Shown here: positions 1 through 64,000 of the stretch, piece after piece
How positions within the stretch are numbered: the first letter of the stretch is position 1
How the letters are laid out: each line of letters starts with the position of its first letter
NCBI GenBank assembly: GCA_030295235.1
Contig: AP026126.1
Span: 1,302,001-1,366,000, forward strand
Length of the DNA: 64,000 nt
Direction: 5' to 3'
DNA from: Fistulifera solaris
Taxonomy: Eukaryota
Program-made: the position numbers and the translations under genes
The notes under the pieces: model-generated
Told to the model about the DNA's origin: nothing
Databases searched by the model: none
What the model saw: the letters and a program-made list of their open reading frames with translations, nothing else

Positions 1-2
1 CT

Positions 3-209
3 TTGGATTTGGCGTTCCTGGAAGAACCGGCTCGACGAGTGATTATTGACCAGTGTCCTTTGACTAACGAGAAAGTACGCCATTCACATGTTGTTCCAAC
101 ACCGTGGAACCTTTGGGATGGATATGCTTCTTCTATACGATTACCTTCCTCGTTTCCTTCCTACACGTCAGATGGTGTTGTGCCAATGTGGGCGAAATAT
201 ATATTATAA
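3..209 (+). CDS. Probable 3' end of a gene entering from the left edge (unknown product)
   Basis: Open frame from the window edge to TAA at 207-209, convergent with the coronin 3' end. No recognisable motif. Confidence 0.35.
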   Translation: MDLAFLEEPARRVIIDQCPLTNEKVRHSHVVPTPWNLWDGYASSIRLPSSFPSYTSDGVVPMWAKYIL

Positions 210-343
210 GCTCCGGAAAATAGAAGCAAAATTGGGGTGTAAACTACGAGTGGTTCGTTACGTTTTCGTGTTTCGCGATGTGTTGTACTCGGCATACCTC
301 GCAAGTCGGATGGATGGAAAACATATGTTAATAGTTTAGATGA

Positions 344-1737
344 TCAATATTCAATGCCAGCTTCCTTTAGTTTCTCTTCCAAATACTGAATTCGTTCATT
401 TGCTTCGGCCAAACTCTTTTGGGTCTTATCCAGATCTTCCTGAGCTGTCTCAAGACTCTTTGTCTTTTCATCCAAGTCTTTTGTGCCCCTTCCAATTCTT
501 TCTGTACGGCAGCCGCCGGTTTGAATGTTTTGGTGGGCTTGGAGACGGCGGCCGCTGTCTTGCCTCCATCCTTGGGGTCCAGCGACATTTTGACCGGCTC
601 CTTCGACGATCCCTCCAGCCACTCCGCGAATGAGTGCGATGGCACCGCGGCTGCCGTATCGGGGAAGATGTCGTCTTGGAAGGCGTCCGACTTGCGTGGG
701 ACTGTGAAGCTGAGAGGATGTACACCGGTGCTATTCGTTACCTTCAAAATACGTGTTGTTTCACAGTTCATGATTTTCAACCCACGTTTCGGCACCATGC
801 AGTATCCCTTACCCGGAATGTTCGAGCGGAATCCATCATTTAGCTTGAAAATGAAAGGACTCTTGTCTTCGTACTCATACAAACGAACGATACCATCTCC
901 CTTACCGCAAAGGTAAAGAACGTTGGTGTCTCCGTCCCAGAGAGGAATCATGGCACCCGCGGCTGTATCCACAGGTTCCGTGTGAATCGGCTTGTCAAAG
1001 TTTCGGATATCAAAGACTTTGATTTCTCGTGTGGATTGTTTGGAAGCACCAAAGAGAAGAGCTTACCCGAGTCGTTCGCATACACCACTTTGACACTTTT
1101 CGCTCCGTCATGCCCCAAAGTCTCAGCGGCCGTTTCCGCCGATCGCGGGTCGACGAGTCGAATTTGCTTGTCTTTACAAGTAACCGCGAACATGTCACCC
1201 GTATAATCCCATACAATGTCGTGAATGATATTGTCACATCCGGAATACTTGCGAGCTTCCGAGCCGGTCTCGACGTCCCAGATTCGGACCGTGTAGTCTC
1301 CACTGCTACTCATGAGTGAGTTGGCGGCCGTGGGATGGAATCGCAGCAACGTGACCTTCTTTCGGTGTCCGACAAGATCCACCACGCTTTCACTGAGTCC
1401 TTGTCCGGCTTTCTGTACACCATTCTCGTCGGTGGGTTCCCAAGTTTCCGGAATTTGCCAGATTTTAATTTTGGTGTCTTCACTACCGGTGGCCATCATG
1501 CTGTCATCAAAGGGATTCCAATCAAAGTCATTGACTGCACCTTCGTGTCCATGAACATATGGCCCATCGGCGACATCGAAACGACCGGGACGGTCGAGTC
1601 GATTGACGTAGACAGGGCCACCTCCGCCGGCCATGCCGACGGCAAAGTATTGGCGGATGCCTTGATATACTGTTGATCACCCGTGACGGTCGAGAGACGG
1701 AACTCTGTGAAAGTTTCCTGAAAAGAAGAAGAAGAAG

Positions 1738-1769
<32 letters not shown>

Positions 1770-1895
1770 GTAGTGTAAGCGACCGTTTCTGTGAAACAAA
1801 GCTCAATCTTGAAAGGAAGCTATACAAGTACTCACTTCTACTTTCGGCTGGTCACAGAAAACATGACGATATTTGGATGTGCGGATTTTAAACAT
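344..1895 (-). CDS. CORO: Coronin (WD40 actin-binding protein), 2 exons, apparent frameshifts
   Basis: Exon 1 (1895-1836) encodes MFKIRTSKYRHVFCDQPKVE, the coronin N-terminal signature. Intron 1835-1718 runs GTGAGT...CAG. Later motifs: GHEGAVNDFDWNPFDD..ATGSED, GKGDGIVRLYE, VPRKSDAFQDDIFPDT, and a C-terminal coiled coil ending at 344. The CDS is split over frames by 1-bp shifts. Confidence 0.93.
1723..1768. repeat. (AAG)n microsatellite in the coronin intron
   Basis: About 15 AAG units directly next to the intron acceptor; reads (CTT)n on the coding strand. Confidence 0.95.
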
Positions 1896-2298
1896 GGTGT
1901 GAAGATTGGTTAGATCAAATGACACAAAAGAGCAACGTCTATGTTGTACCAGGTATATTCTTTGAATGAATGAGTTGCCGAAGTGACTTGTGACTTCGAA
2001 GGACACGAGACAAGATAGATAGATACTAAAGTACTTGTAGAAGTATCATGTATGTCTTGTCTCGTTTTGGTTGGGAGTTCAGAGGACAGCAAGATGGGGG
2101 CGGGGACGACGCGACGAGGGATGCATGCCGTTTTGAAGTGAGAGTAGGTCATTATTATTTTGTCTTGGTTGACGAAAATGACCCATGGACGCTGCTTACT
2201 GTTTGATGGATAGTAATGTGAACCCACACCCAACACAATTTTCGTCTGCTCGTTGTACGTACATACGTTAGTCTCAAAACTCAAAACGGACAACAGTG

Positions 2299-2543
2299 TC
2301 AGACATTCTGCAATAGTCGGACATGTTGCCATAGTCAAACATGTTGCCATAGTCAAACATGTTGCCATAGTCGGACATGCTGTTGCAATAGTTGGACATG
2401 TTGTACATGTAGCAATAGTCGGACATGTTGCAATAGTCAGACATGTTGCAATAGTTGGACATGTTGCAAAAGTCAGACATGTTGCCATAGTAGGACATTT
2501 TGCAATAGTCAGACATGTTGCAAAAGTCAGACATGTTGCAATG
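2299..2543. repeat. 18-bp tandem repeat, consensus GCAATAGTCGGACATGTT (about 13 degenerate copies)
   Basis: Read directly; produces the HVAIVG hexapeptide periodicity in the ORF track. Confidence 0.92.
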
Positions 2544-3358
2544 GTGCACACTTCCGACTATTGCACACTTCCGACTATTGCACACTTCCGACTATTGCAC
2601 ACTTCCGACTATTGCACACTTCCAACTATTGCACACTTCCGACTATTGCACACTTCCGACTATTGCACACTTCCGACTATTGCACACTTCCGACTATTGC
2701 ACACTTCCGACTATTGCACACTTCCGACTATTGCACACTTCCGACTATTGCACACTTCCGACTATTGCACACTTCCGACTATTGCACACTTCCGACTATT
2801 GCACACTTCCGACTATTGCACACTTCCGACTATTGCACACTTCCGACTATTGCACACTTCCGACTATTGCACACTTCCGACTATTGCACACTTCCGACTA
2901 TTGCACACTTCCGACTATTGCACACTTCCGACTATTGCACACTTCCGACTATTGCACACTTCCGACTATTGCACACTTCCGACTATTGCACACTTCCGAC
3001 TATTGCACACTTCCGACTATTGCACACTTCCGACTATTGCACACTTCCGACTATTGCACACTTCCGACTATTGCACACTTCCGACTATTGCACACTTCCG
3101 ACTATTGCACACTTCCGACTATTGCACACTTCCGACTATTGCACACTGACCATTGCACACTTCCGACTATTGCACACTTCCGACTATTGCACACTTCCGA
3201 CTATTGCACACTTCCGACTATTGCACACTTCCGACTATTGCACACTTCCGACTATTGCACACTTCCGACTATTGCACACTTCCGACTATTGCACACTGAC
3301 TATTGCACAACACTTCCGACTATTGCACACTTCATTGACACTCAGACTATTGCACACT
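2544..3358. repeat. 17-bp tandem repeat TGCACACTTCCGACTAT (roughly 46 near-perfect copies)
   Basis: Read directly; 17-aa periodicity (3 units = 51 bp) in all three + frames. Confidence 0.97.
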
Positions 3359-3360
3359 GT

Positions 3361-5061
3361 CATGAGAAGTGAGATGAGAAGGAGATGAGACGTGACTGAG
3401 ATGAGTGAGATGAGAAGTGAGATGAGAAGTGAGATGAGAAGTGAGATGTAGAGAAGTGAGAAGTGAGAAGTGAGATGAGAAGTGAGAAGTGAGATGTGAG
3501 AAGTGAGATGAGATGTGAGAAGTGAGATGAGAAGTGAGATGTGAGAAGTGAGAAGTGAGATGTGAGAAGTGAGAAGTGAGATGTGAGAAGTGAGAGAAGT
3601 GAGATGTGAGAAGTGAGATGAGAAGTGAGATGAGAAGTGAGAAGGAGATGAGATGAGAAGGAGAAGGAGAAGGAAGGAGATGTGAGATGAGAAGGAGATG
3701 AGATGAGATGAGATGAGATGTGAGAAGGAGAAGGAGATGTGAGAAGTGAGATGAGATGAGAGAGGAGAGATGTGAAGTGGAGATGTGAGAAGGAGATGAG
3801 AGAGTGAGAAGGAGAAGAGATGAGAAGAAGGAGAAGAGAAGGAGAAGAGAAGTGAGATGAGAAGAGATGAGAAGGAGAAGGAGATGGAGATGAGAAGGAG
3901 ATGAGATGAGATGAGATGTGAGAAGGAGATGAGAGTGAGAGGAGAAGGAGAAGGAGATGAGAAGGAGAAGGAGATGAGAAGGAGAAGGAGAGGAGAAGTG
4001 AGATGAGAAGGAGAAGGAGATGAGATGAGAAGGAGAAGGAGATGAGAAGGAGAAGGAGAAGGAGATGAGATGAGAAAAGAGATGGAGATGAAGGAGATGA
4101 GAAGAGATGAGAAAGGAGATGAGATGGAGGAAGGAGAAGAGAAGGAGAAGGAGATGGAGATGAGAAGGAGAAAGGATGGATGGAGAGTGAGAAGGATGGA
4201 GAAGGAGATGAGAGAGAGATGAGAGAGTGAGAAGGAGAAGATGAGAAGGGAGAAGAAGGATGAGAAGGAGAAGGATGAGAAGGAGATGGAGAATGAGATG
4301 AGGATGAGAAGGAGTGAGAGAGAAGAGAATGTGAGAAGAGATGAGAAGGAGATGGAGAAGGAGAGAATGATGAGAGAGATGATGGAAGAGAGATGAGAGA
4401 TGAGAAGGAGATGAGAAGTGAGGAGATGAGAATGAGATGAGAAGAAGGAGATGAGATGAGATGAGAGAGATGAGAAGAAGAGATGAGATGAGAGAGAGTG
4501 AGATGGAGATGAGAATGAGATGAGATGAGATGAGAAGGATGAGATGAGAAGAGAGATGAGACAGATGAGATGAGAAGGAGAAGTGAGAAGAAGGAAGGAG
4601 AAGAAGATGGAGAAGGAGAGTGAGAAGGAGAAGATGAGAAGTGAGAGGAGAAAGATGAGAAGGAGAGATGAGAAGTGAGAAGGAGATGAGATGAGAAGGA
4701 GATGAAGTGAGATGTGAGAAGTGAGAAGGAGAGGAGAAGGAGATGAGAAGGAGAAGTGAGATGTGAGAAGTGAGATGAGAAGTGAGATGAGAAGTGAGAA
4801 GTGAGATGAGAAGTGAGATGAGATGTGAGAAGTGAAGTGAGAGGAGATGAGAAGGAGAAGGATGAGAAGGTAATGAGAAGTGAGAAGTGAGATGTGAAGT
4901 GAAGTGAGAAGTGAGATGTGAGAAGTGAGAAGTGAGATGTGAGAAGTGAAGTGAGATGTGAGATGAGATGAGAAGTGTTAAGTGAGAAGAGAGAAGTGAG
5001 AAGTGAGATGTGAGAAGTGAGAAGTGAGATGTGTGAAGTGTAATGTGATGTGAGAAGTGAG
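3361..5061. repeat. GA-rich, almost C-free low-complexity satellite (GAGAAGTGAGAT / GAGAAG / GAGAT units)
   Basis: About 1.7 kb. The outer zones are dominated by GAGAAGTGAGAT(GT) and the centre by GAGAAGGAGAT-type units. Confidence 0.95.
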
Positions 5062-5425
5062 ATTGCACACTTCCGACTATTGCACACTTCCGACTATTGC
5101 ACACTTCCGACTATTGCACACTTCCGACTATTGCACACTTCACACTCCGCTGCACACTTCCGACTATTGCACACTTCCGACTATTGCACACTTCCGACTA
5201 TTGCACACTTCCGACTATTGCACACTTCCGACTATTGCACACTTCCGACTATTGCACACTTCCGACTATTGCACACTTCCGACTATTGCACACTTCCGAC
5301 TATTGCACACTTCGACTATTGCACACTTCCGACTATTGCACACTTCCGACTATTGCACACTTCCGACTATTGCACACTTCCGACTATTGACAGACTATTG
5401 CACACTTCCGACTATTGCACACTTC
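5062..5425. repeat. Second block of the 17-bp repeat (about 20 copies)
   Basis: Same unit and orientation as 2544-3358, with a few truncated units. Confidence 0.95.
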
Positions 5426-5590
5426 ATGTTGCAATAGTTGGACATGTTGCAATAGTCGGACATGTTGTTGCAATAGTCGGACATGTTGCAATAGTCGGAC
5501 ATGTTGCCATCTCACTTCTTACTTCTCACATCTCACTTCTTACTTCTCTCATCTCACTTCTCACTTCTCACAGCTCACATGTCACTTCTC
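5426..5590. repeat. Second block of the 18-bp repeat (4-5 copies) followed by a short CT-rich inverse copy of the GA satellite
   Basis: CATGTTGCAATAGTCGGA units to about 5510, then ATCTCACTTCT units (reverse complement of AGAAGTGAGAT) to about 5590. Confidence 0.88.
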
Positions 5591-6352
5591 AATATCCTTC
5601 GATAGCAGATGTACTTTGGTCTGCAAGAATGTGCAAGATCGAGTCTTACATTGAGTCATGGGCCTCACATTTTCTCACCAAAATCCAAGATTGGCCTATT
5701 GTGCAATTGTGTCTGCAAACTCAGGTGAGGTCAGGCTTGTACTGCAGGAAACTTTGGTGGAAGCAGAAGAAGGTGCATAGATTTTTCAAACATTTGGATG
5801 GAGATGGAGATATTAGTGCAAGTGAACAAGAAGAAAAGGATGGGTCTGATAGTGATGATGACTCACGATCAACCTCAAGTAGAAGAAGCAACAGAGAAAT
5901 TGAGGAAGTGGACAGTGGTAGTCACATTAATGAAGTAGATAATGTTGGTTAATAGAGAAGTGGCTAGATGGGTCTATGGAGAATGGAGACAGACGACAGA
6001 CTCTCTTCGGAGGGTCTGGCATCGCCCGTTGGAGCCAATAGTTGACACACACAACGGACAACGGACTGTCGATCAGCCGTGGAGTTTTTTAGCGTTCTCA
6101 ATGTGTCAGAACGGTATTCGGTGTACGATGTGGCAATTTATGACGTCTGCGAAGAGCGGACGCACAACAACAGCACAACGACAACAACCCAAATAAATTT
6201 CGTCCATCATCGATCATCGATCAAGGATGATGAAATCATTATTATTTCTTGGCCGTCATTTGTATCGTCGCCAATAATCTGTTTACGTCGTACCCATTCA
6301 ACGTTATACCGAAGTAGAGAAAGATCATTGTTTTCTATCTCCTTTAACAGCA

Positions 6353-7498
6353 ATGAGGCTCCAGCTGATAGTGTGTGCGGCCCTAGCTGCTTTCTTTCCT
6401 GTTGATGCACTACTCTCGACGCATCCGCAAACACTGTCGACCAAACAAACGTTTCATACTCGCCAATCTCCTCCTCTTTTTCGGCGGCGGCGGCGGCGGT
6501 AGGATCGGATGAAGTTGATGTTTCACCATCAGTCAAGGAAAGCAAATGGGACCGCGTCCGAAGGGAAGGAGGCATGTTTTCGATCCACACGAAATACGGT
6601 GGTTTGAATCCGTTCGGACTTTGGTATGGTGTGGTGGCTGTCACTCTCGGTATACCGTGGTATATTGCCATGACAATCTGTCAAATTTTTACAAGTTGAC
6701 TGGAGAGCGCTTCGATCGACTGCGACGCATTCCGATTTTTATTACACAAATCTGGGGGACACTGTTGTTGCGATTGACACATTGTTATCCCAAAATGGAA
6801 GGTTTGGATATTTTACGAAAATTCTACAAAGAGTACGTACTTGTATGTTGGTAAGAACCGTGCTGGATTGGCGCAGGCGTCTCATGGTGTCTTTCTCTTA
6901 GGGGTCGTTGTGCCATGTTTGTGGCGAATCACAGCTCATGGATGGACATTCCCTATCTGGGTGCGACCATCGGCTGGAGAAATTACAAACTCATTAGCAA
7001 AAGGAACTACAGCGTGTCCCTATTCTCGGTAAGGCCATCAAGGTCGGCGGTAATATTCTAGTAGATCGTCAAGATCGTAAGTCGCAGCTCATGACCTTGA
7101 AGAAGGGAATTCAATACTTACAAGACGGTGTGCATTTGTGCACGTATCCAGAAGGAACACGTACGCGTACGGGAAGACTCATGCCCTTTAAAAACGGTGC
7201 TTTCAAAATGGCGCACAAGGCGGGTGCACCGGTCATCCCCATATCGATTGTAGGTGCCGACAAATCCATGCCCATTCATTGGATGTTCCCTTTCCGACCC
7301 GGTCACCCCGTATCACGCGTGGTCGTCCATGAACCGATTGAGTCTAAGGGAAAGACGGAAGAGGAGCTGGCGGAGGCTGTTCGTAGTGCTCTGATTAGCG
7401 GATTGGACGATTACCAAAACCACTCGACAAGTGAGACACATCAACTGTCATTTAAGGAGTCTATGAGCAACAAATATAATTTCGTAGAATCCGCTTAG
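6353..7498 (+). CDS. 1-acyl-sn-glycerol-3-phosphate acyltransferase (LPAAT/PlsC family), probably plastid-targeted
   Basis: N-terminus [20 protein letters not shown] resembles a signal peptide. Intron at about 6832-6901. Acyltransferase motifs [10 protein letters not shown] and [20 protein letters not shown]. Frameshifted in several places, so the 3' end is uncertain. Confidence 0.9.
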
Positions 7499-7599
7499 TC
7501 CTTAATTTAACAGCAGTAGGTATTTATATGAGTATTATTCAAAGAATTTCATTGCTGTTCATGACAATCCACCATTTACAATGTTTGTGACCGAAACGA

Positions 7600-9304
7600 T
7601 TACGGTGTATGCCACTGAACCAAAAAGAACACATAAAAGACAAAACCGATCAACGCACTTCCGGAATAGGGCATTTTAGCTAGCTCTTCGAGCTCTTTTC
7701 GTCCATGAGGAAGTAACCCGACAAACAAAATGGGTGAAATTTGAATCAGCGTTGTGACAATTGTGAGATTAAACATGCCATTCAGGCCGCCTTCTTCCAG
7801 ACGTTCTTTGCTAACGTCATAAATTCCGAGAAGTGAAGAAGAGAGAGCGGGAGCTATCATTTGCGCGACATTGAACACAGTCCTAAAGCAAGGAATCGCC
7901 GGAATCCGTGTGAGCGAAAGTATCAAAGGTTGAAATCGAAAAACGAAAGCATTACAAATACGCACGTAAACATAGCATAACTGGCTCCCTCGGAACCCGT
8001 AGGGCAGAGACTGACCATGACGATCATCGTTGGAAGAAATTGAATTCCCACAATGAATTCGGCAAAAGCATCGTCACCCAGAGCGAACCAATAGGGAGGA
8101 ATGCCAAATGTTTTGTGACGGATCAGTAAAAGTTGCAAACTGCTCAATATGCAGTTGATACCAATCGAGACTTGATACAGGCGTCGCCAACTCAAGTGCA
8201 AGAAAAAGCATTTGTACGTCAGCGTTCCAATGTATAAGAATATGTACGACACAACCAGAAGAATGTTAAGTTGTGAGGCACCAAACGACAATCTCGTCGA
8301 AAGAAACTGACGCCACGCCGCGTTGGAGACCTGGAGTAGATTGAATATGTAAATGAATGCCATCGGCTGCCAAACGGATCTTCGGCAGACAGTTCTCCAG
8401 ATTTCCTTGCATTGTTTCTGGAAGCGAGGCTGGACAGAAGTGTCTTCGTCCATCCGAGCGATCAATGGAAGCAATAAGAGAGGGACCACCATAAGAATCT
8501 TCAAAATAGACGCAGGACCGTATGTACTGTACATATAGGTGGAAGCAGTCGCCGCGATCATGAGTCCAAAGAAGCGGATCACATAGCACGTGGATTGCAA
8601 TTGCCCGCGTCGCTCTTCCGATTCTATTTTTACCTTTTGTACAACGACCGAGTCGACCATGACATCGGCGCACCACAATCCGGCGCCGTAAAGAACAAAA
8701 GTAACACCCAAAAAGTGAGTGGCGGTTTGTCCTTTTCCGTAGGAGACTGACTTTGGTGATGGTCATCCGTTAGTTGATAGTCATGAAGAAGCCGAGCAAC
8801 TATGTATGAGCAAAGCAACCAGCCAAGCACCATGTAAGGTTTCCTTCGACAACCTGCAATCGGAACATTATCACTCCAAAATCCAAAAATGATTTTGCAA
8901 GCTGCCGGCAGCGTCGCGATCTGAGCCAAAGTCGTCTGCTGAGCTTCGGTGGCACCCAAATCGAGGGGCCATACGTTCATTAAAGGCCGTAACATTCCCT
9001 GTAGTATCCCCACCACCAAGTAACTTGCAGGAATTGCAATATTCTCGTAGCGGAACAATTGTAGAGCTCTAGGAGTATTTGTTGGGAACCAGTAATTTCG
9101 CCAGTAAGACAGGAAAATATGGACGAAACCCTTTGACATGGGTGACATCTCACCCTCCTCATAACAATCGAAATCCGCTCCATGAGTATGCGGATCTTCC
9201 TCTAATTCGCTGCTATATGTTGAAGAGCGTTGAGATTCCTGTCTTTCATTTACCAAATGAAGAGGCTGTAACTCCCTCGTTCTTGTTTCAATGTCAATTG
9301 TCAT
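7600..9304 (-). CDS. Folate-biopterin transporter (BT1/FBT family, MFS)
   Basis: KIIFGFWSDNVPIAGCRRKPY, ADVMVDSVVV, LCPTGSEGASYAMF and multiple TM helices. Intron at about 7966-7883. Split across ORFs 8630-9304, 7923-8711 and 7600-7965. Confidence 0.88.
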
Positions 9305-9838
9305 TCTTTGACTTCAGTATCTTTAGCGGCCTACTCGGTTCTTTTCTACGAAGGATTTCTTATCTGTCCACGGTCTCGCGACTTCAGAACAAATTATATG
9401 ATAAGGTAATAGGATGATTGTTGGTACATAGTATTGTAAAGGTTTCACAAGCAGGAAAAGAGGTAACGTCGAAAGAGGAAGTAAAATGTCTTTGTTGCCT
9501 TTTTGTTTGTTTGTTTTACAACAACAAATCTTTGCATCGAAATACGTAGAAATACGTAGCTTCCTTCTACGTAGTACCCTCACTACTTGTAGACAGTTAA
9601 AATTATCGTGAGAAAAATTGACGGACGGGTGAACAGACAACAAACGCGGCAATGATTTTTTGCATCTGCATCACCGATCACCGCAGCCACCAAGCAAGAC
9701 GGCGGCGAGCGTTTCCGATTACAAGGATCATTCATCATTTTAGCCTTTCATTTACGTATTGAGTAATCAATCATTGAAATCAATTCGTTCTTTCTTTTAA
9801 AAAAACGAAGATCAGTGTTGAAAGAAGCATCAGAGCAA

Positions 9839-12800
9839 ATGGCATCTACCCAAGGCCAGTTCGCGGCGCAGTTGGCGGACTTTTGGAAAGATGACTTTGC
9901 TCCCCTGGAAGCGGCCGGCCGTGCCGTTTTGAATTGTCTTCGTGAAGACGAAGCTGCTTCGGATGCCGATCTGTATCGTCGTATTGCCAACTCTTCTACC
10001 GGATCTCATGCCTACTTTGAAGACGACGATTCGAAAATTGCGCTGCAGTGGAAACATGTGCAATCCGATCCGCTGCCCGTATTGCTGTCGCAGCAATTGT
10101 CTACGGTACAAAGTCACTCGTTGATGGGATTGTTGGCCCCTGCATCACTGGCGTGGATGAGTGTTGATCACAAACTGTATTTGTGGTCGTTTCAGAGAAA
10201 CGTGCCGAACGAATCGTTGCTGTGCTTTGAAATTCCGAGTCAACAGTGTGTGGTTAGTGTCGGATTGGTGCAACCCAAAAAGGTGCGTACACGAAATCAT
10301 CGAATTAGGGATTCTAGCCAAAAGCGATCGGGTGCTCATGTTCTATTTGTCACCAAAGGTGTCTTTAAGGATGATGTCAAATGGGGAATCGTTGTCACAA
10401 CACCCGAAGAAATATTCTTTTGTGCATTAGTTCACTGTAACCCATCAAACCCCGATTTCAGCGGCGTGGCGTGGCGATTGGTCCCCACCAGCTTTACCTT
10501 GCCGACGGATGGAGTGCGTATTTTATCCATTGCGGGTACACAGTCGGGACGCATTTTTCTGGGTGGGGATGATGGGTGCGTATACGAAATGTCGTATGAA
10601 GGACGTATTCCCGACAAAAACAATCCAGTGCTCGTGATCTCGAAATCTATTTAGATCGGTTTTATGAAAATGGCGAGAAATTACCCAATGTGGTTATCAC
10701 AGACGCGGAAGACAGGGTTCTCCAAGAGAATAAGGCGGAACCGCTCTCTTTTGGGAAACGCGCGTGGAGTGCGATCTCCGGTGATGATGAAGCTTATGAG
10801 AAGCAACCACGCAAGGTCCGAAAACTCAATCGCACTTCCGACTCTTTTCTGCGAGCCATACTTCCTGATTTTATCAGTAATCAAGCGGCGGCTTTGTTTG
10901 GCGGGAAGAATGCTACGGGTGGTGGAGGTATCGTACAAATTGCGGTGGATGAGGAGCGACAAACGCTCTACACTTTGGGGGTCAAGGGTTGGATTTGTGC
11001 CTTTGATTTACGATCTCAGTCATCGAGTGGCGACATTCGGTTGGCTTCGGTAATGGACACCGTAAAAACTTCTCGATTATATTTGGAAGCGGTGTCTCGG
11101 GGGCAGGTCATCCCACCGAATACGTTACATTCTTCTGTGCTCGGGACGTTGGTTTTCCCCGGGGGTAGCCAAGCAGCCCAAAGCGGCGTAGGAGGTATGG
11201 ACGGAGCGCGCAATATTTTGAAAATTGCTATTTCCCCGGCAGATAGGTCCAGTGCAAGTTCATGTGTTGGTGAAAATGTTTTGAAGCCTGTATCCATACA
11301 AGTGGTTGCACCATCCGAAAGTTCTCGTGTCACTCTTGTCGCTATAACACAAGGGGGCTTGCGACTCTACATATCTTCGTTAGCCCCCAGTGTTTTTAAT
11401 CATGGAACTGCGTCTGCTTTACAAAGTAATGGAATGGTCAGGACCATGTCGAACATATTAGCGCCTCACACACGGTTGACTTTTTGCCACATGCGAGCAC
11501 CGCCTATGAAAAACTCAGAAAAAGGAGTTTTAGATACATCTAGTCCAGTAGAAGGAGCAATTCTGCCACGGTATTCATCGCCTCTCAAAATCAACGCTGC
11601 TTGGTATGAAAAGGGAAACTTTGTCGCCGCTGTTGAAGGAAACTACTCGGCATCGAAGGGCCGAATGGATGAAAACCCATCGAACAATCAAAAGAGAGGC
11701 GACATCATTGTTGCAACTTCTCCTGATGCTTCACGCCATCTTGCTACGTTGTCCCGTTTATCCGGTGAGAATGGAACCAAGGAAAATAGCGATGACAAAG
11801 AGCGTTTTCTTAGTGTTGGCGGAATTAGCGAGGCTGTCTCGTTTCCGATGTCCATGGCTCTCGGAATTCGAGATAGGGATTCAGTGACACCCGGGGGAGC
11901 AATATGGCAAATCGCTTCACTTCAAGAAGGTCGCTCACCATTATTCGAGTTGCTGGTAAATTCCATGACACCATCCGAATCGGAGCTTGGTATAGGACCG
12001 CCCCCGCTTTCTATCCGTCTTCAAGGACGGGTAAGACAGGGAATGACACAAATCAGTCGAACCATAACTCCTCGACTGATCTTGTTGATTTAAAACTTTC
12101 GTCAGCAGCTCTTTCTGTTGTTGGAAGCGTTCTGGGTAAGCTACTACTTGCGAGGCCCATTTCGATGAACGGCATGCCAGCCCAAATTGCGTCAACTTCG
12201 ACCGGTGAGAACGCGATTTCACGAGGAAAACACGATTGCTATAGAATCTCCTCGCGTGATGCTTCCAATGGCTTCAGTTCGACTGCAGAAGAAAGATCTG
12301 GTGCTGTGAGCAACATTGCGTATACTGCAGGTAGTCAATCTCCTCTAAGATCAGCTAGGTTGCGACAGGGTTTACTTAAACCTCCTGCAACGTCGTTAAA
12401 CTTATTTTCGACGCAACATCTTGACCATCGTCCAAGGGAAATTGTCGCTGTTAATGCTGGCGGACTTCATTACTTTCAATTAGAGGGACATCTGCACCAA
12501 CTTGCCAATGCTATTCTATCTGCTAGAGAGCGAGTTAGGGATGATGCCACCGTTACGAGATTCTTTTCAGGGTTTGGCTACAAGGAAGGTTGTGCCATGT
12601 GCATCACGTTGGCAATTGGATGTGTTGAAGTAAGCAATGCGGATTTGAGGCGTCTTGCAATGGATGCTGCTTTCGCAAGGGCGTTGGCACCGAGACTCAT
12701 TCCATCAGAGGAATTCAATACGAAAAATAGTTCCAGCCGAAGTGTTGTTACAACTGGAACATCTGATCCCATAGTTCCTAAAGGCTTCGAATTCAAACCA

Positions 12801-15428
12801 TCTGCCCTTTGCGAGTCTCTTTATTCAACGCTTTCCCGTCTTGTTCGTCCAGTTTGGAACAAGCCAGTCGTTGTGGTAACGGAGGGGCCTTTCATTAAAC
12901 GCCAATGGTCAAAAATAGCTTTGCAAGCTCCGGCTAAAGTCGAAATACTACTTAATGAAACAACACTTGAAGAGATCAGTCGTCCTCTCCGAAATCTTCA
13001 GTGTGAAGTGCGATCCAGGTTGTTTCGGGCTGTGGCCTCTATTCCTGGAAGCGCTCAGCCGAATTCAATGGAAATCGATGCGATGGACGGGTGGTCAGAT
13101 GATAGTCAATACTTAACAAGGGCATTACAATACCACAACCAGTCCCGCACAATTCAAAATGGAACGGTAACGAGCCTTTCAGTCGAAGAAGCTGAGAGTA
13201 TTGCACGGCTAATCGAAGAGAAGAATATCCATTCGTTGTACCGATTACTTTCTCGCGTCGTTCAGCTTTTAAATCTTCTTTTTTTGCTTCGTCGTGCTCA
13301 GATATCGACTGAACTTCATGAAGTCGATTGGGGTATGCTGCATGGATTTACTTTCTGGCAACTTGTGGGCACGTTGGAAGGCCAAGATCGTTTGGAATCT
13401 ATGCTCAATGCACTTGTAACTTACTCCGCATCGGACGATTCAGGGACAAAGAGCTTAACTGCTCAAGCTGATGATTTGGTTGATAAGCTAGGAGATCAGT
13501 GCTATCTCTTCTTTCACCTGGATCGCGACTTGCATACTCTGGGCTCAGAAAGGCAGCTCAAGCTCTCAACTGCCACCCCGAGTCCGCGCTTCGTCGCGAG
13601 CTAAAGCAAGCTGCAAAGTTTAAATTTAAGCAGGCTGCTCAACATTGGCGAAGTGCAACTCTTGTCACAGGTCATGCCATTCATACGAAAGAGAAAGAGA
13701 GCTACAAAGTAATTGCCCAGCGTGCTATACAATACGGCAGTCCTCTTGCTATGGCCGTTGCCAAACTTATCCAATTGGAAGATGTCGACACAGCCGTCGA
13801 TGTGTGTCTTAGTGTGGCTTCGAATTTCCGTAGAATTGGTGGAGGCAGAGAGACGACTGGTTTTGAACTTCAATCGATTGCGAGCCAACCGACTGACAAA
13901 CTTAGTTGGGAACACTATCTTTACCATAAGCGACCTGATCAAGTCGAGACCGGTGTGAGCCAAAGTACAAGTTCTAAAGGATCTCGTCATTCCGCTGCTT
14001 ATGGAACAGATGTCAGCTCTGAAGATGTTGTGGCGACGTGCTATGCCTTGATCTTTTACCACCTTTCATTTCTTTTGAAATCCCCTCATCAGTTGCTGGC
14101 TCGGTCAATGCTTGAGGTGTGTTCCTCGTCTACAGATAGCAAATTTTTGGAGGCCTTCTACTCATACATGTTGGAAAGTGGCAATGAAGATATTTTGCTA
14201 AGAATTGTCAGCACGGATCTGGAAGAGTGGCTAAGAAAGAAGGAGGATCAGGATTTGCTTTGGCGTTACCTCAGTATCCAAGGACGACAACTAGAGGCGG
14301 GTCAAGAATTATTCTTGAGAGGATGCGCCAAAGACTTGAAACTTCCCTTGAGTACCCGAATCGAGTATCTATCGAAAGCTTTAAGTGCGTTACGCATAGC
14401 GATGAAGGACGCCCATGGAATGGGCGAGATAGGTCACAAGGTAGACGAAGTCGACGAATCTCTTCAAGTCGCACGCATCCAAAGTCAAATCTTGCAGGCC
14501 ATCGAGTCGTCTACGAGTGATTGGCGTTCCGAGATATCTGAGGAGAAGATTGATGCGCTGAAATTCAGCCTTGTAAATGTGTCAGATCTTTACAATGACT
14601 ATGCGGTAGCGTTGGAGCTCTACGAATGCTGTTTACAGATCCGACATATTTGCCGACACGATGACCCCGACGCTACTCGCTTTTTGTGGAAGCACATTAT
14701 CTGTAAGGAATTTCTCCCGTGTGCCACACGTAGTGACGAAATCTGTCAGTTCCTTAAGGGCTGGGTGGCGGAAATCGGACGAGATGCTGAGGTTGTCCCT
14801 ATCTCAATCGTGAATAACGGATCCGGGTCCAACTTTTGTGTGTTTGAAAACGGTGATTGGATCAAGCAAGTCGAAGACAAAGTAGTTGACCTAGGACAAC
14901 AGCTGTACGGGAAAGGAAGAGACTATGTCGCTCCGCCGAAATTGCTCTTGTCGTATTTGGATGGTAGGTAATGTTCATCTTCCATCTTTCGCTTTTCCAA
15001 AAAAGCTGGCACTCACTCTCTCTCTGAATCTCTCTGAAACAGAACTGTGCGGTGCGTTACCCGATATTCTTCGTCCGGAATGGCCCCTGATTATTCTGGC
15101 TCGAATTGGAGTTCCTTATCTTAGTATCTTGGACACCTTTGAAACGTTGAACCGTTATGAAATTCACGGTTTTGTAAGGGAGCAGGATGACGAGAGATGG
15201 AAAAGAGAAATGCACGCTATCATTGAGCTTTTGCGACATTGGGTTGCTTCCGCGCGTTCAGCAGCGAAAGACAGCAAAGCTTGGCAAGAACTTTTCCGTT
15301 CCCTGACATCTGGGAAGCTCATGCCTAAAATTGACGACCTACGGATCCAACTTGAAACCCATTCCAATACAGCCGCCTTGCAAGAAAGTATCCGTGTTAT
15401 TGCGCACGAAATCCAAAGTATAGCGTAG
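9839..15428 (+). CDS. NUP155: Nucleoporin Nup155/Nup170 family
   Basis: Beta-propeller motifs AWMSVDHKLYLW, VVSVGLVQPK and TQSGRIFLGGDDGCVYEMSY, followed by a long helical region (DLLWRYL, LSTRIEYLSKA, VSDLYNDYA). Introns at about 10282-10358 and 14965-15041. Several frameshifts; the start is uncertain. Confidence 0.88.
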
Positions 15429-15835
15429 ATGTTTGACGACTAGCCTTATGCTTTTTCCTTTCCTTGTGCATCGAACTTCCTTTGCTTCTTCTTTTACTTT
15501 GCACAGCAAGGGGCTCGCCTTACAACAAATGTTGTGCTGTCATGTGGAACACAAACATGATACGAAACTCTTGTCTTTTTCATTCCATGATGTAGTCCCT
15601 TTAAATAATGGCAGATTACGGGACTGAAATCTAATTGAATCACATATTGCGTTAACCAACACTTTACCGTATACTTCGAGAAACAGATTCTACCTGGTGG
15701 GACGGAAAGACGAAGCCCAGAACCAAGGAAGTTTTTAGCACGCAGAACGCAGAAGCGGGACGACGATGATGATCTCTCTAGATTTTCCTCTTTCCTCATC
15801 AGATTCTTGCAAATTAAGACACAAAGAAAGGAAGG

Positions 15836-18800
15836 ATGAAGCTTGAAGAACACCGTGTTAATAGTCAAAGCACTGGAACCGACAACCTCATTCTTGAATG
15901 CGGAACTAGTCTCGCCGAGCGCGAACATCGTGCGGAGAGCGAAAGCGCAAAAACCGACCGTAGTTCTTTTGAGTCCATTGCGGCACTCCGCGCTCATGTT
16001 GCAAATGATGTCGTAACTTCCCAGCAGCGGTACACGACCTTTGCTTCTCCGTTCGAACTGGTTCGTGACTCAGCAACATCGGGGAGCCACAGGTTCTTGG
16101 ATGTCCCTCTCGTGTACGCCGATCAAACCGCTTCCAATCGTCCTCTTGAAAGCATCGAGAACTACATCCAACAAACTTGTTTACCACTTTATGGAAACAC
16201 ACATACAAACACAAGCATCACTGGAAGTCAAAGTACTGCTTTTGTCGCAGAAGCTCGCCAAATTGTGGCCGAAGAAACGAATGCCAAGGTGACAGGGAAA
16301 GCGAGTCTAGATGTAGTTCTTTTCGCGTAAGTGGCAGTCGATTCTCGTCGTCCGTTCCGATCCGTGATTCTCATACAATTGAATTTATACAGGGGGGAAT
16401 GGAGCAACTGCAAGTGTCGAATTGTTAATTGACTGTTTGGGTGTTCGACATGCTTGTCAGGAACGGTCCACGCGTCCCGTCGTTTTTATCGGCCCCTACG
16501 AACATCATTCGAATCTTGTTCCGTGGCGTGAGACTGGATGCGAAATTATCATGGTTCCTGAATGTTCGAATGCTACTGATATCGACTTTGATGCTCTCGA
16601 CCGTCTACTCGCTAGGCCGGAATACAATGGACGCTTGAAAATGGGAACCTTTTCCGCGGCGTCCAACATTACCGGGAAGATCAGCGATGTTGACCGCATT
16701 GCCGCCACGCTGCACAAATACGGGGCATTAGCGTTCTTTGACTATGCTACGGGTGCTTCCTATATGAAGATGGACATGAATCCACCGCCATCGGAAAAAT
16801 ACCCATTCCCTGCTTCTACTGCCAAAGACGCGATTTTTATCAGTCCACACAAAATGATAGGAGGAGTCGGTACTCCAGGTGTTCTGATCATTAAGAAGCA
16901 TCTTGTCAACCAGAGTAATGCACCGCATAGGTCAGGAGGTGGAACTGTCTTTTATGTCACTAGCGAGCATCACCGCTTTCTTGGCAACAGAATTGAGCGT
17001 TATGAAGGCGGTACTCCAAACGTATCTGGAATCATTCGGACGGGACTTACTTTTTGACGAAAAGAAAGATTGAGAAGGAATACGAACGTTTGGTTTCTCA
17101 AAATGTCAATTTGCCCCTTACAGTTGAAGACTTCGACTGTGCCGAATACGAACGCATTTCGACGTTTTTAGCCCAGAATGCGCCGAATCTTGTGTTGTTG
17201 GGAAAAGGCACCGGTTCGCGACATCTCCCTATCTTCTCGTTTCTTATTCGTTTCCAAGGTAGATTTCTGCACTTCAACTATGTCTGTGCAATATTGAATG
17301 ACGTCTTTGGAATCCAGACCAGAGGTGGTTGCATGTGTTCGGGACCATTTGCACAGAGTTTGCTTGGTTTGACTTACAAGAATGCAAACGGAGTCGATGC
17401 TCCCAACGAATTCAACAAAGAGATTGAGGATGCATTGATAAAGCATAAAGAACGTGCCGAACTTCTTCGTCCCGGTTTTACAAGACTGAGCCTTCCGTTT
17501 AAAGGATTGCTTGACTTTGAAGTTGAATACATCTTGAATGCTTTGGTTTGGGTGGCTAAACACGGTTGGGCGTTGATGTGCCAATATCGGTGCAACCACC
17601 GCACTGGAGAGGTACGATTTTCTCATCTTTGCGTTGTGACTCATCGTTTCTATTTACTCACACACACATGACTTGTAGTGGCGTCACTCTAATCGTCAGG
17701 GGAAACCACTTGGACGGGAAGAGAGAAAATGGCTGAGTCATTTTGACTTAAAAAGCGACAAACAAGTTCGTTTAATGAAAGATAACACGGACGAGTATGC
17801 CACTTTGTTAAAACATACGTTGGCAAATGCCAATACATTGCTTGATGTTGCAGTGACAGATCAGCGGAGCATATCACAGGCATTGAAAATGATGGATTCC
17901 GAAATTATTAAGGGGGAGGATGATAACATGAACCTAGAGAGTCTGCGATGGTACGCTTATCCTAAGGAATGCGCAATGCTTCTATCATCTCGCAAATATG
18001 ATGAAGCCGTCCAACTGGAAATGCCTTTGCTGGGTGCCATGAAGCCAAATTGCGTGAAAAATCGGAGGCTGTCGCCGAAGCGAGGTAATGAGGCTAGTTT
18101 TGATTCTGCGAACGAATCGACCTCCAGTTCTGATGTAAGCGCTAAGAAGCAGAAAGTAGAAAAAAATCCAGATCCTTTTGCTACGGAAATAAACAATGCG
18201 AACGTCAAAGAGAAGAAAACCCCAAGAGATTGTTCCACGTGGGGCAAAGGAGAAATGGTACCTGTCCTCGCAAACTCAAAAGAACAGACATCTACTTCTG
18301 CGTCTATGTGTCTTGGTAAAGAGCCAATAGTTGGGAACAAAAGTTTCAGCACATCAAACCTCCTGCCAAGATGATGCGGCTGATTAATCAAGCGATCGTC
18401 CAATGGGACATGATAAATGAAGGAGACAAACTTCTTCTCGGTTTATCGGGAGGAAAGGATTCGCTCAGTCTCTTACACGCATTACTTGAAGTCAGGAGAA
18501 AGCACCCGGTGAAGTTTGAACTTGAAGTTTGCACTATTGATCCAATGACTCCCTCTTTCGATCCATCATCGCTCATTCCCTATGTTGAATCTCTGGGACT
18601 GAAGTACCATTACATTCGCGACGACATCGTCTCTAGGGCTAGCTCGTCGGGAAAGGACGGCAAGATGGTGTGTATTCTTTCATGTTCACTGCTTAACTCT
18701 TCTACAATTGCTTTGCTTATGTTCTTTATTTAGGTGTCTTCGCTATGCGCATACTGCGCAAGGATGAAAAGGGGCAACCTTTACTCCTGTGCTCGGAAGA

Positions 18801-19447
18801 ACAACTGCAACAAGCTAGTCTTAGCCCAGCACCTCGATGATTGTGCTGAGTCATTTATGATGAGTGTAATGCACAATGGTTTTCTGCGGACGATGAAAGC
18901 AAATTACAAAATTAATTCTGGGGATCTTTCGGTTATACGTCCTATGGTATACTGTCGTGAGAGTTTAATGACAGAATTTGCGAAATCCGTTAGTCTCCCT
19001 GTCATTAACGAAAACTGTCCAGCTTGCTTCGAAGAACCAAAAGAGCGGGCGCGCATCAAGAAGTTGCTGAGCCGAGAGGAGAATCTTTATCCTAATTTTT
19101 ATGACAACATACGGCGGTCCCTCCTTCCCTTGATGCATGATGATGCGACGTCTATACTGCGGTGTTATACTGATGAAGTTGTTTCGAAAAGTCGGAAAAA
19201 TGCTAAGGTTGCTACCCGCGCCGTAGACGATGAAGATATAAAAATTTCAACTGACTCTTTGACGAAGGTATCAGAAGAAGAGCTCGTCAAAGAGCTGGCA
19301 AGGAGGAAAGCTGATCGTTTCCGGCTTTCTGGTTCAATGAAACGAGTTGACGACAGCGACATGTCGGGAATTCCTGATCCAACTGGTCAGATGTGTTCGT
19401 TAAATGGAGGGAACGGCACCATTCCATGCACAGAGCTCATGGAGTAA
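15836..19447 (+). CDS. Fusion of a class V PLP aminotransferase (cysteine desulfurase-like) and a TtcA-like PP-loop tRNA thiolase
   Basis: N-terminal half: YADQTAS, YGNTHT, EHHSN, FSAASNITG, FDYA, SPHK (PLP Lys), EGGTPN, RGGCMC. C-terminal half: SGGKDS, CAYCARMKRG, QHLDD, IRP, NCPAC. Introns at about 16328-16392, 17612-17678 and 18668-18733. The linker reads into KFQHIKPPAKMMR, in frame with the TtcA part. Confidence 0.87.
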
Positions 19448-19465
19448 CTCATGTAACGCGAATGT

Positions 19466-22400
19466 CTAGTCAAAGCTATCAACTTCACCTCGTCTTGCAA
19501 GAGACTCAACCTCTTCATCTAAATGTTCCGTTTCCCGAGCGGCTTCGAGTAGTTTTTGAGTCCGAGAGCGCGATTCCATCAGTTTTTCCCGCTGCCTTCG
19601 CGCCCATTCGTCGGCATCTCTACTCATTAACGCTATCCTTTCTTCGGGGAGTAGTTCTTTCATATCCCGGCTTAGTTGAAGTAGCTTGTTTGTCATGTCT
19701 CCAAGGACGTTAGCCCCAGCAAAGTTGCCCCGTACGCTATCACCGAGAGATCCGACGATGTTGTCGACAACCTGTACGAACGGGCGAACGTCCAGTGAAG
19801 GCATCACATCTATCAATTGCTTGAGAAGTAGTCTCCTCTCAACAGCGGTTTCCATCCGTAAAACATACCCTATGTGATCAATGTACCTATTTATACCTCG
19901 GGCCAATTCAGCATAAACACCTTGCTGTACAATTTTTAGCACATGCAACCACTGATTGTGCTCGGGATCATCGAGAAGTCCAGCGCGAGCAAGTTTTGCT
20001 TCCTCTTCGGCAACTGCGTATTTCAAATACGCGACAAATGCATCATCAAACAACGGTCTCATTTCTCTCACACCGTCAGTCAAAGCTTGTGCTGTCTCTT
20101 CTTCCGTGTTGTGTTTGGGGTCCATAGCTATCTTGCATATCGATCTAATGACTTCCAATTGTTGAGCCTCTAACTGAGCACCAAGAGCCCGCGCCTCTTT
20201 TAGAAGCAGCTGAGCAGCAACAACTAATCCTCCAAGAAGCTGACGCTCCCGCGAACTAGTTGTTTCGATGGAATCGTCGCCTCGGCGCATAGCTTCCAGG
20301 TCACGATCAGCCATCAGGGCGAGTCTCTCTTTCACAAGTGTCACAAAATTGTCAGAGAGCAACAAATCTTTGTAGTTGGAAGTAATTTCATTATGCCTCT
20401 CCTCTGGTTGATCCCATAACTCATCTAAAAGCATCTGTAGCTGCGAAGATTCTTTCATCTTTAACAAAGGATTGTCAATGAGTCCGATATCCACTGCTTC
20501 AGCCATAAGCGTTCGCATATTTTGCACTTGCTTGTCAGTTAACTGTCGATTCCCAACAAAATAAGTCGTCAGGCTGGTCCCGTCAAGCAATTCCTCTTTG
20601 ACTTCTTTCATTTTCTGGAGTACTTCCGATGCGAATTGCGCTTGTCTTAAAGCTTCGTCTAATTCTTTTGGCAGCCGTATCGTGCCTGTTCCTGGTGAGG
20701 CCCCAGGCCAGTTCACTGCGGTCTCCGGATCCACATTCGGATTGTAGACTTCTGGGCCGGAGAAAATGTCAAAGAGCGGTGCCTTCAAAGGTCCATCCAA
20801 TTCTTCATCGGGAGACTTGTTGATACGAATCTCAAGTTCCGCCAACTCGTCATCTAATATACGGGCGTGACTAGATATGGAGTTTTCGAGTGCAATGAGA
20901 TTATCCACCTCGTTCTTATTTTCCATATTTTCTTCTTCGCTGAAAGCCCCTGATGTTTCAATTTTACTAAGACGACCGTCTGCAATGTTTTCTCCCGCCT
21001 CAAACATGCGCCGAAGCTCTTCTTCAATTGTCATCGTCTTAATATTTATTGTTTCAGCAGTTCTCGTCCTCACCTCTACGGCAGCTTTATCGGCCACATC
21101 GGACATGAGACGATCTTCGCGCCTCTGCCGTTGTTCCCGAAGTAAATCTTTTGCCTTCTCAAAAGCCCCACTAACGAATCCAGCGCCTAATGTACTTTCA
21201 TTGTCCTGCTCGTCGCCAAATTTCATGACCTGATTCAACAATTCCTCAGGTGTGAGTTCTTCGCCTTGTTCTGACATCTCCAACAACGCGTCCTGAGCTG
21301 CTTTGATCATTTCCTTTTGCTGCGGATCTGTAATGTCATTTGGGTCATTCACCAGGTCCTGATCGGAAAAAACAGCATCACCACCCGCATCCTGGCGAAT
21401 ATTCAGGTTGAGGTTTCGTGCCATCGGTTCATTTAGTGAACTCTCTTCGATTGCTGACGACTTTGCCTGATCCTTTAAATAGTCGGCCGGCCTTGAAATC
21501 GTTTGCATGAATGCTCGCGGCTTTCCAGTTGCAGAGCGATCTAAACTTGCAGGTCTGTAAGACAACACATCCATCCCTATTGGCGAAGCCTTGTCGCCAT
21601 CAAGTCTTTCTGGTTCGTTGTCCTCCTCCTCCGGTATTCGAATGAGCCCAGATTCATACGTATCCTCGGGTAAGCTGGTACTTCTGGCGCTCTTTTCCCG
21701 CATTTTCTCAGCAGCTCTTTTGGCTGCATCCACTGCGTGATTCCCACTACCAGTTCGTTTGGCATTACGCTCAGCGGCCAACTTGGCTTGCTGTACAGCG
21801 AAATCGAGTCCAGGCGGATTCGCTCTACTGTTTGTTGATGACGAAGAGGATGCCGTACTTTTCTTCACTTCTAAAGTCCGTTGAACGGTAGCTTGTTGCC
21901 GTTTCGAAACGATTTCAGCGTCTGTAAAGCCTGGTTTGGGAGTCGATTGTTGTTGTGATTTGTCATCATCATTGCCCAGTATTTCCGCTAGAATCGATTG
22001 CCGACCTTCCAAGTACGAGTTCGACTTTGTTGATCCAAATGATATTTTTCCCGACATGTATTTTTCTAACCCTCGATCCAGAGCTTTCAAAATCTGTTTC
22101 TCTGAATCCTCAAAGAGGTTCCGTAAGAGCGGAGGCAGCGACTTTCCCGTTTGTGGTCGCTTCCCTACAACGACCATGGCCAAGTTGGTAGTCGTTGATT
22201 GATCTTCCGGAAAGACAGCGACCACTTGAACTTCTAAACATGTCTGATCTGATGAAGGCGAAAGGGACGAGTCCCACTGAACAACACTTTTGAGTCCTCG
22301 ATCGTCTTCGCCTCGTATACCATGGGAAGCCGAGGAGGAAGTTGAAAATGATCTTGTAGGTATTCGACCAGCGTACTCAAAAAAAAGATGTGAATTGATG

Positions 22401-22621
22401 TTTGATGGAGATCTAACGATCTTTTGATACATCACAGACAAGTCTTCCGTTTTGTACGTTCCATCCGAGGCTTGGTATTGGAGGGCGGATGATCTATCAG
22501 GATGAAACGAAGGAAGAGTCACAGAACGCAACATTACTCTCCTTCCCGTTAACAAGGAAATAAAGCCACAGCTCGGAGTTATAAGCAGAAGTGTAGTAAA
22601 TATGAATTTAGATGATATCAT
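19466..22621 (-). CDS. Hypothetical protein of about 1050 aa, acidic and helical, probable plastid presequence
   Basis: Long ORF. Likely start MISSKFIFTTLLLITPSCG-FISL (signal peptide plus F). No family recognised. Confidence 0.8.
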   Translation of the reverse strand: MISSKFIFTTLLLITPSCGFISLLTGRRVMLRSVTLPSFHPDRSSALQYQASDGTYKTEDLSVMYQKIVRSPSNINSHLFFEYAGRIPTRSFSTSSSASHGIRGEDDRGLKSVVQWDSSLSPSSDQTCLEVQVVAVFPEDQSTTTNLAMVVVGKRPQTGKSLPPLLRNLFEDSEKQILKALDRGLEKYMSGKISFGSTKSNSYLEGRQSILAEILGNDDDKSQQQSTPKPGFTDAEIVSKRQQATVQRTLEVKKSTASSSSSTNSRANPPGLDFAVQQAKLAAERNAKRTGSGNHAVDAAKRAAEKMREKSARSTSLPEDTYESGLIRIPEEEDNEPERLDGDKASPIGMDVLSYRPASLDRSATGKPRAFMQTISRPADYLKDQAKSSAIEESSLNEPMARNLNLNIRQDAGGDAVFSDQDLVNDPNDITDPQQKEMIKAAQDALLEMSEQGEELTPEELLNQVMKFGDEQDNESTLGAGFVSGAFEKAKDLLREQRQRREDRLMSDVADKAAVEVRTRTAETINIKTMTIEEELRRMFEAGENIADGRLSKIETSGAFSEEENMENKNEVDNLIALENSISSHARILDDELAELEIRINKSPDEELDGPLKAPLFDIFSGPEVYNPNVDPETAVNWPGASPGTGTIRLPKELDEALRQAQFASEVLQKMKEVKEELLDGTSLTTYFVGNRQLTDKQVQNMRTLMAEAVDIGLIDNPLLKMKESSQLQMLLDELWDQPEERHNEITSNYKDLLLSDNFVTLVKERLALMADRDLEAMRRGDDSIETTSSRERQLLGGLVVAAQLLLKEARALGAQLEAQQLEVIRSICKIAMDPKHNTEEETAQALTDGVREMRPLFDDAFVAYLKYAVAEEEAKLARAGLLDDPEHNQWLHVLKIVQQGVYAELARGINRYIDHIGYVLRMETAVERRLLLKQLIDVMPSLDVRPFVQVVDNIVGSLGDSVRGNFAGANVLGDMTNKLLQLSRDMKELLPEERIALMSRDADEWARRQREKLMESRSRTQKLLEAARETEHLDEEVESLARRGEVDSFD

Positions 22622-23220
22622 GATGTAAACTTCGAATTTGTTAGAAGGCATCGAATGGTTTTGGCAATGATGTTTTGGAATTTCGACAAAGAAGAACGAA
22701 AACAAAAATGCAACCTTGTCGCACGCGAAGGTTCGATGGTGGGGCGTTGTGACGGTTGATGACAAGACGGATAGTGCTACGACATCCTACGACATCCTGT
22801 GCATAATCTATCTCATTTTCGCCTAGACTAATAAAACAAATGATTCATGCCTTCAACAGCAGTGATGAAAAGATTTAGTAGTGCTTTATCTATTATTTCA
22901 GCTTGCGATGGTTCAAACACAGGCGGAAGCTGGTGAGCATGGACTCAAACTCGGCTTGAGAAACGAATTCATGACTGAAATGCAGTCGTGGTCAAGTACA
23001 GAGTACAGTTTGGGTTATAGTAGTGGGTCTTGTTAAGGATTTTTCGTTTAATTGATACGAGGGGAGCTTTGATTTTTTCTCGTTTTGTACGTGTTCGGTG
23101 TTCGGTGATGTAACAGTTCGAAACGTCAATGGGCGCAAACAGTGTAGCTGATGGCACGGATGCCTTCAAAAATAGCACTACAAGAGAGAACAAAGGGAGA
23201 CAACCAATTATTTTCTGACC

Positions 23221-25193
23221 ATGAGAAGTATTGCAGAGGATAAAAGAGATCTTAGGCGGCTTGCTGAACAGCGGAAAAATCCCCCTGTACGATTAGTAAC
23301 ATCGTCCGGTTCCATGACTTTACGAAGACGGAGATCTGACAATGATGTCAAGTCATGTTGGGAGGTAGAGGCGACAACGCCAATGACTTCAAGACCGCAT
23401 TTCTCGTCACCGCGAAGTAGTTCACCTCGGTATGAGCATTCTCGGCTGAAAAAGCCGAGGGCTGTTTCACTGGGGTCAGCCCTAGAACAAGAACGCCTTC
23501 TTGACACGACAACATTTTCTGGTTATTTGAGCGTGCCCTCTTATTCCCAATACCAGGCTAGAGCAGACCGAGCGGAAGAGGAGTCAACAACGGCAGTTCC
23601 TCAGATTCTGCGTTTCCCGGAAAGAACATATTCGCAACTGATTATTGAAACAACAGAGGAGAGTCCATTCTTGGCCGTTCACGATGAGTACATTGAAGAG
23701 TTAAAGTGCAATTCGCTTGCTGATGCGACAAAATGGTTCGAAGATTTCGGTATCAACGTACTGTACGGCATGATTAACGCCACAATTGTTCTACCGGTTC
23801 TCCTTTCGTTCGCATCTATCATTTACCAGGACGCCTTTTTCTCGCCCTTCATGCCAGTTCTTGTCAAACTCACTCTGACGTCTGGTATCATTCATCAAAT
23901 ATGCTTTTCATCATTCTCTTCACTTCCATTTGCTGTGGGCCAGGTTCAAGATGCCGGGCTGATCTTTCTACACTCAATGGCGTCGTATATCGTGATTTAT
24001 TGCCGGCAAAACGTCCCAAACTGCGATGACGAAACCCTCTTGGCTACAGTTACAATTATGCTTGCTTTATGTACGGCATCCTTGGGTTGTGGTTTGATCT
24101 TGATAGGGAGATGGAAACTCGCGCAATACGTCCAAATGCTACCGACGGCTGTGATGGGAGGCTATTTGGCGTTCATAGGCTATTTCTGCGGTCTAGCCGG
24201 ATTGAAATTAATGGCAGGGTCACCGGCTGAATTCACGCTTTGTACCATTCTGGATAAATGGCCCTTTATACTTCCTGGAGTTGTAGGAGGCCTGTTTCTC
24301 TACGTCTCGGTTCGGAAACTGAGGCACATGGCCGTTCTGCCGTCTTGCATTCTTCTCTTGCTGTGTATTTTTTACACCGCGTTAATAATCAGTGGCACGA
24401 CAATCGAAGAGGCAACTAGAATGGGATGGATTCGATCGATGGAACGTCCTCCTTCTTGGTATCACACGTGGGATTACTTTCGGTTCGACAAGGTTGTCTG
24501 GTCTGTATTTCCAAGACTCTTTCCGACGCTATTTGGAATGATCTTCGTCGTAGCGCTTTCAAGTTCTCTGGATGTCGCAGCAATCGAGCTAGAGCTGAAG
24601 CGTCCGCTGGACTACAATAAGGAACTTCGAATGGTTGGGATCAGCAATTTAGTTTCTGGCCTAACAGGTACGTTGAAATGCTGCTGATTGCTGTTTTTAT
24701 TTTCTATGCCTTACAATTGCTACCCCTATCGCCAACACAAAAAGGTGGATACACAGGAAGTTACATCTTTAGTCAAACGATTTTCTCCCTCCGCGCTGGC
24801 ATTCGATCGCCAATAGCTGGATTTGCACTAGCAGCATTTCAGGGAATTATTTTCACCTTACCATTTCCGGTCCTCTCTTACATTCCGAACTTCTTCTTTG
24901 GCTCTTTGCTGGTTATGATATGTGTTGATCTCATGAACGAATGGCTTTGGGAAGTTCGGAATCGCGTGAAGCCAGCCGAATACTACATTTGCATATTTAC
25001 CTTTGCGTGTTGTCTCTTTCTGGCCGTGGAGACAGGCATTTGTTGCGGAGTCGCTGTGTTTATTGGATGCAAGAGATTTAGCGTTGACGTCGGAGAAAAT
25101 CACGAGCACGATGATGGGCACTCGGTTAAAGGAACGTGTCACACAAATGCAGATGAGTATGCAATCATGAACCCATCCGAAAACTATTCTTGA
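23221..25193 (+). CDS. SulP/SLC26-family anion transporter
   Basis: FSSLPFAVGQVQDAGLIFL, LPTAVMGGYLAFIG, DYNKELRMVGISNLVSGLTG / GYTGSYIFSQT. Intron at about 24668-24744. Confidence 0.85.
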
Positions 25194-25661
25194 TTGTGAG
25201 CTGGGCTTGTGAAGGATCACGACATTGTTTTAAGAAATCAAAGCAACATAGATCAACTAGACCAGAGTAAAGCACTTCAAGCAAACGACAGGGAATGCAA
25301 AGATTCTCATAAATTGGAGCATTTCTGAAACAAAGAGCGACATTTCTGTCAAGAAGTTAAATAAATTGACAAAAATAACGATTGTAGCTAGAAAAATTTA
25401 ATCCGATCGGTGGAGGGGTGGGTTTGTGTTTGTGGGCTTTTGCAAGACCTTAGGAAATCAATCGTGAAGTTCAAGTCGTACGGAATGTACGACGTCCGTC
25501 CAGGTAAAATGCTCCTCTATTACGTACGGAGTAGTATTCTTGCTTCTTGTTATCGCGCCTTCTTATTTGAACACTTCCACCTTTCCAAGAAGGGGGTTCG
25601 AGGTTACATAGCACACGTAGCTTGATACAAGTTGAAGTGGAAATCATCGTAGCGTTGCAAC

Positions 25662-26386
25662 ATGTTCAGAAAGTTTGATCCAACTACGGATGTTTCGACG
25701 AGCACGCAAGTGAAAGCTTCCGTACAGCGTGGGCTGAAGAGTCAATTACTCGACAAACACCCGTTGCTGACAGAAGACATTCTTGATGCTTTCATTGCGA
25801 AAAAGTCTCCTCTTGTTCAGTACAAAATTGGTCCCCACCTTATGCTGTACTGTCGCAAGATAGATCATGAGAACAAAAGTCCGACACAAGAACCAATCCT
25901 GTTTCAACACAGGGACGGACCCATCATGCCGGCCCTTCGTCTCGTTCACCAATATCCCACGCTGGAATTCACGAAAGTAACCGTAGACAAAGGAGCTATT
26001 CCGTTTCTTTTAGGTGGAGCGAACGTAATGTGTCCTGGTCTGACGAACCCGGGGGGTGAAATGCCACCAGACGGAGTCGAACAGGATGCGAACGGATTTG
26101 ACAAACCTGGTCTAGAGAAAGGTGACGGCGTTGTCATCTACGCCGAAGGAAAGGAGTTCGCTTTGGCGATTGGTGTCATGTTGATGAGCAGTGTGGATGT
26201 GTAAGTTTGTTGCTCTTCAATCAAAACTGTTCTTGATGAGTTTGTGTCCATGTTCTAATTCTCTTTCTTTCGATCTGTGAATCTCTATCTTGACGTCTAA
26301 ATTACAGTCGATCGAAAAACAAGGGTATCGCAATTGAGCTATTACATTATTTGGGTGATGGTTTGTTTCAATCGGATGAAATATAG
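25662..26386 (+). CDS. MCTS1: MCTS1/Tma20 PUA-domain translation reinitiation factor
   Basis: MFRKF..TQVKASVQRG and VDKGAIPFLLGGANVMCPGLT. Intron 26201-about 26307. The last exon encodes KNKGIAIELLHYLGDGLF. Confidence 0.92.
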
Positions 26387-26425
26387 TCAGAGAACAAAAC
26401 TAAGCTTGCTATAGCCCCGCGTAAC

Positions 26426-26710
26426 TTATTTCTTCTTTGTCTTTTGTCGATCAAGATATTGTGATAAGTAATACAGCGTACTAGCTCGGCCTTTGCTGTC
26501 CTCTTTGTCATTTCGATCGTAGCAATCTTCCAAGTCTTTCACATATTTCCAAAGGGGTCGAATATCGTAGTCGGCTACTTCCATAGCGTTTGTGATTCGC
26601 TCAATTTCCGTGTAGCACGGGTTCACTTTTCTCGAAGCGCTCTTAGAGTAGAAAATAGATGGTAAGAAACGGACGCGTTGCTTGTTTGAAATCATGAGTT
26701 TTGTGAGCAA
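26426..26710 (-). CDS. Small hypothetical protein (true start uncertain)
   Basis: 94-codon ORF with protein-like composition, ending in a basic tail and convergent with MCTS1. No motif. Confidence 0.35.
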   Translation of the reverse strand: MLTKLMISNKQRVRFLPSIFYSKSASRKVNPCYTEIERITNAMEVADYDIRPLWKYVKDLEDCYDRNDKEDSKGRASTLYYLSQYLDRQKTKKK

Positions 26711-27268
26711 CTCACCCTGGCTGCCATTCGGAGCTGATCAAGCGTAATTCTGTACTTGATTGGAGGCATGACAAGAACTCTGATTTGTGCTGAGTCAAGC
26801 AGTATAAGGAGAGCTTCTATAGTGCTAACTTCAAAAGAAAGAAGGGACCACAGAGAAGAGCAGAGGCAGCGATCACCATGGGGTCTATTTATTTGCGGTT
26901 CCGCTTTTCTCGTGTCATCATCTCATTACCAATTACCAGGTATTCTCAAGCGCTCTTTGTCTGGCGATGTACAGACGAAATAAAAAATGTGGCGTGTGAT
27001 AATTTCACGTATCCAGAAAATATGGGGGTGCGGTAATTTCAAGTTTCCAGAAGATGATAATCTCGGAGAGTAGATTTTTCGACCTCACATCAGAAAATGA
27101 GGACGAGTGCATTGCAGTGTGATAAGTTGAAAACATCAAATAATTAAAGAACGAACGGAGGTTCAACAGTATAGTCTCTAGCGAGTAAAAAAATTTGAGT
27201 GGAAAGGAACGCGGAGGAGCAAAAGATTGATTAATGATTACCGAGTATGTATTTTTCTTGGAGCGGCC

Positions 27269-28531
27269 ATGAAAGACTCTAAGAAACAAAAAGCGGTTTA
27301 TTTCTTAGGCCAGTTGAGAATATTCGCTGTTATTTTGCTTTCACTGGCAATCGCCCACACGAAAGCAATTAGCCCAGCGTCATTCACAAGGTCTGACTTG
27401 ATACAGAACCTACAAACATGCCACACAGCTGAAGACCTTCTCGAGCGCGTTGGCGAGCACCTTACTAAAAAGGTCGATGCCGACGGGAGTATTACTAGCC
27501 TTGTTTTAGTACGCATGGGAAAAATCCTCATGAACAAGGATAACGAAAGGAGGGAGCAACAGCTGGAAATGCCTCTCCTTCGCAACCGGCACCAGAATGC
27601 GTTGTTATCCGTGGTGAACCGTCTTTGCAGCATCAACGATCTAACCGATATAGAATCTGCAGTCGAAGGAACAAAAGCATGTGCCTCGATCTCGCGTATA
27701 GTCAATAATGAACTCTCGGATGACATAGTTGCTGCCATGAATGATTTCTGGACTATGAAGAGCGACAATTTACTACTAGATTCAAAATTTGAACCACATC
27801 ATCTTTCGGGATTATTTTGGTCTTTTGACACCTACGACTATGTAAAGAGTCGATGTGCGGGCGAGGTAGTCCTTCCCCTGAATTTGAAACAAGCATATGA
27901 CGACTTGAAACTACCATTCCGCATTATACCGGGGTTTTGCGATCACGTTACGGAGCTTTCCGTTCCAGATCTTGCATCCCACGTCAATTTCCGAATCGAC
28001 AGCGTGCACACATCAACCCAGAAAGTAGTCAAAGAACGTCGCGAAACGGCGTGGGAAGGAGATGAAGGGGTCGAGCCATTCAAATATTCCGGCAAGTCTA
28101 TGCCGAGAGATGCATTCTCCCCTACCGTTAGAAGAATCCGAGATTTGCTCGACGAACGGATGGATCAGTACTTCGACTGTTGTCTTTTAAACTTGTACCC
28201 AGACGGCAAAAGTGCTATGCGATATCACATTGACCCAGATCAGGGCTCGTTATGGGACTTCGACACGGTCGTTGTTAGTGTGGGTGCTTCGCGAAGATTT
28301 AGCTTTCGACGCAACAATTCTGAAAGCGAAAAGCCTCATACCTTTGTCGTTATGCACGGTGATGTAACGTTCATGTACGGTGACTGCCAAGATACTTTTC
28401 AGCATGCAGTGAAGAAAGCTGACATAAAATCGGAGCAATGCGCTCGAGCAAGCATGGTGTTTAAGCGCAGTTGGGGCTTGAACCGAAAATCCGATGAGAC
28501 ACTGCGTTGGTCGTCAAGAGAGGCCGTCTGA
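27269..28531 (+). CDS. AlkB-family 2OG-Fe(II) dioxygenase with N-terminal extension
   Basis: RETAW, CLLNLYPDGKSAMRYHID (HxD), VSVGASRRF, QHAV, RASMVFK. Hydrophobic N-terminal segment. Confidence 0.85.
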   Translation: MKDSKKQKAVYFLGQLRIFAVILLSLAIAHTKAISPASFTRSDLIQNLQTCHTAEDLLERVGEHLTKKVDADGSITSLVLVRMGKILMNKDNERREQQLEMPLLRNRHQNALLSVVNRLCSINDLTDIESAVEGTKACASISRIVNNELSDDIVAAMNDFWTMKSDNLLLDSKFEPHHLSGLFWSFDTYDYVKSRCAGEVVLPLNLKQAYDDLKLPFRIIPGFCDHVTELSVPDLASHVNFRIDSVHTSTQKVVKERRETAWEGDEGVEPFKYSGKSMPRDAFSPTVRRIRDLLDERMDQYFDCCLLNLYPDGKSAMRYHIDPDQGSLWDFDTVVVSVGASRRFSFRRNNSESEKPHTFVVMHGDVTFMYGDCQDTFQHAVKKADIKSEQCARASMVFKRSWGLNRKSDETLRWSSREAV

Positions 28532-30316
28532 CGAGTTTATTTAATCCCAGCGCTCCGCAGTCAACGTAATATTGTGCTGCGAAAACGTTTCATAGCTTTC
28601 ATTTGAGCGATTCCTTGAGTCCAGTTGCAATGTATTATACATGAACCTTTCATGCATTTCATTGTGGACAATGCAATACCCTTGCCTTTCCCAAAATAAA
28701 CCTGTTATGGGTTGCGCGTCGCGAATCGAAAACGTCTAACATTCCCAACAAAGTCAACCTCGATTCGTCGCCATGAGTCTTGAAAGATTCGTTTACCTAT
28801 TGGCAAGACCGACCAGAAGGGAACTTATACGAACCAAAGATGTTTAACACCGTAGATACTAGACTTTGTGCAATCCGAAAGGTTTGCTTTGCTGTCTTTA
28901 TATTCTCCTAATTGAGCGGTGATAATGCTACGACTCCTGCTACGACGTTGTTAGTAGCGTCATATTTTTGTAAATGTATTAGACAGAAATCGCCAATTGA
29001 AGCCTGTAACTTCCATGTATCTCATTCTATGATTCAAGTACTAGCCTATTTTACGTTCTATCAAACGAAGTAGCTCATCAATCACTCACATTTGCAACCA
29101 ATTCTCTTCTCTCATTCATGGTAGCATATTCTCTCCAGTCTTCGGATATTGGTGAGCATCTTGGTCCTCAGTATATGTTTCCGACGTAAAGTGAATCTTT
29201 CATTGCTAGTTCGATCTGTGTTCACGGGTCATGTTTTATCACTTAGCCGAATGAGTACCCTATCGTATCTAATCATGACTCTGCACGAAAACGTATCTGC
29301 TGTCTGCTGCGCATTTCTTCATTTAGCGCGTTATCCCGACGCGTACATAGGACCTCATCTTTTTCTAGACGCCGGCAAAGCGAAACACTAGGCGAATCCA
29401 GATCTAAGGAGAGGTCTCAGCTGAACGATTATAGCCTAATGCGAAGCCTGCATTCGTGATTTATTAAACGCCATTTGTCATTGCAGAAAAAGGAAGATCG
29501 CTTTGATAGTGCGATATGCAGTTGACGTTTGGAGTGCATTGAGACGAGAATCCAAGACTATAATGTCGCACTTCTTCGCAGCCATCGATTCGTCAAGAAG
29601 ACATAATCCAGTAACATTTTAGTAGACAAAGGATGCTTTGACATGCTACATGACCAAGGAGTCGTTAAGCACCACGAATTGCAAATGAAAGCGGTTGATC
29701 ATTGTAAAATGTGCCGTGACCAGAAAGATCCGTCAATGATCACCGACGACACAGCGTCACGAAAATAGGAAGAAAGGGGAAACCAAGAGGGTTTCGGGTC
29801 ATTTTTCGCATTTCGCACCCTCTATCCTCCATGTGTCTCATACAATGGTGGATAGATAGCCATCCATACATTTTCATGAAATTGGAAAAATATCCGTTTT
29901 AAGGTCATCGATGGCCAGAAAGTGGCAACAAATAATGAGCCAACAGTCGTTTTCATACGTGGTCAGTGGTCAGTGGTCAGCATTTTTCGGCCCAAGAACA
30001 CGGTTCGGTCACAATAGGGTTTCAAAGTATAGGGTAAGTCAGACTATCTTCATCAATTTGACGACGTCGCAGTTGTTTGTAAAATGTCGTCGAGGGTACA
30101 CGGACAGACTGGACCGTTAGAAAGGACTCATGACTAAAAGTTCAAATCGACCTTTCATGACTCCTCAGGTACTATACATTATCCACTATCTTTTCTACGT
30201 ATGTCGCAACGTCTCTCTTTTCCATTTGATGTTTTTAGTGCAACTAATTGCTATGATATAAAGAGTAAATGAGGACTTTTTTTTCTCACTCACTCGCGTG
30301 TTTTTGCCAGCGCAAC

Positions 30317-30946
30317 ATGACGACACCTCCTTTGTCAAGCACACAACAATTCATTCGCAATGCGCAAAATGTAGTGAACTCTCTGATGACGCTTACTAAT
30401 CATACAACAAGTTGCAGCTTTCCACGCAAAGAAAAAGTCAGTGAAAGGCAGCCGAGCGTCTTCGAAAGGGTTTTAGAAAGAATGTTACAGGCATGGTCAA
30501 GGTTCACTCGCGAACAACGAAGACCGTGGAATTTTGTTCTTGGTGCGTTGGCAGTAGGCACTGTAGTCAAGGTGAGACGACTAACGAGGCTTTCCCCTGC
30601 ATCATAATTTCGACTTACTATAATGGCTCAAACTCAAGGTCGCGTACTTTACGGTTTCGCGGAACATGATGGTCCGAGATGCGGAGAGAATTCACAAAGA
30701 AGGGATTGAACATTTGCGCGAAGCTCGCGAATTCGCTGAATGGAGCCAAAAGACCGAGACGCACGTTTACCAAAGCTGACAGAAGAGCAGCATCGGCAAA
30801 TGCAAGAGTACTTGCAGCTGGTTGGAAAACACGGACTGAGCAAAACGCTTACAGAAGATGGAGCTAAGGAATGCCTTGATTGCCCAATTATGACACGGGT
30901 GAAGCAGGCTGTAGGCGGACCTTTCAGTGCTGCTGCCAGACGATGA
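30317..30946 (+). CDS. Small hypothetical single-TM protein, 2 exons
   Basis: Exon 1 ends at GTVVK|GTGAGA (about 30572); acceptor at about 30638. Coding continues VAYFYGF...LPKLTEEQHRQMQEYL with a frameshift. Confidence 0.5.
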
Positions 30947-31578
30947 GTTTGATATGTATGGAGTGACAATGAAATGACCTTGCTAAATTCATGCGCACTT
31001 GGGTGATTTTGTTCATATTGTATCATTATCAATGACAATCGTTCTTTCAAACTTTTTCGCCGTCTTACCCTGGCCCACTGTTTTTAAATATTCTACAAAT
31101 AATCCCCCCTTAAAGTGAAACTGAAACCGAAACGAAGACTTGTCTCGTGCTCATGCAAACTAGCAAGGCGACGTGCAATCGGCGACCGGCTGTTGTTTGG
31201 CAATCTTGTTTGGGTACATTCCAGAAGTAATCCATTTTCAACCAGTAGCTTTGTGCAACGACCACGATTAATGCTCTTTGGGTATGTCTCTTGCGACGAG
31301 ATGAAATGAAGGTACCAGGTTATTTTAGTAAGCCTAGACTTCTAAAGTGTTTACTTTTCTTTTGTCACGACAGAACAGAATTATTTAGTCACGAGTCAGG
31401 CATTTTTCACCGCATTCATTCTTTTTCTTCTTGAAAGGCATTCTTTTATTTGATAGTTGTCCATCCAATCTGAGCAATAGGGTCCGCCATTTAATTTTAG
31501 GACTTTTATCGCTGACGTGATACTGCTGTGATATTCGATTCTGAAGGATAACGCGAGGTCCATCACTTCCATCCAACA

Positions 31579-33385
31579 ATGAAGCCACACCACAGATTTT
31601 CAAAACTCCTCCACATTGCTTTTATCGTCAAAATGATTGATGTGTATGGGTTTCTTCCGATAAGAATGAAAGTAAGATCATGGGAGACACGACCACAAAC
31701 TTATTTCTCGTCTCTCTGGTCGGCAGCGAAGGCGGATTTCGAAAGCAATCGACCATTTCCAATGATGCCATCGCAGCTTTTTTCAGCAATTGACGCTCTC
31801 CCAGCTAGAATTTCTAGCTAGCTCACTTACAACGACAGAAGGGAAACAAAAAATTAAATCAATGGCTTTGTATCTTCCACAGGAAAACCCACGATCCGGA
31901 CAGCTCGAATTCATGCCTGCTGTTATCTTTCCTCATCCCAGTAGCGATCGCATTTTCATTGCCAATCAGGCCAAGTCGGGGCTCGCCCCAAGACTTCCAA
32001 CAACCTTAACGACATTACCCGGGTTCGAACACGCTACCTCCTTGCTTCCCGACTACCCAATGGTCGCAGGCTCGACTGAAGTAGGCGTCGGTGTTGTTGA
32101 AGAAGTCTTGTGTGATGTCGGAGGAGGTGGCGCGGCGCTTTCGGTTCCACTCTTTGCAGGATCGCAGACCGTTGGTGTGTTGCTGGTGTCACCCGCTGTT
32201 CGGCCGACGCAGGGAAGCAGTAGCGTGTGGACTTCCCATGACCGCGAACAAGTTTCCCGGGCGGCTCAGAGCCTTTCTATAGCTCTCTCTATGGACGCGG
32301 AAAAGTCTGTTCTTCAAGTAAAACACAAAGAGGTACAAAAAGCTTTATCGGACAGCTTGCACCAAGTGAAGAATCCGCTACAGGCGCTACGAACATTCGG
32401 AAAGCTGTTGCAACAACGGATCGCTGAAAGCGAATCCGGAGGACAAACTTCAGGTCCGCAACTTCTGGAGCTTGTCGACCTAATGATGGTTCAAAGCGAT
32501 CGACTGATTGATCGCTTGAAACCCGTGGATGGCATTGTTGACACCATGGCGGGCGAACCGTTGCTACTTCCGTTTGCCAGCACTCCTTCACCTTCTAGTG
32601 CGCTCGTACCGTTCAAGATTCCTCTTGTGACAGACCAAAAAGGTGACGTTATTGAATTTGACAACAACGTACTCGAATTCGGTAGAAGAAGTGCCCGAAG
32701 AACTGGTTCCGTTCGAGCCTCGTCGATTAATAACGCCGACGATGACATCTATGGAAACGCTATCGTCTTCCCATCGACTTACTCGAATTCCAGTAATAAC
32801 GAGGTGGTTACTGAAGGCAGAGATAGCGTCAAAACACTCACATTCAAAACGAGAATAGAGCTCGAAATGGCCTTTATTGACGATGTCCTCGAACCTGTAC
32901 TTAGTGCCTTTTCTGTGCTTGCCACTGAAAATGATATCGATTTTCATGTTGATAGCTCCGATGATTTGCCTGGAACACTAGTCGCCCCCGATGCTTTACA
33001 GGAAGCTGTTACCAATCTGCTTGACAATGCGTTCAAGTATGTTCTAATCCCAAAGAAAGATGCGGATGAAAAGGTGAACCCTTCTCCCAAAGTACGAGTT
33101 CGGTATCTTTCGAATAAAGATGCTTTTGAACAAGGTGTGACGATACTCATTGAGGATAATGGGCCCGGTATTCCAGGAGAAGAGCGAAAATCCATTTTTG
33201 ACCGAGGCGTACGCGGGCAACTTACGAAACGAATAGAGGGCTCCGGCATCGGCCTGAGCATCGCTAGAACACTTATACAGCAAATGGGTGGTACTTTGAA
33301 AGTCGCCGACAAAAGACATTACAAGGGAGCACTAGACGGCACAGTGATGGAAATACAAGTTTTTCGAAACCCCGTGATTGATTAG
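31579..33385 (+). CDS. CSK: Chloroplast sensor kinase (Hik2/CSK-type GAF-HisKA-HATPase_c histidine kinase)
   Basis: Presequence ...IDVYG-FL and GAF-like SVPLFAGSQTVGVLLV. H-box SLHQVKNPLQALRTFGKLL, which I recognise as Hik2-like. N, G1 and G2 boxes NLLDNAFKY, DNGPGI, GSGIGL. One frameshift near 31790. Confidence 0.85.
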
Positions 33386-33393
33386 CATCTTAT

Positions 33394-34617
33394 CTATCTG
33401 CTTTTGGGTTTTTGTACGGTTTTTGATCGAAGTGAAATTGGGAAGATTACTTCCTTCCAATTTTCAATGAAGCCACGATTGTAAATATTTTGAGGCTCAG
33501 GACCGGGATGCTCAACTACATTCGGTGATTGAGTTGCTTCTCTATCAGTTTTGTGATCTATCTCCACATCCGGAACGGACGAAGCCGACGTACAGGTGAC
33601 ATCCTTCTCGCGAAGTTGTGGCTTGGCCTGATGCCTCGAGTCGGACACCGGTAGACCTAGTTTAACGGCTTCATTGTATTGCTTGAGCTCAAAGTTATAC
33701 CACTTTCGAACATCGTCCCATTTATACGATTCGTTCGTTGTCATCCCTCGACTGGTGAGCCAAATGTGATACGCAAGGAATAATCCCAAAGCTATTGACA
33801 TGACGCCCATCAAAATCGCCACAGCACATTGTAGAGTAAATCGATCAAAAAGGTATTGAAATAGTAGATAGTTTGTCGCCGGTACTTCTTGGCCGGTAAA
33901 ACGATCCACAAAGACGGCTTGTAAAAGATTCCTTTGTAGCAAATGCCCATAAAAGAGCGCTGCAATAATCGCAGCCCCGTAGCCGCAAGCCACCACATGC
34001 ATCAAAAGGAAAAGAAGGAAGAATCGATAATTTTCTTCTCCAATGGTGTTGTACACCCATCCACAGAAGTGATCGAACCGGGGGACGTTGCCGTTGTATC
34101 TGTGTCGATCGAATTTGCTACGGGCTGGTCGGAGGATCGACGTCGTTTTACATGTTTGCGGCACAAACAACACGTTATCGTAAGGGAAATGATTGTAGCG
34201 GTGTATATTGCTGGCAGTAATGATTCCCGGACTAGTCGATGAGGCGTAGCGCCAAGAAATTATGCATGCCGCAAAGAAAAACAAGCCGATGGCTTTGTGA
34301 TATGAAGCCACGTATTCTTGTTTATCCACCATGGGAAAGACGAAAAACCAAACGATACTCCATCCTCCGTAAAACAATGCCAGGTAGAACATCATGAGAA
34401 ATCGATCGACAAAGAACTGAATACTATACAATACATTTTGTGGAAGTAGTCGATGCAACAGTCCCCACGTTTTCTGCGGAAGCGTTTCCGTGACAAAGAA
34501 GGCCAACTTGGATTCATGCGGATCGGCAAAGAAAAATACGTATATAAAGAGGACAAGTGAGATTGCGTAGATGCCAACAACTGCGGCGAATGCAGCTGTA
34601 GAAAAGGAAAATGCCAT
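33394..34617 (-). CDS. DHHC-family S-acyltransferase (Swf1/ZDHHC4-like) with DHFC variant
   Basis: TM helices, PGII, RPARSK, RFDHFCGWVYNTIGEENYRFF, TTNESYKW, NIYNRGFIENWKEV. Confidence 0.88.
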   Translation of the reverse strand: MAFSFSTAAFAAVVGIYAISLVLFIYVFFFADPHESKLAFFVTETLPQKTWGLLHRLLPQNVLYSIQFFVDRFLMMFYLALFYGGWSIVWFFVFPMVDKQEYVASYHKAIGLFFFAACIISWRYASSTSPGIITASNIHRYNHFPYDNVLFVPQTCKTTSILRPARSKFDRHRYNGNVPRFDHFCGWVYNTIGEENYRFFLLFLLMHVVACGYGAAIIAALFYGHLLQRNLLQAVFVDRFTGQEVPATNYLLFQYLFDRFTLQCAVAILMGVMSIALGLFLAYHIWLTSRGMTTNESYKWDDVRKWYNFELKQYNEAVKLGLPVSDSRHQAKPQLREKDVTCTSASSVPDVEIDHKTDREATQSPNVVEHPGPEPQNIYNRGFIENWKEVIFPISLRSKTVQKPKSR

Positions 34618-34692
34618 GATATATGTATGATAGAGAGATAAATGTTACTGATAAAATTGAGCTGCACCCGTGGTCGAATAGAATATACAATG

Positions 34693-35081
34693 TGTTGGAA
34701 ATGAAGATGGCTGGAGGGTCGTCCGTCGTCGGAGACACGAGGGACGAGACGTGCACACACGGGCAACGAACGGAAATCAGAGAGAATTCCGTGTCGGCCA
34801 TCAACATCAAAGGATGACCCGCCCTGACCACGAAATCGACGAACGTGAAGAGACACACGGCAAATGACTTCAGTAAATCAATTAGCAGCCACAGGAAAGT
34901 GAACACGTCAGCCACGCTGCATCCTGTTGTGACCAGGGGCATAACGACGACGGGCTGAAGTGCTCATTCTTTTGCGTGAATCTAAAGTAATACGAAAGTT
35001 ATCTTTACTCGGTGTTCATAACAATATTCATCGCTGTCTTGATTGGACGCGATTATTGTTACAGAAACTGTAGTTTCAACA
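34693..35081 (+). repeat. 5' LTR (389 bp)
   Basis: TGTTGGAAATG...GTAGTTTCAACA. By eye it matches the 3' LTR except for one extra G (GAACGTGAAG vs GAACGTAAG). Confidence 0.96.
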
Positions 35082-35114
35082 TTCACGCAAAAGAAAAAAA
35101 CTTCTTGAAACAAG

Positions 35115-38100
35115 ATGTCCAGCGACAGCGGTGGAACAAAGAAGCCAGACCGCGTGGAGAGCTGGAGGAGCGGAAAATATGCAAGGGCAAGGTCGCCGCA
35201 ACAGGAACCGCAACCGTACACCTCGCAGCCGGAGAGCCATTCATAGGGAAGGTGGAAGATCTCAAAGGAGTTATCTACGATGTGGTTGCGGGCAAAGAGA
35301 CCTTCACAGAAACCACAAAACAAATTGCACTTTATGTAAGCAGGGAATTTCCGACGCTGGAGAATATCGCGTGGGAATGGTGGAGTTGAGACTGGAAGAG
35401 CTGGTGCGACCTGAACCACCTGCAGATAGAAATGACCCGGTTGCGCTGGAGCTTTGGAAAGATGAAAAGGACGCTGTCCGGAAGAAAATGGAGAAAAGAG
35501 AGAGAGCATCAGGTCAGGTCTTCTCAACAGTTATGGACCAATGCTCGCCAGCACTCATAAACCGGTTGGAGGCTCACACGGATTGGACAAGGATTCATCG
35601 TGAGGGAGATGTTATAGAGCTTTTGAAGCTCATTCGGTCAAGCATGACTCTCGGGCAGACACGACAATACGATTACCATTCATGGGTGACAGTTGAAGGG
35701 AAGCTGCGGGAGTGCAAGCAGACAAAATATATGTCCAACCACGAGTATTACGAGAAATTTAAGGAATGTGTGGCAAATGCGGAGAGACTCGGGACCGAAG
35801 TCGGATATTCTGAGCTCGGGTGCAACAGGAACTGGACGAAAGCGCGGCTGATGGCGGGAACCCTACAGAAGAGGAGCTGTCTGCAGCAAAGAAGAAAGTG
35901 AAAGAGAGCTTCCTTGCGGTTATGTTTCTTGTCAATAGTGACCAGCGCAGATACGGCGAACTGCTACGAAACATCGAGAACGACTACACCCTCGGGACCC
36001 AAAAATACCCATCGACACTCAGCGCCGCGCATCGACTGCCTTATGAACTACAAGGTTGTCCCCATTGAACGTGGAAGAGACGAAGGTGGTGGCCTAGCAT
36101 TCTACAATAATGGACAGGAAGGCCGCGGGCGGTCGAGCAGGACGCGGGCAAGGTGGCCGGGACAGCAACGGCGGACGAGGGACGTGGCCGCGGGCGTGGC
36201 GGTGGACGCGGGGATGGAGATACAAACAACTCATCGGGCGGCAAAGTATCTGAAAATGGAGATGAGGAGGCAGATCACTCGCAATATCTCTTGGATCAAG
36301 CCGATAACAATAATGATGAAGTTGCTGCGCACACCATTGACTATGTAGACCGATTAGAGACTTGCTTGCAAGTGTTGGGCCACAATGGGATGCAGGCCGA
36401 GACTCTACTCCTAGATAGTTGCTCGACAGTGTGCCTTATATCAAACGGAAGGCTGCTACATGACATTCACGACGTAGATCAGCCAATGCGCAGCGATGCA
36501 ATGCTGGAGTCCGGGCAACAAGCAAAATGGGATACTTGGGCTCTTTCCCTGAACCGGTGTGGTATGATCCTGGGGGAATAGCAAATATCCTGTCCCTCTT
36601 TGTCGTGCAGAAATATTATCATGTTACTTTTGACAGCTCGAAGGACAACAGCTTTAAGGTTCACCTGGCGAACGCAAGCCTCTGCTTCCAACCAACTGCT
36701 AAAGGACTATATGCCATGGACAAAAACGCAAGTGACAAATACGACTGGGCTATGGTTACAACTGTTCAGCAAAAGATGTCCGGATACTCAGCACGAGCAT
36801 ACAATGCTGCCGTACGCCAGAACCATACAAAACATTATGATGTACCCCAGCGACCGACAGCTTGAGGAAATCGTTGACCACAACCTGATTAAAAACTTGG
36901 GCGTGACGCGTTCAGATATACAAGCCGCGAATGATATTTTTGGTCCCAACGTTGGGTCATTGTATGGTAAGACTGTGCGTGAAAGCGTCACCTCGCGTGC
37001 AGAGCATGGCCAACGGTATCCCCGCAGACATTCAATCCAAATGCAAAAACATTGTTCTCGGTATCGACATACTATTTGTGAACAAAGTTCCGTTCTTTAT
37101 TACCACATCCCGTGACTTACACTTTGGAACTGTGGAAGACCTCAACAATCGACAAATTCCCACCGTCTCCAGCGGCTCTTGAACAGGTTGTTAAACTATA
37201 CGAACGCCGAGGGGCTGAAAGTGGTCACCATCAACGCCGACCGTGAGTTTGCTCCACTTGAAACTGACTTCCCAAAGGTGACATTCAACTTTGCTTCAGC
37301 CGATGAGCATGTACCCGAAATTGAACGCTACATCCGAACCGTCAAGGACCGAGTGCAGCCGCTACAACACATTGCCTTTCACGCCGGATCCCTCGCCTCA
37401 TGCTGGTTCGCCTTGTTGCCAATGCAGTGTTCTGGCTGAATGCCTTTCCCCACAAGGACGGGCGTGTCCACTACTCTCTCTCCCCGATATTTATTAACTG
37501 GACAGCACCTTGATGCCTCCAAGCATGTCCGATGCGAATTTGGGAGCTATGTACAGACACACGAGAAGCATACATCTGACATGCAGCCACGAACCACTGG
37601 GGCCATCTGTCTTGGACCCACTGGAAATGAGCAAGGTGGACACTACTTCTTGTCTCTGAGCACCGGCGAAAGCCTACATCGGCAGTATTGGACTCCCATG
37701 ACAATGCCCAATGACGCGTTATTGCCCGTGTCAGCCAGCTTGGTGCCAAACAGAAAATGCCCAAAACTCTCACATTTGCCAATCGCTTCGGGTTAGAACT
37801 CCCCGATTACCCCCGACGATGCAGATGACGATCATGACTCTTCTTATTCTCCAAGTGATGATGACGACTCTTCCGTCGACACGTCTTTCTCCCCACGACT
37901 CCGACTCCGATCCCGACGACCCACTTGTTGGTCCTCCCGCCCCTTGCAGGAGTGAGCCCGCCCATCGTGATCGATAATCGGAATGTTGAACCGTTCAATG
38001 ACGGAATGGACCACCCAAATGATGTCCCTCACGATGCTGAAAACAACTCTATCGGAAGCACAGGACCGGGGGGATGACGAATCTAACTCTGTTGGGAGTG

Positions 38101-40309
38101 ATACACATGAGGACTCTGTCGAGACCACAGGAGTGGAAGACTCTGTCGAAAATGCAGGAGTGGGAGACTACGTCGAAAATGCAGGAGTGGAAGAAATGGA
38201 AGACACACCGAGCGAATCAGATCAAATTGCCGCTGAAATGGACACACGATATGGACCAAGAAACCACGGGATTAATCTCAGGCCCCGGAAACCGCTGGCA
38301 GCTGACCACCTTCATGCTTATCTTGCAGACCAAGACCCAGTACTGTTACAGGAATGCGTTCAGTCGGTCATGGACTCGCTGTTTATGACCGAACAACTGC
38401 CCCTTAATCGTGGATTGAAACTGTTTGGAAAGGACGGAGCTGACTCGGTAGTCAATGAGTTGAGGCAACTGGACCGAATGGATGCCATAATCCCACGAGA
38501 TCGAAAGTCTCTGAGCCGAGAACAATTGAAACGGGCTCTGCGGTACCTTATGTACCTCAAACAGAAAAGATGCGGTCGAATCAAGGCGGGTGCGCCGATG
38601 GACGTCTCGCGACTTTACAAGAGCAAGGAGGAGACCAGCTCGCCGACGGTGGTAACAGAGTCTGTGTTTCTCACGGCGCTAGTGGCAGCTCTGGAGAGGC
38701 GCAAGTCAATGACACTTGATATCCCAGGAGCGTTCATGCATTCAAAAATGGATGAGCTCATACACATGAAACTCGAGGGGCCGATGGCGGAATTGCTAGC
38801 CAGGGTCAACCCAGGGAAGTATCGAAAGTATATTGTCACAGAGAATGGAAGGCCAGTAGTGTACGTTGAGCTTGCAAAAGCTCTATACGGGACATTACAA
38901 GCCGCCTTTCTTTTTACAAAAACATTTCATCCTTTCTGGTGGACGAGCTGGGGTTCACAATCAACCCATACGACAGCTGTGTTGCGAACAAAACAATCGA
39001 CGGAAAACAATGCACCATCTGCTGGCACGTGGACGATCTGATGATCACACATGTCGATCAAAAGGTGCTGGACGACATTGCAGAAAAATTCAACAACAAA
39101 TACGGTTCTCCCGAGGCACCGGTGACTGCAACTCGCGGGGAAGTTCACGATTATCTCGGAATGACACTTGACTTTTCTGAGGACGGGAAGGTTCAGTTCC
39201 GGATGGATGATTACGTTGAAAACTTGTTGAACGAAGCACCAAGCGATTTTGAAGGAACCTCTGTGACTCCTGCAACGGCCAACCTCTTCACTGTCAACGA
39301 TCAAGCAGAGAAACTTCCACCGGAAAAAGCAGAACTATTCCACCGGTTCACTGCCAAGCTCCTTTACTTGTGCAAACGCGTGCGAATTGATATTCAGACT
39401 GCGGTTGCATTCCTCACCACGCGAGTGAAACAACCCGATGTGGACGATTGGAAGAAGTTGGCGAGATGCATCCGATATCTTCGAGCAGATCCAAAACTCC
39501 CACTGACCCTCGAGATGGCTGATTGTTGTAAAATCGAATGGTGGATTGATGCGTCGTTTGCCGTGCATCGCGACATGCGAAGTCACACGGGGCTGACGAT
39601 GTCTTTAGGAAAAGGGTCAGCAATATCGAGCTCGACCCGACAGAAGATCAACACGAAGAGTTCGACAGAGGCCGAGTTGGTCGGAGTGGACGACGGAATG
39701 CACTTGATAACCTGGACTCGGAATTTTTTAGAGGCACAGGGGGTGAAATTAACCGACAATGTTGTCTATCAAGACAATCAAAGTGCCATTCTGTTAGAAA
39801 GGAATGGCAGGGCTTCGAGCGGGCGACGCAGTCGACACATCGACATCCGGTATTTCTTTGTGACAGACCGAATAAAAAACAAGGAGCTCCGCGTCGAGTA
39901 CTGCCCAACAACCGAGATGCTTGCAGACTTTTTTACTAAACCACTCCAGGGAAGCTTGTTCCGAAAGATGCGACAACGCGTGATGAACCTTGGATCGAGA
40001 GATGTGGATGATGCGATTCTGTGTCAAGACGGTTCACAGGAGTGTGTTGGAAATGAAGATGGCTGGAGGGTCGTCCGTCGTCGGAGACACGAGGGACGAG
40101 ACGTGCACACACGGGCAACGAACGGAAATCAGAGAGAATTCCGTGTCGGCCATCAACATCAAAGGATGACCCGCCCTGACCACGAAATCGACGAACGTAA
40201 GAGACACACGGCAAATGACTTCAGTAAATCAATTAGCAGCCACAGGAAAGTGAACACGTCAGCCACGCTGCATCCTGTTGTGACCAGGGGCATAACGACG
40301 ACGGGCTGA
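35115..40309 (+). CDS. Copia gag-pol polyprotein (multiple apparent frameshifts)
   Basis: Gag-like helical region, then protease LLLDSCSTV, integrase GIDILFV / NADREF / EHVPEIERYIRTVK, RT LDIPGAF / KALYG / WHVDDL, and RNase H IDASFA / SSTEAE / QDNQSAI / HIDIRYFF / ADFFTKPL. The last frame runs into the 3' LTR; the stop position depends on the 1-bp LTR difference. Confidence 0.93.
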
Positions 40310-40432
40310 AGTGCTCATTCTTTTGCGTGAATCTAAAGTAATACGAAAGTTATCTTTACTCGGTGTTCATAACAATATTCATCGCTGTCTTGATTGGACG
40401 CGATTATTGTTACAGAAACTGTAGTTTCAACA
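40045..40432 (+). repeat. 3' LTR (388 bp)
   Basis: Direct repeat of 34693-35081, followed by the TSD CAATG. Confidence 0.96.
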
Positions 40433-40800
40433 CAATGTCGACTGAATCTTTCTTGTTGCCTGCACAAAACATCATTAACACCGTTACAGTTTAGGTTCAT
40501 GGTTCACAGTCTGTCTTGTCAATTTTTTCCACTTTCCATTGGAGTTACATGTTATCCCTATCCCTGAGTGAAAAGGAAGATGCAGGTTCGGTGATAAAAT
40601 AATGAAAAAAGCGAAGAACTTCGCACCTCGTCCGCCGCGCTTATCATTCATTTTTTTCGTCCATTGTTGTCTTTATCAAAAAACAATAAGAACCCTGACA
40701 GGAGTTCAAAGTTCTACGAAACGAAACCATATGGTGTTTCATCCAATAATTTTAAAACTGAATAGAGACAAACTGCATTGAAGAGGAAAATCTTATTAGA

Positions 40801-43628
40801 ATGAGTCGCGGAGAACAGCGACCTCTACTACCACATCGGGAGATCCAAGATGAATCTGAATCTTCTGGATGGGAATCGCTCCACCATGAATCGCAATGCT
40901 CTTCTGCAATAATACACACCTTGAGAGGATCGTGGAATAAGCCTCATGTAAGGGCTCGTATAGGCCCTGCCGCTCATCTGGTACGCGATGCGGCGATGGA
41001 CTTGGATGCCGAGAATCCCTCGGAAGGAGCCTATGATCCGTACCATGCTCGTCACAAGAATGATACGTGGCGCAACGTCGTATCCCTATTATGTCACCGA
41101 GTGTGTGCTTATCCGCCCACGGTGAATCTATTCAATTTGGTGGCGTGGGTCATGCTGTTTCTGACATTCATTGAACCTCCCTATTGGTGTCTGGCGAATG
41201 ATGAATACCCAGAGCGATCATGCGCTGGCCTATTGTCAGCACGAGGGGTACCCGCTGGTGCCGAGGGAGACGAGATCGTGAGTGAGGTGGAGTACTATCC
41301 GAATGCACACGCTGTGCTCCTCGATGAAGCCACGTCTCGCCAAATCGAATCCGTTTTGGTTGCCATTCTTTTCGGTGTCATACTTCTACGGATCGGTCGT
41401 GATGGGCTCAGTTTGACACGATACTTACGCAAAGGCCCTGCACAATGGAACCGCCTAGCGCAGTTGGCGTCTTTGAGTTTTATTGCTTACGGGCTGTGGA
41501 CGGATCATGCCGGTTACTGTCCTTCTGCACGCTTGGCCATTGTCATGTCGCTGGATAATTTCGGCTTTCAGCGCGAACTGCGGGATCTAGTCGAAGTGCT
41601 TCCTCGTGTTTTTCAGATTTTGGCATTGTTAAGCTTGCTCATACTCTTTTACGGTTGGTTTGGTACTCTTCTCTTTGCAAACACGATGGAAGGGAAGACC
41701 TCGTTCTCCAACATAGTCGAAGCCATTGTAAGAATCGTCACAGCTGCGTTTTCAAACTCAGAGGGATATCGCATGGCTCATCTTTTCTTTTCTTTTCCAG
41801 TGGACGCTATGGATGTGTGTTACAACAGGTATGTGTTTAACGATGATTTACTGTTTCCATCAATTGTTACTAAACGCTGCAAACCCCCAAGTCAATTATC
41901 CGGATGTCATGATGCCCGCGTATAACCGGAATCGCTGGGTGGCATTGTATTTCATTTCGTTCATGGCAATTGCTTTTTTCTTTCTAATGAATCTTATTCT
42001 TGCCGTGATTGTTAACCAATACAACGAAGCTGCTACACAGCGATCGAAGGATCACCGTGCATTATCGAAGGATTGTTTAACGAAAGCATACAAACTTCTG
42101 GATCCACATGAAGTAGGCTGGATTGATCGCAGAACTGTCATGGAATTGTTTCGTCTTCTGAAGGAAGATTTTCCAGAATTTCGACATCTGTCGGAGGAGC
42201 AAGGGAATATTATTTTTGGCTTGTTGGCAAGAAGCCATCCGTCCAAGATATCAAAGGAAGAGTTCATGAAGCTATCAACCCTTTTGTTACTTGAATTTGT
42301 TCGCGAAAGTGACTATTCGACTTGGGTTGAGCGCCGCTACCCAGAGTACTTTCAGAGCAGCCAACATCAAGCATTTTGTAGCCATGTCAAATCGGATCGC
42401 TTCGAGTATGCAATTGACTTCATTCTGTTGATGAACGCAATAGTAGCCGTCATGCAATCGTATCCTGAATTGTCAGGAAGCACCGCCTCCGGTAAGTTTC
42501 TGTCAGCTAGTTTAACAAGATCCTTCGGTGCCTGACTCTTGCCTTCTCGTCTAGATCCGCTTTATATCGGTGGTCCCATCGATACCACTGAAGAGATTGT
42601 TGGCACATTTTTTACCGCCCTTTATGGGGTGGAGGTCTTCACTAAGATAACCGTGTATGGTCGGAAATCATACTTTGAGGATCAAAGAAATGTTTTTGAT
42701 TTCACGATGACGATGTTAGCTTTCGTACGGGTCGCACTGATGTTTTCTCCAGAAAGCGTACTTTTCGATATTCAATTGATTCGTTTGATTGTGATGCTCC
42801 GTGTGCTTCGTATAATTCGCTTTCTTCCTGGAATCAACGTACTTCAGTTACTTTTTCGAAAAGAAGCGAAAATATTGAAGTACGCAGTCAGCATTCTGTT
42901 GCTGCTGTTCTTTGTTTTCTTTCTGTTCAGCTCGGTAAGCCCCGTTGCAACGATACAATGCTTCTCTATCGAATCCTAACAAGCATTTCATGAATACGCC
43001 GTGAACCCCTCGATCAGTTCGGTGTTCATCATTACGGTGGACTAATTTCACGAGATCCATCCAATCGACTTTCCGAACTAGTGCTGAACACAGTCTTTTC
43101 TGAGAGCGATTACTGGGCCAATAACTTCAACGACATGATCAGTGGCATGAATGTAAGTAACGCATCATCGTTTCCATATTAAATCCTTACTAACGAATTA
43201 CTCTATTTACAAAGGTCTTGTTCAACTTGCTCGTTACAAATAATTGGGATGAATGCGAGATAGGTTTTGAAGCAGTTACTGAAGCGAAATGGGTCAGATG
43301 GTTCTTCCTTTTCTTCCACTTAACAGCTGTGGTTTTAGTCAACAATCTCGTTGTGGCGTTTGTCATTGAAGCGTTTTTTGAGCAGCTAGCTTTATCAAAC
43401 AATCAACAAAAGGAAGAAGCCGAACGATACGGAGAAGTTATTCTAAATGGCGGACACATAATTCTGAAGACCGCCATTTTTGGCAGCAAGGTAGCCCCCT
43501 ACACGGGGGCTTATCGCGTCCGTTTACGTTATGCGGGCGGCGACATTACAGGCAGTAAACGTGATCATCAAGATGTCGAAGAGAATCTGACAATGTTGCT
43601 GTCCCAGCCAGTTAGCCCCTATTTGTGA
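40801..43628 (+). CDS. TPC: Two-pore channel (TPC family), multi-exon
   Basis: FIEPPYWC. Pore 1 VTTVNYPDVMMPAY is assembled across intron 41829-41891. EF-hand-like linker, S4 RLIVMLRVLRIIRF, YWANNFND, and pore 2 FNLLVTNNW. About five introns. Confidence 0.9.
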
Positions 43629-43844
43629 ATATAGTTGTAGATTACTCCACATTTTTATCCGCCAACAATGCCCCTCGACAATCAACATCGATTGAAGTTT
43701 CTTGAAGCTTCAGACGCTGACAGGCCAGACCCTGTAATCCGCCTACGTACAACGTGCAGGGAGTTAATGATCTTCAGTCATGGCACTGGAATATCCCTGC
43801 TGCACAGAATAAGTAGTAATCAAGTGATTTTCCTCGAGGCGATT

Positions 43845-45419
43845 CTAAGGACGACTGCTATCACCCCACAACTTCCCGCCCGCTATATGCTCTCGCATAG
43901 ATTCTTGCCCAGTAACTCCTTTCTTCTTGCGAACAGTTCGTTTCCTGTTTACTGCTCGGTATTCAAGAGACTCTGAGCCATCCTTATCGTCTTCCGTAAA
44001 TTTCTCCAGATCCTGATCATTCAACTGCCCGCTCTGCATAATGCCCCGAGCGATTGGCAGTTGCCACCCATACGCTAGAACTGTAGTTGTACCTTTTCGA
44101 CCTGCTCGAGCCGTACGTCCTACCCGTCGAATGTATTCCGCAGGATCCTTCGGAAAGTCAAAAATGACTACATGATCGACGGGCGAAGCCGCAAAATCCA
44201 CCCCACGGGCAGCACGATCGGTGCATATCAATAGAGAGTCTATATCCTGTTCTTGCCGGACAAACTCCGCTAGGTTTTCACGTCGTGCTTCAGGAGTCAT
44301 AGCGCCATGATAAGTGTAGATCTTATTGACGCGTTCGCTTCTATCTTTTCTTTTCAACAAGTTTTCCACCTGTCGGCAGCTTTCTACCGTATTGCAAAAG
44401 ATGAGTGTGCGTCTGCACCGGTTCTTGCGAAGCGCCGCCATAAGTTCTTTCGCCTTTACCTCAAAGCAATATTTGGGATCACGATTATACTGAGGTGGCA
44501 CTGACACATCAATCAAACGTTCCTCTACAGTCATTGCAACGCGATGTAGGCCTGGCCCTTTCACAACTTGTACATCAGGGAACTCTCTTTGCACAGTTTC
44601 GATAACGGAATTGGGCAAAGTCGCAGTAACAAACACAAACTGAGGAGTGGTCTGCAAAGCTGCACCCAGTGTCCGAAGCTGAGGTCCAAACGTTTCATCC
44701 ACTAGCAGAATATCCACTTCGTCCAGCACGACAGCCTGTACGCGACTTAAGTCAAGTCCTGCTTGTCGTGTCCTTAGAATAGTTGCTATTCGTCCTGGAG
44801 TCGAAATCAGAACATCATAGCTTTTCTTCTGCTGCAGCATTCGAATCTGATCCCGGATGTTTGTAGCATACTGACCCGTTGCCGTTAGTACCACCGATGG
44901 TACCGTAAGCTTGTCACACACCACCTTGATTTGATCCGCTAATTCGGCCGTCGGGGCGAGAACAATTATAGCCGGTGATGCTTTGCTATTAAAGGATCGG
45001 TTCAATAGCGGCAGAAGGTATGCTAACGTTTTTCCACTGCCTGTTTGATCGGCGATAATCGCATTCTTTCCTTGAAACAAAACGGGCCACGCGAGATTCT
45101 GTATTTTGGAAGGGCGCGTGATTCCTGCGTCGCGACAAAGTTTTCGAAATAAGGGTTTGTCTGCCGCGAAGGACGCCAGAGAATTGCGACTGAAAAAGTG
45201 CGATTGAGCGTGATTTGTGTTTCCACTGTCACCCACACGATATGTTTGTTCTGTTGGAGACTTGTTGTAGAAGATATCATCATCGTCTGCATCGTGAAAT
45301 GAATGACTGATCGCGGTCGGACGAGCCATGCGCGACGAACATTTTGTTTTGACGTTCGTCTGAAAGGCCTTCACAAGCGGAATCAGCCACAAGCAGTAGA
45401 TACTCAAAGACGATCTCAT
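43845..45419 (-). CDS. DEAD-box RNA helicase, probably plastid-targeted
   Basis: Q motif [43 protein letters not shown]-terminus ...LVKA-FQ. Confidence 0.93.
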
Positions 45420-45595
45420 ATTGCATAAATGGTACAGAAAACGAAATTGTTGGCAGCTCAGAGGAAAATAGGGATGATTATTTCTGGGGTAAAAGGTGAC
45501 TGTAGTTGTTTTGAGTTTCTTGTCAATGAATGGTTCGAGGGAGTGATGGAAAAACTGCTGCCTAGGCCACAGTCGTACAGGTATACAGATGATGA

Positions 45596-46043
45596 AAACA
45601 ACACATATATATTTTATTCCTAATTTTTTAATCGTCAGAATCTAATCTTGACATTCGACTGAATTTTCCACTTTTCATTCACATATATTTCAGTCTGACA
45701 CTTCAATGAGTAAGCTTTGGTTGTAACTCCCTAGCCTTAGTGCGCTAGTAGAGGGCCAGTCCCGAGCCCGTTTCCCAATGAGGGGGATTCCGTTTTGGCA
45801 TTCCTTCTCTTGGATTTCGCAGAAGCATACTAACTGACCTGACCAGGGAAAGACTCATGCGCGCCCGGATGAAGCCACAGATCTCGGAGTATGGCTTGTT
45901 CCACTTCCGCTGAAGTTTTCTTGCAAGCTGTCTCGATGCTGAAATAGCCTGTTGTCCCATCATTCCGTCAATGGAAAAGACCAGGGGAGTGAAGTCTCGT
46001 CTGCGTTCGTGGCAAGGGGGTCCGTACATGCTACGCTTTTCAC
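45596..46043 (-). mobile_element. 5'-truncated non-LTR retrotransposon fragment (CRE-like restriction-like endonuclease C-terminus plus 3' UTR)
   Basis: EKRSMY...FTPLVFSIDG.MG..A...LARKLQRKWNKPYS..CGFIRARMSLSLVR matches the pattern I recognise from the C-terminus of CRE-clade ORFs. Stop at 45745, then an AT-rich tail. Boundaries are inferred. Confidence 0.6.
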
Positions 46044-46373
46044 GATGATGATGATTTTCATTCTATCACAGTTGAGATGCGATCAGAACCGAGTTTCACT
46101 TTTAATGCAAATACTACTAGATGGTGAATTGTGTAAAGCATTAGAGTAGAGGGTGAAGGACAAAAACCAGACGCGCGCAAAATTCGTCCGCGCGGCATAG
46201 CCAACGAAATTCAAACTCGAAGACGAATGCATAGATCACGAAACAAACATGAGAACCACGTTTTCATCAACATTTCTCCCTGATCGACGCCACTAGCTTC
46301 GTAGTAACACATTCCCGACTTCTTTCCTGAAACAATAAAAGAGGAAAGCTATCGGAAGTCACAAAGAAAGAGG

Positions 46374-48117
46374 ATGGCGGCGACAGCCGTTCTAAATAAC
46401 ACAAACATGGAACCGCAGTGTCGTGCTTGTCATTCGACGGCCCTCTATACAGACTGGTCGCAAGGAGACCGTATTTGTACATCATGCGGGGTCGTTGACG
46501 AAGAACATATAATGGATAGAGGACCAGAATGGCGAGACTATCAAGATGACCCAGAGTCCACCGCACAACGGAGCGGTATGGTCCCCGTCAACGAGGATTT
46601 ATATTTAGGCGGCTTACAACCAACACTCGTGTCAAGTTATACGTTCGGCGATCGCAATCCATCCATACGGAACAGGCTGGCGTCAGCGAATCATAAAATT
46701 GACTATCTGATGCAAAAACAGCACGCTAAAGCGTTGTCGTCGGCGCATTTGTCGCATAAGATTAGGAGAAAGCACAACACCGAATTGTCACATCAAGACG
46801 TGCGACCCGAACTGGAACAGCTCATTGTAAAGGAAGAAGACGATGCCAACCGATTACGTACCGCCATGTACGCTGAAAAGTGGTCACTGCAACGTGCTAT
46901 TCGATGGCACGAAGGACACGAGGTTGAACAAGCTCAATCGGATAAAGTTCTACAGAAGGCTGCTCACGATCTTTATGCAGCGTACTCGATGCTCTTGGAA
47001 AGCGCCGATGCTTTGGATCTAAATGAAAGAGTGAAACAAGAGGCATCAAATTTGTTATGTAAATATGCTACTCTGCGGGATGGCTTGCTGGTTCGAGGCA
47101 TAGCCATTGCGAGACGTAAAAGCGCAGTGGAGCCTGTTCAGGAACCGGATGTTTGCAAGAAAAGACGGCTGGTACCAGCGCAAAGGCAACGTGTATTAGA
47201 ACAGGCAGCAAAAGATTCACTCAATGACTACAACAAAGTGAAACAGCATGGAGCTCTCTGTGCCGCAATCCTCTTCTTGACGGCCCGAAATTTGAAACAA
47301 CCTCGGCCGCTCGCAGATGTCTGTAACAGCATACAACCACCAAAAATCGATTGCCGACACGAATTCATATTTGTTAAATGAAGATATATTCATTAAGAAA
47401 AGACACTGTTCTCGAGCTTTTCACGAAATCAAAGAGACTTTTCCCGACTTTGCACAAGCGGCGTCATCAGCAGACGGTATCACGACAATGGAAGATCCGA
47501 CTGGTGAAGATGCTATTCACAGCCTGATAGAGCATACGCTTCGCAAACTGCACTTGCCTCCCGTGGCTGAGACATGTGTGCAGTTCTTGATGCAACTGTT
47601 ACAAGGATCGAAGGAGACGAAGGTTAACATTGCTGCTATCACACTTTTTGTGTGTCATGCTGGCAGCACGATGCAGCGTCTCGCACAGCAGTCACGGCAA
47701 CAAAGCCGCAGCTCACCGTTCTGTAGGAAACGAACGTTCAATTACACCAAACAATTGTCCAATGAAGCAAAAAGTGGTCTCGATTCCAGTCAGCTGGTAG
47801 AAGAACAACGAACGTACCTGATGCAAAGGATGTGGGACGCATGGAATGAACAGACGGAGTGGGCCCGTAGTGTCATCGAAGTTGAGAATTGTTGCGGGGT
47901 ATCTAGCAAGCTTATCTCGGAATTCTACCAGACGAATCTCTATCCGAAGAGACATGAGCTACTGCTGTCGCTGCAGGATGCAGTTAAAATAAGTGGACAT
48001 AGCGATCTCGTCTCTGGAGGCACACAGCAACGTGTATCCGAAACGCCGCAGGCCTCAATTCTCTTGACGCGTTTGACCGCAGCAAGTCCACTCATGAAAC
48101 CCTCGTCAAAGTTGTAA
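46374..48117 (+). CDS. TFIIB-related protein
   Basis: Zinc ribbon CRAC..DWSQGDRICTSCGVV..HIMDRGPEWRDY, and cyclin-fold-like ALCAAILFLTARNLKQPRPLADV. One frameshift near 47370. Confidence 0.8.
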
Positions 48118-49091
48118 CCTTCTGTGATGGCGAATCCAGACCACTTGAACCTCTACAAAAGCTACTCTTTGGGGGAGGTCAGGGTCAATCGCCCTAAGAG
48201 GCATTTTTGTTTGGACGAGGGTTGCTTTCCGTGTTGTTGACAGCGCGACGTCAAACTTTGCGACGCAGATTATTTTCATGATGGGTAGGTAAGCACAACT
48301 CCCTTCGTCAACCACGATTGATCGCGATTGATAATTGATCGTAGTGCTTGGTGCTTGATCTTGAATCTTGATTTTAGCTGATGTCATTTAGACCCTAATT
48401 TAAGTTTCAAACTTATCAACGACCATTTCTTGGCCTTCTTTGGTGACCTGCTGCGATCTAGTGAAATTAAGAATTACTGTGTCAGGTATTTTAGATTGAC
48501 TCCGTTTCTCGTTTCTAAAAGCCCGTTTCTCGGTCCTTTCGCCCTAGTTTAGTTTCTCATAACCGCCCCATGTAAATGGTGACCGGTAACGGATAAGTTA
48601 TAAGTTATTGTCCAAGACTTCCCAGTCCGATAGTTTTTTGTACATCCCTATTCAATTAATGACCTGTTGTACATCCTAGTATGGAAAGGATTAAACTAGC
48701 TCCACTTTAAGGGTATATATATTTTCTCAAATGTTTGTCTGTGCATCATTGACAGCCAATCAGACTAATCTATTTCTCTTTCCGTGTATAACGCTAGAGT
48801 ACTTGCTGTATCCATTATCGTTGAAAATGTCTTTGACGTCCGACTTTTTCGTGAAACAAAAACCAATTGCCCATCGCTATGGCCTACAGCGAACCCAGTA
48901 CATGATCAACGTAGTGAAAATGAATAAATTGTTTTCGCGCTCACACGGTCAAATTCGGAGATGAGTGCTTGCCGAATCCCAGACTATAAAACACCTTCTC
49001 AGATCGAACAAAAGAACACAACACACAACACTCGGCGTCGATTGTTGATACAAAATTCAATTCATAGTTCGCTGAGAAACGAATAGCAAGA

Positions 49092-49343
49092 ATGTCGTCG
49101 TCCAACATCGATTGCGCACACACGAGGTCGCTCTCTGACCACCAGCCTTTACATGCCATGCTTCGACGTGCGTCTCCGTCGTTGCAGCCATTCTCCCGGT
49201 CCGATTACGATCATCACGATCGTCATAGCACGAACAATGACTTTCTGCGTTCCATTCTCGAGCAAGCTCTTGCTATTACATCATCCATTCCAATGGAAGA
49301 TTGGGAATCTGGCAAGTCGCCCTCTGAAAAGAGACCGCAGTGA
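49092..49343 (+). CDS. Small hypothetical protein (83 aa)
   Basis: Isolated ORF with TATAAAA at about 48986, a CA-rich leader and an AT-rich 3' region. Contains one amphipathic helix, FLRSILEQALAI. Confidence 0.55.
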   Translation: MSSSNIDCAHTRSLSDHQPLHAMLRRASPSLQPFSRSDYDHHDRHSTNNDFLRSILEQALAITSSIPMEDWESGKSPSEKRPQ

Positions 49344-49578
49344 TTGCATCAGCACCACAATTTCAGAAGTTGCTGACATTTGAGTTGAAGACTCTTCAAT
49401 GAAGATCGACGGATGCAGGAAAAGGCGATTTATCAACAATTTTATATACTTTTTCATTTTAGCAGGAATAATTTCAAACTCTAGCTTCCTCCCCTAAAAT
49501 ATGCACCCTCATAAGCATTCTATTAAGTAGTAATAAGTAGAGCTGTGGTCTCCATTCGCAGCTACTCAGGGTATGTAC

Positions 49579-50989
49579 TCAAAGAGGAATCAAATTTGGA
49601 AAGTCTGCATAGAGATCCTCATTGGTGATACGGTCTCCAGGCACTTCGGGTGACCAGAGAACTTCTCCCGACAATAAGCATGTGCCCACTTGACTATCAG
49701 CCGCGATCTGTGACAGCGCACGAATCAGATCTTCACGAGAGCGTACTTCCGTTGACGCCAAAGATTTGCCTTCAATTGACATATTAATCGAAACAACAGC
49801 CATAGTGGGATCAGAATCGTTCTCCGACAGGGTGCTCACTAGGGTCTCATCAGTAAGCAGCTGGTCACCAAACTTGTTTACTTTTAGCGTTAAGGAAAAC
49901 AGGCCAAAATTAAGCTGCAAGCGTGGTGTTTTCATAAACCGGAAGTGCATTTAAATCAAAAATGACTTACCAACTTCTCTGTCAAACTTGCTCCTGCTTC
50001 GAACAGATTGTGAGCGGAATTGCCGCTCGGCAAACTCTGGATTGTGGAAATGCTTTGCTTTTGCGGAAGCCGATACAATACTTTTTCCTGGCGTAGTAAC
50101 TCAAGCGACACTGATGGAAAAAGCTTAGTATATATTTCGAGGCTGTTACTTTGTCATAAAGGCGCTTACCCTCGGAAATGAGATCTTGTACACCTTTTCG
50201 ATTCGAAGTATCAGCAGCTAAGGAAAGTTTCCGTAATCGTTTCATGATCGAGTTAGGATCTCTTCGGTCGGAAACATTCATTGCTACTGTAAGTGTAACA
50301 ACTGTCGTGCCAGCACCCAAGGGACCAGCCATCATGTCTCGTTTGTTGTTATTTATAACGCCTTGAATCAGAATAGCAATAACCGTCACTAAAACTGTCA
50401 TTTCCGTTATCGTCAAAGTTCTGCGAGCCGCAACAGCACCCGCTGAACCGTAATGCCAGCCTGTTGCCCCATGCACAATAAAGCGGGGACTGCCGAGAAG
50501 TGCGCTGTGGGGTTGCCGGCTATAGTTCCAAGTTCCCGACGATCGATAGGGTGTCGATACCGAAGTGCGGTGAGACGCCGACTTGAACAACCCTCCCGCC
50601 CGACCACTACTTGGTGCAGCTCCCGCCATTTGAAGAGGAGCAAACATGATGGCGAGTGCGAGACAGGCAGCAAATAACTTTTTCCGAATCGGAGTCAAAC
50701 TTGCTTTCACTTTTCGAAACAACGACGTCAACTTCGGTTGAATAGTATTCAGTGTTTGTTGGAAGTCGAAAGGGCGCAAGTAAAGTCTAGAAGCAGAATA
50801 TTTTGAATGATATAACAAGTAACGCGGATGCGAAGCAGGGAGCTCTGCAAAAGCAATTTTCGACTTGTTTCTTTCGACTAAAGACATTATGGGACTCAAA
50901 AGTGAGCGCCTTTGAGCCCCTTGAAAGGCTTCACTAGCCGCCAATAAAACAAATATCAACGCCAAACATCGTTTTAACTTTCTTTCCAT
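49579..50989 (-). CDS. DUF1517 / FLAP1-like plastid protein
   Basis: Presequence ...LAASEA-FQ, SSGRAGG, a TM segment, LRKLSLAADTSNRKG, and C-terminal EVLWSPE..GDRITNEDLYADFPNLIPL. Introns at about 50169-50111 and 49970-49912. Confidence 0.8.
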
Positions 50990-51115
50990 TTTTGTTGGTT
51001 GGAATGATGATTTAATAAAAAAAAGGACAGTTACCAGTGCTGTTGTTATTGTATTCGAAGAAGAAGAGAAGCAACACATGGTAATAAAAAAATTTGTTTG
51101 TATGTACCAGTACTA

Positions 51116-51700
51116 TTTCACGTGTCCCGAAAATCTCGGGGAGTGCTGTTCTCACGTGTCCCGAAAATCTGGGGGTGTGCTGTTCTCACGTCTCCCGAAA
51201 ATCTGGGGGTGTATTGTTATCACCTGTCCCGAAAATCTGGGCAAGTGTTGTTTTCACCTGTCCCGAAAATCTGGGCATGTGCTGTTTTCACCTGTCCCGA
51301 AAACCTGGGCATGTGCTGTTTTCACTTGTCCCGGAAATCTGGAAAGGACGTTAAATTCTGCCTCTCAGTACAAATTTCTACGAAGCGCCTACGGCGAGGC
51401 AGAATTTTAACGTCGTTTCCTGGGCGAGTGATGTTTTCACGTGTCCCGAAATCTGGGTGGGTACTGTTTTCACCTCTCCCGAAAATCTGGGGATGTGATG
51501 TTTTCACGTGTCCCGAAAATCTAGGCATGTGCTGTTTTCACGTTTCCCGAAAATCCGAAAATCTTGGAAAGTGGTATTTTCACGTTTCCCGAAAATCTGG
51601 GTGTGTATTGTTTTCACGTGTCCCGAAAATCTGGGAAAGTGGTATTTTCACGTCTTCCGAAAATCTGGGCGAGTGGCGGGACGAGTGTGATGTTTTCACA
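51116..51700. repeat. About 35-bp minisatellite (core TTTTCACGTGTCCCGAAAATCTGGG, about 14 copies) interrupted by a central inverted repeat
   Basis: Read directly: about 7 units on each side of the stem-loop at 51347-51414, all in the same orientation. Confidence 0.9.
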
Positions 51701-51957
51701 AAGTGTTGTCCGTATCGCCACGGCTACTACTTTGTACAGTACTGTATGCACTTTCAGTGTGCGCGAGCGCGACGAGGATAACTAATTTTTGGCGATAATG
51801 TTTTGTTTATAGTTTTTTTTAAGAAAACAAAAGATCGCATCATGTTCAGCATAATACATTGGATGAAATAAGGCTACAAGCTACAACGCTCAAAAATCAT
51901 TGGGTGACAAAAATAAAAAGGAATCCATTATATTGCAAAATCGAACGATGATGTAAG

Positions 51958-52030
51958 TTTCCCATAGTGTAGTGGTTTAGCACCCCACACTTTGAATGTG
52001 GTAACCTGAGTTCGACTCTCAGTGGGAGAA
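51958..52030 (+). tRNA. trnQ-UUG: tRNA-Gln (anticodon TTG)
   Basis: Manual cloverleaf: acceptor TTTCCCA/TGGGAGA, D stem GTGT/GCAC, anticodon stem CCACA/TGTGG with loop CTTTGAA, T stem CTGAG/CTCAG with loop TTCGACT. TTTT follows immediately downstream. Confidence 0.9.
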
Positions 52031-52798
52031 TATTTTGGATTAGGGTTCGGGTTAATCGCCCGATTCCATTTTGGTGTTTTTGGTGCCTCTAGCTCGAGCT
52101 GAAGCATCAGAAAACCAACGTTCGGGACTGAAATTCATTTGTGTCATGAATAAAAGAGCTCTGGTACAGTTTGATTAACAGTGCAGATGGGGTACTACGT
52201 ATGATAGTGTCAATTTTCGCTGCGACAAGAAACCGCGTTCACCGCGCCGCGCAGATCTGTGACCTTTCGAAAACGAATTCGTGATTCCACATAAAGCGCA
52301 AAGTACATTTTGAACTTATACTTTTACTCTGTGCGGAAATTCTATTCACACTCTGCAGTAAGAGATGACTTTAAACACTACTGGTATTATTTATTGTTGC
52401 ATTATAAAATGTCGTTGTTCTTGAATTCGGAATTCCACAAGTCATTAGTCGTCACAATCATCAAAGAAGTACTCCGGGCGTTAACGCAATGGATCGACGC
52501 GATGATCGACCGGCGACAAGACGAGCGAGCGAGCAATGCATTGTTCCTCATTGACAAGCAACGCGAATCAACATTTCATTGCATTAGAAGCTTATTCGAT
52601 TCCGTTTCATCTTCCCCTTCCGAAACGAGGACCTCAGACTGACTACAAAAGAGGGCAAAGTGATCGCAGAAGCGAGTTGAAAGTATCCTTTGCGGTAAGG
52701 GAATCGCGCGCCTCATGTCAATGCACAATACATGAACAACAAGCTAAATACGATCGTTCTCTCTTTCTTTCAGTCAAACCACACGCTAGCGTTTCATC

Positions 52799-53448
52799 AT
52801 GTCATCGAATGATGCTAAACCTCCGCCTCGGAATGGTCGTCGAACGAGCACGAATCACCAGTCGAATTCAAAACCCGCTGAATCACGGGATCCCGACGAA
52901 CAACCCTTAGAGAACGTTGACAAAGACGGGTTAAAAATTCAAGGTTTAGTGGAGCAGTCAAAAATCATAAGTCAAGAAAGCAATGTAAGACGGTCCCCTT
53001 TGATCCCCAGGATGAACAATCTCGAGCAGACGCGCTAGCCAGGGCCGTGGAAGAAAAAGAAGACCACGTAGCTTTTGTGAAAAAGCTGCAACAGGAGCTA
53101 GCGGACGAGTTACTACATGGAAGAACCATGTTGGCGGAAGCGGACCGTGCTATGTACAACGATGGGTTTGATAGTGGAACGGAAAGTGTTTGCGAGGAAG
53201 GAGAGGAAGAGTTAACGTTCGAAATCGATGGGAACTACAATCCAAATGAAATCATCAAGGGTTTGGAATTTCACACGCCAAAGCCTTCAAAAAGAAGACC
53301 AACATTATTCAGAATGGGCCTAGAAAGCGCCGCAAGCCTCCACCCACGGCGACTACTATCTCGGGTTCATATTTGGACGAAAATTTGGATGAGAATTCGA
53401 CACCTGCTTTGTAAGATTTGTCGAATCGGACGTCTATCGACTGACTGA
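52799..53448 (+). CDS. Hypothetical protein (frameshifted)
   Basis: ORFs 52799-53038 and 53047-53448 join with a 1-bp shift near 53000. Charged, low-complexity composition; no family recognised. Confidence 0.5.
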
Positions 53449-53705
53449 TGTGTACTCACAGAGATAACATTATTAGCAAGATGTAGCATTTGAAGTTCAT
53501 ACTAGTTGTGACGAGCTTCTTCAGTTCATAGCCTAAGATTTACATCTCCGTTGGATACACCATAGATTGCTTCAAAGCTAATTTGGCTGTCGCGACCTTT
53601 ATTCCATTTTGTTCCAGCCTTACTTACGGAGTAGTGCGGTTAATCAAACAACTTTTTAACAGAGTTTTTCCTATATTTATTAATTAACCGATGTCTATTA
53701 AAGGA

Positions 53706-54716
53706 CTACTCAAAGATAGCACGCTGGGCAAACGCCGGCAAGACGAACGATGCCGAATGCATATCCGCCGAATAGTATTGCAATGCCTTTTGAGTTTCTT
53801 CGTCCGGTTTGCGAGCAGCTGTCTTGCATGAACCACGGTCTTTCGTAGCCAAAATCAAACCAATCTGTCCCGACGGGTAAGAAGGAATGCACGTGTACGC
53901 AAATTCCACAGAGCTGTATTTTTCTTTGATGGAGTTGACCAATGGTTTGATCACATCCAACAACAGCCAGACGCATTCTCCTTGGGTACAAACGATACCT
54001 CCTTTACGAAGACTACTGTACATGGAACTGTAAAAAGGAGTTTCGAAAAGGACAGAGTTCGGTCCGATTGGATCGGAAGAATCGGTAATGATCACGTCGA
54101 AACTTTCTTGATTTTCCTCCATGAATTTGGAGCCATCTCGGATATGGACCGTGACACGGGGATCGTCGTAGCCCTTGGCCAGACCAGGCAAATACTTTTT
54201 AGAAACTTCAATGACATCCTTATCAATCTCACAAATGGAAATTTCTTCCACTCCCGGGTGTCGTGCCACTTCACGAAGGACACCACCATCTCCGCCTCCA
54301 ATGACGAGAACTTTTTTCGGATCGGCATGCGCATACAACGGCAAGTGCGCAATCATTTCTTGATACGCGAATTCGTCTCGCTCTGTCACTTGGATGATGC
54401 CATCGAGGACTAAGACATTCCCGAAGGATTCTGATTTGAACACTAAGATGTCTTGGTATTCGGAACGTTGATTGTAAAGAATTTCCTCCACTTTGAGTGA
54501 AAACGCTTGACCCGGCCACAGAGTGCCGCGTTCATGGAACCATCCGTCAACGATAAGATCTGCGCATCTGAGTAGTAAAGGAATGGAGCAAGATTACGGA
54601 GTATTATTTGTCAGTGCATGATTTCCGGATGATCTTCGAGAAACGGCTTCGACTTACTTGATCGGTGCAGGATCGCTCTCTTCCGTCTTGGGCTTCTTGT
54701 TTTCTGGTTCTGACAT
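53706..54716 (-). CDS. SPDS: Spermidine synthase
   Basis: Exon 1 MSEPENKKPK..., intron about 54657-54568. Then DGWFHERGTLWPGQAF, LDGIIQVTERDEFAYQEM, VLVIGGGDGG, DVIITDSSDP, PSYPSGQIG. Confidence 0.96.
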
Positions 54717-55069
54717 GATGATAGGATGGATAGATGAAGCTCCGTATAAATGAAGAAGCGTAAAATTAGAAGCTTTATGATGTTTATTGGAATGCGAATG
54801 GATGTCGAGCGATGGGTCGATTGGACAATAAATAAATGAATGGAGGTTGTGGGTTAACCCGTGGACTTTTTAGTCAATAGTCAACGATCGAAATCTTCTT
54901 CGGCACTATATTCCAGATTGTCTTCAGAAACGCTACGACACCGTTCGTGCCACATCACAAGTACTGATTTCGCCCTTCACAAGAAAAAACCGCGCACCAT
55001 GACGAAACACGACAAACGAGCTTTCCTTTATTTACTGACAAAAGGAACTCAAAGCAAGTCACCATCGTG

Positions 55070-56133
55070 ATGCAGAAATTAGCTTTTCTTCCGACTCTTC
55101 CCATTATCCTTGCTGTACGCAGTTATGCTTTTGTCGCGACAACATTATTTGTAGGAGCCTTACCGTCGCCCAAGTCATCCTGCCTTTCACAACAACAAAT
55201 ATCCGACGTCGAGACAGCGCACTTTGATTTATCCAGTGGAGTATCGATGCTTGTTGAATCCTCGAAACCAAAGCACTTGACGAAGAAACCGCCTATACTC
55301 TTTCTACACGGTTCCTTTCATGGAAGTTGGTGTTGGTCGGAACATTTCTTTCCGTTTTTCGTCGAACGAGGCTTTCCAGTGGTAGCACTCAATTGGCGGG
55401 GGACGGGAGGAACCAAAGCTGGTGACGGAGTCAAAAAGTGAAAATCATGGAACACGTAGCGGATCTCAGTTCATTTCTAGAACACGTTCTCCCTCGATTG
55501 GGTTACGCCGACGTCAAACCGATTGTCGTGTGTCACTCATTTGGTGGACTGGCTGTAATGAAGTACTTGGAACAGAACCCAGCATCCAAGTTCAGTGGTA
55601 TCGTCATGATGTGTTCTGTTCCACCCAGTGGGAACGGTAAAATGACCATGCGTTATTTGAAACGATCACTCATGGATAGCTGGAAAATTACAGCGGGCTT
55701 TGCCATGAAGCGCGTTCTAAAGAATGATGTTTTGTGTCGAGAGCTATTCTTTGGGGGCAAGATAAAAACTCGAGAAGATGGATCCATTGAAGATTATGGC
55801 ATCACCGACGATGATATTCATCGCTATCAAGCTTATTTCGCTCGAGATTCCAATGCTACCATTGATCTTTTTGATCTAGCCAAGCAGCTACCTTCTTCGT
55901 CTACTATATCTGATGGCAGAGCTTCGTTCGTCGCACAACTGCCTCCACGTCTGGTAATGGGTGCGACAGACGATATGGTGGTGGATAGAGAAGGCGTAGA
56001 AGAAACTGCCAAATACTTTGGGCTAGATGACTATAAAATGGTCGATTCTCCTCATGATGTCATGCTGGGGGCGAAATGGCAGAATGCAGCTGTAGCCTTA
56101 TACGAATGGATCAATGAAAAGGTAAAATTATAG
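55070..56133 (+). CDS. Alpha/beta-fold hydrolase with signal peptide
   Basis: FLHGSFHGSWCW, nucleophile elbow CHSFGG, D in ATDDMVVD and H in SPHDVML. One frameshift at about 55437. Confidence 0.88.
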
Positions 56134-56351
56134 CACCTTGTAAGAAATTGCTAAATTGTCTTTGATTATTACATTGTTGGAGGATGGCTTGCCCATTGCC
56201 CTATGCTGATCAAAGGCATACCAGATCAATCCGCGAATGCGCAAACGCTGAGTTACTGTGCCCCTGGTCTGGGAAAAGATAGTACTATCGATATAAAGGG
56301 CATCATTTAAAGCGACCACCAGAAGGTACCGGTCCATGACAAGACTTCCAA

Positions 56352-58144
56352 TTAGAATCGGGGAGACTTCAAATGAGGGAAAGCCACAGAAGGAATGACT
56401 CCCACTGTCCAGCGACTATCGTATAATTGGACCGAATATGTAGCAAGATTGTCTCGAAACAACGGTTGGGGTGTTCCTTGATCATGTTCTCCGACCTCTT
56501 GGGGTTCTATCTCGGGTGTGTGCTTCCAGAAGAACAAATATCGTGCTCGATCGTTTGCTTCATTGGCTGTTTCCCAGCTCGAGTCAAACTGCTCGTCCGA
56601 ATAGCATCCCTGATCGTCGTGGTCCTCTGCGCTCCAGACAACATACTTGTGCCCTTTTGAAAAGCACTTGTTCTTAGCGGGAGGTTGAATCGCAGCTGGA
56701 CTGAACTGCTTCTCTGCATTCCACTCCTCCTCGAAACTACGCGTACTGAGCTGACGTGCTAGTCCCATGATATGCTTAAAGTCGACAGCATTGTTTCCTT
56801 TGCGAATCGTTTCGTTATCTTTCAAATGAGGAAAAGCCACAGTCGGAACTACTCCAACTTCCCAGCGACGTCTTTCTAAATCAATCGCGTAGGTGACTAA
56901 ATTTTCTCGATATTTTGGCTTAGGCGTTCCTTCAACCTCGTCTAAAACTTCGTCAGGCAATATCTCGCATGGGTTCTTCCAGAAGAACAAGTAACGTGCT
57001 CGATCGTTTGCTTCTTCGGATGTTTCCCAGGATGTATCAAAGCGCTTAGAAGGGTCGCCATCATAAGCGTACTCATCAGAACTCCAAACAACATATTTAT
57101 GTCCTTTGGTAGTGATACTTTTATTCTTGACGGGGGGCTCAAGGATAGTCGCCGTGAACTGCATAGCGGCAATCCATTCTTCCCCGGGTTTCAACGCATG
57201 CTGCTTACGCGGATGTTCTAATTCTTTCTTTTGAACATCTTGTCGAAGTTTCTCTTGCTTTTTGCGACTTCTCTCTTCTCGAGCTTCCTTTACCTCTTTG
57301 GTTGCGTTCTGCACTTTGAAACAATCTCCGCATATGTCAAAGTCGCATTCTTCACACGAAAAGGCATTTTCCAGACGATAGCGCTGACGACCGCAACCTC
57401 TGCAAGTTACCTGATCTCGAGGACTACCATGAAGTTTCAGCAATAAAGTGCACGCCAATTTATGGGGATGCACCAACGGGTATGAAATGTTGTGATAACA
57501 CTTTTGAAACTTGACTTCAGCAGCACGTGCGGCAATGATGTCTGATTCATGTTTTTGTGGAATTTCTTCTACAGTTTTTTCTGTCGGAACACGTTGGTCG
57601 CCATTCTTTTCTTGCGGCTTCTGCTGACGATCAAACTGATTGACCTTTTGCTCCCCTGAATTACAGATGCCGTTTGAATAAGCTTTGGGCGTTCACTTTC
57701 TATCATTGTCAGGATTTTCATGTACTGTTTGTACTCGCTGGTTGCTTTCAAATGGATTGAACCATCCAGCAACACAGAATTCAGGATATCCGACTTTGTT
57801 TTTGGTATACTTTCAGGGTCAATGTTTCGAGCAAGCGCCTCTTCACGAAGCTCCTTTAAGGTCAGCTTATTACTGACTCGAGGAATAGAACCATGATTAT
57901 TGCTTTTATGAAGCGCAGACGATTTAGCCTTTGCACTGGTGCTTTGCTTCAAACCCGGAAATGCCGCGACTGGATTCTCGTTTTCACCGTCAGAATCATT
58001 CAAAGTAAGATCAACATAATCGTCTAGAACGCGTCCATGCGCAGTCGCCTTCGATGTAGTTGTCCGCGCTTTCTCCTGCGTGGTGGGACTCTCACCAGTA
58101 CCGAGTTTTGCAGTGATCTTTTTACTCGAAAGTTTCGCTCTCAT
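56352..58144 (-). CDS. Unknown protein: SAP-like helix, Cys/His zinc finger, coiled coil and two copies of a domain of about 120 aa
   Basis: KLTLKELREEALARNI; HPHKL..CRGC..CEECDFDICGDC; duplicated KGHKYVVWS..FD.SWET..EANDRARYLFFWK..RW.VGV.P.VAFPHL. ORFs 57569-58144 and 56352-57476 join via frameshift(s). Confidence 0.72.
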
Positions 58145-58689
58145 CTTCTACTTGTCGATTTAGAGTGTAACGATTCTTGACTCGGATGATATTCAAAAAA
58201 TCTTGTGTTTTGCGAGTTTGTCAAGGCGCTTTTTTATTTTTCTGGTGATGCTTTTGTATCTTTTGTTCTTCTTTCTAGCAATGAGAAACACGGTTCTTTG
58301 AAGGAAACGTGAGTGAAATGCATGAAGATTACATGGAACACAGCCCGGAGAGCGTGAAGAAAGCGCCGGTCGCTTCAACGGATGTTTTTGCTCTGAGTAT
58401 TTAATAAAATAATAGCGGAGAACGTTTACCTGGGACTACAAAATTAACGGCAAATCCTTCCCTATCTCAGTATTGGTGCGACAGAGTCTATGAAGCTTGA
58501 AAGGACATTTACCGGGGGTACCGGTAACACAGTCTAGATCGAGGAAAAAGTATTGTTAAAGTATTCTCAAAAGAAGTTAAGCCTAGTGTTTTAATTGCAA
58601 ATGTTTCGGGAGGCTGCCTTCACATTTCTCCACGCTGTTTTCCAATCAATTGAGATCTAATAGGCAAGGCCGCAATAATCTGATGATTC

Positions 58690-59550
58690 ATTCCGTGAAT
58701 TCATCTTCGTCAACTAACCGGGGAGATGTCAAATAAGGGAACGCCGCAGTGGGCACACTCCCACTTTTCAACGGTAGCTAAACAATTTAATTGAATAATT
58801 CACGAGGTCTTGTCGGAAGGACTCTTCAATCGAACCGTGGTCACAGCCTTCACCAAGTTCCTGCGGTTCAATCCCGGAACACGATCGTTTGCTTCTTTAG
58901 CCGTCTTCCAACTGGAGTCAAAACGCTGCTCGAAGGTTCCAACATAAATCTCGTCATCGGCACTCCAAACAACATACTGATGGCCTTTCGAAGTGAAACT
59001 TTTATTTTTAGAGGAGGATTGATGATATTCGCAGTAAAACTGCTGCTCGGCATCCCATTCAATCTCGGATTCTAGCTCCATCTCCCGACGATGTCGTTCC
59101 TATTCTTTCTCTATAATTTCGTGTTCTTTACGAAGCTTCTCTTGTTTCTTGCGGGACTTCTCTAATTTAGCTGTCCGTTCTTCCGGTGTAACGTTTCGTT
59201 CCTTGAAACAATCCTCGCAAATATCAAAGTCACAAGCATCGCATGTAAAGGCATACTCCAGCTGACAGTTCTGGTATCGACAATAGTTGCAAGTCACTTG
59301 GTTCCTACTCTTACCGTTGACTTTCAAAACTGCGGTGCATGCCAACTTATGAGGATGTACCAACGGGTATGAATGCGAGTGAAAACATTTCTGAGCTTCT
59401 ATTTCGGCAGCACGAGCGGCAACTTGTTCCGCCTCTTGCTTCTTTCGAAGATTTTCGGTTGCTATCTCTCTGGCATTACGTTGCGCCTCACGCTGCTCAC
59501 GCTGTTTTTGTTGACGCTCCTGACGCTTGCTTTCTTCCACTTTTTGAAGA
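58690..59550 (-). pseudogene. Truncated, decayed tandem paralogue of 56352-58144
   Basis: Same YPLVHPHKLACT, zinc finger and KGHQYVVWS..EANDR. It has an in-frame TAA at 59100-59102, a deletion of the ARYLFFWK segment, TGA in place of the conserved Trp (YR*KVGV), and no N-terminal part. Confidence 0.75.
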
Positions 59551-59978
59551 AGTAAGTTCGCTATTGATCACATAAAAAATATCAAGGCGTGTAATGTAAA
59601 CGCCGCTAAAGACTATTACATTGCAACAAGGACAAATGAAGCTCAAGCAAATTTGTAACGAACAAACTGTTGGTAACATTGTCGCTACCAGGTAGCCTTA
59701 TCGAAAGTATATTGATTCATGATTGAAGTGCAGTCGTGGATAAGTTGAGGAAATACTTTGGACTATAGTAGATACAGGGATTTTATTTGAGGCAGACGGA
59801 ATTTCTGAAGTTTTGTTTATTTGATCCGTAGTTGAGACTTCCATGCGTTTTGCCCGCCTTTGTTGTTGATTGTATTCAGCAATACTTTCGGTGCCATTCT
59901 GTTTTAATTACGTGTAATTCGTTCTTATAACTTCGCACATTACATCGCTACCAAGACGGTTCCTCTGCAAAAGTTAGC

Positions 59979-61643
59979 ATGGCCTCAAAAGATGACCAAA
60001 ACCAGCAGAGAGAGACCGGCGGCCTCGGAAGCCCGCTCGTCAAGCTTCCGGCCGCACCCGTCATTACAGGCGCTCGTCCGGTAGCAATGCAACAAAGCTT
60101 AGCGCCCCCATCATCTGCTAAATCAATTATTGATCATCCACTGGCAGATATTCCAGCGGGCACGGTCGTGTCTGTGCCTCCTAGTACTGCCCCGTCGCCT
60201 CGATCTTCTACGACACCGGCTGCTGCAGACATCTCACGCGCAGGGCTTGCATTGACGCAAAACTGACAACACCGCCCGTACAAACAATGGTTGCACCGTC
60301 GCATTACATTTCTATGAATCTGGATGAAATGGCGGATAGTCTTTTGTCGGTTGCTTCTCTTCGAACGGAGAAGGGATTGCAGCCGCTGTTGCAGCCAGCG
60401 CCTGTGCCAACGGATTTTTCCGATTTGGAACGCTTAAAGTTTTTTTGTGAAAAGGAGGTCATGGGGGGATGCGTGTCTTCTGGCGGAAAAGCTACTCAGG
60501 AGTCAGAGCAGTCATTACGCTCCCATTTACAATGCACTGATCACCAACTCGTTCGATCAGAAGCTGCCCATCTTAGATTCTCAGCAAGACGAAATGGTAC
60601 AGATCATGATGACTCAATGCGAGGCGTGGATTAAACTAAGTCGATACGCAGAATTAGGTCTAGAGGTTGAGCGTTGGTCGTTTTGTCATCACAACGACAA
60701 TACTGCCCCTTCGTGGATTCCATGGCGGCTTCACATCATGGCTGCGTCCAGTCTTCTTTATACGTCCGAAGATCCCAGCGGCATAGAGGCAATAGATGCA
60801 CTTTGGAAAATACATCAAGATATTCCAGCTGAAGATTTCCTTTCCCAACTTCAAGTCGAACATGCACTTTCAAATTCATTTATACGGTTAAAAGATTGGC
60901 GTATGGCACTTTCCTGTCAAGAACGAATGCTTGACCTACTTCCTAATGCGTGTCAACAACAAGCCCAACTATCCGCGGAAACGACGAATCCTTTGACAGA
61001 GAAAACTGCTGCTGCTTTTCAGGGCGCTTATCGATGCGAAATCCTTTCTCAGCAAGGGAGAATCTTTTTGCAATTAGGTGCCACACATGAGGCACGGCAA
61101 ATATTTGACATGGCAAGAGACGCGGCGACTCATGTCTCTGTTACTGAAGAGACCGTGCAATTAATGCGGCACTCTATTGTTCCGTTCATCCCCGCGCATA
61201 TCTCTCTCAATAATGGCTTGCTAAAATTCTCCGAAGGTCAATACAACGAGGCACTGGAATGCTTTCGTCACTGTGTCGACTTGATTAGCCAAAGGATTGA
61301 AATGAAGTCGGCGGTTGCGTCTCTCAACAGTTCCGAAGTAAAAGTCTTGATACCCATGCCCACAGGAGCAGCACCGGAAGAAGCGCTTTATAGTGAGGCA
61401 ATCAATAACATGTCTTTGTGTGCGCTATACACGTGCAACTTGCATGAAGCCATTCTATTGATGGAATCTTTGATTCGAGAAGACCCCACAAAATTTCTGA
61501 CCGAGCGAGTTTGCCTCAACCTTTGCATATTGTACGAGCTGAGTAATGAGACATCCATGGCTGCCAAGAAGAAAAAGGTTTTGCAAGTGATTGCGAAACG
61601 TTTCATGCTTCACGATATCGGGCCATCTAGCTACCGACTGTAG
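59979..61643 (+). CDS. TRAPPC12: TRAPPC12 (TTC15)-like TPR protein
   Basis: Pro-rich N-terminus, WIPWRLHIMAA, TPR helices, and C-terminal AINNMSLCALYTCNL.EAI..MESLI..DP..NLCILYEL. Frameshifts at about 60260 and 60445. Confidence 0.72.
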
Positions 61644-61744
61644 ATTCGCAATAAACTGCATAGTAGTATCGAAAGGGGAAAAGAATCATTATAATAGTCT
61701 GAACAATGTGTCTAACTTTACCACAAAAGTGATTCAACTGCTAC

Positions 61745-62582
61745 TTATTGCACGTGGCAAGCAGCCAACGCGAGATCCGCATCCGATGCACACATCTTCA
61801 TATTCGTTCCATGTGAAGGCATCACCGCATCACCATGATCCAACGCATGCTTTCGCTTTATCACCGCCTTCCACATATCCGCAGGATCCGGTCTCAGGGG
61901 ACCTCCTTTGTTACCCGGCTGGTCACAGGCATGCGTCCATTCAAATACCGGTGCAGCCTCGTGGTGGCCATAGCACACAATGCCTGGCATCACAATTCCA
62001 TTCGGGTACGAGCCAGCTTCGACTAAATCGCTCACTCCCGCTTCTTCAGGAGACATGATTTTCAAGTGTTCTAGGACAACATCGTCAATCAAGTAATTCG
62101 CTAATGCATTGGAGCTGTCTCCCACGACTTCCGAGAAACCGCACTCTTTCGTCAAGCCCCACTCTTCATCTGCTTTCTTAGCGCCAGCCTCACCTTCGCT
62201 CGTCCACCCAATCAACAAGCATTTTTCGTCTTCTTTTTGTTGTGCTTTGAGGAAGTTTCCCAAGCGTTGAAGATAGTATTTGTCGTACTTACACCAGGAA
62301 CCACGGAAGATGACTAAACAGAGAATATCCGGCTCTGTGGCTTTTTCAATTATCCACTATAATTAAAAGTGCGGGCGATAAAGGAATAAAGAGAGGTTTT
62401 AGACGATGTAATGAATTAAAATAATGCATCGGTAATTCTTCAGCCGTTCAACATTAAAATTAACTGTGCTCTTCGCAACGGGACACGAAGAATCTACCTC
62501 GCGTGCTTCGAAAAAAAACGGTGACGAAAGGCATGAAGTTCCTTACCTTTTCCGGGTCGGATACAAACGTAGCTTCAGACAT
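61745..62582 (-). CDS. Peroxiredoxin/AhpC-TSA-like thioredoxin-fold protein
   Basis: Exon 1 MSEATFVSDPEK, intron 62546-62357 (GTAAGG...TAG). Then LVIFRGSWCKYD, VVGDSSNALA, GIVMPG, GGPLRPDP. Confidence 0.6.
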
Positions 62583-63134
62583 GATTAAAGACGTGATTTA
62601 CGATGACAAAGCTCTTTCTTGTTGATTCAATTGTGATGATTGCGTTGCAATTGCACTGCAGGTGCCATCAACATCAAAAAAGTAGTGAGAGGCGGTGTTT
62701 GTGTTTGCGGGCTGTTGGTACCATGCAAAGGAGTACCAGTATACTCCTTTGTACCATGCTTCGATCATTACCAGCTACCGGTCCCTGGTACAGTACTAGC
62801 TAGTACTTGTACAAGTATTATCGCATCGATCATCGACCGCCGTGATGTCCGAGAGAAGGCCGCAAGCCGCAAAGGACTGTGGCTTGTGATGTACACTCTA
62901 TTTGATACAGGTGAGTTAGACGAAACGTATTACACGGATCCTAAATAGGAACGAAAGAATTTTAGCGATACGAAGTACCCGAACGCGACTAACCGTAGTC
63001 GGCCAGACGAGTGATGAAAAGAAATAATAATAATAACAAAAACACGTCAAATCCGAAAAGCGTCATGTCTCCTTGCATTCTATTCGAACTCAAAAGTCTT
63101 TAGTGAGCGTCTTTGATTATTTTTAATCTATAAA

Positions 63135-64000
63135 ATGAAAGCATATATGACATTTCAGCATGGCAGCCAGCCGCTGGGGATATTGTACATGGAATTGGAA
63201 CCGAAAGTCGTTCCCAAAACAGTGCGAAATTTTGAGACATTTCTTCGAAAGGGTTACAAAGGAACGAATGTGCACCGACTGATCAAAGGCTTTATGCTTC
63301 AAGCGGGTGATATCACAGCAGGCGATGGAACAGGAGGATATTCTATTTACGGGAAAACATTTGCGGATGAAAATTTTATTCTTCGACATGATCGCCCCGG
63401 GCGTTTGAGTATGGCGAATGCGGGGCCGAATACAAATGGAAGTCAGTTTTTTATTACGTTCAAACCGACTCCTCATTTAGACGGGAAACATGTTGTGTTC
63501 GGCAGCGTAGACTTGCAGAGAAGTGGGGCGTTGTTGAAAACTCTGGAGCAAATTAAAACGCTATCAAACGACAAACCAAAACAAGAGTTGACAATTGTCG
63601 ATTGTGGTATCCTAGAGGAGGCCTCCAACAGCGCAAAAACGACAGCGGTCGCTGAAGCTGCTGATGTTGATGCAGATGAAATCGACTTGGAAGAAGAAGA
63701 GGATGTTGAGACTGGAAACGATGTTGTAGAGGAAGTTGTTGAACCGGAGGAGGAGGAGGAGGAGGAGGACTCGAAACCGTTAAGTAAATCAGAAGCGTTG
63801 AAGAGGCGATTAAGGAAGCTCAAACAAAAGGTCAACCAAGCGAGACAACTTAATAAACAGGCAGTGAAAGACGAAGGAGAACGGTCGACTGACGAGGGCA
63901 GTGCGTCTGCTCGGAAGAAATTAGCGGCTTCGAATAAAGAGGGCAAGAATTTCATCTGGGCACAACAGAATGCTAAGGCTTTGTCCATTGCCAACGAATC
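63135..64000 (+). CDS. Cyclophilin PPIase with acidic linker and SYF2-like coiled coil (runs off the window)
   Basis: Open frame from ATG 63135 to the edge, absent from the ORF track because no stop is reached. Motifs: [64 protein letters not shown], then [23 protein letters not shown]. Confidence 0.92.

Follow-up and report, generated by a model that had tools for sequence, protein, structure and literature searches.

To our knowledge, 2-thiocytidine (s2C) was for decades regarded as a modification of bacteria and archaea alone. Type II cysteine desulfurases of the SufS/CsdA family usually depend on a dedicated sulfur acceptor (SufE, SufU or CsdE), and these enzymes also act on selenocysteine. 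Bacterial TtcA, as known from E. coli and Salmonella, is a [4Fe-4S] enzyme and a free-standing protein of 311 aa that depends on IscS/IscU acting in trans; three cysteines numbered 122, 125 and 222 are essential and proposed as the 4Fe-4S ligands (PMC4081106), and by cysteine order Cys 219/222 of that numbering would be 210/213 of the RefSeq protein. Ncs6/Ctu1, NcsA and TtuA, the thiolases of s2U34 and s2T54, belong to the same PP-loop superfamily and share its Fe-S dependent chemistry. In prokaryotes, the design of a desulfurase and a thiolase in one chain recurs with other PP-loop partners of the class V desulfurase (Aminotran_5+ThiI, MnmA+Aminotran_5 and Aminotran_5+PAPS_reduct), which were ESM-Atlas feature matches of 0.82-0.86 and serve as leads only.

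The only description of a eukaryotic desulfurase-TtcA fusion found in the literature is an unreviewed preprint of September 2026 (bioRxiv 10.64898/2026.09.27.754811). In its accessible text, s2C32 is reported in Aplysia tRNA-Lys(UUU), and an "IscS-TtcA" fusion (LOC101861551 of Aplysia californica), the sole TtcA homologue in the genome, is proposed as the s2C32 synthase, the support being co-occurrence without genetics. There the PLP domain is called IscS-like, its catalytic cysteine goes unnamed, and cleavage of the fusion is raised as a possibility. Our literature search found no knock-out or assay for any fusion member and no thionucleoside (s2C) data for diatoms, in line with an earlier note on this DNA, which knew of no functional characterisation of such proteins.

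We analyzed a window of 64,000 nucleotides from Fistulifera solaris (contig AP026126.1, positions 1,302,001 to 1,366,000). The locus at 15836-19447 is one expressed diatom nuclear gene on the + strand, with four exons and three introns, and it is transcribed and spliced. It reads from an ATG at 15836, preceded by an in-frame TAA 21 nt upstream, to a stop codon at 19445-19447. Transcript evidence came from four public runs of one study (X1-X4), whose RNA nature is labelled as a guess ("RNA?"); contig and indel evidence refers to the listed pieces, beyond which there are 55 more. All three introns are removed in public contigs (X2, X3 and X4), and spliced contigs tile the gene, although none of those listed spans it whole. 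The features are as follows.

15836..16326, + strand: exon 1, with the start codon, a hydrophilic N-terminus and the onset of the PLP domain
15893-15904, + strand: LECG of the diatom-conserved LECGTSLAE motif, in exon 1
16327..16392, + strand: intron 1, 66 nt, GTAAGT..ACAG, joint in one contig each of X2, X3 and X4
16393..17611, + strand: exon 2, core of the SufS-like class V PLP domain (motifs, Pfam, hhalign)
16500-16514, + strand: EHHSN, exon 2 motif
16653-16667, + strand: SAASN, exon 2 motif
16737-16748, + strand: FDYA, exon 2 motif
16842-16853, + strand: SPHK, with the PLP lysine, exon 2 motif
17321-17338, + strand: RGGCMC persulfide loop, exon 2 motif
17465-17485, + strand: LRPGFTR, with the substrate arginine, exon 2 motif
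17576-17611, + strand: MCQYRCNHRTGE, exon 2 motif
17612..17678, + strand: intron 2, 67 nt, GTACGA..GTAG, joints in X2 and X4
17679..18667, + strand: exon 3, conserved extension of the PLP domain, linker and start of the TtcA domain (alignment, motifs, model)
17679-17687, + strand: WRH, conserved PLP-domain extension, exon 3
17943-17969, + strand: LRWYAYPKE, conserved PLP-domain extension, exon 3
18222-18245, + strand: PRDCSTWG, poorly conserved linker, exon 3
18446-18463, + strand: SGGKDS PP-loop, exon 3
18668..18733, + strand: intron 3, 66 nt, GTGTGT..TTAG, interrupting the TtcA domain; joint in X2, in X3 and in two contigs of X4
18734..19447, + strand: exon 4, remainder of the TtcA domain, then an acidic/basic tail (alignment, motifs)
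18746-18757, + strand: CAYC, equivalent to E. coli C122/C125 by alignment, exon 4
19016-19027, + strand: CPAC, equivalent to E. coli C210/C213 by alignment, exon 4
19394-19429, + strand: diatom-conserved C-terminal CSLNGGNGTIPC, exon 4

As given in the window, the coding sequence falls into six frame pieces, and the six frame breaks are three GT..AG introns and three one-base homopolymer shifts. Such one-base shifts in homopolymers are typical consensus errors of long-read assemblies. The three runs are listed here with the lengths found in the public contigs.

16392-16397, + strand: G6 run with one surplus G in the window, breaking the frame; 16392 is left out in X1 (13.4 of 13.4 depth) and in three spliced contigs
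17051-17055, + strand: T5 run lacking one T in the window, breaking the frame within the PLP domain (GLTF/LTKRK); a T is inserted behind 17050 in X1 (51.2 of 51.2) and X2 (8.87 of 8.87)
18339-18342, + strand: A4 run lacking one A in the window; an A is inserted behind 18338 in X1 (18.5 of 18.5) and X2 (30.2 of 30.2, two contigs)

When the three run lengths supported by contigs of the same organism were adopted, the exons summed to 3414 nt, that is 1137 codons plus stop, and an ORF of 1137 aa was restored. At the T5 site, homologues read GLTFLFKR or GLAFLLKR. Because the window acceptor has one surplus G, the joint of intron 1 was reported as "skips 67, GT..GG". Because the A4 run lacks one A, the linker frame ends in a TGA at 18372-18374 that overlaps the ATG of the PP-loop frame and mimics two genes; a reading as two adjacent genes with an ATGA overlap at 18371-18374 was rejected as an artefact of the missing A. 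The earlier note had the PLP domain continue via a linker into the PP-loop domain, which thus holds for the contig-corrected ORF and fails for the literal window, with its six pieces. Each feature that the note named is present at its place by motif coordinates and Pfam. The note's proposal of one gene and one transcript is borne out by the tiling contigs and by complete MMETSP transcripts of other diatoms (P0018, P0060 and P0069), which encode the same fusion. The six pieces are also colinear, end to end and without overlap, with 18 full-length diatom fusion proteins.

It is very improbable that the three shifts are real and that the sequenced strain carries a pseudogene here. Three frame-breaking differences within 3.4 kb of coding sequence would speak for such a state, but all three sit in homopolymer runs, and the frame-restoring length stands at full depth in each run giving depth there (indel table, listed records). 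Moreover, no exon contains a stop outside the three homopolymer sites, and all catalytic residues are intact. The runs also contain a second copy, roughly 5-10% divergent, whose linker lacks 3 nt at 17909, a deletion that preserves the frame. Bacterial contamination was rejected, since three spliceosomal introns are removed in the transcripts. As the window carries homopolymer errors that split genes, its other "split" or "overlapping" ORFs should be read accordingly.

The N-terminal 60% of the protein is a SufS/CsdA-type (type II) cysteine desulfurase. Pfam Aminotran_5 matched the piece at 16395-17054 far beyond chance (E=3.7e-23), and the best NCBIfam model was TIGR01979 (SufS), at 107.8 bits in the fusion protein P0073 against 24 bits for IscS. 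The scores of 96.5-107.8 bits stay below the TIGR01979 cut-off of 475 bits, and judged from its sequence the PLP module is a distant branch of the SufS/CsdA family. The top PDB sequence matches were cysteine desulfurases (5b7s, 3e-20). An hhalign comparison of a 41-sequence profile with E. coli SufS gave a probability of 99.8% (E=1.7e-28) over 378 columns, covering SufS 20-401. The PLP lysine and the active-site His, Asn, Asp and Arg were aligned to identical residues in SufS, pairing HHS with H123/H124, SAASN with N175, FDYA with D200, SPHK with K226 and LRPGFTR with R379.

In the same alignment, the loop R-G-G-C-x-C-A/S-G-P faces R-T-G-H-H-C364-A-M-P, so that the second cysteine of RGGCMC corresponds to SufS C364; both loop cysteines are invariant in 41 of 41 proteins. 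The placement of RGGCMC at the persulfide-loop position, made earlier from the letters alone, is thereby confirmed, and the fold agrees. An AlphaFold model was available for the diatom orthologue P0109, rather than for the window's own protein (mean pLDDT 77.5, pTM 0.68), and all of its listed Foldseek PDB matches were type II desulfurases, including SufS, with E down to 4.5e-22 and TM 0.75-0.84 normalised to the target. Taken together, the alignment and the model make the PLP domain look like a competent desulfurase. The module shares the fold and all aligned active-site residues with E. coli SufS, B. subtilis SufS and Arabidopsis Nfs2, at about 20% identity in structural alignments. It differs from them in the C-x-C loop in place of H-H-C, in a long inserted helical stretch spanning roughly residues 396-464 in P0109, in some 130 aa of conserved extension at its C-terminal end, and in the lack of an evident separate SufE- or SufU-type acceptor; within the protein, Pfam and NCBIfam recognised no acceptor domain.

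The C-terminal part is a TtcA-like PP-loop domain, as had been proposed. Pfam ATP_bind_3 matched at 18734-19444 (E=3.1e-8) and 18320-18667 (E=6e-4), far beyond chance, and the NCBIfam TtcA model NF007972 gave the two window pieces 79.6 and 108.2 bits and P0073 195.6 bits; for the latter, TilS_N, TtuA and NcsA reached 53.5, 30.4 and 28.9 bits. NCBIfam TtcA matched all 41 fusion proteins (best E=2e-69; the best values of the rival families were 7e-22 for TilS_N, 6e-19 for TtuA and 1e-10 for NcsA), and its lead over other PP-loop families exceeded 130 bits in each of the three proteins tabulated individually. Full-length orthologues, at 188-196 bits, do not reach the NF007972 cut-off of 272 bits, which was exceeded in 2 of 14 control genomes. 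BLASTP of P0109 against E. coli TtcA gave 32% identity over 222 residues (E=2e-36). SGGKDS was aligned to SGGKDS of E. coli, and C122, C125, C210 and C213 to the cysteines of CAYC and CPAC; the PP-loop motif and these cysteines are invariant in all 41 fusion proteins.

The diatom domain therefore has in common with bacterial TtcA the PP-loop and the three cluster cysteines given in PMC4081106, and differs from that enzyme in being fused behind a desulfurase. Both are without terminal zinc fingers, whose absence from the diatom domain the earlier note had read from the letters. No CxxC pair of the Ncs6/Ctu1/TtuA kind precedes SGGKDS, and the C-terminal cysteines form only a single C-x10-C tail. 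A weak PDB match (6scy, 2.6e-8) is of the Ncs6/NcsA/TtuA kind, but an Ncs6/Ctu1-type thiolase was rejected on the HMM scores, and the grouping with Ncs6/Ctu1 that the note had named as refuting its reading did not occur.

Fusions of this kind occur in at least 18 diatom proteins, in choanoflagellates and in most animal phyla, and feature-based look-alike clusters in the ESM Atlas suggest their presence in nematodes, arthropods and oomycetes. Several database records are already named tRNA-cytidine(32) 2-sulfurtransferase, while others are called "uncharacterized protein". The family is thus already widespread and annotated across eukaryotes and barely characterised. The earlier note had allowed for similar fusions in databases, but the novelty that it implied did not survive, as the fusion is neither rare nor unnoticed and is linked to Aplysia s2C32 in the accessible text of the 2026 preprint. 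The window's TtcA piece directly matched the Octopus orthologue P0221 (164 bits, 54% identity). Compared with the Aplysia protein as described in that text, the window gene has the same domain order, in one ORF after homopolymer correction, together with the invariant C-x-C loop, SGGKDS, CxxC and CPAC. Aplysia-type fusions are of similar size (about 1000-1400 aa) and have a poorly conserved linker of several hundred residues. The assignment of the PLP domain differs: it is SufS-like here, with its cysteine equivalent to SufS C364, and IscS-like in the preprint.

Conservation was assessed on a set of 41 fusion proteins, which share 33-58% identity with P0109. Domain identities and catalytic residues are conserved across this eukaryotic family: among the columns without variation are R-G-C-C-G-P in the persulfide loop, SGGKDS, and both cysteines of CxxC and of CPxC, and the H-K pair of the PLP site shows at least 90% conservation. 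None of the 41 proteins departs from the fusion order or has lost either active site, and the same holds for the 120 choanoflagellate, animal and other relatives among the matches listed, all of which carry both PF00266 and PF01171; this retention argues for selection on the linkage. Many "PP-loop only" matches of 416-900 aa were rejected as true stand-alone proteins, being mostly gene calls on short metagenome contigs; they are probably fragments of intron-containing genes. The diatom branch adds two features to the Aplysia-type fusions. LECGTSLAE lies near the N-terminus in 11 of 18 diatom proteins (the other seven are N-terminally truncated models), and a C-terminal C-x-L-x-G-x-x-G-x-I-P-C tail is found in 17 of 18 but in just 3 members of the broad set of 41. 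A tail of the looser form C-x(2-12)-C is present in 13 of 41 diverse eukaryotic members. In the P0109 model, the linker (residues 734-810) and the C-terminal tail (1122-1159) are not placed with confidence (pLDDT <50). One half of the window's linker piece is of low complexity. The N-terminus is hydrophilic and acidic and aligns with the starts of other diatom orthologues; therefore, no targeting peptide is evident, as had been noted before.

To place the TtcA module, we used a TilS-rooted FastTree phylogeny of 72 rows, which has no bootstrap, one very long branch (L079) and no Ncs6 or TtuA sequence. Its bacterial rows are 27 of 79 loci, every third one, fetched through the motif [ED]NCPACFxxP. 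The fusion domains and bacterial TtcA formed one clade, within which the 42 eukaryotic TtcA domains, including that of the window, formed a single clade (support 96). This clade adjoins gammaproteobacterial TtcA, and both together are apart from E. coli TtcA (support 95). The topology is compatible with a single origin of the TtcA module of all sampled eukaryotes next to the gammaproteobacterial form. Sulfur-oxidising Gammaproteobacteria supplied the closest bacterial forms found (45-55% identity), which likewise have the ENCPACF motif, but this set is a biased sample because it was retrieved through an ENCPACF-type motif itself; with bacterial rows fetched by motif and thinned, the sister relation to the TtcA of sulfur oxidisers is not a claim about the donor. 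In all five gammaproteobacterial genomes checked, the related form was the only strong TtcA match, again below the cut-off (197-223 bits), and thus has the look of an ordinary orthologue rather than a neofunctionalised paralogue. A PLP-domain homologue lay within about 5 kb of 0 of the 79 bacterial TtcA loci.

Based on these features, we consider it probable that the gene product is a self-contained cytosolic s2C32 synthase; we infer both enzymatic activities, the direct hand-over of sulfur, the tRNA substrate and position, and the cytosolic location. The N-terminal module, about 600 aa long and followed by the conserved extension of some 130 aa, would be a PLP-dependent desulfurase of the type II, SufS/CsdA-like kind that takes sulfur from free L-cysteine and carries it as a persulfide on the second cysteine of the invariant RGGCxC loop. 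Between this module and the TtcA-type PP-loop ATP pyrophosphatase, about 100-200 aa of disordered linker would serve as a tether. The pyrophosphatase would bind a [4Fe-4S] cluster through three cysteines, both of CAYC and the second of CPAC, and in some cytosolic tRNAs it would adenylate cytidine 32 at C2; the activated oxygen would be replaced by cluster-bound sulfide from the desulfurase module, giving s2C32.

Several points weigh against this synthase. The report of s2C in eukaryotes comes from a single unreviewed preprint that argues from co-occurrence; neither domain exceeds its NCBI curated cut-off (TtcA 188-196 against 272 bits, SufS 96-108 against 475 bits); a type II desulfurase would normally need an acceptor, and the domain searches recognised none within the protein; the linker and tail lack a confident placement; and the 79 bacterial loci offer no genomic linkage for a desulfurase-TtcA partnership. 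A working desulfurase-thiolase with a different target, be it some other RNA, a small molecule, or tRNA at another position or base (s2U, s4U), would fit the sub-cut-off TtcA scores, the long branches that part the eukaryotic clade from E. coli TtcA, and the absence of diatom nucleoside data from the literature found, and the conserved extension (WRH..RxWL, LRWF/YxxPxE) could alter substrate choice. We regard such a target as unlikely, given that the TtcA-specific cluster and PP-loop residues are all invariant, that the related bacterial form is the sole strong TtcA match in its genomes at similar scores, and that in Aplysia, according to the preprint, s2C lies at position 32 and the fusion is the sole TtcA homologue.

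The two halves might instead work apart, after linker cleavage or through separate translation, or the PLP module might build or repair the TtcA cluster or be a selenocysteine lyase. The long, poorly conserved and predicted disordered linker, the cleavage raised in the preprint itself, the selenocysteine activity of SufS/CsdA enzymes and an NCBIfam SclA match (E=6e-13) point in these directions. However, the joint conservation of order, active sites and both Pfam domains speaks against separate halves, and the only indel reported in the linker of the divergent second copy leaves the frame intact; we consider these arrangements quite improbable.

For the s2C32 synthase itself, a more far-reaching form can be proposed, though we hold it to be doubtful. 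The diatom enzymes could be fully autonomous sulfur relays in which extra lineage-conserved cysteines serve as a swinging persulfide carrier, replacing the SufE/TusA-type acceptors of type II desulfurases. The foremost candidate would be the C-x10-C tail at the C-terminus, which reads CSLNGGNGxIPCRELME in 17 of 18 diatom proteins; the others would be the LECG near the N-terminus and the first cysteine of the invariant C-x-C loop. As the looser tail occurs in 13 of 41 eukaryotic members, it could be an ancestral feature that animals have lost. If such a relay exists, cytosolic tRNA thiolation in diatoms would be independent of the mitochondrial NFS1/ISC export route.

Beyond the preprint, our analysis indicates that the PLP module is of the SufS type rather than the IscS type, that its catalytic cysteine can be named, and that eukaryotic TtcA is compatible with a single origin. 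Because diatoms carry the gene and some species are transformable, they offer a practical system for a first genetic test, which would address whether the fusion forms s2C32, whether the desulfurase feeds the TtcA cluster directly, and what role the modification has in decoding.

The fusion gene begins with an ATG at 15836, preceded by an in-frame TAA 21 nt upstream, and ends with a stop codon at 19445-19447, exactly where the earlier note had placed it. All five motifs named in that note were located within the gene. Its coding sequence in the window is not a single open frame but six frame pieces, each translated separately, with three introns and three one-base frame shifts in homopolymers:

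15836-19447, + strand: coding region of the fusion gene
16327-16392, + strand: intron 1, GT..AG, 66 nt
16392-16397, + strand: one-base frame shift in a G6 homopolymer
16842-16853, + strand: SPHK motif
17051-17055, + strand: one-base frame shift in a T5 homopolymer
17321-17338, + strand: RGGCMC motif
17612-17678, + strand: intron 2, GT..AG, 67 nt
18339-18342, + strand: one-base frame shift in an A4 homopolymer
18446-18463, + strand: SGGKDS motif
18668-18733, + strand: intron 3, GT..AG, 66 nt
18746-18757, + strand: CAYC motif
19016-19027, + strand: CPAC motif

Pfam searches with the window pieces matched Aminotran_5 (E = 3.7e-23) and the PP-loop family ATP_bind_3 (E = 3.1e-8 and 6e-4). The shift at the A4 run leads the linker frame into a stop at 18372-18374 that overlaps an ATG, so the appearance of two abutting genes at this point is false. 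The observation of the earlier note was right in substance but passed over the three frame shifts.

To compare the window with transcripts, we searched public runs for the fusion gene stretch and used the contigs of runs X1-X4, all four belonging to a single study and labelled only "RNA? (a guess)"; 55 further contig pieces exist beyond those listed. Introns 1 and 3 were absent from spliced contigs of X2, X3 and X4, and intron 2 from those of X2 and X4. These spliced joints show that X2-X4 contain processed transcripts; X1 represents the unspliced form. At the G6 site, X1 contigs have one G fewer, a change implicit in three spliced contigs, which "skip 67"; contigs of X1 and X2 have one T more at the T5 site and one A more at the A4 site. 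In the contigs listed, the altered length occurs at full depth wherever the indel table gives depth. With the contig homopolymer lengths, the exons sum to 3414 nt, or 1137 codons plus a stop. Overlapping pieces tile the gene from about 16112 to beyond 19598, the whole gene lying in no single listed contig, and these tiling contigs show a single spliced transcript with one ORF, the point that the earlier note had wished to see confirmed by RNA data.

The three one-base differences from contigs of the same organism, all within 3.6 kb, look like long-read consensus error of the window. Similar homopolymer errors probably occur elsewhere in the window too, and may likewise account for other ORFs that look split or overlapping. 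The upstream gene at 13499-15428 (+), which codes for the C-terminal domain of a Nup155/Nup170-type nucleoporin (PF03177, 9.7e-41), is divided between two frames that overlap (13499-14971 and 14925-15428), owing to either an intron or a further indel. Downstream, a convergent 1099-aa ORF at 19466-22765 (-), for which no Pfam match was found, ends 18 nt from the fusion gene stop, so that the 3' transcript ends of the two must overlap or abut.

All four runs also contained a second copy, 5-10% divergent, over 15700-19600, to which 11 of the 36 X1 records aligned at the fusion gene (90-95% alike) belong. This copy has a 3-nt deletion at 17909 in the linker, which keeps the frame, and a TGG insertion behind 17671, within intron 2. 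It is a recent or close paralogue or else, in a heterozygous diploid, a divergent allele.

Homologues support one polypeptide. Searched against longer proteins, the last exon matched many of 1000-1450 aa that contain both PF00266 and PF01171; two-domain matches came from Thalassiosira, Skeletonema, Pseudo-nitzschia, Nitzschia, Ditylum and Mayamaea and included MMETSP transcripts marked complete. The six window pieces align end to end and in order on 18 diatom fusion proteins, and in this alignment the junctions read identically to the homologues (VVLF-A-GNGAT, GLTF-LTKRK, NHRTGE-WRH, KPPAKMMR and GKDGKM-VSSLC). The window protein starts level with the other diatom proteins, and its N-terminus is hydrophilic and acidic, which suggests that a signal or transit peptide is absent, in agreement with the earlier note. 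In the same alignment (columns ~1180-1240), the linker of many diatom orthologues has a conserved acidic motif, F-R-D-G-E-H-x-G-E-A...G-F-x-D-G-E-L-S-x-x-C, which is doubled in two of them (P0065 and P0054) and absent from the shorter linker of the window and from the orthologues P0109, P0012 and P0018.

We further analyzed the C-terminal module. On two window pieces the NCBIfam TtcA model (NF007972) reached 79.6 and 108.2 bits, and on the full-length diatom orthologue P0073 it reached 195.6 bits, ahead of TilS_N (53.5), TtuA (30.4) and NcsA (28.9 bits), which bears out the TtcA-like assignment of the earlier note. In three per-protein tables TtcA led all other PP-loop families by more than 130 bits, and the model matched all 41 members of a set of diverse eukaryotic fusion proteins (best E = 2e-69). 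The fusion proteins do not reach its curated cut-off of 272 bits; nor do five gammaproteobacterial genomes with their sole TtcA homologues (197-223 bits), or 12 of 14 control genomes. A diatom orthologue is 32% identical to E. coli TtcA over 222 residues (E = 2e-36), with the window's CAYC aligned to C122/C125 and its CPAC to C210/C213. According to the available text of Bouvier et al. 2014 (PMC4081106), three TtcA cysteines, numbered 122, 125 and 222, are essential and are proposed ligands of a 4Fe-4S cluster; residues 219/222 of that numbering are equated with 210/213 here, by cysteine order. Whereas Ncs6 and TtuA have flanking zinc-finger CxxC pairs, the fusion protein has no such pairs, as had been read from the sequence.

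The N-terminal module is closest to SufS. In P0073 the best NCBIfam model was the SufS subfamily (107.8 bits), followed by the SufS and CsdA equivalogs, with IscS at only 24 bits; the SufS curated cut-off of 475 bits is not reached by the fusion proteins. The best PDB sequence matches were type II cysteine desulfurases (5b7s, 3e-20). A profile of the 41 fusion proteins matched residues 20-401 of E. coli SufS (probability 99.8%, E = 1.7e-28), aligning HHS with H123/H124, SAASN with N175, FDYA with D200, SPHK with K226 and LRPGFTR with R379. R-G-G-C-x-C aligned with R-T-G-H-H-C364, so that the RGGCMC motif does lie at the SufS/CsdA persulfide loop and its second cysteine is the expected persulfide carrier. 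An AlphaFold model of the diatom orthologue P0109 (1159 aa; not the window's own protein), built from a 41-sequence alignment (mean pLDDT 77.5, pTM 0.68), comprised a confident PLP domain, a conserved extension, helical in part, that reaches about residue 730, a disordered linker (734-810), a confidently modelled TtcA domain and, last, a disordered tail. The Foldseek PDB matches listed for this model were all SufS/CsdB/Nfs2-type desulfurases (target-normalised TM 0.75-0.84). Type II desulfurases usually depend on an acceptor protein; the fusion protein showed no recognisable one.

The earlier note had allowed for similar fusions in databases, and they proved widespread. When the last exon was scanned against all of 1.84 billion cluster representatives, 237 proteins matched at E<=1e-30, many of 1000-1400 aa with the match at the C-terminal end. 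A search with another fusion relative (P0192) returned at least 120 proteins, and all 120 listed carry both domains; they came from Monosiga, sponges, Trichoplax and cnidarians, from echinoderms, hemichordates, amphioxus and tunicates, and from molluscs, annelids, arthropods and tardigrades, several being already named "tRNA-cytidine(32) 2-sulfurtransferase" or "TtcA". Feature look-alikes of P0073 in the ESM-Atlas, which are leads and not alignments, included fused clusters with Nematoda, Arthropoda and Oomycota as their most frequent phyla. Across the 41-member set (33-58% identical to P0109), the persulfide-loop R-G-C-C-G-P, SGGKDS and the cysteines of both CxxC and CPxC were invariant, and the PLP H-K pair was at least 90% conserved, indicating that both active sites are under selection throughout the family. 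The fusion gene is a diatom member of an ancient eukaryotic family that is widespread, already carries annotations and was published recently.

To find bacterial relatives, one genome per prokaryotic species was scanned for [ED]NCPACFxxP and LSGGKD, which confirmed 587 stretches; 80 loci were retained from these. Among the 80, 79 were free-standing TtcA genes, mostly from sulfur-oxidising Gammaproteobacteria (for example Thiothrix, Acidithiobacillus, Thiocapsa and Sedimenticola), and none of the 79 had a PLP-domain homologue within its ~5-kb flanks. They share the ENCPACF motif with the eukaryotic domain and match the diatom TtcA domain at 44-55% identity, compared with 32% for E. coli TtcA; in all five such genomes checked, the locus was the only strong TtcA match. 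The remaining locus (L002, 5001-8626), on a contig assigned to an uncultured Verrucomicrobiota MAG, contains a complete fusion (query residues 18-1074) that is 64% identical to the diatom TtcA domain and lies in several frames, the longest ORF being only 265 aa; the contig is probably eukaryotic and was binned with a bacterial MAG in error.

A TilS-rooted FastTree of 72 rows (42 eukaryotic, 27 of the 79 bacterial loci, taken every third, E. coli TtcA and two TilS) placed all eukaryotic domains, including the window's, in one clade (support 96) adjoining the motif-chosen bacterial forms, with the window's domain inside the diatoms (support 100). Of the phylogeny suggested in the earlier note, this tree covers the comparison with TtcA and TilS, and it joins the eukaryotic domains to bacterial TtcA. 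Because the bacteria were motif-chosen, the method is quick and the rows hold no Ncs6 or TtuA, we conclude only that the tree would allow the fusion to have arisen once; it identifies no donor.

A full-text literature search found one paper describing the fusion, a preprint of September 2026 (10.64898/2026.09.27.754811), which reports s2C32 in Aplysia tRNA-Lys(UUU). In its available text, a fused CsdA and TtcA-like protein of 1177 aa, the only TtcA homologue found, is proposed as an s2C synthase, with neither a knock-out nor an enzyme assay, and is stated to be present in 28 molluscs and also in birds and insects. The persulfide cysteine is left unassigned in that text, whereas here it is assigned to the second cysteine of RGGCMC.

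The protein combines a SufS-type module, its active site complete, with a TtcA-type module that has a PP-loop and cluster cysteines, both modules being conserved across eukaryotes, and every test run supported the interpretation first read from the sequence. Judged from these features, it is probably an s2C32 synthase. By analogy with SufS, the PLP module would convert cysteine to alanine and load persulfide on the loop cysteine; by analogy with TtcA, the tethered module would adenylate C2 of C32, and the activated C2 would then be substituted with sulfide carried on the cluster's free iron. The fusion would thereby provide a cytosolic enzyme with a sulfur source of its own.

Other readings fit less well. 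Action on a target other than s2C32 appears unlikely. The disordered linker of the P0109 model speaks for, and the joint conservation of both active sites against, halves that work apart or a PLP module with another role, a reading that we consider quite improbable. As the contigs restore the open frame at the three frame shifts, a pseudogene is extremely improbable. As an addition to the synthase reading, the diatom-specific cysteine motifs (an N-terminal LECG and a C-terminal C-x10-C tail, the latter in 17 of 18 diatom fusion proteins) could conceivably form a built-in persulfide shuttle, an idea we regard as doubtful.

The window also contains a tRNA-Gln(UUG) gene at 51958-52030 (+), with the anticodon loop C32-U-U-U-G-A-A38. 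By analogy with Aplysia tRNA-Lys(UUU), such a C32/A38 tRNA would be a candidate substrate if it also has an s2U34-type wobble base, C32 being common and the resemblance only a pointer. For the s2C32 synthase reading, the diatom fusion gene would be useful as a tractable system in which to obtain the missing genetic proof.

Follow-up and report, generated by a model that had tools for sequence, protein, structure and literature searches.

How does a Ty1/copia-type element prime its minus-strand DNA if no TGG follows its 5' LTR and the bases found there instead match the inside of its own LTR? The question is raised by an LTR retrotransposon of the window, i.e. of the whole 64-kb stretch of DNA that was analysed here. 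A first-pass annotation of the window had noticed that 15 bases, starting at the last base of the 5' LTR, are the reverse complement of an LTR segment lying behind an initiator-like motif, and had suggested that the transcript folds back and primes itself in the manner of Tf1, independently of tRNA. Both the lack of a TGG and the complementarity are present in the window sequence as described, and a comparison with related elements, in which the position of the arms is conserved while their sequences covary, supports the suggested interpretation. Based on these findings Tf1-like self-priming is the most likely way in which the element starts its minus-strand DNA, a reading to which we assign a probability of roughly 85%.

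Results

Structure of the element

The element (Table 1) is an LTR retrotransposon of the Ty1/copia type that was inserted recently into the genome of a diatom, probably Fistulifera solaris. Its two LTRs have TG..CA ends, are 99.7% identical with a single 1-bp indel between them and are flanked by a 5-bp target-site duplication (TSD). Mapping of this pair fixes 35081 as the last base of the 5' LTR, in agreement with the first-pass annotation. A second copy of the element is not present in the 64-kb window.

At the other end of the internal region the conserved C-terminal codons of pol, which read SQECV and are seen again in the consensus of an alignment of 16 proteins, enclose the putative polypurine tract together with the start of the 3' LTR (..CAGGAGTG followed by TGTTGG, 40034-40050). 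The open pol frame of the window reaches about 265 nt into the 3' LTR.

Table 1. Positions of the element, its parts and the tRNA gene in the window
Feature	Position	Strand	Remarks
LTR retrotransposon, whole	34693-40432	+	5.7 kb; Ty1/copia-type; the only one in the window
TSD, 5' copy, CAATG	34688-34692	+	identical 5-mer at 40433-40437
TSD, 3' copy, CAATG	40433-40437	+	directly outside the LTR end
5' LTR, 389 bp, TGTTG...CAACA	34693-35081	+	direct repeat of 40045-40432
3' LTR, 388 bp	40045-40432	+	contains the self-primer segment again, at 40318-40332
Presumed U3, with the promoter	34693-34966	+	all sequence upstream of the predicted start; CATAA at 34940-44
Initiator-like TCA/TT	34964-34968	+	predicted +1 at 34967; fits TCAH(+1)W
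Putative self-primer (5' arm)	34967-34981	+	first 15 nt of R; 15/15 complementary to 35081-35095
Rest of R-U5, 99-nt loop	34982-35080	+	predicted to form two hairpins, with UUUCAAC left unpaired in front of the PBS
Putative primer binding site (PBS; 3' arm)	35081-35095	+	from the last LTR base; pairs with the 5' arm in the LTR
Internal gag-pol region	35115-40044	+	first ATG at 35115; stop-to-stop ORFs
Copia-type RT-RNase H	about 38600-40040	+	within the gag-pol region
Putative polypurine-tract region, ..CAGGAGTG	40034-40044	+	directly before the 3' LTR; role as plus-strand primer inferred from position
tRNA-Gln (TTG) gene	51958-52030		only tRNA of the window

The inverted repeat at the LTR/internal boundary

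The LTR segment 34967-34981 (TTCTTTTGCGTGAAT) and the segment 35081-35095 (ATTCACGCAAAAGAA), which begins with the terminal LTR base, are exact reverse complements over 15/15 positions, just as the first-pass annotation had claimed. The pairing is not extendable at either end, where an A (34966) would stand opposite an A (35096) and a C (34982) opposite a C (35080). With a spacer of 20-450 nt allowed, it is the sole exact inverted repeat of at least 15 nt in the 64-kb window, and when the window was locally shuffled 20 times the longest inverted repeat had 14 nt and was seen once, i.e. 15 nt were reached in 0/20 shuffles. Elsewhere in the window two arrays with a unit of about 17 bp (2300-2870 and 5070-5500) each contain many inverted-repeat matches of 12-13 nt.

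On the level of RNA the two arms form the closing helix of the predicted fold of nucleotides 34967-35120, which has an energy of -45 kcal/mol as compared to -24.9 +/- 3.3 kcal/mol in 200 shuffles (z -6.1), none of which folded as well (0/200). A search of Rfam with 34600-35300 returned sub-threshold matches only, i.e. MIR403 with 27 bits (cutoff 70) and ctRNA with 19.6 bits (cutoff 50), which we take as generic hairpin resemblance. The bases just after the 5' arm, at 34982-34985 in the window and at the same place in relatives, are often CTAG, CTAA or TAGA; as they lie at the RNase H cut predicted below, they may be the context of a cleavage site or the base of the first hairpin.

Predicted transcription start

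For diatoms an initiator-like consensus TCAH(+1)W has been described, in which transcription starts at the base after TCA (PMC4686930). In the window the motif TCATTCT (34964-34970, its A at 34966) and a CATAA at 34940-44, 26 nt upstream, are found where the first-pass annotation had placed them, and the consensus predicts the start at 34967, inside the interval of 34966 +/- 2 in which it had been expected. Among the 30 elements of the comparison given below the consensus puts +1 on the first base of the 5' arm in 18, on its second base in 8 and one base before it in 2, and the motif is absent in the other 2/30 (L033 and L068). Correspondingly, the arm is preceded by TCA in 18 elements and in 8 more by CTC, with the A as first base of the arm. 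The background of TCAH(+1)W amounts to 65 matches in 8107 positions. A TATA-like word at -40 to -19 is only modestly enriched (13/30 elements vs 21/113 control windows) and is not relied on here.

Coding region and classification

In the assembly the gag-pol region of the window is interrupted by at least 10 frame breaks, as judged from stop-to-stop ORFs, and the window copy may thus be non-autonomous. Since the reading frame is broken, fragments of the window score only 20 and 18.7 bits with the Pfam family RVT_2, i.e. below its cutoff of 31.6 bits, whereas full-length relatives, the Fistulifera solaris protein P0022 included, reach 53-66 bits. P0022 is the best named relative, with 100% identity over 60% of the query, and the named protein relatives come from the diatoms Fistulifera, Cylindrotheca and Nitzschia. 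One protein match is labelled Halothiobacillus. In the relatives the RT occupies residues ~1250-1485 of ~1800, leaving space for gag-PR-IN upstream, as would be expected for the presumed copia gene order with the integrase upstream of the RT. No integrase domain was recognised by Pfam or by PDB profile search, either in fragments of the window or in the relatives; Pfam assigned 0 families to the gag, PR and IN fragments of the window, and a PDB profile search with the polyprotein alignment gave low-complexity ribosomal and Sm matches only.

Over 35052-38339 a contig from a public sequencing run (X1) shows 30 one-base gaps and 8 substitutions relative to the window. The frame breaks may therefore be errors of the assembly, the window then carrying single-base insertions, or the contig may represent another, possibly intact copy. 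As contigs of X1 cross the 5' flank into the LTR, the run behaves as DNA. Other X1 contigs run out of the LTR into different sequence at 34689 and 34717, a hint at additional copies or solo LTRs elsewhere in the genome, and in one contig 34756 is directly followed by 34992, so that 235 nt are missing, the self-primer segment among them.

The inverted repeat in related elements

Relatives were collected in two sets. An RT-RNase H alignment yielded a first set of 79 loci on metagenome contigs with 41-64% identity to the window. It contains 28 loci with a gag N-terminus, 23 of which have at least 400 nt upstream and are testable. Just upstream of gag an exact inverted repeat of 14-18 nt is found in 19 of these 23 loci. 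Two further loci keep these arms with wobble pairs, i.e. 2 G:U next to 13 Watson-Crick pairs out of 15 in L013 and one G:U in L056, and L005 and L073 (2/23) have no repeat. In L007 the 5' LTR is cut by the end of the contig, but the PBS, located after ..TTCAAC, has a 16/16 complement in the 3' LTR.

The repeat also emerges from a blind scan of the entire 334 kb, which detected 26 inverted repeats of at least 13 nt as compared to 10 in five shuffles; 22 of the 26 lie in the family context and 4 outside. Of these 4, two are short hairpins (in L003 and L076) and two are 15-nt inverted repeats in L034 and L051, which lack the flanking motifs and were left out of the family count.

The second set, which is independent of the first one, comprises 25 loci from genome_contigs (L080-L104) with 38-60% identity to the window. 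They encode diatom-type copia polyproteins on contigs, some of them 160-500 kb long, that are filed under bacterial or archaeal MAGs; these contigs look like eukaryotic DNA binned into prokaryotic genomes. The same architecture is present in 8/25 loci and, among those that have a gag start and at least 240 nt of real upstream sequence, in 4/4. L095 additionally contains, at 10888-11053 and ~7 kb from the first, an inverted second copy of its pair of LTR end and PBS, which is probably another insertion in the opposite orientation. A scan of viral_contigs gave 105 pattern matches and 0 relatives. Loci whose contig ends near the PBS or gag were left out (L016, L018, L023, L029, L081, L086, L088 on its gag side, L097, L099 and L100), and L102 and L073 are degenerate. 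The set of 30 elements used in the following consists of the window element and 29 loci from the two collections.

Position and covariation of the arms

In the 30 elements the exact arms have a length of 13-18 nt and are separated by spacers of 27-205 nt. Directly in front of the 3' arm 22 elements have CAAC, 6 have AACA and 2 have another tetranucleotide, which places the first base of the arm on the terminal A of the LTR or one base later. Where an LTR pair allowed the LTR end to be mapped (window, L003, L013 and L040), the last LTR base is the first base of the 3' arm in all four cases. The window and 19 relatives share one layout in their minimum-energy folds, with two hairpins in the loop and an unpaired UUUCAAC in front of the PBS.

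The arms themselves differ from element to element. Although every PBS matches its own LTR over 13-18 nt, its longest match to the LTRs of the other 29 elements has a median of 6 nt and a 95th percentile of 9 nt. Matches of at least 12 nt between PBS and LTR of different elements are confined to the group L010/L011/L065/L068/L082, to the pair L026/L028 and to a single 12-nt match between L101 and L089. Altogether there are 25 distinct arm sequences among the 30 elements, in a clade that is deep, as the RT-RH identity among 28 of them ranges from 35% to 89% with a median of 51%. Thus, the key test named in the first-pass annotation, whether related elements keep the complementarity by compensatory changes, has a clearly positive outcome across this clade. 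Covariation and predicted structure together prove selection for the pairing, not for priming, and sequence alone can hardly provide stronger evidence for a functional RNA pairing than this pattern.

Discussion

A model for self-priming

We propose that the pairing serves to prime reverse transcription. The start site, cleavage, priming and re-templating that we infer would take the following course. Transcription would begin in the 5' LTR at the initiator-like TCA/T, i.e. at 34967 or 34966, and nucleotides 1-15 of the RNA would fold back across the R-U5 loop and pair with the putative PBS. The RNase H of the element would then cut the RNA at the 3' end of this duplex, after 34981, and the freed 3'-OH, being paired at the end of U5, could be extended by the reverse transcriptase through U5-R, resulting in minus-strand strong-stop DNA. 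In those relatives that have a loop of 27-52 nt, the strong-stop DNA would consequently be unusually short. Later the primer would be copied into plus-strand strong-stop DNA, and each cycle would thereby renew the PBS with the R of the element itself as template. Such re-templating would account for arms that drift between families and yet stay perfectly complementary; from what is known of Tf1, and in part by extrapolation, a PBS that is re-copied from the primer in each cycle is expected to keep perfect complementarity despite drift. An RNase H of the copia type is not known to cleave an RNA:RNA duplex.

The selected structure could, however, have another role, the helix closing the 5' UTR for the sake of packaging, dimerisation, translation control or RNA stability while some other primer is in use. 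The direct evidence is limited to structure and covariation, and the fungal GalEa elements, which are likewise of the copia type, are described as having a conserved hairpin without known role at the position of the PBS (PMC5445492). Nevertheless, we regard such a role as unlikely, as the 3' arm starts at the last LTR base or one base after it, which is where the 3' end of a primer must sit, as there is no other PBS candidate and no TGG behind the LTR, and as the predicted start of the transcript coincides with that of the 5' arm, as in Tf1.

Even less probable, and in our opinion very unlikely, is a host tRNA, half-tRNA or other small host RNA as primer, with the LTR match being secondary. 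Internal tRNA halves are reported to be used by some copia lineages (PMC6317226), and the comparison covered one host tRNA, the tRNA-Gln of the window, whose longest complement to the PBS has 5 nt. A shared host primer would keep the PBS constant, but the 30 elements have 25 different PBS, each complementary to its own LTR and not to those of others, and this variation is a strong argument against a shared tRNA primer. Moreover, none of the PBS begins with TGG, and short tRNA-type PBS motifs adjoin no LTR end. Assignment to the tRNA-primed copia class was rejected on these grounds, i.e. as no TGG follows the LTR and as the PBS differs in nearly every relative.

Finally, a chance repeat or a feature of the DNA without any role in RNA, such as an integrase or recombination site, is highly improbable. 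Nothing specific speaks for it apart from AT-rich arms in many relatives, which slightly raise the background, whereas the repeat occupies the same place in all 30 elements, is longer in the window than any in 20 shuffles, and has G:U at all three of its non-Watson-Crick positions (L013 and L056) when read as plus-strand RNA, although the latter fits RNA pairing only weakly because about 1 in 8 is expected by chance.

Implications of the proposed self-priming

Self-priming of copia elements has hitherto been a prediction in one plant lineage, and the diatom element would extend it to a clade-wide pattern. According to the comparison, priming independent of tRNA may be widespread in an ecologically dominant algal group that is rich in copia elements. 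In the LTR annotation of Cyclotella cryptica, for example, only candidates with a tRNA-type PBS are described as having been kept (PMC7466962), and as a filter of this kind would tend to discard such elements, the copia content of diatoms may be underestimated. Additionally, the 15-nt duplex together with a start predicted to the base could serve as a simple experimental handle if cDNA synthesis or transposition is assayed in a diatom that can be transformed.

More tentatively, we speculate that a deep copia-like clade of diatoms has dropped host tRNA primers altogether and that each family possesses a private pair of primer and PBS, re-copied from its own R in every cycle and thus free to drift while staying matched. 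If this is true, priming would be specific for each family, the conserved PBS that is exploited by tRNA-fragment-based silencing in other eukaryotes would be gone, and the elements would be hidden from annotation pipelines that need a PBS of the tRNA type. Possibly, this trait is ancestral to CoDi-type elements and arose independently of Tf1/sushi as well as of TAR in plants. We put this wider scenario forward as a conceivable, and still rather doubtful, extension of the self-priming model.

Comparison with known systems

With canonical copia/Ty1 elements, which use tRNA-Met, whole or as a half, the element shares the LTRs, the 5-bp TSD and the position of the PBS directly after the LTR. Unlike them, it has neither a TGG nor a conserved PBS, and the PBS of the diatom elements tracks their own LTR instead. 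The CoDi elements (Maumus et al. 2009) also have diatom hosts and a divergent RT of the copia type, and the element and CoDi probably belong to the same broad group. The main text of the paper that defined CoDi (PMC2806351) contains none of the terms 'primer binding', 'tRNA', 'priming', 'PPT' and 'hairpin', and no report on self-priming of diatom copia elements was found in the literature searched, outside of which lay most subscription journals and the Repbase reports.

The fungal GalEa copia elements are described as having no PBS and instead a local 9-bp palindrome, of which the final A of the 5' LTR is part and which has no partner in the LTR (PMC5445492). They resemble the diatom elements in being of a copia lineage, in lacking a tRNA-type PBS and in having a conserved pairing site that takes in this final A. 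The element nevertheless differs from the Conserved Hairpin Site type of GalEa, as the site in the window is non-palindromic and has its partner 99 nt upstream in the LTR (27-205 nt among the 30 elements). The Skipper elements of dictyostelids are reported to be likewise without a complementary partner in the LTR (PMC5006619).

Counterparts within the superfamily are found in plants. Neumann et al. (2019, PMC6317226) predicted self-priming for 12% of plant elements, namely for the lineages Tcn1 (gypsy) and TAR (copia), based on at least 10 nt in the 5' LTR being complementary to a region 0-5 bp after the LTR, and they noted an earlier proposal of self-priming for the plant copia families Houba and Osr-1. 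The premise of the first-pass annotation, by which self-priming would be new to copia elements, is therefore wrong. TAR belongs to the same superfamily as the diatom elements and is predicted to have arrived at the same solution, whereas its hosts are land plants and the named protein relatives found here come from diatoms.

As far as we know, Tf1 is the only element for which self-priming has been demonstrated experimentally, whereas the diatom clade is known here from sequence alone; for the wider Tf1/sushi group self-priming has been proposed. The first 11 nt of the Tf1 mRNA are reported to pair with the PBS, and an RNase H cut between nucleotides 11 and 12 generates the primer (PMC7175516). 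In Tf1, as in the diatom elements, the PBS directly adjoins the 5' LTR and can pair with the start of the element's own transcript, the latter being predicted in the diatom elements, and both have a fold-back of R-U5 and no PBS of the tRNA type. The duplex has 11 nt in Tf1 as compared to 13-18 nt in the diatom clade (15 nt in the window), where, unlike in Tf1, it usually takes in the last base of the LTR. As the RT of the diatom elements is of the RVT_2 copia type and no match to a gypsy-type RT was found, membership in the Tf1/sushi clade was ruled out; the element is Tf1-like in its mode of working and stands outside of that clade, and convergence with Tf1 is plausible.
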